Positions 1 through 64,000 of a DNA stretch of 64,000 bases are shown here, one piece after another. The position numbers were made by a program, and so were the translations under genes. Below the pieces are notes generated by a model. That model worked only from the letters and a program-made list of their open reading frames with translations, did not search any database and had not been told where the DNA came from. The DNA comes from Adineta vaga. Taxonomy: Eukaryota > Animalia > Rotifera. Every line of letters begins with the position of its first letter. Position 1 is the first letter of the stretch. The DNA lies in contig CP075496.1 in NCBI GenBank assembly GCA_021613535.1, positions 6,324,001-6,388,000 on the forward strand. Direction: 5' to 3'.

Positions 1-27
1 TACAAAGCAATCTGTTTCTTCTTGCAT
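1..27 (-). CDS. Possible 5' end of a gene running off the left edge (MQEETDCFV...)
   Basis: Minus-strand acceptor TTTTCTAG at ~113-120, then ATG at 27 with an open frame to the edge. A candidate upstream donor (AAG|GTAAAA) lies at ~2144. Too short to identify. Confidence 0.25.
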
Positions 28-580
28 GTTTGCACTAATCGATTAGTAACTCTGGAAAAACATCTTGCTTCAATCGAGATTTATCGCTTCGCTTTTTTTG
101 TTTTACACTTGTCTAGAAAACAGACGTCAATGTCTAACTAATGTTATTAAGAAATATTCTTCATGGCTGGACAATCTATCAACATACATTTAGTTATTCT
201 GTTGAATGATAGATCGATAATATGCAACAAAAAAAAAGAGAAAGTTTCTCCGTCTCTCACCCTCTCTGGGATGATTAAACTCCAAGGCAAATGACAGCTG
301 TTTTGATCGAATGATTTCTTGTACAGAAACGTCTTTTTTTTCCTCAAAATGCCAATGATCAAATTTATCAAAGCTTATCTCTGTAACTAGGATTATTCAA
401 TCGATGATCGAAACGCGCTGCTTATTTGTTCGTTTTGTATTTGTTAAATGTCTTTTTTTTATTTCTATAATACTATTCTATTCATCCAATCGTAGATGTT
501 TAATAGCAGTTACTGGCTCAACGTAGCCTGTACTGCTACATTTCATTGGACAATTATTCATCCGTGAAAACATTTTGATA

Positions 581-1261
581 ATGACGAGTTTAAGTTCATC
601 TCATGATGATTTTCAATCGATAACTATTTCGGAAGATTCAACTGTTAGTGAAGGAACACGTCGTCTACTTTCGCCCTATAATCGAAATCGATTTGATACG
701 CTTAATCGTGATATTCAGAATGAATTAATCAAAGTGAAAGATACATTTCGAATTATAACAAATGATCTTAATTCCTTTCAAGGTGGACCTGAACAATTAA
801 AAGAATTTAAAGATAAAATTCGTCATATGAATTTCATTCTCTTAACTATTAAACAACGTCATGATATTCTTGATGATCGAAATGAACAGATGTTACTCGA
901 TTTACAAAATCATATTTGGGATATTGCGAAATATTCTGTACGAATAGAAATATATCTATGTACGATTGAACAAATGAAAAATTCAGCAAATGAATTATTA
1001 CAAATAGGAAAGAAAATTTCATCGAATGATTACGAACAATTACTTACCGATGGAAATAAATTAAAACATGAAGTAACATTATTAGAAATACGAGCCAAAA
1101 GCGATTGTCAAAATCTTGCTATACATGAAAATCTTGATAAATTACAGAAACGTTGTGCAATTATTTTAAATATCAATGAACGTACACAATTGAAAACTTT
1201 GAGAAATTTTCAAGTGAAAAAATCTATACTTAACCATTGTCGTAATCGTCTTTTCGATTAA
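581..1261 (+). CDS. Intronless orphan helical/coiled-coil protein (~226 aa)
   Basis: Long ORF in AT-rich DNA with heptad-like amphipathic helices. No motif recognised. First ATG at 581. Confidence 0.6.
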   Translation: MTSLSSSHDDFQSITISEDSTVSEGTRRLLSPYNRNRFDTLNRDIQNELIKVKDTFRIITNDLNSFQGGPEQLKEFKDKIRHMNFILLTIKQRHDILDDRNEQMLLDLQNHIWDIAKYSVRIEIYLCTIEQMKNSANELLQIGKKISSNDYEQLLTDGNKLKHEVTLLEIRAKSDCQNLAIHENLDKLQKRCAIILNINERTQLKTLRNFQVKKSILNHCRNRLFD

Positions 1262-2399
1262 TATTGTTTCACTTTTCTTGTCCAAAATTGATATACATAC
1301 ATACATACGAACGATCTATTTGGTTCTGAAGTGCGAAAATCTGATGACATTTTGTAAATTAGGACAATTGACAGAATGAGAGCAGAGAGTCAACAGATAT
1401 AACAGGAACGATAACAAACAATAACAGTTGCCTAGTTTTGTATCATTGTGGTGCTATTATCAAAAGTAACGCATCAACCAATTTCATTGACGTCATTGCC
1501 AGAAAAAAAATAGAATGAAAGCGAGAAAATAATCACTGACATAATATCTATTTTTGCTCGTATTCTATGTGTTTGTTCCCTCGATACGTTTCTATTTCCT
1601 TTCTTTTTGTTTCTTCAAGAACAAACAAGTTGTCTATTATATCTGTTTCTTAGTACTATAGATTGGATTCATTGCAATAGACATAAAATAAATGTGACGA
1701 TTTGCAAGAAATAAGATGGCAAGAAGATCGATACTGATTGCAATGACCTTGTCAAAAAAATAAATGGCGTATCTAATCACAAACATGAAAATATCATAGT
1801 CTATTGATGAATACGAATTATTTCACAAAAGCAAGATGCATGAAAAATGTAGAAACTGAATAGAATAGAATCGGATCATTATCAAAGTAATGAATCGCTC
1901 GAGATGAAACTTTGAAGGTCAGTACAAGACTTGATCTAATGCAAACATCGATTACTAATGTTTCATTCATCTGTATGCTCTGATGTTATCCGATCATTAG
2001 TAAGAATAACTTCTCATTTTAATACAAGCAGACAAAAAAAACGAGTTAAATCGTTTTTTTTTCTCCATAAATATTTCAATAATATCATATACAATATTTT
2101 GTATTCGTTTAATGAAATTATGAAAAGAAACTTTAGACTTTTACCTTGTCAATTGCGTAGAAAGATAACTGTTATCTGTTTGAGTTTGTCTTCATTTTCT
2201 TGTTTTATTTCTATATGAGCATTAATCATATGTACGAAGTTAATTAGAATCGTACATATGACAGACAATCTATTGAGTACATAATGAAAGAAACGTGATA
2301 GTTGTGTTTTATTTCCTATTTTATTTTCAAATGATAAATGTAAATTTGTATATAAAAAAAGAAGTAGAAGAAGAATTTCTCGTCCATTCCAATTGGATT

Positions 2400-3089
2400 T
2401 TATGCGTTGCGCACTTTGCCAGGAACATATTTATCATGATCAATCTTTTCCTCTTGTAGAAATACATGAAGTGAACGTTCATTTTGTGCCAAAGGATGAC
2501 CAGCTATTCTATATAATCAATGGAAAAGCTCGAATTAAATCAAATCGATTCATATTCTTTAACATACTTAATGATAAATTCTTCCAATCCTTTTCTTCTT
2601 TCTTCAATAAAATCATCATCAAAGAGACCATCATTATTTCGAAGAAATGCAGGTATTTGTCGTTGCCATGCTTTGCCTGGTAAAGGTGGTACAACAATCT
2701 ATATATACAAAATTTCAAAGTGCTTATTATCGGATGAAAACAAACGGAAAAGAATGTCAATTATCTACTTTACTATCTCGTTCAAGTTCTTTACGTAACC
2801 ATTCAAAATCCGAATAACGACGACGTACAGATGAATCTTTTAATCGAAATACAGGTAACTTAGTCTAGAATAGACAAATTGGTTATTTATTTAACATGAA
2901 TCAATAGAATATTACTCTTGTTCGAATTTCATAATCAGTATATCTATTTCCACCCAATCCATGTGTTATTGGATTGACAATTTCAACTTCAAGAAAATTA
3001 TCTGGTGGCTCATATGAATTTTCAGATGCATGCTGTTGAACGGGTAATCGAGCAATTTCCGGTCGAATATTTGAACCGACAACTGCCAT
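2400..3089 (-). CDS. SNX3: Sorting nexin 3/12 (PX domain), 4 coding exons
   Basis: Spliced translation gives YEPPDNFLEVEIVNP...YTDYEIRTR|TKLPVF...SVRRRYSDFEWLRKELERDSK|IVVPPLPGKAW...FIEERRKGLE...|IAGHPLAQNERSLHVFLQ. Stop TAA 2400-2402. Confidence 0.93.
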
Positions 3090-4299
3090 AATTAAAATCG
3101 ATCTAAAAAATACATGAAAATTTCAATAGAAATAAAAAGAAGTATTTTCATGATGAAACATGCATTTTACCTCACTATTCGAAAAAAAAGAAAGAAATAT
3201 GATAAGAAGGAGAAGACGAAGACATTGTAAAGGTTATAATCGTAAGCCCTCTTTTGTTGATGCTTATCTATATTATCTTTCATATCAAAATATAGTGCAT
3301 TGATCATCTCATTTTTTTATCGAACTTCATAATAATTCAATGAACATATATTGTTTTCGTATTCACATTAGTGTATTATGGAGTAAAACGAAGAATTTTC
3401 TCAAGATATTTTGATCTTACCATAACAAAATAGTCTCGATAAATATCTTTCGAAATACATTCATTTGTTAACTATAATTAATCAAGCGCAACTATATATA
3501 TTTATAAACCATTCGATTACATGCAATTGCATCACCAATTAACACAGATAATTTCACGATCAAATTTTTCATCGTTATGTGAACAATGATGATATCAGCA
3601 ACAATATATTGTGTAATTTCTATCATTCGATTTCTGTCTAAACAAATTACGAAATGAAAAGTTACAATTCAAAAATAAAATAAATAAGAAACACGATGTA
3701 AAAGAACGAACATCGACAGAATCGACGAAATATTCGAAGAAAAATCATATACATTTAAGTTACATAGTCAGAGCATGTGAATTAAATGACATTTTGTTTT
3801 GATTGATATTTTTGTTAACTCGTTGAAAACTATCAGATACTTCAGGTAAGTTGAATTAAATCTTTCGTCTTTCTTTTTACATATTGACTGAAGATAAAAA
3901 TAATATGAACAACATATGTTCATCGAGATTCTTCTCTCTCAATAGAAAATATCAGACAGAGGAAGAGAAAGCTTATCATCTTGACCGACGAATAGAGAAC
4001 ATGAGTCATGATGATGATAAATGAAATTTATTTTGAACTAAACATGCGTTCAGATATATATATAAACGAATAGAAAGATTGATTTTTTTATTACATTCAA
4101 GTACAAATCCTAAACGTTACTGTAAAAATCGTCAATAGTTTATTTTTTTCATGCAAAAAGCTTTTTCGAACTATCTTTCCAACAATGTTTACAAAAGATT
4201 CAGGTAAATGTATAGAACATAGTTTATTATATATTTGAAAGAAAAAAAAATCTATTCATATTACATATTCATCTATTGTTTATTTTTAGTCGTAAACAA

Positions 4300-5895
4300 A
4301 TGTCTTTGGGAAAGCTCAATTTGTTCGGTGGATCCGCTCTTTTTACTCCACAAGAAAAGAAAAATATTCTTATTTATATTTTCGGTATTATGTTATATAA
4401 ATTCGGAGTTGAAGCATTCAATGGTGCGATTGTAACACTTGCAACAAATCGTTATGATCAAGATGCACATGAAGCTGACGCATTAACACGTACATTCGAA
4501 AGAGTGGGTTTATTAATTGGTCTTAATCAAGCATCACAATGTATTGGTTCGATGATTATTGGTCCATTGATTAAACGTTGGCGAACACAAGTTGTTCTTT
4601 CAGCAACAATCTTTATTTTCGCTCTGTCAACTGCGATTTTCATTGTACTTGATGTTATAACTGGTGGAAGTATTAAACCAAATGATTTCGTACCAAAACA
4701 TAAGAATGATTTTAGTTATTATGGAGATTATCGTACGGATATAATCATTCCAATCTATTGTCTTACTGGTATTACTTTTGGAATGGTTGAATCTATTCGT
4801 CGTGTTATTCCTGCACACATTGCTGGTGATAATATAGTTAAATTACGTAAAATGAATGCGTTAGTTCATATTTTCTATGAAATAGCTGGTGTAAGTGGTG
4901 CTCTTACAACTGCACTTGTTTTAATGCCTAAATTAGGAACGAATCATGCATTTATTATAACACCCATCCTTTTTACAGCATCTGGTTTAGTTTGGTTATT
5001 CATTCGTTCCGCAGCAAAGAAAACCAATGTTGATGATGAAGATGTTGTATCGTATTTAAAAAAACCGAAAATCAATTATTTCAAAGCAATCGGTGTGACA
5101 CTTCTATCTTTTGTTCAATCGATTTATTTTGGTGCAAAAATTATTTTTACCAGTCGAAAATTCATCTGGTTATTTGCAGTTTACCCATTAGCACTTTATT
5201 CACATCGATATACAGAAAATAGTATTGCTCCACAAGTTGCTCGACGATATTTACACCATTCAGATTGGTCACAAATCTTAGTTGGTGGTTCGAATTTTGG
5301 TGAATTATTAGGCGCAGTATTTGTTTTTTGTTTTAATAATACAATGAAAAGTCCAATCTTATGGGTAAGATTAGATGCTATTATGTTACTTGTTATTTGG
5401 TATATACCATTTTATTATCCTCCTGTTGATCAAATTAAATATGCTTGGATTATTGCAGCTTCCCTAGTTCCAATTGGATTTGCTTCAGCTGTTGGTGATA
5501 TCTCTCTTGATGCTTATATTCAATCATCTTTAACACGTTTAGAATCTAAACATAAAAATATTTCACCACTAGGAGCTGTTATGGCATTTCTCTATTCAAC
5601 ATATATCATTATTTATTCGATTGCAAATCCATTACTTGGAAAACATATTGATCATGTTTATAATACAAAGGGAACGGTTCATTCTGCACTTATTTTTACT
5701 GCTGCAGTACAATTGAGTGTTGTTGTACTGATTATGTGCATTGGATCATTGATTCCAAAAGGCGCTATGGCATGTAATCCAGTCTTAATTGATGATGATG
5801 GTGAACCGATTGTTTCTGGTGAAAGTGCGGAAAAATTGAAGTTAACTCCTTGTAAACATGGCGAACTTGACAAAACTGAAAAACAAGATATTTGA
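4300..5895 (+). CDS. MFS-type multi-pass transporter, intronless CDS, fungal-like
   Basis: 531-aa ORF with ~12 hydrophobic segments. Motifs GIMLYKFGVEAFNG, GLNQASQCIG and GGSNFGELLGA. Confidence 0.8.
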   Translation: MSLGKLNLFGGSALFTPQEKKNILIYIFGIMLYKFGVEAFNGAIVTLATNRYDQDAHEADALTRTFERVGLLIGLNQASQCIGSMIIGPLIKRWRTQVVLSATIFIFALSTAIFIVLDVITGGSIKPNDFVPKHKNDFSYYGDYRTDIIIPIYCLTGITFGMVESIRRVIPAHIAGDNIVKLRKMNALVHIFYEIAGVSGALTTALVLMPKLGTNHAFIITPILFTASGLVWLFIRSAAKKTNVDDEDVVSYLKKPKINYFKAIGVTLLSFVQSIYFGAKIIFTSRKFIWLFAVYPLALYSHRYTENSIAPQVARRYLHHSDWSQILVGGSNFGELLGAVFVFCFNNTMKSPILWVRLDAIMLLVIWYIPFYYPPVDQIKYAWIIAASLVPIGFASAVGDISLDAYIQSSLTRLESKHKNISPLGAVMAFLYSTYIIIYSIANPLLGKHIDHVYNTKGTVHSALIFTAAVQLSVVVLIMCIGSLIPKGAMACNPVLIDDDGEPIVSGESAEKLKLTPCKHGELDKTEKQDI

Positions 5896-6152
5896 AACTT
5901 TACAATCTAAATAAACCGTGTCGTAGGAAAATTGATCATTATCTGTGTTTTTTTGTAAATAGACAAAAAATGACTTAAATCACTGTATTTAATAATAATA
6001 AACAAGCAAAGAAAGAACTACTGATTTTATTGTTCGTTTTTGGACTGAAAACAACAGTTTGAATCGTATACAAGCTTTGCTTCGATTGAACTTTGTTCGG
6101 GATTGAATGAAAAAAATATACAAAATTCACAAAAATCAAAAGAAAACGATCT

Positions 6153-9100
6153 TTATAGTGTTACCGATGCTTCGGAAGCGTGTAAGATTGTTGATGAAAA
6201 CTTGTCACTAAGTGCCCTTTCAATAACGGGATACAGTGCATCATAAATTCTCACCTCATTCTTCTCGTCTAGTAGCATGTTACCATATTTAATACACTTG
6301 TCATGAATATACTTTTCAATTGTATTTTTGTACATGCGTAATGTAATTTCAATTTCACTTGCTGATGGTCTCTTATTTGGTTCCGAATGAAGACATTGAG
6401 CGATAAGATCAGAAAATATTGGACTAACATCTGTTAGTTTGATACGACGAGTCAACAAATCATATTGATGTCTCTTTTCTGTAAAAAGATGATATATAGT
6501 TAAACCAAATGTATACACATCTAATGATTGATCATATTTGCCAGTATAGAAATCGAATGGCATATAAGGTACACAACCGATTAATGTTAGATTTTCATCA
6601 GGTAACCAAACACGTGCAAGACCCATGTCACCAATTTTAGCTGTATAATCTTGTGTGACAAGAATATTTTCCGGTCTAATATCCCGATGAATCATATGGT
6701 GTTCATGTAATTTACGCATACCACTTGCTATTTGACAAGCCATTTCGACTTTACGTCGTAAGGAGATCTTTTCTGATTGTTTAAGAACACTATTTAAACT
6801 ACCACGAGACATATATTCCATAATAAGCATACATTTTTGTGTACCATCTGATAATCCTTGAATATTATATCCATACGTTTTGAGAATGTAAGGACCGGAT
6901 AGTTCAGTATAGGCAGCTAATTCTTTTCGAAAACTCTTTTCAAGATGTGCATGATCTGGCGATATACGAATTATTTTGCAAGCAACTTGTCGATTTTTTG
7001 ATAACCATTTTGCTTTATAAACAGTTCCTGTAGATGAAAAGCAACAATTTTATTTTTCTTCCTGATTAAAAATAGATAATTGTAGTTCTTAAGAGAATAC
7101 TTACCAAAACCACCACGACCAAGTTCATCACCAAGTTCAATATCATTCATTGGTATTTCTAAGAAACGACTTTTACCAATAGCTAACAGTGGATGTGATT
7201 GATCATGTAGACGCTTTTCCATACAACTGACACAAAGGTTATAATCATGACAAGTATCACATTTAAAACGCAATCCATTCAGTGGATTCATTTTACAAAT
7301 ATTACATCCTATATCAATATGTTCTTCCAAGTGATACTTTTCTTTAAATGCAGTTAGAGTTATCATTGCCTTAACATTCATAACAGATTCACCAAAAATT
7401 TCGTCTGGACCGGAGTAATGTACTATGGCATGTCTATTGAGATGATGAAAAGTTTCACGTCGTTGATCAAAACATCGTCCACACAGATCATAGTCAGAAC
7501 ATTCTAAACATTTATAACGATCACCTATAATACGAAGTGAACTACAGGCACGACATTGTATACGATGGAATTCAGCAACACCATTTTCGGAATTATTGTC
7601 ATGATCGATCAATAGAGTAGCAAGTTGTTGAATTAAATTTCGTTGTTCACGTTGTTTTCGCATTTTCTCGTCTTCGTCCTAAACTTTTAGATAACAACAT
7701 ATAGAATAAAATAATATAGCTATTGACCTTGCTATGATGTACGATGGAAGGTTTGGGAAGTGGTTCTTGGTAGGCAGTAACAAATAATGTATCATCGATT
7801 TTTTCATGATCATCAATTTTACTATTGGTTGCTACATTTTCAGTCTGTACGATAGTGACTGAATTTGAAATAGCTTCGAATTGTAATAATTCACAATCCT
7901 TTTTAGAACCTGTGAAAAAATACGATGAAAGAGTTGATAAACTTCCTCTAAAACCTTATCTTACCAATAAAAATAATTTGTCCTTTTCGTTTTTCATCAT
8001 TGATTTCAATAGTACATATTTCATACATTTGAATAGATAGACATGATCCACATATTGAGATCAATGGAACAATATCAATACTGTCATTACTTTCCCAACG
8101 CACTGCACCGAAATCTTTCATACCACGAGTAGGGCCATAGAAATCTAATCAGAATTGAAATAGAAATTGGATTTCTCTTCAACTACTTACCAATTATATT
8201 TCGCACTGGGTTATAAAGTCGAACTGTACTAAGATTACTATGTAGATGTTTTCTACTTTTTTTATAATATGCATACGTTGCTGGACTGCAAACAAGAAGT
8301 TGTAACAGTGGTTCATTGATATCATTTATTTTCTTTTTCAGATTTTCAGAAGAATCATCTTCGATATTGATACCATTATATTCAATTATTCGATCAAATG
8401 ATTTTAAACCAGCATGATTTGCTAATGTTGATCGTTGATCATTATATAATTGAATGTAATGAAAATGTTCATGACGATGATAGTATAGAGCATTGTGTAA
8501 TGCTTCTGTAGCTGTAATTTTATTCAATGTACATAAACGTATATCGTCTTCAATATAAGTAAGTGTACTAGTTTCATCAATAGTACAAGGATCTAAAAAT
8601 AAACATTCTCCCTTATTAAATATTACAGATATAATTAATACTTTTTTTTCAAAATTGTAAGTATATTTCAACATGCTAGCCTTACCATAGTTTTCACTTA
8701 TCCACTTCATAAATTCTTCGGGTGGTAGTAAACCATATCCACTAGCTTGACAAATCACACCTGCTTTATTACGATATTCAATATTACGCCCAAAATCTTC
8801 AACACGTATGAATGGAACGTCGTTTCTCAGATTGAATGCCACACGTTTCTCATAAGATATTAGAATAATATGCCATGCTGGATTATCTCCATCTCTACCT
8901 TTCAAAATATCAATACTCTCATCACATCTTTGTTTGGTAATCACTTCGATTGGTTCTAATAAAGTCTAAAAAAATGAAATTTATCGCTGATGATTTTGTC
9001 AAGTGTACATTACTTGTTCAACTGTTTTCATTGAAGTTGACAGTGATGAAACATTCACTGTTGTCTAATTTAATAAAACGATATCATGTTTAGTCAAATA

Positions 9101-9225
9101 TTCATTAACAATACTAACTTGACTGGAAGTTTGGTCAGATAATGGTGTTTCGAATCTGGATTTATATACCCCCTATAATGACAATAATCTCTGACAAATA
9201 AAAGTAACATCAATTTCATTACCAT
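6153..9225 (-). CDS. Multidomain TKL-like protein kinase: N-myristoyl motif, PAWH domain, PDZ, 2x ZZ zinc finger, kinase (~9 exons)
   Basis: ATG-only first exon spliced to GVYKSR. PDZ (ANHAGLKSFDRIIEYNGINI...LQLLV), two ZZ fingers (RYKCLECSDYDLC; RFKCDTCHDYNLC), and kinase motifs GRGGFG, VACK, HRDIRPEN, DMG and DVYTFG. Confidence 0.85.
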
Positions 9226-9952
9226 AATAATAAACTTGTCGTTCACCAAAATGAAAACTTCCGACTACTTTTTAATGAAAAAAGTTTCAAAACGTAACGC
9301 ACGTGTCCCCGTGAATACGTCACAAAAACAAGATAAGAAGTGTATGGAAAAAAAACCTATCTACAGATAGTCAGCGTATAAAATGATGCAAACTCATTCA
9401 TAATTATTGCTGAATTATTACGTCAGTTTGTAAATTGTAATTCACATGTACAATGATGAGAAACTCACATTTGTTCTGTACGTTCGTTTGTGTGCATAAT
9501 ACGTTAATTTGCTTCTATATCTTCATGCACGTCTAGAAAGAGATCATTCATTTCTATATAAATGGTGACTTCTTTTTTATTCAATTTAGATAATAATAAA
9601 AACAAAACGTTAACTTCTAAGTGCATTTTTACACAAAGATCAATATATAAAACAAATTATCTGAACAGATACTATTTTATGATTTTGCGTTTAATCCAAA
9701 CGAAAATACGATGAATAATTCATTCTAGTGAAATATCATATATCAAAACCTTCTAACTTTCGTTTTTATTCTAGTTATCTTTTATTGCGATGTTAAAAGA
9801 GAAATAAAATATTTGCATATAAGAAGAGAGAAAATACCAGCTGAAAAAACATAACATTAGATATTGAATGTATAAGTTACTCTTGAGATCCAGAAAAATA
9901 TCTTGTACTAACTACGAAAGAGCAGAAAATGAAAGACTAGTCATTTATTGTT

Positions 9953-10891
9953 TTAATTTGATAAACGATGATTGTAGAAAAAACGACGAATATCATACAT
10001 TGTTTTACATTCATTAATCATACTTTCAACTCGATTTCTCATATAAGAATATTTGAATGACGAATTTCTTTCAATTTCTTCAAAAAGATCACAATTGAAT
10101 ACTTGATGGAATGTTGTTTGTTCACGAATAATTGATGTAATTACGGATGATAGAATATGTTCAGCATTAATGAATGGAATATAAACTCCTCCTTAGATTA
10201 AAAAAAACAAAGACATTGTTGAATAATTCAAATATAAATCACTTATTGATGTTTACCCGTATTTTGAGCCAATGCACAATAGAAATCATCACATTGAATA
10301 ATACTTTCTCCAACACCAACAACAATTAAAGTAATACCTTGATTACGCATGAGATTCGACATCTTCCAAGGATCACTACCATTCAGCGGACTAAATAAAC
10401 CATTAGGCACACCATCCGTAATTAGTACAACAAGTTTCTCAAGATATATACCATTATGATCCTATGAATAAGAAAAAACAAGAATTTATTTTAAGGAAAG
10501 AAATCAATTCATTTCACAAACGTTATCACGCCATGAAAGCTTCAAAACTTCACGTAAAGCACCACCTGAAATAGTACGTTGAAAACTTATATTTCAGGAG
10601 AATAATAACAGCTTTACCAATATCTCTATAACCATCTGTGTTTCTTTCTTGCCATTGTTGATTATTGACTATTTGTTCTAATACATTTCTATGTTGAGTA
10701 AACGAATTTGTTATCGTTACAGGATAATCATAATGTGATCGAAATTGAATTAGACTAAGTCGAGTACTGTCGTCATTATCCATTGACACTTCATCAAGAA
10801 CACGAAGAATTTTTTCTTTAATTAAATTAATATTGAGTGCCATCAATGGGGTTGAATCAAGACAAATTACTGTATCAATTGTATTACCCAT
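9953..10891 (-). CDS. von Willebrand factor A (vWA) domain protein, 4 exons
   Basis: DTVICLDSTPLM...LSLIQFRSH, LKLSWR, KLVVLITDGVPNG, GITLIVVGVG and ALAQNT|GGVYIP match a vWA Rossmann fold. GT-AG introns, stop 9953-9955. Confidence 0.75.
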
Positions 10892-11871
10892 TTGATGAGC
10901 GAATAAATAAAAATATCCTAAGAATGATATAAATCGTGTTTAGTCGTATGTTGTATGACAGTCAATGAAAGAAGAATATTATAAAACATGAGTATTGATC
11001 GCTGTTACTCATTTAATAAAATCTTCTTTTCTTCATTAAGATGAGAGTGCTCTCAAATTGATGGGCTGTTGCCACTTCTTTCTCTCTGTTTCTCTCGTAT
11101 ATTATCGTTGTACCATCAATAGATCTGTCATACTCTACTACATATAATAGTCAACTGGTACATTTTAGTCTAGGTAGTTTGATTGATGTTCAGTTCCTTC
11201 ACTGAGCAGCAAATATATGACAAAGCCTTTTTTCACTTACGAAGCAGAACAACTATAGAAGTGCAAAAAAACAACTTATTTTTGTTGCAGTAGACAATGT
11301 GTATGAATTAAAATGACGACTGAAGACTATATCGTTTCTGTACAAAAAAAATTATTCCTGTGAAATAATACGAACACACCCTACGTCTCTCTACTATGTT
11401 TCTCGTTCTTCGTGTTTCTACGCGTTCTAACGCGAACTCTAGTCTTTGCACTCCAAAGATGCCCTATCTCAAAGAGAAGAAACAGAATAGTAGTTATAGT
11501 AAATGAGCAGTGACGACTTATGTTGTAAATCGTATGACTAATATTGATTCTTCTAGAAATAATACCTTTTGCAATACAATATAATGTAAACTCATTGAAG
11601 TATGTACTTCAAATGATAATAGAATATATACCAAAAGAAGTCAAATAAATATTTTGAAACAAAATAGATGGTATCATTAATTATAGATGATGAAGTGTTC
11701 AAGAGACGTTATTTCGATAAAAAAGAATTGTATGATTTTATATTCTGTAATTCATATGAATAAGAAGTCAATGGATTAATCATAAACTAAATGATCTTTT
11801 CTTTTATTCATTTAACTTAAATTTTTCGAGTAAAGATAAACAGAAAAATTCGGTAATGATAATCAGCTGTT

Positions 11872-13145
11872 TTAATTTGATTTGAGAAAGTTTAAAAACT
11901 GTCCAACGTCTTTAACACAATAGCTGGGTAAAAGATCTCGTTCTTTTGTTTGTTGTTCAACACCTTGTTTAAGACTATCTAAATATGTCTCGCTAGTTGC
12001 ACCACTAAAAACAAGTAATGTTGTTGCACCTTGTCGATTACCAAATGCGATATCGGTTTCAACGCTTGAAATAGAAAAATGTATTCTTTTAAAAAGATCT
12101 ATTTCATCTGTCATGGATCTTACCGATCACCAATCATGACTGTTCGTTTTGGATCAACTTCTGGAAATGCTAAACGAATAGCATCAAACATAGGTGCATG
12201 TGGTTTGCCAAGTATTGTCGGTGTACGACATGATGCAGTCGCTACTGAAGCTAAGATTGTGCCCGCACCTATATTTTCAAGAATGAACTAAATAGTATTT
12301 TCAATTTAAACTAATTACCAGGCATAACAACTTCATCACTTTGTGGAAGACTAGCATCATCGTTCGTTGCTAAGAAGAGAACATTTGGTCGATTGAGATA
12401 AGTTGCTGCTTTGAGAATTTTAATATAACTAATGTGAAGATCAAGAGCAGATATAACACAATCTACCTGTATAAGAAATAAAATATTATATAAAATATAT
12501 TTCTTTTTCTTTAATAAAAATATACATTTGAATCCAAATTAAGTTTATCGGTTTTAACAGCAGTCGCATCAGAAGCTAATGGATCAGGCTAAATGATAAA
12601 AATACTAACTTTCTTTCGATTTATATTTCATCATACTTACACCAATACCACCACAAATCTCGAAACCTTCTCGTCCTAATTCATGTACCATTGATTGCAT
12701 TCCAAGAACATAACATCTTCCTTTGAAATTAATCGATTTCAAATGTTGTGCTGTAAGCCATGCCGTACAAATAATTTGTTCCTAATCAAAATAAAAACAT
12801 CTTTCTTCTCTCAATTCGTACTCTGAATTTATCCTACAGGTTTTGCTTTATAACCAATTTCATTGAAACGTTTAGCATAATCATCTTGTGTTTTAGTTGA
12901 ATTATTTGTAACAAAAAATAATTCTTTACCCTAAATACAGAACAGAAAAATCGTTTTAGAATTGTATAATCAAGTGTAATTCATACTTGTTCAGTTAAAT
13001 AATTTAATAATTCAACAGCACCGGGAAAGATTTCAGGAAAATTCCAAAGAACACCATCACAATCGAACAAAAAAGTATCATGATTATTCAATAATGATTT
13101 CGAATGAGCTTCTGTTAAACGCGTGCAAAGTTCATTTGTTGCCAT
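11872..13145 (-). CDS. PGP: HAD-IIA phosphatase (phosphoglycolate/pyridoxal phosphatase-like), ~8 exons
   Basis: Motif I DTFLFDCDGVLW, motif II FVTNNSTK, cap FLATNDD, motifs III/IV GKP...MIGDR|VETDIAFG...TLLVFSG. Confidence 0.9.
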
Positions 13146-13693
13146 CTACAATATTCATGAAAAGGTAACAAATCGTATAGTCTTTTATATGATGTTGAAC
13201 TATCTCATTAATTTATTTATCTTTCTTATTTTATATTATTTGTTCTTTTCATTTACATTTTTCATGCAATAAGATCTATAGTCAGTTGAAACTTTGAATT
13301 TTTTCATGTCATAAATTTAATCCTTTTACTACAGATACCTGCCTCTCTCTATTTTAAGATTCTATCATAAAAACATAGTTGCATATTCCTTTTACAGCGA
13401 TTTTTATTCAAAAACAATCATAGTATTTTAACTAAGTAAATGGTCTAATGTAATCATGTTCTCAGCTTTATATTACTCCTTATCTATTAAATTTCGATCT
13501 AATTTATCAAAAAAATATTTCGTATCGGAAGCAAAATATTTCTTCAAACTATAAATTATATGATAGCTCTTAAGAACTCTCGATCTCTTTGGATACAATC
13601 AGTAACCATAAAATTCCCTGCATCTCTCCTACATTCTTTTAAATAGTCTACAAACCACTAAACGAAAAAAGTACAAGTCATTCATTACTAATC

Positions 13694-14358
13694 ATGGGTT
13701 GTGGAAGTTCATCTGTTGCTTCGAGAAAACCATCAATATCCGAACCAAGTTCAGCTGTTACCGATTTTATTGTTTTAGCTCGTCAAGTCAAACAAACCTG
13801 GCCGGATGTAAAAAAAATTGATAGTCTAGGAGCGAAGACCTTTGCTTAGTAAGTGATATGAAATTTTTTTTCTAAAAAAAATCACTACCTACAAAACAGC
13901 TGCATTTTCTTCTCACTAGTTTATTACACAAATATCCTCAATACAAATCATTCTATCATGTACCTGAAGCATACAAAAGTGAAGCTGATTTACTTAATGC
14001 TGAAGAAGTAAAACAAGCAGGAGAACAATTTATTGATTGGTATTCAGATATCATCGAGCATAGTGATACACAGTTTAATGAAAAACTACGTGAAAAAGCT
14101 ATCGAATTGAATAATCAAGGTGTCCGTATAAATCAAGTGAAAGTAATTACTTAAGGGACATTTAGAATGAGGTGTTATTTAGGTATTTTTTTTCTCGTTT
14201 TCTAGTATTATGGTGACAGTCTTGTTCATGTGATTAGTTACGAACTACAAAATGATCTAACGATTGAAGAAAAACGAGCATGGCAATCATTCTGTAATCA
14301 AGTTTCAAATGGTTTAACTATGGAATTAACTAAATTTCCGAGAAAATCAATCGTTTAA
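13694..14358 (+). CDS. Globin-fold protein with N-terminal MGC acylation motif (globin X/neuroglobin-like), lacking heme histidines; exons 13694-13848, 13920-14142, 14206-14358
   Basis: Not in the ORF track. Spliced 176-aa ORF: MGCGSS...VKQTWPDV...TFAY|LLHKYPQYKSFY...VKQAGEQF...NNQGVRINQVK|YYGDSLVHVI...EEKRAWQSF. Trp in helix A, Pro at C2, AW in helix H, introns at the canonical globin positions B12.2 and G7.0. Confidence 0.85.
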
Positions 14359-14466
14359 AAAAAAACAAAAGAAAAACATTCCACGATTTCCTTTAACTTA
14401 TCTATTAAAGGAGAGAAAAAAATCCCAAAAAAACGTAGAAGATTAATTTTATTTTGTTTCTTTTGA

Positions 14467-17417
14467 TTACAATAAATTCTGAAGAAAACCGCGAAGAAGA
14501 AGAGAGATAAAAAATATCGATCGTATTTGTGCATATAATTGAACGCTTGTATCTGACATGAATTGTTCATTATCTTTTTGTAATTTTGAACAAAGATTTT
14601 CTAAAGCTCGATGAGTATTTAATTGTTCTTTTCTTTGTCGAATTTTCACTGATGGACATTGAAAATTATTCTAGAAGGAAATCATTGATTCTTTCTTTTT
14701 TTTTATTAAGTAAAAATATTATCACTAACTTGCGAACCACATATAATCTGACAATCAGGACAGATAATTGAGCCAATATAAATCGAACTGTATTCGCCAG
14801 TGACAATAGTTAGATTTTGACCTGAATATTCACAAAGATATTTTTCTTGTCCAATATGAACATAAACTCCTTGAGATGGTACACATTCAAACTAAAAGAA
14901 AAGATATAAAAAAAACTGAATAGGAAAAGGAGCGTATATGATATGTAGAGACTTGATAACATCCAGCAGTTTGTGGTGAGATACGACGTTTTCGGCGACA
15001 TAGATCAATATATTGTTCCCATGTTGAACCATGATCGAAACATTTTGATTCTGATGTATATTTTTCCAGAGCATAATTTTCTGTATCTAAAAACAGAAGA
15101 AAATCTATGAATAGAAATTCATTTCTGATTTTAATTTACTTGGCGGTTGATTTTCAGATCGATAACAACGAGAATCACGATTTGTACTTCTGTAAGTTAA
15201 TTCTTGATTGTATGGACAATAATCTGCCAACATCACATGTCCACCATAACGTGCAAGTTCATTTTGATCGGTAATATTTGGAAGAGAATCAAAAAGCTAA
15301 GAAAACTCAATTTTTAACTCTCAACATATTCATTATTCTCACTTGATATTCCGCAGGTAACGCTGTAGAATATTCCACCAGATTACACATTACTATTTTA
15401 TCATATGTATAAGCACATATACGTTTCGCCTGATTAGGTTTTGGTGATGATATACAAAATGGATAAGGACTTTCTTTTCTACAGTAGATTTGAAAAAAAA
15501 AGAGTTATTTTATATACTCGTTTGCTTATCTTACTGTTCAAGTTTCGTATCAATCCATTGTTTACAACTTGTTTTTACAAAATCACAGCCAAGATGTCGA
15601 CCCCAAAGAAGAGGTTTACCATATTCATAAGAAACATCATACCATCTATTTCATTAATAAAAGAATACGATAATATTTTGTCTTATTCATCTGATTGAAT
15701 TAACTATAATACTTACCCACTATCTTCTAATAGAGCTAATGTTAAATTTGATATCACTGATTCTTGAGTATATGTTCCGGTCATTATTTCATGCTAATAG
15801 AAAGTAAAATATTTGTAAATGTTACTCTATATAAGATTAACTTACTTCAAACAATCGCTTTTCCCAATGTGTTAACGCTGTACCTGTACTGCCTTGATCT
15901 TCAAGTTCAGCACCTTCTAATGTTGAGCAAGCAAAATGTTCACGTACAACAGTCTGAAAAGAAGATTCATCATCAATAGATCTTGATAATTTTTTCGATT
16001 TACTTGAACTTTTGGTGTGACTAACATTGATATTTTTTTATCAATGGTTCCACCACGAATTTTCCAATCAGTTCTTATCATCTGTTTCACGACATTCTCA
16101 CTCGGTGTATAAACTTGTAATCTAAAAATAAAACAAGAATTCTTCAACGTCAGATACATAGAGAGATAAAGTTATTACCGTTCATCATAATTTTTCGGCC
16201 ATCGTGTAGCAGGATCACGTTCTGTCAACGGTTCTCCTTTACTGTTTCGAAAGAATGCGAAAAGACCCGAAGAGAATACCTAAGTAATACAAAACAATCG
16301 ATCATTTCTAAAACAATTTTCAAACTTAAAATTTCAACTCACTAATGTATGTAGAATTTCATGTTTGATTGTACTAACAAGACGATCAAAATCAATCCAA
16401 TTACGTTCATCTTTCAGACGTCTAGGACATACATTGATATTTCCAGCAATTGGTCTACAAAGAAAGGTTTCATTTTAATTGATTCAAGTCAATTCGTTCG
16501 TATGAACGGTTGCATGAGTTATAAATAATCTATACAGCAGTTAAAAAGCAAAATAATCAGTAAGACTATTACTCATTCTGTATACATATATATATATATA
16601 TCTATTACATGAAATGTAATTGAATTGAATTCCATTAATGGATACTATTATCTTGTAAAATAGTTGAATAGAACACTGAAGTAAATTAAATAGTTTATCT
16701 ACCTATCTCGATCAGGTTCTAATTGACAAAAAGATGCTGTAGCTAAAGTATCCGCTGGTTGACATCGATTTGTTTCTAATGCTGAGACATATAAAATAAA
16801 TTCGGCAGCAACACCTTCACCTTTCGTTCCAGTACGATCACATTTTTTCTCTTTATTACATACATGACATTGTTGTAAATGTTCATTTGGTACTGTTATA
16901 TCTCCACATTGTGTTACATCTAAACATTCATCGGAACAATAATGTATTGTATAATCATTTTCAACAATAAACATTTTTCTTGATGGACATTGTCTAACCA
17001 AAATTAAAGAAGAAAAATGACAACGAACATGACTTTTCTTTTGTCACATACCTGGTTAATCGAATTCGATCATTGAGCTTATATTTTGGTCGAATTGTTT
17101 TACTCCAATAATTCACAGCTGTTTCAACAGCTGTTTTGATCAACTTTTGTTCATCTTCAAATAATCTAGATTAGAGGAAAAAAAATCTTTTTATAGAAAT
17201 TACTTCAAGTTCATATTTACTTTTTTACACTAATATCATAATGAATATGTATTTGAAAGATATCTGACGTTACACGTCGTTTAACTCGTTCATATTTTGA
17301 ATATGAATCTGTATTTATATAACTATATTGTAATTGATTTCGATTAGGAGATAAATGTATTGATGAAAAACTTGTAGGAATAATCATTAAGAAAAAAAAT
17401 AAGAAACGACATGACAT
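14467..17417 (-). CDS. LMLN: Leishmanolysin-like metallopeptidase (invadolysin, M8), multi-exon, signal peptide and hydrophobic C-tail
   Basis: [10 protein letters not shown]|PIAG, KHEILH zinc motif, [23 protein letters not shown] Met-turn, TLALLEDSG|WY, LADYCP. Confidence 0.92.
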
Positions 17418-17494
17418 AATCGATGTCTGATTCGAAAACAAAAATAAAAAGATCTATAAAGGAAAAAAAGAACAAAGTAAATGTTAAATTTCGT

Positions 17495-18524
17495 CTATTT
17501 TTTTCGACAAAATGTTGTTCCATCGCCCAATCTCAAAAAACTAATATCAACACGTGAATCATTTTTAACTATATCGTTTGTTTGACGAATACCGATCGTT
17601 TCTGGTGTTGTATCGTTTTGATCAATAACGCGACCATTCCATAATGTATTGTCAATGGCAATTAAACCATTTGGACGAATTAATTGAACTGCTAATTCAT
17701 AGTATTCCGGATAATTTGCTTTATCAGCATCGATAAAGATAAAATCAAATGAATTTCCACCTTCTTTCTCAAGTAATTCTTTTAACAAATCTAATCCTGA
17801 ACGAATTTGTAATTTTATTTTATTACTAACACCAGCTTTAATCCAAATATCTTTACGAACATATTCATCTGATATATCACATGTGATTAATTCACCATCC
17901 GATGGAAGTGCCAAAGCAATCGTAAGTGATGTATAACCAGTAAATGTTCCAATTTCAACTAGAAAGAAGTAAATATGAGTTGAGGAATGATTGAAATTGT
18001 TCTCTATTCGCTTGCTAAATATATGTGAGAGTATGAAAATATTTCCAATGGTATTTTTTATAGATTGAAAAATATTATGAAAGAAACCGCATGTTCTTTT
18101 TGTTTTTGTTATCGCTCGTGAAGAGAGAAGAATGTTTGTACAATGTTAGATAAGTTTCTGTTTATTGCGGTTATGTTAAACAAGAGGCAGATAATGTCTA
18201 GTCTGTATTTATTACGTCCCAACGGTATCATTTTTAGACTATGTTAACATACTTGCTCGTTTGGCATTCATCAATTGAATAAGAACTTGAAAAAACTGTG
18301 CTTCATCTGTTGAACCTATCCATGGTTGAATTTTTTCTAAAACATATTCATAAGTCGACTATAAGATCACAATATTGTAATAAACCTGGTAAATTTTTCA
18401 GATCTTCCAAAAGTTCAAGTTGTTCAGATGTATAACGAAGTGAATGTTCAAAAATGTATCGATCAATCGGATCTTTTGAATGTAATGATTTTGTTGACAA
18501 TAGATTACCCAAAATTGTTGACAT
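17495..18524 (-). CDS. Class I SAM-dependent O-methyltransferase (caffeoyl-CoA OMT/COMTD1-like), 3 exons
   Basis: LMNAKRA|IEIGTFTGYTSL, FDFIFIDADKANY, GLIAIDNTLWNG, LGDGTT. Confidence 0.9.
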
Positions 18525-19427
18525 TATAAATCAATAGCAGATTCGAATTCGAATAGTACCACATATCGAATGCACTTTATTCATTTATATATGATCGAAA
18601 TCGAATTTACGAAGAACAATTTTCTTCTTGAATAGTAGAAGAAAATCAATCATAATATATAATTACGATTACGATTCTTCTGATCTTTTGTATTCATAGT
18701 CATGACTAGGTATAATATTTATATAACTCGATGTCCTTTTACCTGATTTAGTCATTCTTTTTTTTGTTTGTTTCAAACGATTCTAAGCCATTGGTAATGT
18801 TAGTTAACCAATCAGAAGAAAATTGTCCAAACAAACATACATGAAGTGAAAGCTGAAAGGAAGTATTCTTTATAATTTTCTAAAGAATCTATTCGTATAA
18901 TTATATGCTTTAGAAGAATTGGTTACTTTTGTTATTGTCAAAATAACCACGATAACAATTACAGGTACATCAATTATTTATACGAAAACAATCTATTGAG
19001 TGAACAACTAATTAGCTAGATGATACTGATATCATTTCAATAATGAATAGAAATAAAATATTAGTTATGTGTTACATCATAGTATTTGGCTAGATTGGTT
19101 TCGTTCAGTTTAGGTTTGAAGGCATATGTGACAATGGATACATCATTCTAACAAGCAACTATGAAATTTTAATGTTCAATATCGTGTTACAATAGAGATT
19201 AGGAGAAGTCTTTATATATACTAAAGCTTCATCGAAAGATGGCTATAAAAAGAACAGCTATATATAATTCAGAGACTTTTGAATTGAATACTCGACTTCC
19301 AGCGGCATCTGGTCTATAGAATGAAAATTTTAATTAAAAGTCATCAATTATTGCTAAAAGACAATCGAATAATTAAATTCAAAGTTATGATCTAAAATGT
19401 CAAACTAAACATTGAAAAATATTTCTG

Positions 19428-19480
19428 ATTGGTTTATAGAAATGACTTCCTAGCCACGTACTACTTCTCCCAATCCCAAT
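19428..19480 (+). promoter_or_regulatory. CCAAT boxes flanking GCCACGT (UPR-element-like) upstream of the KDEL receptor
   Basis: ATTGG 19428-19432, GCCACGT 19453-19459, CCAAT at 19470 and 19476. Further CCAAT/ATTGG boxes at ~18790-19100. Spacing does not match canonical ERSE. Confidence 0.3.
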
Positions 19481-19601
19481 TTTTGATTGATTTTTCCTTA
19501 TCCCCATCTGTGTACCATATGATGCCTTATATGTGTTACCTTTCTAATAACTATTCATCGTTTTAGATAAGCATTCAAGGACTCTCAATTGTGTTCATCA
19601 A

Positions 19602-20418
19602 ATGAATATCTTTCGTCTATTAGGAGATTTTTCTCATCTAGGAGCTATTTTTATTCTTCTATTAAAAATTTGGACAACTCGTTCATGCGCTGGTTGGTAG
19701 ACTATGTCACTTGTTTTTTGTAAATCTTCTTTCTTATTTCTCTTTAGGTGTATCCGGTAAAAGTGTTTTGCTCTATGCAATCATTTTTACATGTCGTTAT
19801 TTGGATTTATTGGTTCATTATGTTAGTTTATATAATTCGATAATGAAAATCATTTATCTTGTAGCAACTTATTTTACATTGTATTTAATTTATGTTAAAT
19901 TTAAATCAACATATCATCGTAGTCATGATTCATTTCGAATTGAATTATTAATTTTACCATCTGCTGCTTTAGCATTTCTATGGAATCATGAATTTTCTGT
20001 CTTAGAAGTATGAAAATAATCAATAAAAAACGATGAATTGATTGATCGATTAATTAATTTCATTTAGGTTCTTTGGACATTTTCAATTTATCTTGAATCA
20101 GTTGCCATTCTTCCTCAATTGTATATGGTTAGTAAAACAGGTCAAGCAGAAATCATTACAAGTCATTATTTATTTGCATTGGGCATCTATCGATTTTTTT
20201 ACATTCTCAATTGGATCTATCGTTATTATATGGAAAATTTTCTCGATTGGATATCGATTATCTCTGGAATTATTCAAACCATTCTTTATTGTGATTTTTT
20301 CTATCTTTATATAACAAAAGGTAAAACTATTTGAAAGGATTTTTTATTATCATAATGTCAGAATATTCTTTATTTAGTTATTCGTCGTAAAGGAACTGGT
20401 ATTAGTGAAACAATCTGA
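19602..20418 (+). CDS. KDELR: ER lumen protein-retaining (KDEL) receptor, 4 exons
   Basis: [13 protein letters not shown]...RSCAG|VSGKS...[47 protein letters not shown]. Confidence 0.95.
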
Positions 20419-20726
20419 AGAGAATTCGTTATTTCAATCCAATCGACTATTTTACTTTATGGTTATTTGTTTGTTTTTCTTATTCAATTATTGTTATCAT
20501 ATGTTCTTTTCAAAGATAAACCACAAAGTCCGACAAATAGAATCAGTTAACCAAGCTTAAATAGTTATGATATTTTCTTGTTTGTGTGCATCGTGTTGTT
20601 GTTTTTCTATGCTATTCACTTAAACTCTTGAATATTTCTATATATTTTAGTTAGATAAACGAATGACTTTGAAAATTTGAGTATGACATTATGATTTCAG
20701 TATCAATAAATTCTTCTCATTGTTTT

Positions 20727-22366
20727 TCAAATCGTTCGTTCTAAATCAGTTTGAATACTAGAATCTTCCATTTTTGTTGGTCTTTGTAAACTCAGAAAAT
20801 GTTCAATATCATTTGCTAAATTTTGATCAACATTGGAGAAATTTTCTATTGCTCTTTTACATATGAATTGTTGAGTTAAGGCTAAACTTTTAGCTAAATT
20901 TCTTGCTAACATTATTCGTTCATCTGGACTTAAAATTTGTCGATAGAATGTTTGTGCTTGAGAAAACTCATCTGTTTCATTTGAACATTCGTATCGTGCA
21001 GCATTTCCTTCCACAGAATAAATTGATTCTTTAAAACGATAAGATGTCGTTGCACCATGAAAACTATTCGGAAAATAATTAGGCGCACCATTTTGATTAT
21101 TTAAACACATATATCCATTACGATGATTATTTGCAGTGGGATTTAATGGACGATTTACAGGTAATTGAGCATAATTTTTACCAAGACGGTAACGTTGCGC
21201 ATCCGAATAAGCAAAGACACGTGCTTGTAACATTTTATCCGAAGATAATTCAATGCCAGGAATGAGATTTGCTGGTGAAAAAGCTAATTGTTCAACTTCT
21301 GAAAAATGATTCGTTGGTAAACGATTTAATGTAATGGTACCTAAAGCAATCAATGGATAATAAGCTTTCGGCCAGATTTTTGTTGTATCAAAAGGATCAA
21401 ATGATACGCTTTTCATTTCCTGTTCATTCATTTGTTGTATACATACTGTCCATGATGGCAATTCTTTATTAATACAAATTGCATTGTATAAATCACGTGT
21501 AGCATAATCACTATCCATACCAGCTAAGACAAATGCTTTTGTTGGATCAATTGAACTTATACCTTGATTAGATTTAACATGAAAACGTACATAAGATATT
21601 TTATCATCACGAGATATAAATTTGTAAGTATTAACAGAGTAACCATTCATATAACGATAACCATTCGTTATTCCACGATGACTATAGAGTAAAATCTAAA
21701 AAAAAAAGAATTTCATCGATAGTTCTAAGCGGAAATAAATGAATATTGACTTACTAAACAATGTGTTGTTTCTGGTCTTAATGTTAAAAAATCCCAGTAT
21801 GCATCATAATCAAAAAGATTCGTCACAGGATTTCGTTTTTGTGAATGTACAAGTGATGGATAAAGAATTGGATCACGAATAAAGAAAATTGGTAGATGAT
21901 TACAAATTAAATCGAAATTTCCACAATCTGTATAGAATTTAATTGACATTCCACGTATATCACGAACGGTATCTGCACTGCCTAATTCGCTATTCAAACG
22001 AGAAAATCTTATTGCGATTGGTGTTTGTTTATTTCGTGTGTCAAGAAAATGTGCTCGCGTAAATGTTGAACCTAAGTCAGTTGTACATTGAAAAACTCCA
22101 AATGCGCCTGAACCTTTAGCATATGCACAACGTTCAGGAATTTTTTCTTCATTAAATTGACCAATTTCATCAAGTAAACAAGTATCTTGTAGGAGTATTG
22201 GACCACGTGATCCGGCAGTTAACGAATAAACTTTATCGCCAATAGGCATTCCTGATAAACTCGTCATGAGAGTAGGTTCATTATTGGAACGATAGGATTG
22301 TAACTGATTAGCTGAAACATCACGATTGAACACAGATAATGCTTCATTTGATGTGTATGAAGACAT
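20727..22366 (-). CDS. CAT: Small-subunit heme catalase homolog with distal His replaced by Tyr, 2 exons
   Basis: GPILLQD, IPERCAYAKGSGAFG (canonical IPERVVHAKG), IRFS, DTVRDIRG, PIFFIRD, DKMLQARVFAYSDAQRYRLG. One intron at ~21696-21755. Confidence 0.9.
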
Positions 22367-24989
22367 AGAAGTTGACTGACTTAGTAAAAGAAATTGTTTA
22401 TCAAATATGCTTAGCAACGTTGAATTCTTCTTCTTATTAAATAATCTTCGAATATGTCAAAATAGCAATGAAACAGCTTCACAAATGAATGTGATCATTC
22501 ATGCAATCAAGTGAAGCATATTTTCAGTAAGAATTTATATTGTTAGATGACAAGTTATTATTAAAACAGAACATGATATTTTCTATTCATTATATTGAAA
22601 AATATCCATGAATATTAGCCTTCTTTTAAATGAAAACCATTAAAGATATAAGACAAGAGTTTGGTATAGAAATAATTTAAGATGTCTGACGTGAAAGAAA
22701 AATGTTGTTTGATCATTATACAAGCATAGAAAAAAATGAAGAAATAGTATATTAGGACATATTTGATTACAAATCGATTGCTTCTTTTAATCGTTTAGTC
22801 ATTTAGTTCTCGTTCTCTCAGTTCTAATCGAAGTTCAATAGACACGTATGATTACTCAACGAAACGTAATATACTTTTTTTGTCGTAGTTCAAATAGATC
22901 TATTATAGATTTCTTAGAATATGTACATATGCGCGTATGATCTCCATCGTTATTATTAGGATCAGAGAGATTTGGTCTTGTTGTCAATAAATTAAAGAAA
23001 AAGGGAGAAAGAAAAGTAAGTTCTACTTCATTCTTTTACATCTTTTTTTCTTTCTTCATTTACTTACAACAAATGTGCAAGTAGAAAATATCACGTCGCA
23101 TATATTTACCTATGACAATCTTTTTCAAAGTTACGGTTAAAGTGCAAAAAAAAAAGGAAGAAATATACACACACATACGCAGGTGTGTAGTCGAGTAGCT
23201 TTTTTTTCTTTTCTTTTTCTTTCTGCAGTTATTTTGCATAAGTAAAATACTTTTCATCTATTTCCCATTCAGAAACGTAGCAAACAGCTATTCATTACTA
23301 CATTTTATCAAGGTAAATGCAATGTAAGAAATGCGTCTACTTCGTTTTTTTCCTTATTATATGCAAATCAATGTTGTAATTGAATATATCGATTCAATTG
23401 TACTTCATATGAGTTGTAAACTTAACATGTATTGTATATGCAAATGATCTTCTTCTCTTCAGTCGTATCCTTACTAAGTGTCAAGGTTTTTCGTCATTAC
23501 TTAGTTTTTTTTTAAATACACAAATGAACGTTTTTTTTCTCGTGTTTAACAATGTTTATGATGACAAAAGAAAATGACAAACGAGAGAGATAGCTAAACA
23601 AGTTGATGTCATAGAAAGGTTTATGATTCTTCGAGTATGGAGCAAGAAGACAGAATACAGAATAGAAAAACTGAGAAAAAAGGACATGAAGAAGAAAAAA
23701 AGACGAAGACGAGTATATGATGGTTAGAAATCGTGAAGAATTTTCCTCGTCATCTGCGAATAATTTCTCGATGTATGCTTTATGAGCTAACTGACTTGAA
23801 AATTTTGCTATCTGACTTGAACGGAATAGAGAGGCGATGCATGATGTCGTATATATGTATGTATTTATATATATATACGATGTCAATCTCGATCACGACG
23901 GTAGAATATGGCCTCTTGGACAAATAGAATTCTCATTTCTTTTTGTTGTATGCTTGTTCATCGTCGCCTAAATGAACTCTCTCTCTCTCTCGCTTTCGAG
24001 TGAATGAATATATTACTTATGCTTCATTTTCTGTTGAGAATTTTACCGTTGTGCAAACGAGAAAAAATAACTCGTCAAGCAAAATCATTCGCTCGATATT
24101 ATTTTAACATTAAAATGTAAAATATGACATGGTCTGATTAATCACCCTGAGGGAATGTATCGGATTTTATACGATGATATTCCATCTGTATGAGATTCGT
24201 ATTTAATGTTTCTCATTTCATAAAACATTGTTTAATAATTTGTTTCTTTCGAGAATTCAGAACATCAAATAGTTTTATGTAAGTATTCCGAAGAGTATCT
24301 TCAACATGTCTATGTCAATATTTCAATCGGATTTTTTCATAATGCTGGAAAAGAAAATCTACACAATCAGTCTGATAAGATGAGAATTAAGTTGACTACG
24401 AACTTGTCAAAGTCTTCATTCATCTAGAATTATATGAATTCTATAGGGAATAAAAGTTTGATTAACATCTCTTTTTTTTCTCTATGTTTAATAAGACTGA
24501 TATTATATTGTTCGATTTGTCTTGTTTCATGACTTTTTTATTTGCTATTGTTGTAAATATCAATATTTTATAGTCATATATATATATTATTATTTTTTTA
24601 ATAACTCTCTGATCTCATCTTCTTCTAGTGATCCTTTCAAAGCTTTTCCTGAGTATTTCTATTCATTCAACTACTCTTCTCTCGTTTCTTTTTTACTGTA
24701 CGTTCTAGTTTATTGGTAAGCAATCGTTGTGTGATTGTCTTTCTTTCTTCATTCCATCCAATGTCAACAATAGTTTTCAATAGTTCGAACATACACAAGT
24801 GTACTTTTTCTTCTACCGTCAGCATAGTCACTTCTATAATTTACAGCATCTTTCAATTTTTTCTTCTTTCAGACGATGTATTCGATTTAATCTTTTCTTT
24901 TTCTTGTTGCTTTATTTATTTAATTCTTTTTTTTTGTAGAATCAAATATTCCATTGCAGAGAAAAATGAAATTTATTCAATAATTGTCA

Positions 24990-26930
24990 ATGGTACGCCC
25001 GACCGGTGGCGTCGGGCATAAGCCAAATTTATGGCTTTTGTTCATTTTACGTTTTCGAAAATGTGTGAAATTAAGACATTTATTAATCGTATTTTTTATT
25101 CTACTTATATGCACTTATCTACGTCTGATTAATCATGCACCATCAGATGCTCGAATTCAAACGATGACAAATGGTCGAATCCTCTCTTCGAACGACGATC
25201 ATCGTCAACGTAGTATACCTGACAAATGTAGTTTTGATCAAACAGAAACTTTACTTCAATATAAACCGAGAAAAGAACTTGGAAAAAGTCAAGATGAAGA
25301 TCTTCGTCCTCATCCATCCAATAATCGTTTACATAAGCTTTTTTCTATTCTTATTTCTCACGAAGAAAAATATCGTTCAGCATTAGATTATCTTGGTGTA
25401 TTTCGTTTTACTGATTTAGTCAATACTTTAAAACCATTTGCTAATAATACTCAACGTTTACATGAAATCTATTGTCTTTTTCAACGATATATTACCATAT
25501 CCGACAATGGACATATTGATATCTCTTCCGAATTTATAACTTATTTAAAAAAAGTGTCCAGTTATTTATCCGATGGTTTTACAGGTGAACATCCAAGTTG
25601 GAAGAAACCTCTAGAAGAAAAGCCAGTTATTGTTCTTGCTGCTAATTCACGTTTTTATGATACATTACAAGCATCTCTGCGTACAGTTAATCAATATTTC
25701 AGTAACCATAGTGTTACTATCTATGACCTAGGTTTCGATCAAAATCAATTAAATATGGTAAGATATTCTCTTGATAATAAGCTTCATTTTCTTTTCAAAT
25801 ACTTCTAATACATTTGAGACACAGAACAGATAATATATTAATTTCCATTGTTGAAGAAAATAATTGCTAACTAAAGGAAGATGAATTTTTATATTGTCGC
25901 ATACTGTTCATTCAAGTTCTATGTTTAAACCTGTAGGAAATAAAAGTCAGAATAGTAAAGTGTTCAAATATTGACATTATGTTCTTGCAGTTCAGTTTAA
26001 GATAAAAGACACAAAATTTGTAAAAGAAAAGAATGAAAGGCAACATATAAATACTTGACCGAATAGAATAGACAAGAAAAAGAAAACAAGAAAAAGACTC
26101 GTGTATCACATCAATGTCTGAGTGAGTGTTCAAGTGGAAGATTGCTATATACCAATAAAACTACAAATGAAATCGTTTTAGAATTCGATAAATATGTAGT
26201 CTATTTTGTTATTGAATTTAGATCAAAGATAATTGTCAACGATGTATTATTATTCCATTTCCATTCACTGAACTCGCAACAGTCTCTCCTCATGTTCGAA
26301 ATTTACCGAATTTCGCTTGGAAACCTATTATAGTACAAGTAAGATTTTCATTTACGAATAAACATAATTTTTCTTTTGATTTCATCTTAGGATGCAGTAC
26401 GACGTTATGGAACTATTATTTACGGTGACACGTCTGTTCGTTATTTAACATCCAATTTCGATCGTATCATTATTGATAATAATATCCGAGGATTTTCTTG
26501 TCGAGAATTACCGGGACATTATTTATCTTGTTTTACCTTAGGTGGAACATTCGCATGGTTTAATGAAACATCGTCAGTATTTGATGATGTTTATATAGCT
26601 GAAGCTGGTTTTGTTGCTGTTACAGATAATTTTCTGTCGCGTTTAGTTTTAAAAACATGGGTGGCTTGTGCACTAGATCCAGAATGTATATCACCATCGA
26701 ATTCAAAAACTCGTTGTCGTCGTATGGGTGATGCAGCATCAGGCACTCATCGTTATGATCAATCAGCTATGGTTGCTGTTTTATCATTTTATTTTTTTCA
26801 AAGTTCACGTGAAAATGATAAGACTGACCCAGCACCCTACGACATGTTTTCATCTATTCAACAAAAAGTTGCTGAAGTTCGACGTTTTGAAGGTGATAAT
26901 AGTTATTTTACAGTTCGAAAAAAGACCTGA
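24990..26930 (+). CDS. Type II membrane DUF1647 / glycosyltransferase-like protein, 3 coding exons
   Basis: N-terminal TM helix, then VIVLAANSRFY...IYDLG, FAWKPII, IIYGDTSVR, WVACALDPECI and HRYDQSA. Candidate 5'UTR exons upstream (donor ~23015; exon ~23229-23311). Confidence 0.78.
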
Positions 26931-27385
26931 TAACAAATAGAACAGTTCAGCAACAAACATGAAAACTACGTAATAGGATTTATTATCGATTTACAGTGAA
27001 TAACAAATGATTGGAATATCTGTGCTCATAGAACTGTGATATATTATGTCGCAGTACAATTTTCGTATTGTTATCTTTCTTTTTTCTTTTGTTTGTTATT
27101 TGTTTTATCAATTTTTTATTTATTAAACAGAGAATGTTTGAAGAACAATTTTTCTTTTCATATATAAGTAAAATGTATGTAAAAATCAATCGATCAGAAG
27201 TAGATATGATAAAGATATAATTCTATTGATAGCTTCAGGTGGCTTTTTTATTACAAGATTTCGATGCTAGATATGATTTCTACATAGAATCATCGAATAC
27301 CCTTCATTTATACACTTTCTTTGAAAAAAGCGATATTTTGCGAAACTTTACTGCCCTCTATTTTTTTATTATTATATAACATACA

Positions 27386-27446
27386 TTGGTTAGTTGACAT
27401 TAAACTGTAATAATAGCTAGTTCTCGACCAATAATGAGCCAATCAG
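27386..27446 (+). promoter_or_regulatory. CCAAT-box cluster, candidate promoter for HBS1L and its downstream cluster
   Basis: ATTGG ~27386, CCAAT ~27428 and AGCCAATCAG ~27437-27446, about 100-160 nt upstream of the HBS1L ATG. Confidence 0.45.
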
Positions 27447-27546
27447 CTGTTTTTATACTCTATCCTTTCTTTGATTATTTCTACTGTAAAATAAAATTTC
27501 ACTATATGTAATTTAGAATTTCAACATTTTGTAGAAATCACATACG

Positions 27547-29664
27547 ATGCGTCATTCTGATTATCGTGGTCTGGAGAAAAATGCACAAGCATTTGACGAC
27601 GAATACGAAGGATTTTCGGCACGTTCGGTTGATGATCATTACAATTATCCATTTTCACCGAATAGTAGTGGCGAATTTATGACAGAAAGTACTGAAAGAC
27701 AACAACATTCATTATTGACATTTGTTCAACCAAAATCCAAGAATAAGAAAGATAAGAAAAATAAAGATACATCAACTGTGAATAAACTTGTAGAAGAACC
27801 ATCAAATATTCAAGAAAAAACACCACAAAATAGAGGACGTTTGACATCTCGTGAATATTCTGATATACAATTTGATATGGAACCAGAAGATGATCTAAGA
27901 ATACCATCAAATAAAAGTATGCTTTCCTCTTTTTGATAATGAAAATTTACATGTCAATCTTTTGGTAGTGACTCCAAGTCGTCCTACTCCGTTAGAAACA
28001 TTACCAGCTCGAATAGCAACATTAAAAATCAGTGAAAGAACTGATCGAAGTATATCACCACAAAAACAATCAAAATCTACTCTTGAATCTCCTTGTGTTA
28101 CGCCAAGACAAGGTGTTTCACCGGTTGCTGCATCACGTCGAAATGAGAATGCTTCATCATCTGTAACATCCGCATTAAAACGTCGTCCATTGCCAGTCGA
28201 TCGTACTAATACATTGCGTGATTATAATGAACGTTTAGAAGGTCGTGATTTATTGAATTTAGTTGTTGTTGGTCATGTCGATGCTGGAAAATCAACTCTA
28301 ATGGGTCATCTTCTAGTTAAATTGAAAGTAGTTGATGATCGAACAATGCATAAAAATAAAACTGAAGCAGCTCGATTAGGAAAAGAAAGTTTCTCGTATG
28401 CTTTCGTTTTGGATGAATCCGAAGAAGAAAGACAACGTGGTGTTACAATGGATATTGCTCAAGCACAATTTAAAACTCCAACAAAAATTGTCAATCTTGT
28501 CGATGCACCTGGACATAAAGGTATCATTTCAATTGTTACATACTTTTCAAATAAATTAGCTGAGATTTATAGAAAGAAATAGAACGTTAAACTTTTTTTT
28601 TTCATACAGATTTTATTCCAAATATGATTAATGGAGCTGCTCAAGCTGATGTGGCAATACTTGTTGTTGATGGTCGTCGTGGAGAATTTGAAACTGGTTT
28701 TGAATTTGGTGGGCAGACACGTGAACATGCACTTTTAGTACGATCACTTGGTGTATCACAATTAATTTGTGCTGTGAATAAAATGGATGCTATCGATTGG
28801 TCACAAGAACGATTTGATGAGATTGTTAAAAAACTTTCAGCTTTTCTCAAATCATCGGGTTATAAAGAATCTGATATTACTTTTGTACCTGTTAGTGGTT
28901 GGACAGGAGAAAATTTAATCACACCAACGAATTCACCTTTGCCATGGTATAGTAAAGATGAAAATGCGTCTAATACACTAACCAATGGTATTATTCGTGG
29001 TGCAACATTGATTGATCTAATCGATCGTCTTAAACCCCCTGAACGACCCATATCAAAACCATTTCGTCTATGTATTACAGATGTATTTCGTGCAACTGGT
29101 ATCGGTGCTGGTACGGTATCGATATCGGGTCGAGTTGAATGTGGTGGTATTGAAGTTAATGAACGTGTTTTATTACGACCATCGAATGATCAAGTCACAA
29201 TAAAATCTATTCAAATTGAAAATGCCAATGTTCCATCAGCATTTGCCGGTGATAATGTTGTATTAAATATTCAAGGTGTTGATCTGACTCATTTATTTGT
29301 TGGTAATGTTGTTTGTGATCCTGAATATCCTATACCATGTACAGCAATAGTGCACGCACGAATTATTATTTTTAATATATCAACACCAATTTTACCTGGT
29401 GCACCAGTTGTATTTCATTTTAAATCTACACAAGAACAAGGAAAAATTGGTAGATTAATCGAAGAATTAGATCGTTCAACAGGTGAACTTAAACAACGAA
29501 ATCCACGTATGTTGAGGAAAAATACAAGTGGTGTCGTGGAAATTATTTTGCATCGACAGATCTGCTGTGAATTATATTCGAATGTAAAAGAATTAGGACG
29601 ATTTATGTTAAGACAAGGTGGTTTGACCATGGCAGCAGGAATTATAACGAAAATTATTGAGTAA
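27547..29664 (+). CDS. HBS1L: HBS1-like translational GTPase, 3 exons
   Basis: GHVDAGKSTLMGHLL, GKESFSYAFVLDESEEERQRGVTMD, DAPGHK|DF, NKMD, ELGRFMLR. N-terminus MRH..YRG...SVDD...SP is typical of HBS1L. Confidence 0.95.
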
Positions 29665-29772
29665 AAGAAATCCAGAGTATATAAAAATAAATTTTGGTTC
29701 GTTTTCTTCTTGTTTGTTTTCTCTTTTGTTATTCTTCAGTTTGTTTTCTCCTTCTTATGATTATTATTTCAG

Positions 29773-30496
29773 ATGTTAATTCCATTTATTTTATTCGCAA
29801 TTGGTTCGACATTTTTAGCATTGATTTTAACGATCTTTTGGTTATTAAAAGTATCAGGACTTTTTACATCCATTCGAATAAAAATTGCTCAACCATCATT
29901 TGAATTTTTAACTGTCGTTTATAAATTTCATACAGGTGATTATTCGGTATCAGCTGATACATTTAAAGATATTCTAAATTATTCACCATCACATTCAACT
30001 ATTGGAATTTATTATGATAATATCGATAATGTAAGTAGAAAGATTTGTATGAAAGAATAAGGAATACTTCATGAATTTTTCTGTTGAAATTTAGACACCA
30101 ATTGAACAACGACGTTCGATGATTGGTGTTATTGTTGATGAAAATAAAGATAAAGAAATGATTGAACGAATGAAAAAGGATGATTATAAAGTTTTTAAAC
30201 TTCCAAAAGCTGTACAATCAGTATATACAACATTTCCATTTACCAGCGTGTTTTCTGTTTCCATTGCAAATATGCGAGTACCTTCACGTATAAAAGATTG
30301 CATTCAGGTAGATTTTTTTTCCTTGAAATAATCTTTCTTTCTTTCTATAGCAGATTTGTTGTTTTTTTAGACGAACAAACTAGATGCTCATCCATTCATT
30401 GAAGTATACGAACCGACATTGATTCATTATTTTGTACCATTGAGTAATTATGAAGATTATAATGTTCCGGAAATAAATTCTTCGACAGAACAATAA
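29773..30496 (+). CDS. TEX264: TEX264 homolog (TM + GyrI-like domain), 3 exons
   Basis: N-terminal TM, SGLF, YKFHTGDY, IGIYYDN, VYTTFPF, DAHPFIEVY, YNVPE. Confidence 0.85.
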
Positions 30497-30585
30497 ATTT
30501 AACAAACATTTGCATTTCGAGCGTTTTTTCTCGTGTTTTAGATAATAGAGAAATTCTTTTTTTTTGACACAAACTGTATATAATT

Positions 30586-32199
30586 ATGGCAAATCTTCCT
30601 TGGTTAGTAATAATATCATTGGAATGAATTGAAATGCAAACTAATCGTTGATTTAGGATTGAAAAATATCGTCCAGCGACACTTGATGAACTCGTTTCAC
30701 ATAAAGATATCATTGATACAAGTGAATAATAGTTTTTTTCTTGAAAAGTAAAATATTAATGAATATTTTCTTGAATAGTCAAACGATATATGACACTCGG
30801 TGAATTGCCACATTTACTTTTCTATGGTCCAGCAGGCACAGGTAAGTTTAGTTTCAAAGAGGCAACTTTGGTAGAGACAAGTTCGTTTTGTATTTAGGAA
30901 AAACAAGTACAATATTAGCTTTAGCAAAACAGATGTATACACCAGCAGAAATGCGTGGTTGTGTACTCGAAGTAAATGATTTATTTTTCGTGATGATCAA
31001 TTTAAAAGAAAAAGAAACGTTTTTTCACGAATAATATAGTTAAATGCATCGGATGATCGAGGTATTGGAATAGTACGTGATGAAATTCAAACATTTGTTA
31101 GTACACAAACTCTTCACAAGTATCGGAGTTTCTTATTTTCTAAATTATTTCATATCGAAATTATTCTTTCATCAAATAGGAAAAGTATTAAATTGATTAT
31201 TCTCGATGAAGCTGATGCAATGACAAATGATGCTCAAAATGCACTTCGTCGAAGTAAATTTTGTCACTCAATCATTCTGATTTGATAGTAACTACATGTA
31301 TCTATTTTCTTTCTGAATAGTTATTGAACAATATACAGCAACAGCTCGTTTCTGTTTTATTTGTAATTATCTATCAAAAATCATTCCCGCTGTACAATCA
31401 CGTTGTACACGTTTTCGATTTGGTCCATTATCAAATGAACAAATGATGCCTCGATTACAATATGTTATAGAAAAAGAAAAGTAAATCAAATATCTTTGTA
31501 GCAAAATTTCATAAAAAATAAAATGTATATTCTCTATCCAGTGTACAAATTGATCAAGAGGGAAAAAAAGCAATTCTTCAACTAGCTAATGGTGATATGC
31601 GACGTTCATTAAATATTCTTCAGGTATGATAAAGAACAACTCGTGTCAATCTAGTTGATATTTGTATAACATTTTTCAGAGTACTCATATGGCATCAGGA
31701 ACGGTGACAGAAACTTCTGTATATGAATGTGTTGGTCATCCATCAAAAACTGATGTTAAAACGATAATTGATGTTTTATTGAATGAAAATTTTACAGTTG
31801 CTTCCCAAAGTGAGCTAGCAAATTGATGATTATAGATGAACCAATAATTTGTTTTTGTAGAATTATCAGCAATGAAAACAATGAAAGGTTATGCATTAGC
31901 AGATATTCTTACTGAACTTCATCGATATGTTCATAAAAGTAATGAATAATTTAACCAACAATTGAAACAATCTATGTATTGTATTTATTTTAGTTGATTT
32001 TCCACGTGAAATTCGTATACATCTTTTGATTAAAATGGCTGATATAGAGTAAGATTAAAAAGAAAAGCAGCGTTCATTTCTCTGCTTTTGTTTTTATTTA
32101 TTCAATAGAAATCGTTTAGCCAATGGTGCCACAGAAAAACTACAACTCAGTGCACTCATATCTGCTTTTCAAAAAGCTCGTCAAGTAGAAAGTTCATAA
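30586..32199 (+). CDS. RFC5: Replication factor C subunit 5 (AAA+), ~12 short exons
   Basis: NLPW|[18 protein letters not shown]|[56 protein letters not shown]. Confidence 0.93.
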
Positions 32200-32311
32200 A
32201 AAAATGTCTTCTTCATTTTCCTGTTCAACATCTCATTTCTCTTATGTTCAAAATGATGTCAGATAGTTCTTTATATAAATAAAAATGAATTCTTATTCGA
32301 AATTTCTTCTT

Positions 32312-33181
32312 TCAAAACACAAGTATTATTTGTAATACCGATTGAACAAAGAAATAAGTCAAACAAAATCTTGTTGGACTTGAATTTGATTGATTCAAAC
32401 CAATTTTACAACGTGCATCCGTGGAATAACGTGTACAACCATCGACACCACCTGGACAATTGATACTTATTTGAGAAATGAGATAACGTTCTAGTTGTTG
32501 AAATTGATCGAGAACATCTTGTTGAGGACATTTATCAAGACGAGATTTTAAACAACGATAATAAGTTGTTGATTGTTGACACCAACTACGTCTATTTAAA
32601 GTATTCCATGACGGATTAAATTTAACATTGACCCTCAATGGTTGACATAAATCATTGATTACTTTGACTTGACATGCATCAACTGGTGCAGATAATTGAA
32701 CAGGTGATAAACCTTGGACACCATTTTTTGATGAAACACCATTACGAACAGAATCAGCCGGTTCGGGTTGTTTAGGAGTATCCCAAACGATATTAAATTT
32801 ATAATCTTCAATTTTATCACTACAGAAAGCAAGAAGTTCATCGACACGTTTTCGAATACCTAGAACAGAAACAAGATGTTCCGATATTCTCGGATTTGAA
32901 AGTTTCACAAATATCTTACCTTTCATCATTGATTCCATAGCCACTTCATATTTTTCTTTGTTCTCGCAACCTCGATATTTCTTATGAACACATTCAAAAT
33001 AAACCCGTGATGCAATGCAATATTTAGTTGGATCATTTTCTTGTGTTTCTTTATCTGGTCTTTTTCCACAAGCTCGAGCACCCATAACATCACATGCATC
33101 GATTGTTGATATTGATAATAATATAAATAAGAAGAATATGTAGAAAAATGACAAAAAATTGAGCAGATAATTGTACTTCAT
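32312..33181 (-). CDS. Secreted, probably GPI-anchored Cys-rich protein with two helical disulfide domains; one 60-nt intron (32860-32919)
   Basis: Signal peptide, two repeats of C-x8-C...C-x8-C-x7-C, and small residues plus a hydrophobic tail at the C-terminus (NSSPTRFCLTYFFVQSVLQIILVF). Confidence 0.75.
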   Translation of the reverse strand: MKYNYLLNFLSFFYIFFLFILLSISTIDACDVMGARACGKRPDKETQENDPTKYCIASRVYFECVHKKYRGCENKEKYEVAMESMMKGKIFVKLSNPRISEHLVSVLGIRKRVDELLAFCSDKIEDYKFNIVWDTPKQPEPADSVRNGVSSKNGVQGLSPVQLSAPVDACQVKVINDLCQPLRVNVKFNPSWNTLNRRSWCQQSTTYYRCLKSRLDKCPQQDVLDQFQQLERYLISQISINCPGGVDGCTRYSTDARCKIGLNQSNSSPTRFCLTYFFVQSVLQIILVF

Positions 33182-34508
33182 TTCATTTTATTAAGAGGAA
33201 AAGGAGAATATAGTCGGTGATTATATACAAAGTGTGGATGTTCACGATGTTACTAGCATGTTCGCGTATGACGAAGATTATGAGAAGCACGTTATGAACA
33301 AAATGGAAAAATCGAGAGCAAGAAAGAAAAAGTAAAAACTATTCTCGTCTTTTTTAGTGTCTTCTTTCGTTGTATCATCGATAGTGACAGAGAGAGAGAC
33401 AGTTGTTTCATGAACGAAAGAAATATCAATCAAAAATATGTGTACAAGTAATCGTCGTTGACATTTTCTTGTTAAACAAACAATAAGAGCTTTAGTCAAC
33501 GAAAATAATGAGAATGAACAAAGACTTATCTAATAATAAACTTAACATTTGAATCTTTTTTTTCACAGTGCGAAAACAAAACTATGAATTAACTATGGAA
33601 ATGGTTTAGATGCGATTATCGAACATTAAATTGACATCATATCTTTTGAAATGTAAAACATGATTTTTATTGCAATAAGATGTATTTGTCTGGCAAACAA
33701 GAAATATAGTCAAAACGATTCTGCTTCGTCACCGTGACTCACGAAAATCGACTTTTCCGCTATAATTTCGAAATGTTAATATATATTACAACATAATTCT
33801 TCATAAAATAAAAACTGGTGTAATGATCAATTTTTCCAAAACATAAAAAAATTGAATATAAAATATAAAATTTATAAACAAGTAATTCTCATTCTATTAC
33901 AACTTGTTTAGATTCTATGTAATAGTGTTCTTCTCTTCTTTAGATAAATAATGATGAGTTTAATGACTGAAACAAATCTCGTTTGAAAATATGTTTATTG
34001 ACAAACTACAGTCTTTTTTTCTTCTCTTCCTTCTAAAATCATAGACATGTAAATAGTAAATAACGGTTTTTTCCACGGAATCTCTTTTTTTTGCATAGTA
34101 AGAGTTTGTTTCGAAAATATTTCCTTTATTAAATATATAAGAACTGAATGAATGAATAGGTGCATAACAAGAATGAATGAAGTTGGAGAGAGACAGACAT
34201 ATAAGCGGAGAAATTGATTAGAACTGAAAAGAACAAATAAGAACAAACTCTTTGAGACATGTGAGCGACCTCTTTCTGTCAGTATTATTGTTTCTCTCTC
34301 TTTTTAGCAATTGGATCGTTGGAAACTGGAAAGAGTTGATTGATTGATAGATAGGTAGATAGTATATATATATGGCTATCGGTCAAAACTTTCCCATAAA
34401 ACTTATTTAGAAATAGTTTGATAACTGTTCGAAAAATATTATTTTTTAGATTACATTGTCGTTCATTTGTTCGAAAATGTTGATTGTCTACTTATATTTT
34501 CAGTAGCC

Positions 34509-37500
34509 ATGAATAATAACAACAATAATAATACGCCATTATCAAATCGAGTTTGTTCAAGATAAAGTGATCTTTTTCAATGAAAAGTATTTTCTTTGTT
34601 TGTTTTCTAGTCGGATGGTATCGATTCGGGATCGATCATTTCATCGATTTATTCATCAAATAGTGTTCCATCTGTGAATACATCAAATCGTTCATTTTCC
34701 CAACCAATGTCAACCGTAACTACGTCTGATTTTGATTCATCAGTTATCAATAATACATCTGTTCAACAAAATGATCAACGCCGACAAATTATTCATCATC
34801 TTGCACTCCTACTCCATGCACATAAATGTCTTCAACGTGAACGACAAATCGTAACTAATAATGATAATCATGAAACAACATCTCAAAGTCTTTGTAATGT
34901 ACCACATTGTATAACAATGCGTGCTGTACTTCAACATATGACAAAATGTTCGGATTTTAAAACTTGTTCTTGTAAGTTAATTTCAATTCATCATCGAACT
35001 GAATTTTATCAAATCATTGGACTTTTTTAGTTGCTCATTGTGTACAATCACGTCATATAATTCTTCATTGGAAGAATTGTGCAACGCAAAATTGTTTCAT
35101 TTGTGGTACATTAAGAAAACCTGCAACACTTCGAGTACAAAATTCATCCAGTAAATTATTTGAAATCATTTGAATCAAATCAAAATTTCTTAATAATTTT
35201 TCTTTCAGCAAAAGAATGGCAACAACAAATTCATCAAGATCATCGAAGCCATTTAGTGAAAAGGATAACTTCAGCTTTATTAAATACATTTCAACAAGAT
35301 TGTCATCCATTAGTTCCTGAACGTTTAGCTGCTGTTACAAATTATTCTCAAAAAACAGAAGCAGATGCATTTAATAATGCTACATCTCAAGAAGATTATT
35401 TTCAACGTTTAGCTGAACGAATTTATCGAATACAAAAAGATTTTGAAGATAAACAAACGTTAAAACGACAGCAAACAAACACGATGATTTCAAGTACAAC
35501 ATTAGCATCCATCGATAGATCAGCTGGTGAACAAGGTCCACCAAATCGTATTGCACCACAAACAGATTTTACACTAACACAGATCAAAACTGAACCACTC
35601 GATAGTTCTCAATCAACTGTGACAACTATGACTCTGGACAGACAAAAGATTTCAACAGATGCTATCAGTCGTTTAGCAATTCATAATAATAATAATTCAA
35701 ATATGAATACAGATATGAATGGAAATCATAATGATGTAACACGCACGAAAAGTGCAGAACTTCTCTTTAATCATGATTTAAAAAATCACGTGAGCATTGT
35801 TTTCTTGAAATTCTTTTTTATCGATCGAAATATAATTTTTAAAACTTGAGGAATAAAAATTTATTTGTTTTGTTTTGTTTTCTTTAGACACTAAAGATTG
35901 TTAAAAAAGAAGAAGAAACAATAACAACAGCAGCAGCAGCAGCAACAGGGACGTCTCTCAGTAACACTAGTGTCAAACTAACTACAGTTGAAAATATAAA
36001 AAAGGAAGCCGCATCCAAACAATTAAATCAACATCCGCCAATTGATGCATCAAGTAAATCGTTACCAAAACATTCCGCAGTGTTTTCACCTGAAGATATT
36101 CGAGAGAAAATGACACCTATTCTACGACAAATGTATGATCATGAAGATGGATTTTGGTTTCATCAACCAGTTACTGAAGCAATTGCACCGGGCTATTTTG
36201 ATTTTATAAAAAATCCAATGGATTTTTCAACAATATTCGATAAATTAGATAAACATCAATATTCAACACCATTTGAATTTTGTGAAGATATTTGGCTTGT
36301 CTTTAATAATGCATGGATATTTAATAAGAAAACTCAACGTGTTCACAAAGCTGCAGTTAAAGTAAGTTCAAACTTCAATTAATTATTTTATAAAACTCTC
36401 TTTCATATTAGCTTGCTGATATGTTTATGGAAAATGTTGATCCACTTATGAAAGAATATGGTTATTGTTGTGGACGTCAATATGTATTTTTACCACCAGC
36501 AATGTTCTGTTATGGTACTGGTGGCATGTGTTGTACAATTCCGCGTGATGGAGATTATTTTGTTTATAATAATCCTGATTCGTCACGCAATAATCTTTCA
36601 GGTGACAAATATACGTTCTGCAAGAAATGCTTTGATTCATTTAAATCGGAATATATATCAGTTGGAGATGATCCAGCACAAACATTAGTTGAATTACCTA
36701 AAGCAGAATTTCAGCAAGCAAAGAATGATCATCAAGAACAAGAACCAATGATCGATTGTATTGTATGTTCACGACGTTTTCATAATATCTGTGTTCTTTA
36801 TCATGAACATATTTGGCCTGAAGGTTATGTTTGTAAATTATGCGTACAACAATATAATATTAAAAGGAAAGAAAATCGTTATTTAGCCCATAAATTAACC
36901 ATGACTGATTTAGCTAATGTTTTGGAAAAACGTGTTAATGAGTTTCTCAAGAATGAATGCGATCCAAATATAGGACGTGTAACTATACGAGTTTTGGCAG
37001 CAAGTGATCGAATATGTGAAGTCAAGCCAAGATTGAAAAATCATTTCGGCTCACAAATACCTGATGGATATCCATACAGAACAAAAGCAATATTTGCATT
37101 TCAAGAAATTGATGGAATTGATGTCGTTCTATTTGGTATGCATGTACAAGAATATGATAGTAGATGTCCTGCACCAAATACAAGGTAAATAGGAAATGTT
37201 TTGTTTTTGTAAAATAATAGAAGATGAGGGATTTTGCGTAACAAGATATTGATTATTGCTTATTATTTTTTTATCATACACATAATTATTCGAGACATCA
37301 TTCTTTCTATTTAGACGTGTATATATTTCATATCTTGATTCTGTACATTACTTTCGACCGAAACAGAAACGAACAACACTCTACTATGAAATTCTCCTTG
37401 GTTATCTTGAATATGTTAAACAATTAGGATTTATTTATGCACATATTTGGGCATGTCCACCAAGTGAAGGTGATGATTATATATTTTATTGTCATCCACC

Positions 37501-40232
37501 TGAACAACGTGTACCAAAACCAAAACGTTTGCAAGAATGGTATAAAACAATGTTAGAGATTGCTAGTCAACAACGAGTGATTGTTGATTATAAAGTTTGT
37601 TGAAATAGTTTTTCGATATCATTTTGATGTTGATCAATACTTCTTTAGGATATAATGAAAGATTGGGCTGATAGTGGAGTGAATAAAGCAACTGATATTC
37701 CATACTTTGAAGGCAGATTTTTGGACGAGTACAATCGAAGATTTAATTAAAGAGCTAGACACGGAAGAAGAAGATAGACGAAAATTAGAAGAATTCGAAT
37801 CAGTTAAAGCATGTGATGATGGATGTTATGACGATTCAATTGAAACAGAAGAACCAACAGAAGTAAAATCAAATTTAGTATTTTTATTATTTTCTAATGT
37901 CTTCTTTTCTAATAGTCATCAGATAAACGTAAATCAGGTGGTGGTACAACGCATAAAAAGAAAAATTTCAAGAAAACAACTAGTCAACGTCGAGTTACAC
38001 GAAAAAATATGACGAATGGAAATGATTTAATCTCAAAAATATATGCGACTATGGAAAAACACAAAGAGGTAGAGAGAAAATTTCTGAATTTAGACTGGAA
38101 AAAAGTAATTTTGATCCATTATCTAGTCATTTTTTGTTGTTCGCTTACGTAATCCAATGTCAACACCCGCAACATTAATCGATACAGATCCTTTGATTCA
38201 ATGCGATTTAATGGAATCTCGTGATGCTTTCTTAAATTTTTCTCGTGAAAAACATTGTGAATTTTCTTCATTACGTCGTGCCAAATATTCAACAATGATT
38301 TCATTAATCGATTTACATTCATCAACAGCAGATAAAGTATCGCATACTTGTAACGCATGTCGACAGCAATGTGATATTCGATATCATTGTACTGTATGTG
38401 AAGATTATGATCTATGTAGTAAATGTTATTTGACTATCAAACATGAACATCGAATGGAACGTTCAGATGATACCAATGAAACAACAACAAATTCTGACAC
38501 ACCAGTCAATACTACACAACAAAAACAAGTTACCATGCAAAAAATGTTGGATGCTATACGTCATGCTATACAATGTCGAAACGCTAATTGTATATATAAA
38601 CATTGTTCACCATGTAAACGACTTCTTCAACATACTAGAGAATGTACGAAAATATTAAGAAATCAATGTCCACTGTGTAGTAAAATTCTTACACCCGTTT
38701 GGTTTCATGCAAAAACGTGTGTGGATCAACACTGTCCGGTTAGTTATAAAAAGATATATAAATTGATAATAGATAGTAATTTCGTTTTTGGTTTAGTTAC
38801 CATATTGTGGGAGCTTTAAACAGAAACTTCAACGACAACGTGCAGCAACAATGCAAGCTGATCGAAGACGTATGAAAGCAATGCATCGAGCTACAACGGG
38901 ACCAGGTATTGTTCGATGAGAAGTTGATCCACATTGATCATAGCTATCTCGATTAGTATTAAATCGTTTGAGTTTTATAAAGTTTTCTGATCTGCATTCA
39001 TGTTCCATCTATATCCCATCAATTGAGAAACTATTTTACATAGAGCTTACAATGAGCACTTTGGTTCTGTTTATTCACAATAATTTCGTTTTTGTAGGAC
39101 CATCACCACTCAATTCACAAACTTCTGAACTAGCATCTACAACTCAATATCATCATTCAAAAGAAATAGCTTCACCTAATTCATCAGGCAAAATGATGCC
39201 AGCAGGAGGTAAAGGTGGCAAAACATCCTCTATGAATGGATTACTTCGTAGTAATTTATCCCAACAAGCGTCATCTCAACTACAACATCCGCCGTATTAT
39301 AATGGAGGCAAAGGTAATCCAACAAGTGGTAGTACAAGTGGATATCCCATGATGATGCCACATTCTCAAACAACATCACAACCTTGGATGGCATCACAAC
39401 AACAACTTCGATATCCATCACATGGTGGAAAACCAATCGCATATGGTCAACAGAGAATACCTTACGGAAGCGATCCATACATAATGAGACAACAAACTCC
39501 ACAAGTTTTACCACCATCATCAGCAACAGTAACTCCACCAGCATATTCATATCAACCAACTATTCGTATATTATTTCTTGTTAAAAAATCATCATCTAAT
39601 TATTTCTTTATTTTTTAGCTCCATCAGGGTATTCGTTTCCTCAATCGATGGACACTAGTTCCGTTGGCATGATCCGTACAGGAAAACCAATGACACCTCA
39701 ACAACCACAAATGCCAAATCGATACCCAAGTAATCCATATTATAATCAACCTCCATCCATGCCCTACCCACAACAACAACAACAACAAACAGTAACACAT
39801 CGATCTTTCTCTCAAAATGCGACGGCAAACTATTCTACTCCAACAATGTCATCCAATGGTATTGTAAATAAACCAAACCTCATGGAATCCATCGACTTAA
39901 AATCTGATGATTCGTTTGATGATCTATCCAAATTACAAATGCCACAAGCTCAACAACAAATGTTTCATCCATTAATTCAATCTCGTTCACGTCCACAATC
40001 ACCTTCTTATTATGCAAATATGCCACCAACTAATAATACTTATTATTCATCACAACGTCCAATGACGCCAACATCTGAATATAATATGAGTGTTGGTCGT
40101 GGTATTCGTCTCTCGTCTGCGCCAACAAACACATATGGAACAATCCCTGTTCAACCACGAATGTATGCTTCTCCATCGTCAAATGATTTTTCAATGGGGA
40201 TTCAATCAACTCCACCACCACCTCCATCCTAA
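34509..40232 (+). CDS. CREBBP: CBP/p300 histone acetyltransferase (TAZ1, KIX, bromodomain, RING, PHD, HAT, ZZ, TAZ2, Q/P-rich tail)
   Basis: LLLHAHKC, RSHLVKRI (KIX), IKNPMD...FNNAWIFN, GYCCGR, YPYRTKAIFAFQEIDG, RRVYISYLDSVH, HIWACPPSEGDDYIF, KRLQEWY, EFSSLRRAKYST. Confidence 0.95.
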
Positions 40233-41018
40233 CTTCTAATTAAATCAACATTTTCTTCTTTATTTTCTATTTATTATCTTTGTTGTAAGTTTTGTCTATC
40301 TCTATTTTTCTTTTGTTTTGTTTTGAAGTTATGTGTTGCCGATTGATTTTATTCTTTATGTCAAATCATCCATCAACAGATTCGATTAGAAAAATTTGCA
40401 CGATGATTTTTCATTTGCTTTTTTGTTCCACTGATCTCTGTCTGCTATAAAACGATGTATAAAACAAAACCAATTCGTTTTATTTATACTTTTTCTTTTC
40501 TTTGGTACAAGTTGACACAAGAAAAACAAACAGAATTTCGCGTATATTGTTCTGCTTTGTAGTGTTGTTTTTACCATTGCTAATGTAAATTGTTTGCTTG
40601 TTGTGGTGGAATAAAACCTAAATGATTTCTCTTCTCTAATCATTTTTTTTTCATCTTTGTCTTTTTCTTTACTGTCTTCTATTTTTCATACTGAATCTTT
40701 TTGTTGTTCTTGTTGTATGTGTACTCTTTCTTTTCTCGAGTTCTTCTTGATTTCCACAGGGAGGATCAGTCTGTTTTGTATGTGTATCTTTTTCTTCTTT
40801 TTTCTAACGGCATAAATACGCATTCATATGTCGTTACAAACATTTTTTTTCTTTTTCTATTTGTACTAATAATATAAATAATAAAAATCAGATGAGTAAT
40901 TAAACGTGTAACCTCATTTTTCGACACAACATTAAATTCTACTATTTAGACGTTCATTTAAAACATATTTATTTCTGATACATTTGTCACGTTTATTTAA
41001 GGAAGAAATTTCATTAGT

Positions 41019-41866
41019 CTATTGTATTTCACGACTGCCTGTTAGTAGATCATCCACTTTATGATCTTTCAATTGAGGTCGAGCTTCATAAGTTGCAATG
41101 ACCACTTGTGATTGTACTTCCTATTTATATAAAGAGAGTAAAAGAAAAGAAATTTCAGGTATTGAAAAAGAAATCTTGCTTACACCAAGATATTCTCCAC
41201 GAAGACCAATGTAATAAACACGTGTTGATTCATCACCAAAATTCGATGGAAAATATAAAGAAAGATGTGTTACACGTGAGAAATGTGTTGGACTGAAAGA
41301 AAACTATTCATTATTATCTTTTTGATCAATCGAAATTTTTACCTGACTTGATATGCTAATGTACCGGATGGATCGTATGTAAGTGGAATCTCTTGATGAG
41401 CTTTACCTCGTGCATTATCAAATCGTACTTCAGGTAAATTACTCCATCTATTTGATTAAAAACAATCTTATTCTGACATGAACAATAAAAAACTTTATTC
41501 ACATACAGTTTAACAGTATTTGGATGCGATGGATCATTCTCACCGATGACACATAGACCTGTTATTTTCACAGCACCATGAAATGGTATACTGAAAAGTA
41601 GTTCTGGATCATCATCACTTTCAACTACCTTTAAAAATAGAAAAATTGTTTTTGAAAAAAAATACATCCAATTCGAATCGTAACAAAGAATCTACTTTTG
41701 ATCGATCAAGTCTTTCATCCCATGCTCGAAAAATTTCTTTTCCAGAACCATCATGCTTTTCATTATAACATTGTAAATTATATTTATCTATTTTTGTATA
41801 TAAATTCCATTGTCCAACATTTGTCTCATCTACGTGTTGACATGTATGTGAACATGAATGTTGCAT
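41019..41866 (-). CDS. PITHD1: PITH domain-containing protein 1, ~5 exons
   Basis: NLYTKIDK..LQCYNE..DGSGKEIFRAWDERLD, VESDDDPELLFSIPFHGAVKITG, VYYIGLRGE, ATYEARPQLKDHKV. Confidence 0.92.
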
Positions 41867-41976
41867 GATATGTATCTGAAGAAATCAATCATTATGATCG
41901 AATGATTTATTTCATCACAACAATAAATCAAATTTTATATAATATACAATGAAAAAGAAAGAAAATTTATTTAGTT

Positions 41977-43942
41977 TTAAGTACGTCCTTTATGTTTCTT
42001 TTCATGAAGTAATGCACTACTTTCTTCACGTCGTCGTTTAGTCATTGGATTTCTTGGATCATATACTTTTAATAAATCAGCATTGGTATAAATATCTTGA
42101 ACATTATCGAGAAGTTCTTCGGAAACAAGACAATGTTTCAGAAATTGTTCATCAGCATTGTCAGCTGCTTCCTCGATTTTTGGTTCAGTTGCTGATTCGT
42201 TCGTTGGATCAACTTTAACAGTATGAACTTTTCCTCGAAATTTAGCTAATAAATCAAGTGTCTAAAATTGCAAAATAAGCGTCGTATAATGAATTCCAGT
42301 GAACGATAAACGATTAAGAACAAACTTGAGATTCTCTTGAATTGGAATGACTTTTATGATTCTTTTTTAAATTTCGTCTGGTACCAGCCATCAGTTCATC
42401 CATTAGTACAGAAGTATCCGCCGTCACTGGTTGAAGAGGTGGTGGAGTTGCTAAAAACGAAACAATCGTATGTTATTACTTGTACTCTCACATCGAATAA
42501 ATTGATATAAATGTCATTACTTACGTTCTTTTTCTTGTCGATCAGTATCTTCCGACGATTTGTCTACTACTGATGATTTTTTCATTTGTTTCAATTCTTT
42601 TTTCAATCGTTCGATTTCCTTTTTCACATTTTCATTACTACAAAAGAAAAAGAAAAATATTTTTTTTTGCTATTCATTTTTAATACTTACGATTTTGATT
42701 TCGAACTCATCGATTGATCTTCTTCATCTTCATCATCATCAGCATCAAGTGCAGGTGCTTTTTTCTTTTCTTGTACTGCTAATTTTTTGGCATTGAATTT
42801 TTGTCGTACTCGATCAAGTTCTTCTTTATCATAATCGTCATCATTCTTCTGTTTAGGTTTAGAAGTATTTTTTTCAATTGGCAATTCTTCATCACTTTGT
42901 TCATCTTCTTCATCTAATCGAACTGTACTTTTACTCAATGTAGAATCATTTGTTAAATCATGAGCACTTTTGCCACTTCCTTTTTGTTTAAATTGCTAAA
43001 AAGATTCAAATTATACAATGAAAGAAGAGTTGTAATCATTAGAATTCTACCATGGAAACTTTGGTTACTTCTTCTTCGTCTTCTTCTGCTTCATTTCCAA
43101 AAGATAACAAACCATAATTTCTAGAAAAGAAACAAATCGTTCATCTCGTCATATTCATTTTTTTGTAATTAAACTGTACTTGACAGCTTTAGCAAATACA
43201 GTTGACTTAGATTTTTTATTTTCATCTTCTTTATCAACAAGTTCCGGTTTTGATCGAGGACGTGCTACCATATTATCAAAAGGATTGAATATAATCTATA
43301 CGAAATTACTAATTTAAACAAAACTAATCAAATTTCTTCTAACCTCTGTTTTGATTATTTTATGTTTATATACTGGTGTTTCTTCAATAATTTCACCTTC
43401 GCCCAACTTCAACATATTGAATAAAGTATTGCCAACAACCTTTCCAAATAATGTATTTTTCTTATCAAGTTCAGATGCAGGACCCAATGTAAAAAAGAAT
43501 TGACTAGCATTGGTATTTGGTCCTTGATTAACCATACCCAAAAGACCACGACGATTAAAACGTAAACGTGTATGAAATTCATCCTAAATATTGAACAAAT
43601 TCAAACGTAATCAAATCAATTAAATTGTCTATTTACAGCAAAGAATGAACCCGTTGATGATTCATGTACTTCACCGGTACCAGTTGGATCACCACCTTGG
43701 GCAATAAAATTTGGTACAACTCGATGAAAAATTGAACCATCATAATAACCATCTATACATAATTGAACAAAATTTCGACATGCTAACGGACATTCTTTCG
43801 AGAAAAGTTCCTAGAAAAGTATATACTTCGAATATTTCTTGTTAAAACAGTAGACAAATCATACAATTTCTATATCACCAACAGTTGTTTCTAAAACAAC
43901 TTTTCCACGAGTAGCTGGTTCTTGTATATAGATATTACTCAT
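41977..43942 (-). CDS. CWC27: Spliceosome-associated cyclophilin CWC27
   Basis: [95 protein letters not shown]. Confidence 0.93.
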
Positions 43943-44076
43943 CTAAAACATAACAATTCAGTTGGACTAAAAATATGCTGAGAAAGTATAAATAGAAGAA
44001 AAACGTCGTTTTGATCAACTTCGAAATCTATATAAATATGTATTTATAATTGAAAATCGTTTTTTCTTCTGATATT

Positions 44077-45617
<1,541 letters not shown>

Positions 45618-46253
45618 TATTGATTTGTTGATCTAAAACCAACAATAAAGAGACCATATTGATAATCGTAAATGAGTTTAGATTTTCTTTTAAATGTAAA
45701 GATATGTGAATGTTTATTAAATTGGGTTTTTTAAAAGTTTCGAGAGATACAAACAAAAAAAAAGAAGAAGAAGAGAAATGAGAGGAATGCAGTGAACTGT
45801 GTTTAAAAGCTTAAAGAAAAAGAAAAATGCACAGACAAAAAAAAAGAAAGAAACGGAATATTAAAGATAATGAAATTGTTAAAGATTTGCATCGTTTGAC
45901 ATGCACGTGACAAATTAACCTAGATAAATATGAGAAACAGTAACAGTAACAACAACAATGATGAACGAATATCACGGGGGTTTTCTTCTCCCTTTTTTTC
46001 CCATTCAACAAACGAAAAGAAAAACAATACATAGCAATCGCTCTCACCATTTCAAAGAAAAAACCTTAGATCTCTTTGTTTTCCGGAAAAAAAGACAACC
46101 AGACACATGTAGATAATTTGGAATGTTGATAAGAAAGATATTCAAAAAACCCACATATGAAAGCGCAAAGAAGAAAAAGAAAAAAGACTCTAAATATTGA
46201 TCGTCACGAAAAAAAAAAGAAGACGTAATTACACTACGAATAAGAAATACATT

Positions 46254-56659
<10,406 letters not shown>

Positions 56660-57611
56660 CGCAAAATCTAAAATAAATAAAATAAGTAAATAAATAAACA
56701 AGAAATTCGCTGGACACGTATTTCTAGCGTTATAACGGAGTAGTGTTGATAAAAAAAAAGGGTATAGCTCTAATAAAGTATAATAGTCCTCTTTATTATT
56801 CTTTTTTTCTTCATTATTCTTAGTTTCTATTGATTCATTCTTTTTTTTCGTTCGTTTTCTCTTCTCTATCATCATCAGGAAACGTATACAGCCCGTTGAT
56901 TACTCATCGCTTCCCAAGTGAGACACATCGTAGAGTCATAGAATTTTCGGTTGATTGATTTGTTTTATTCTACCAATAGAATTCCATCACAATCCTCTAA
57001 AAAACAATATGAATAATAGCGAGTGACATCTATCTCGTCGTGTATAGTTTAATTTTTTTTATCTCGAACGTTTGTTTCAGTTGATTTGATTGAAATATCA
57101 TTAATGCGAAAGTTGTAAGTTGAATTCAATTCTTCACTTTTCAAGCGATTGAAGAGATGTTGACGTTATATGAAAAATCAATGAATATTTCGATAAATAT
57201 TGAAATCTACTTAGATTGCATACTAAGACCACTTTAATTTTAATCAAAATAATTATTTTCGAATTGATTAAACTCTAACTATAATTTCATTTTAGTTAAA
57301 ATTGACTTAAATCGACCACACTATTAACAATTTTGTGTAGAGTTTTGAGATCGATTTTAAGTTTTCTTTCTACTCCATTTTCTATGTGAATTCAAAGAAA
57401 ATGTTTCAAAATAACATTTGCTTTAAAAAAAACATGCAATTTATACAAGCTAAACTATAATCAAAGTTTGATTTTTACACACGAATTCTTCAATTGTTGT
57501 CAAAATCTCTTATTTATAAAGTGGGATCTTATAGAAAAAAACACGTTTATATAGTAAGACAGTGTGAAGTTTAATTAAAAATAATGTCACAATCATCGTA
57601 TGTCAACTGTT

Positions 57612-57845
57612 TTATATATAGTACATAGACAAAATCATAAAACGTGGCTGATAAGAATATAAAAAAACCATAGGTCTCCAACGACCATTAACGGGGGTTA
57701 GACAGGCGATGACCTTATATACTTGGTCACGAATTCTTGTCTCTCCAAAAAATAGGCAACGGTTTGGGTTCCATTCAAAATTTGTACATCGCCGTAATGA
57801 TTTGTCTGTTGATAAGTTTGGACGTGAGTATAAGTGAGGATGCAT
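57612..57845 (-). CDS. Candidate small orphan ORF (77 aa) or structured element
   Basis: ATG-initiated ORF in a locally GC-richer patch between INTS7 and NBEA. No motif recognised. Confidence 0.3.
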   Translation of the reverse strand: MHPHLYSRPNLSTDKSLRRCTNFEWNPNRCLFFGETRIRDQVYKVIACLTPVNGRWRPMVFLYSYQPRFMILSMYYI

Positions 57846-58117
57846 ATGTATGTATTGAAGGAAATTATATAGATGTAATATTTTTGTTCGTCAAAGATAA
57901 AAGCAAAATAGTTTTGAGAGTGTTTTTGCAATCTATTGAGGAAATCTTTAAACATCTTACCAGAATTTTTAGATTCAAGTGCTTTTTTTTATTGTATATT
58001 TAACAAGTGCATACATATGTATATATATATTGAATTCAAAGAAAGGAAAAACATGAAAAGAGTGAGCATGTCGATGAGAAAGAAAGAAAGAAAGAAAATC
58101 CTTCGATAGATTATCTA

Positions 58118-61100
58118 TCAATTCGACATTGTATTGTTGACTTCGAGTACAGAACGATCTTGATTTTCATTCGAATGAACCACTGACAACTATTACAAAT
58201 AGAAAAGAAAACAAGATTTTTGCTGATTATCATTCCATAAAATCGTTCTCATACTTTGACGGTAGTCCGTTGCAATTTTTGAAAGAACATTCGTGGAATT
58301 GCTGGAGAGATTGCTACTAACGAACTAGCTAGATATTGAAGAATAGCTAATTCCTGAAATAATAAATAAAAATATAGTTCTGCGAAGTATAATTAAATAA
58401 TAATAATTTACTTCATCGATGTTAGCATTCTTTTTTATTGTTTTCTTGCCATGTAATCGAGTACATACGAAATCAATAATATGTTGCAAACGAATAAACA
58501 TTTGTTCAGTGAATCCATCTCGCCATGACATTTCATTCAGTCGATTTAACCAAATAGTTTTATCAACCCTAAATATTTGATCATAGATACATGTCATTAG
58601 AAATTAGAAATTTTGTTTACGGAACATGTCGAATAATTCGTTCAATAACAGCATAAATAATATCACAAAGATAACGATTAAATGTTAAACACCATAATGT
58701 TTGTGTGTCAGCATCAGAACAAGATTGTTGTTGAACATTATTGATTTTAGAACTAACGGTAGAAAAGCGCTTCGCCATGATAGTCAACTGACAAATGAAA
58801 TAGAATTAAAATGATATATTCGAAATCGATTATTCTACATTGGACATTCAAAACTCACCATTCGTTTGCCCAGTGAATCAAAACCAATCATTCCTAAATC
58901 ATATTGATATATTGTATGGATAAGTTCATAAAAATGATATATAATCGATGAACGTATACTACAATAAGCTCGTTCAAAACCAAATTGCGTATCATTTGAA
59001 CGTTCATCTTCATCACAAGATAATTTTCTCTAGAGAAATAAAATATATAAAAATTGTTGATAATAAAAACAATAATTTTATTCTTACAGGCATTTGTATC
59101 AAACTTGACTCATAAAATGCTCCAGCTTCTGCTAGAGTGTCACATACCATTTGTAAATCATTTGTAGAAGAATTCATTAATGCTTGTAATCGTTCTTCAC
59201 CTCGACACATATCAATCAATGCTTCCAACCACATCAGATGTAATGATACACGCACATAGTTAATCAATCTTTGTAAAAGTTCAATAGCTAATTTATACAG
59301 GCAATGTCTGATACACCAACGAGCCAGTAAAAAACATTTCCATAATGAAAGTTGTTTAATATATTCATGAATTTCATTCATATCATTTGGATTCGAAAGA
59401 ACAAATAGAGCAAGAAGATTGTACTATATATAGAAGAAGAAAAAAACTTATCATTCAAAATTTTCTATTCATAAAATAAGTTCTTACTCGAACATCATCA
59501 TTTAGTGATGTATGTGCTAGTAAACGGCGTAATTGTACAAGCTGATTAGTAATAATTTCCGTATGGTTGATAGATAAACGAACAAGTGATTTAGTCAAAT
59601 ATGATGATATTTCAGAACCTAAAATAAATGTGAAGAATTCATTTTCAATAGCTTTCTTTCGATTTTTATACTTTGAACATTGTCACATGTAGTAAAAAGT
59701 AGATGAATAAAATTTTGTGCACTATCAGTAGATACTCGTGATAATTGTTCAATTAAATTGAGAGTATCCTATGAAAGAAAAAGTACGAAGCCTTGAATTA
59801 TGAATAAAGATTTTTGTAACAAACTTGTAATTCTTTCACATTATTGGATTGAATTACTTCAGTGAGAAGAACAGCTAATGTTGTATTTAGATATTCCGTT
59901 AAATCATTGAGCATAATTTGAGAAGAAAATGATTCATTAGTTGTAGAGTCTAAACAATACAGAACAAATGTCGTCTCAAAGATTTCTTTTTAAAATCGAA
60001 TGTCTCTATCAAAATGAAGTTCACGAACCAGTTGATCCTATGTGTGATGTATTTCGATACTTCAAAACTATTCGAAGAGTTGTTGAACAACATTGATAAG
60101 CAAATTCAATACTATGATGTATTGTGAACATTTGAAGAAGTTTTTTCAAATCTAATTTGTAATGAAACAATAAGATTTAGTGACCAAACATGGTTCGTAT
60201 TCTACCTGGAGCACACATTGGAGAAATATAACCACCACCATTGATCAATGCTTCGATAATTTTCAAGACTTGTAATCGAACATAATCATTATCACTATTA
60301 ATTGCATATTGAATGAGATCCTTTAAATGAGCGAGAGAGAGAGAGAGATATTGATCACAGTTAGTAAACAAAAACGAAATGAAAATAATCATACTTCAGT
60401 CGTCGAATCAAGCCAAACAATAGGACCACATCGAGCAATAGGAACCAAATGGGAAAGAATCAATTTTCGACAATTTTGACGTGGTTCAAGTTTGAGAAAT
60501 TGAAGAAAAAAGGTTACCTATAAAATGATCATATTTACATCTTAAGAACAAAAATACAATAAGAAAAACGAACTGTTTCACCAATTTCAATATGACTCTT
60601 CACAGCTAATCGTGCTAATGTTGGAACAGCGATTTGGAGAAACTCTTCAGTTGTATCATTTATTATCAATGATATTAATAATTGGCGACCCTGAAAAGAA
60701 TTAACATTCAATATAAATATTTTTTTGTAATTCAAAACATACTTTCATTGATACAGTTGCATCATGCGTCATGTGTTCGAAAAGTGGAACAAGCCAAGAT
60801 TTCATTGTCAATGGTGTTGTTACATCTTCAATCAGCGATACAAGTTTAGTACTAATTGACATAGCAAATGTTCTAAACAACAAAAGTACTTTATATATGT
60901 ATTCACATTTTTTTACTACTATCAGCATACTTTGAACATGGAATGAACTTTTTTGCTGCTTTGACAGCTGCTAAAATTTCCATTTCATCATTAGAATCTA
61001 ATGCATGACCAATATGAAGATGAGCTTCAACATCATCATCTAAAATATGAGCCATCATTCCAAGTGCTCTACAAACAAGATAATTATCCAATAGTTTCAA

Positions 61101-61595
61101 ACGATTAAAAACTAAAACATACCTTAATGTTAATGCTCGTGCAACACAATCATTACTATGCATAACTGAATAAATCAATTTAATTGGATCATCAAGTATA
61201 GCAGATTTATGTAATTGATTGGCTACTCGATCAAGAACTTTTGTAACATTCAAACGCATTTCATTACTTCTAAATAAAAGTAGCATTTTTCAAAACGAAT
61301 TCTTCTGAAAATGATGTACCCTTCTTGAAATAAAGTCGCTAGTTTGATCAATGCTGCCGAAAAAAGTGTCGTCGATGTTGATTGTTTATTGAATAGACTA
61401 GGTATTTTTAATATAGCCTCAAATTGTCGTTGAGGTTCTTGCGAACGAATACCTGGATGAGGAGAAGAGATAACAAACGCACAGATCAAACATATACATA
61501 GATAGAGTTTCGAACAAACCTCGATCAATATCGACCCATAAACGATTCGGATCGTCATTATAACTCGTTGTTTGATTATTTAAAAGTACATCCAT
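58118..61595 (-). CDS. INTS7: Integrator complex subunit 7, multi-exon, apparently short C-terminus
   Basis: VDIDR|GIRS...QFEAILKIPSLF...LIKLATLFQEG|SNEMRL...SVMHSNDCVARALTLR|ALG, ALDSNDEMEI, PLFEHMTHD, C-terminal IPRMFFQKLQRTTVK|LSV. Confidence 0.85.
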
Positions 61596-62151
61596 TGTAT
61601 GAGATATATCAATCTATTGCAATAAATGACACAAAAGTAGAAAATGAGTGATCATAGGTTTTTATCTTTCTTGTGTTGTAATAATTTAATAAAGACAAAA
61701 AGAATTAACAAAAAAAAAAGAATCAATGTCAAAAACAAATCAACCACCAAACAAACGAAACATTCATAAAGTGTATATAGAAATTTATGTTTGTTCGAAA
61801 ATTTTTTCATTGAATATGTAGGTATAAAGGTTTGAATTGGAGAGGAAAACATGATAACAGGAAAAAGAAAAAGTTATAAAACAACCATTTGCTTCAGTAG
61901 TATATGATTAACTGATTTTAGTCCAAGGAGAAAAAGAGACAATGAAACAAGAACAAAAATACAACAACAAATTCAATCGATTGTACTCAGTGATTACGCA
62001 AATATATATGACTAGAGACTAAATATAACTTATTTCTCTCAAACAAACCACTCAGAATGACTAATGTTTTCATTGCATGTTGTATTGAAACGTAAATGAT
62101 ATCATGTATCACTGGTGTAACTGATTGCTTGAATAGAACGAACAGTTATTT

Positions 62152-64000
62152 CTATTTCAATGGTTCAATAAGAATCTAAAACAAATTAAGATTGAATGAA
62201 ATAAATTCTTTTTCATTCTCTTTTTTTATTTAAATCCTATTTTCAAGATTTTATCATTTCTTATCATAGGAAAATTTGTAATTTTTTCGTAGTAACTTAA
62301 TAAAAACTTTTTTTTATGATATCTTAAAGTTCCTTTCATGTTAAGTCATAAATTGGTTTATGAGTTTGTACGTACTAACAATCAATGATGACATAAAATA
62401 AGTCACGTCTCTTTTAAAGACAACTCATGTATATCATACCTCATTAAGTATCACCCATGCGTCTGATTTAGAGTGTATTTTTAAGCGAATATTAGATATA
62501 GCTCCAAATGCTTTATCAATCGATGCTTCAGCAATACCAGTATCATGTGCAAAACGTGCCACTGTATAAAATCCATCATTATCTTTCACATAGACTATAT
62601 TATCTTTTGGTTGTACATAAGGTTGTAAATCAACGGTTGTATTGAAAAATTTATCTCCAGGATGTTCAGGATTACCCGATTTGAAATAAATTCTATAAAG
62701 AAATGGAACTATTCTGTTTTCAATATCTAAATGATTTTTTTTCTTCTTCTATTACCTTAATAATGAGATTGGTGGATCATATTTAAAGAGAATTGTATCA
62801 TCTTTTTTCGGTTGTAATGCCCAAAAGAAATTTTGTCCCGCATAACAACTTACTAATGTATGTTTATCATAGCTTTTCAAAGATGAAACAATAGATGAAA
62901 CTGGTGGATTCTCATGTGCTTTGAATAATTTAACATTTTTACCAAAATCTTTATCTTTCAGTTTTTGTATTTTGCCTTTTAATGATGAATAAATTCCAAT
63001 ATGTTGAAATAGAGATGGACGAAAACGAAACCGATGTAAACCTTTTGTTCGTGTACATGATTGCACATCGACACCAAAAGAACAATATTTAGTATCTTGA
63101 TAACTAAAAATATGTATGATAATTAGATTCATGAGTACAAGAATATTTACTTACTATTCAAGTAACCAATCAATAGGTTTATCAGCAGAAAACATCAGGA
63201 AGAAATTAACGAGTGCATTAAGCTCTGCCGTATGAAACATTTTACCAATAAAACCTTGAAAAAGAATGAAGAAATGAATTATTTTAATTCCCAAATAAAT
63301 AAACAAAAGAAAATAACGTATTGAAATCATTTATTATTCCACATTCATTTTACTGTTAAATTATTAATCAAATATATGACTGGTCACTCTCGCATAAAAC
63401 TAACACATGATTAGTTTGTCAAGGACCCTTATATCAAGTAGAGAACATTATTAAGTGATGTAAAAGAAATCTTACTACTCAAATAAACTTATTGATGCAT
63501 ATTCTCTCGCTAAACAAGAACATTAATTAATGAACATCAATAGAAAAACCCATGTGAATAACATTTGAATATATTTGACGAGTCATATGAACAGCTCACG
63601 GACACAAAAAAAAAAAGAATGCAAATCTATTCTGGAAGAACATAATATCTTCTCTCATTGAATTATTTCTTTCGTGACTAAATATTATTGATTGTTTACC
63701 TTAATGTCATTCCAATTCCAATGTGATTTATTTACAATATTCTATCAATCGTAGCTCTAATTCAAATTTCGACATTTTTACAAACTCTATTGACGCTTTA
63801 TCTGTAAGTCAATAAGATTAATACTCGTAAGATAAAAAGAAAAGATTGTCAATTATAAATTACCTAAACTCGAAAATTCCAACATGAACCATTCCGGATC
63901 TTTTTGTTTTTTAATAAAGTTTTCAATAATTTGAATGTAACCTGGTTTGGTAACGACATCATCTTCTAATTGTATGTAATATTTTCCTCGAATGGATGAA
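62152..64000 (-). CDS. MGAT4: Alpha-1,3-mannosyl-glycoprotein 4-beta-GlcNAc transferase (GT54), 5' part outside the window
   Basis: [17 protein letters not shown]|[56 protein letters not shown]|I. Confidence 0.93.

Follow-up and report, generated by a model that had tools for sequence, protein, structure and literature searches.

A bdelloid rotifer globin with a predicted lipid anchor and neither heme histidine

The locus and its transcript

The window analyzed here is a stretch of 64,000 nucleotides from the genome of Adineta vaga (six contigs, 100.8 Mb) and is AT-rich, with about 30% G+C. Reading of positions 13000-15200 revealed a three-exon gene on the plus strand (Table 1) whose conceptual splice product is identical, letter for letter, to the 176-amino-acid NCBI entry I4U23_019022, annotated for Adineta vaga as "hypothetical protein". 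This record, which was found with a profile of the three separate exon translations, was used for all whole-protein analyses. The gene is invisible in the open reading frame track because the list of frames contains only pieces of 51 and 42 amino acids of it.

Evidence for expression comes from transcript contigs of four public runs, each belonging to a different study, which were compared with window positions 13300-14800. Two contigs (596 and 626 nt; ends given in Table 1) omit precisely the two introns, and one or both splice joints are present in two other runs. Since these contigs lack the introns and otherwise match the genome, I4U23_019022 is transcribed and spliced as modelled. An earlier, sequence-only reading of the window had described an intact frame that is missing from the track and has a middle exon of 223 nt; the identical NCBI product, the spliced contigs from four studies and the exact, transcript-backed length of exon 2 agree with that description.

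Table 1. Features of the I4U23_019022 gene, in window coordinates
Feature	Position	Strand	Remarks
5' untranslated region	13636..13693	+	longest transcript contig begins at 13636, another at 13666
Exon 1, coding part, 155 nt	13694..13848	+	from Met1 through the second base of codon 52
Gly2-Cys3 codons, MGCxxS motif	13697..13702	+	predicted N-myristoylation and S-palmitoylation sites
Intron 1, 71 nt, GT..AG, phase 2, B12.2	13849..13919	+	joint 13848>13920 in three runs
Exon 2, 223 nt, residues 52-126	13920..14142	+	end of helix B to start of helix G
Tyr64 codon TAT, globin position CD1	13954..13956	+	alignment with canonical relatives
Ala85 codon GCA, distal position E7	14017..14019	+	HMM alignments, hhalign
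Glu114-Leu115 codons GAA TTG, proximal F8 region	14104..14109	+	HMM alignments, hhalign
Intron 2, 63 nt, GT..AG, phase 0, G7.0	14143..14205	+	joint 14142>14206 in four runs
Exon 3, coding part, residues 127-176, stop TAA	14206..14358	+	helices G and H
3' untranslated region	14359..14395	+	transcript contigs stop at 14395

Intron 1 splits the codon of Tyr52 after its second base (TA/T), at a position that is identical in five other species, and intron 2, whose position is likewise unchanged in these species, lies between the codons of Lys126 and Tyr127. Exon 2 measures 223 nt in all six orthologs and in both paralogs. According to an AlphaFold2 model, exon 1 encodes helix A and the first part of helix B, preceded by a disordered linker (residues 2-19).

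The protein begins with MGCGSSS. N-myristoyltransferase substrates are characterized by a glycine at position 2 combined with a small residue at position 6, and a cysteine at position 3 is the usual palmitoylation partner. All 12 aligned family members share Met1, Gly2, Cys3 and Ser6 without exception, in line with the dual-acylation type of N-terminus that had been recognized before. Based on this motif, Gly2 is predicted to be myristoylated and Cys3 to be palmitoylated, and residues 2-17, predicted to be disordered in the model, suit the role of a tether.

The neighborhood of the gene is compact. A gene on the minus strand converges on it from downstream (14399-14800), its transcript ending at 14399 and that of the globin gene at 14395; orthologs of this neighbor have an M8 peptidase domain. 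It contains a 59-nt intron (14671-14729), and a 10-nt insertion variant was seen at 14437 in one run. Upstream, a divergently transcribed gene on the minus strand (12981-13145) codes for a HAD-type hydrolase resembling phosphoglycolate/pyridoxal phosphatases. Within the intergenic stretch (13146-13693), approximately 490 nt separate the hydrolase start codon from the globin transcript start. This pairing is kept in five other bdelloid species, and a bidirectional promoter common to both genes is possible.

A globin by score, fold and gene structure

I4U23_019022 truly belongs to the animal globin lineage. At full length it scores 27.1 bits against the Pfam Globin model (PF00042; cut-off 22), covering model positions 2-115 of 117. 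The signal is spread over the whole protein: compared singly with Pfam and with PDB sequences, the exons gave no meaningful match, and only full-length records passed. A profile of 12 family members searched against the PDB retrieved hemoglobin beta chains of birds and mammals (E about 1e-7), ungapped over 127 residues, and a comparison by hhalign with the aligned histidine-bearing globins nearest to the family returned a probability of 98.6% over 143 columns.

The AlphaFold2 model calculated from the family alignment comprises helices A-H (mean pLDDT 86.5, pTM 0.79), arranged in the predicted structure as a 3-on-3 alpha-helical sandwich. Foldseek matched it to hemoglobins, myoglobins, neuroglobin and cytoglobin with TM scores of 0.72-0.83 by target length. 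With VIA-align, a Z score of 20.0 and an rmsd of 2.1 Å over 152 residues were obtained for cytoglobin, and Z scores of about 18 for myoglobins. Of two checks named by the sequence-only reading, structure prediction recovered the globin fold, and profile-profile alignment the E7/F8 register described below.

The gene structure points in the same direction. In a gapless alignment with vertebrate beta-globin, in which the residue number of I4U23_019022 equals that of the beta chain plus 22, intron 1 interrupts the counterpart of beta codon 30 behind the second base, and intron 2 separates the counterparts of beta codons 104 and 105. The two introns of HBB are at these places, positions B12.2 and G7.0, so that the earlier assignment of the two introns to these positions is borne out. 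B12.2 and G7.0 are the predominantly conserved intron positions of animal globin genes (Song et al., PMC7771090). Both introns, together with the 223-nt middle exon, indicate that the gene descended from the animal globin gene lineage and is no look-alike.

Heme pocket residues and the bdelloid family

In the HMM alignment to canonical relatives and in hhalign, the distal histidine E7 is opposite Ala85 (EVKQAG versus LRNHG) and the proximal histidine F8 opposite Leu115 (KAIELNNQGV versus GRSHYNKGV). The gapless beta-globin alignment also has Ala85 at E7 and places Glu114 opposite F8, which amounts to an ambiguity of one residue in the FG corner. Leu115 is our preferred assignment, since both hhalign and the nearest canonical relatives point to it with the conserved Gly-Val of the FG corner in register; Glu114 is less favored, and neither register offers a histidine. 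At CD1, alignment to the nearest histidine-bearing globins puts Tyr64 opposite Phe, the residue found in canonical relatives and in paralogous subfamily 2; this is a conservative change. The sequence-only reading had placed Tyr at CD1, Ala at E7 and Leu at F8 and had concluded that both heme histidines are lost. All of this holds, with the one-residue qualification at F8.

Of the residues by which heme-binding globins are recognized, the distal His or Gln at E7 and the proximal His at F8 are therefore both missing, and the Phe at CD1 is absent from the Tyr64 subfamily. Full-length family members have Ala, Pro or Leu at E7, to which fragments add Asn and Gly; the F8 column holds Leu in full-length members and also Phe or Met in fragments. 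Lys occupies F4 and Glu F7, as against Leu and Arg or Met in canonical relatives, E15 and G8 are Tyr, and Val or Ile takes the place of Phe at CD3. None of the histidines is conserved throughout the family. Only His65 (CD2) and His134 (G14) are conserved in the subfamily of the window gene, and both are absent from subfamilies 2 and 3. With no histidine at F8, the canonical His-iron bond cannot form, and canonical heme ligation, as judged from these residues, has been lost.

Summed over 22 pocket positions, side-chain volume amounts to 3575 cubic Å compared with 3580 in canonical relatives. There is thus no obvious filling of the cavity, which could still accommodate a large ligand, even heme. 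We had considered that gains of Phe or Tyr at E11, E15 and G8 plug the pocket with bulky residues and dropped this idea in view of the unchanged sum, a result that we regard as neutral.

The window gene belongs to a family of three subfamilies that is found only in bdelloids. An exhaustive profile search of 1.84 billion representative proteins (E up to 0.001) yielded only 35 proteins including the bdelloid family and its fragments; the remaining matches were a Trichinella protein and a few canonical globins, namely multidomain globins of sea urchin and starfish, metagenome proteins and one from Brachionus. No family member from a monogonont rotifer was among these 35. Orthologs of the window gene, which public databases label automatically as "Globin domain-containing protein", are present in A. 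steineri, A. ricciae, Rotaria socialis, R. sordida and Rotaria sp. Silwood1, and a partial one in Silwood2. The loci of five other species have the HAD-type hydrolase gene upstream on the opposite strand and the M8 peptidase gene downstream, as in A. vaga. A partial family member occurs in Didymodactylos carnosus. The third subfamily, with Leu at E7, is represented in Rotaria and in metagenome fragments; a search of the A. vaga genome for it found none. The three subfamilies are about 30% identical to one another, and all retain the fold-defining residues.

Three family genes are encoded in the A. vaga genome: the window gene and a tandem pair on another chromosome, I4U23_015800 and I4U23_015801, which are 36-40% identical to it over exon 2 and only 26-30% over the full length. 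The tandem paralogs share with the window gene the three exons, the intron phases, the 223-nt exon 2, Ala at E7 and Leu at F8; they start with MGCS and score 24-35 bits against Pfam Globin. They differ from it by a shorter A-helix region, Phe at CD1, a conserved His at E14, their chromosomal location and their neighbors. The first of the pair (I4U23_015800; L003:1295-1939) is annotated as a protein of 128 amino acids whose sequence runs on into intron 2 (…KVFFFAGNF). The annotation lacks exon 3, although an in-frame exon 3 exists at L003:1789-1938.

Globins of other types accompany this family in A. vaga. Middle exons of a canonical globin pair lie at L009:1453-1722 on the minus strand (G000:C4:3061310-3061453) and at L011:1372-1716 on the plus strand (G000:C1:9485143-9485283). 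Since both histidines are present at these two loci (…DLRNHGSKFF…, …HDIG[IL][HR]HKGYEV…), A. vaga also possesses an ordinary animal-type globin. Five further Pfam Globin matches (L004-L008) map to G000:C4:1539152-1545801, C3:18778484-18778798 and C1:10335546-10335851. Four of them, three of which are clustered on C4, are contained in open frames of about 400 amino acids, and the fifth is in an ORF of 137 amino acids adjoining a ferredoxin-reductase-like ORF. These five loci look like flavohemoglobin genes, possibly of bacterial origin. A previous survey reported no globin-related gene in Adineta vaga and inferred loss of all five ancestral globins (Song et al., PMC7771090). The genome contradicts this view with three family genes, a canonical globin pair and flavohemoglobin-like genes.

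Possible function and relation to known globins

Having lost both heme histidines, I4U23_019022 probably no longer works through heme. Based on its residues and N-terminal motif, we propose that it exerts a membrane-tethered function of the globin fold that is independent of heme, a reading to which we assign a probability of roughly 0.6. Gly2 would be myristoylated during translation and Cys3 palmitoylated, and the lipids would tether the protein to the cytosolic face of a membrane via the roughly 18-residue disordered linker. The globin domain, derived from an ancestral animal globin gene, would do without the canonical His-iron bond; its former heme cavity may be used for an apolar ligand, or the protein may serve as a docking or scaffold component. 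Bdelloids would have retained this function in up to three paralogous subfamilies. The cavity may well persist, which fits a ligand-binding role and also leaves room for unconventional heme binding.

The latter alternative survives best, although we consider it clearly the lesser possibility. It holds that the protein still is a heme protein whose iron is held by a tyrosinate (Tyr64 at CD1, Tyr93 at E15 or Tyr128 at G8), by Lys111 at F4 or by no protein ligand at all, and whose redox or ligand-binding properties would differ from those of ordinary globins. All four residues are located close to the pocket and might in principle serve as iron ligands, and Tyr93 and Tyr128 are invariant in the 12 aligned type-1/type-2 sequences, with Lys111 being nearly so; in myoglobin, however, positions E15 and G8 form part of the wall of the distal cavity and do not lie above the iron, Tyr128 is replaced by Phe in subfamily 3, and Tyr64 by Phe or Cys in subfamilies 2 and 3. 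A heme could be accommodated in a pocket whose side-chain volume equals that of heme globins and in a model that superposes on holo-globins at 2.1-2.4 Å, but the Leu that packs against heme at F4 has given way to a charged Lys and F7 to Glu. Engineered myoglobins devoid of His F8 still hold heme, and the Foldseek matches include one such protein, myoglobin H93M (PDB 5z7e), which was crystallized with heme despite the replacement. The free variation of E7 (Ala, Pro, Leu, Asn, Gly) is, by contrast, expected if no ligand chemistry is tuned at this position.

A more specific version of the heme-independent function is that the former heme pocket is a regulated site for an acyl chain, either of a membrane lipid or of the protein's own N-terminal myristate, and thus acts as a ligand-gated myristoyl switch. 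We offer this as a speculation with rather poor odds. If true, it would define the first class of animal globins working without heme, perhaps common to, or paralleled by, the Trichinella protein with the equal replacements.

It is very unlikely that the gene is an expressed but functionless relic which has been drifting since heme binding was lost. When codons were compared for each exon separately, excluding the split codon, dN/dS was 0.13-0.65 over 15 pairs and about 0.2 within Adineta. In four of five pairs tested, pN was below pS (Fisher p 3e-4 to 2e-14). What a relic would lead one to expect is found in the values of 0.5-0.65 for some pairs, in the fifth pair, which was not significant (p 0.065), and in the seven transcript-contig variants, five of them conservative non-synonymous and two synonymous, none being located at E7 or F8. 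On the other hand, pN is far below pS in most pairs, and six species from two genera have preserved the reading frame, the two introns and the acylation motif, with the partial Didymodactylos member in addition; moreover, microsynteny is kept, and fold-defining residues are retained in subfamilies as divergent as about 30% identity. We conclude from the codon comparisons that purifying selection acts across bdelloid genera and is genuine, if only moderate. The sequence-only reading had regarded a dN/dS near 1 without expression as speaking against it; dN/dS is lower throughout, and spliced transcripts exist. Its term "pseudo-globin" would be wrong if read as pseudogene, since this is an intact gene that is expressed and subject to purifying selection.

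About as unlikely is an error of register that conceals His65, His99 or His134 at the iron: despite conservation of His65 and His134 within the subfamily of the window gene and the shift by one residue in the FG corner between two alignments, three independent alignments agree on E7 and differ by only that residue at F8, the introns fix the alignment at both ends of exon 2, His99, the histidine of the IIEHSD motif singled out earlier as a candidate, is Asn in four of seven aligned type-1 sequences, subfamilies 2 and 3 lack His65 and His134 at the respective columns, and myoglobin likewise has a His at G14 which is surface-exposed.

Animal globins are regarded as heme proteins almost by definition. 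Searches of the open-access literature brought up no account of animal globins in which the proximal histidine is missing, nor of such bdelloid globins. The bdelloid family comprises animal globin-lineage genes with intact introns that have lost both heme histidines, yet were retained and duplicated throughout an entire class of rotifers, in every case together with the predicted lipid anchor. A heme-independent function would make it a natural experiment on what the globin fold does at a membrane without heme chemistry.

With neuroglobin, cytoglobin, myoglobin and hemoglobin beta the heme-less candidate has the fold in common over eight helices (Z 18-20, rmsd 2.1-2.4 Å), and vertebrate beta-globin and myoglobin genes have equal intron positions and a 223-nt middle exon. 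However, I4U23_019022 is only 11-22% identical to these proteins, lacks the heme histidines and carries in addition a lipid-anchor signal; Lys at F4 and Tyr at E15 and G8 set it apart from the solved vertebrate globins.

Non-heme globins are known from bacteria and include the N-domain of RsbR, sporulation sensor domains of Bacillus anthracis and photoglobin (PMC7475203, PMC8717448). Those recognized so far, bacterial proteins and phycobiliproteins, are prokaryotic or plastid-related (PMC7475203, PMC8717448). They provide a precedent for the globin fold as a non-heme sensor or ligand-binding module, but are prokaryotic signalling domains, whereas I4U23_019022 is a stand-alone animal protein derived from a heme globin gene. 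No sequence link between them was detected, the Pfam search having matched Globin only. A special likeness to RsbRD_N-type kinases, suggested by ESM Atlas neighbors (TM 0.54-0.57), was discarded since heme globins match better.

A parallel in the pocket is found in a Trichinella protein annotated as "globin-like host-protective antigen" or "putative myoglobin" (P0054, P0057; Pfam Globin 40.6 bits), which has Ala at E7 and Leu at F8 like the bdelloid protein; it is from a nematode and has no MGC motif. In a small tree restricted to matches from the profile search it clusters with the bdelloid family with a support of 100/99. Given its very long branch (3.19), this position may be artefactual, and the histidine loss may be convergent.

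Globin X has histidines at E7 and F8 and binds heme. It thus keeps both residues that are replaced by Ala and Leu in the rotifer protein. In other respects the rotifer protein resembles globin X and X-like proteins: all are single-domain animal globins with a dual-acylation signal of the Met-Gly-Cys type and introns at B12.2 and G7.0. The nearest canonical rotifer globin (Brachionus, P0055) also begins with MGSC. Globin X and X-like proteins are described as N-acylated, membrane-bound globins of animals (Blank and Burmester 2012, as cited in PMC7771090), and the bdelloid family bears on the function of membrane-bound globins of this kind.
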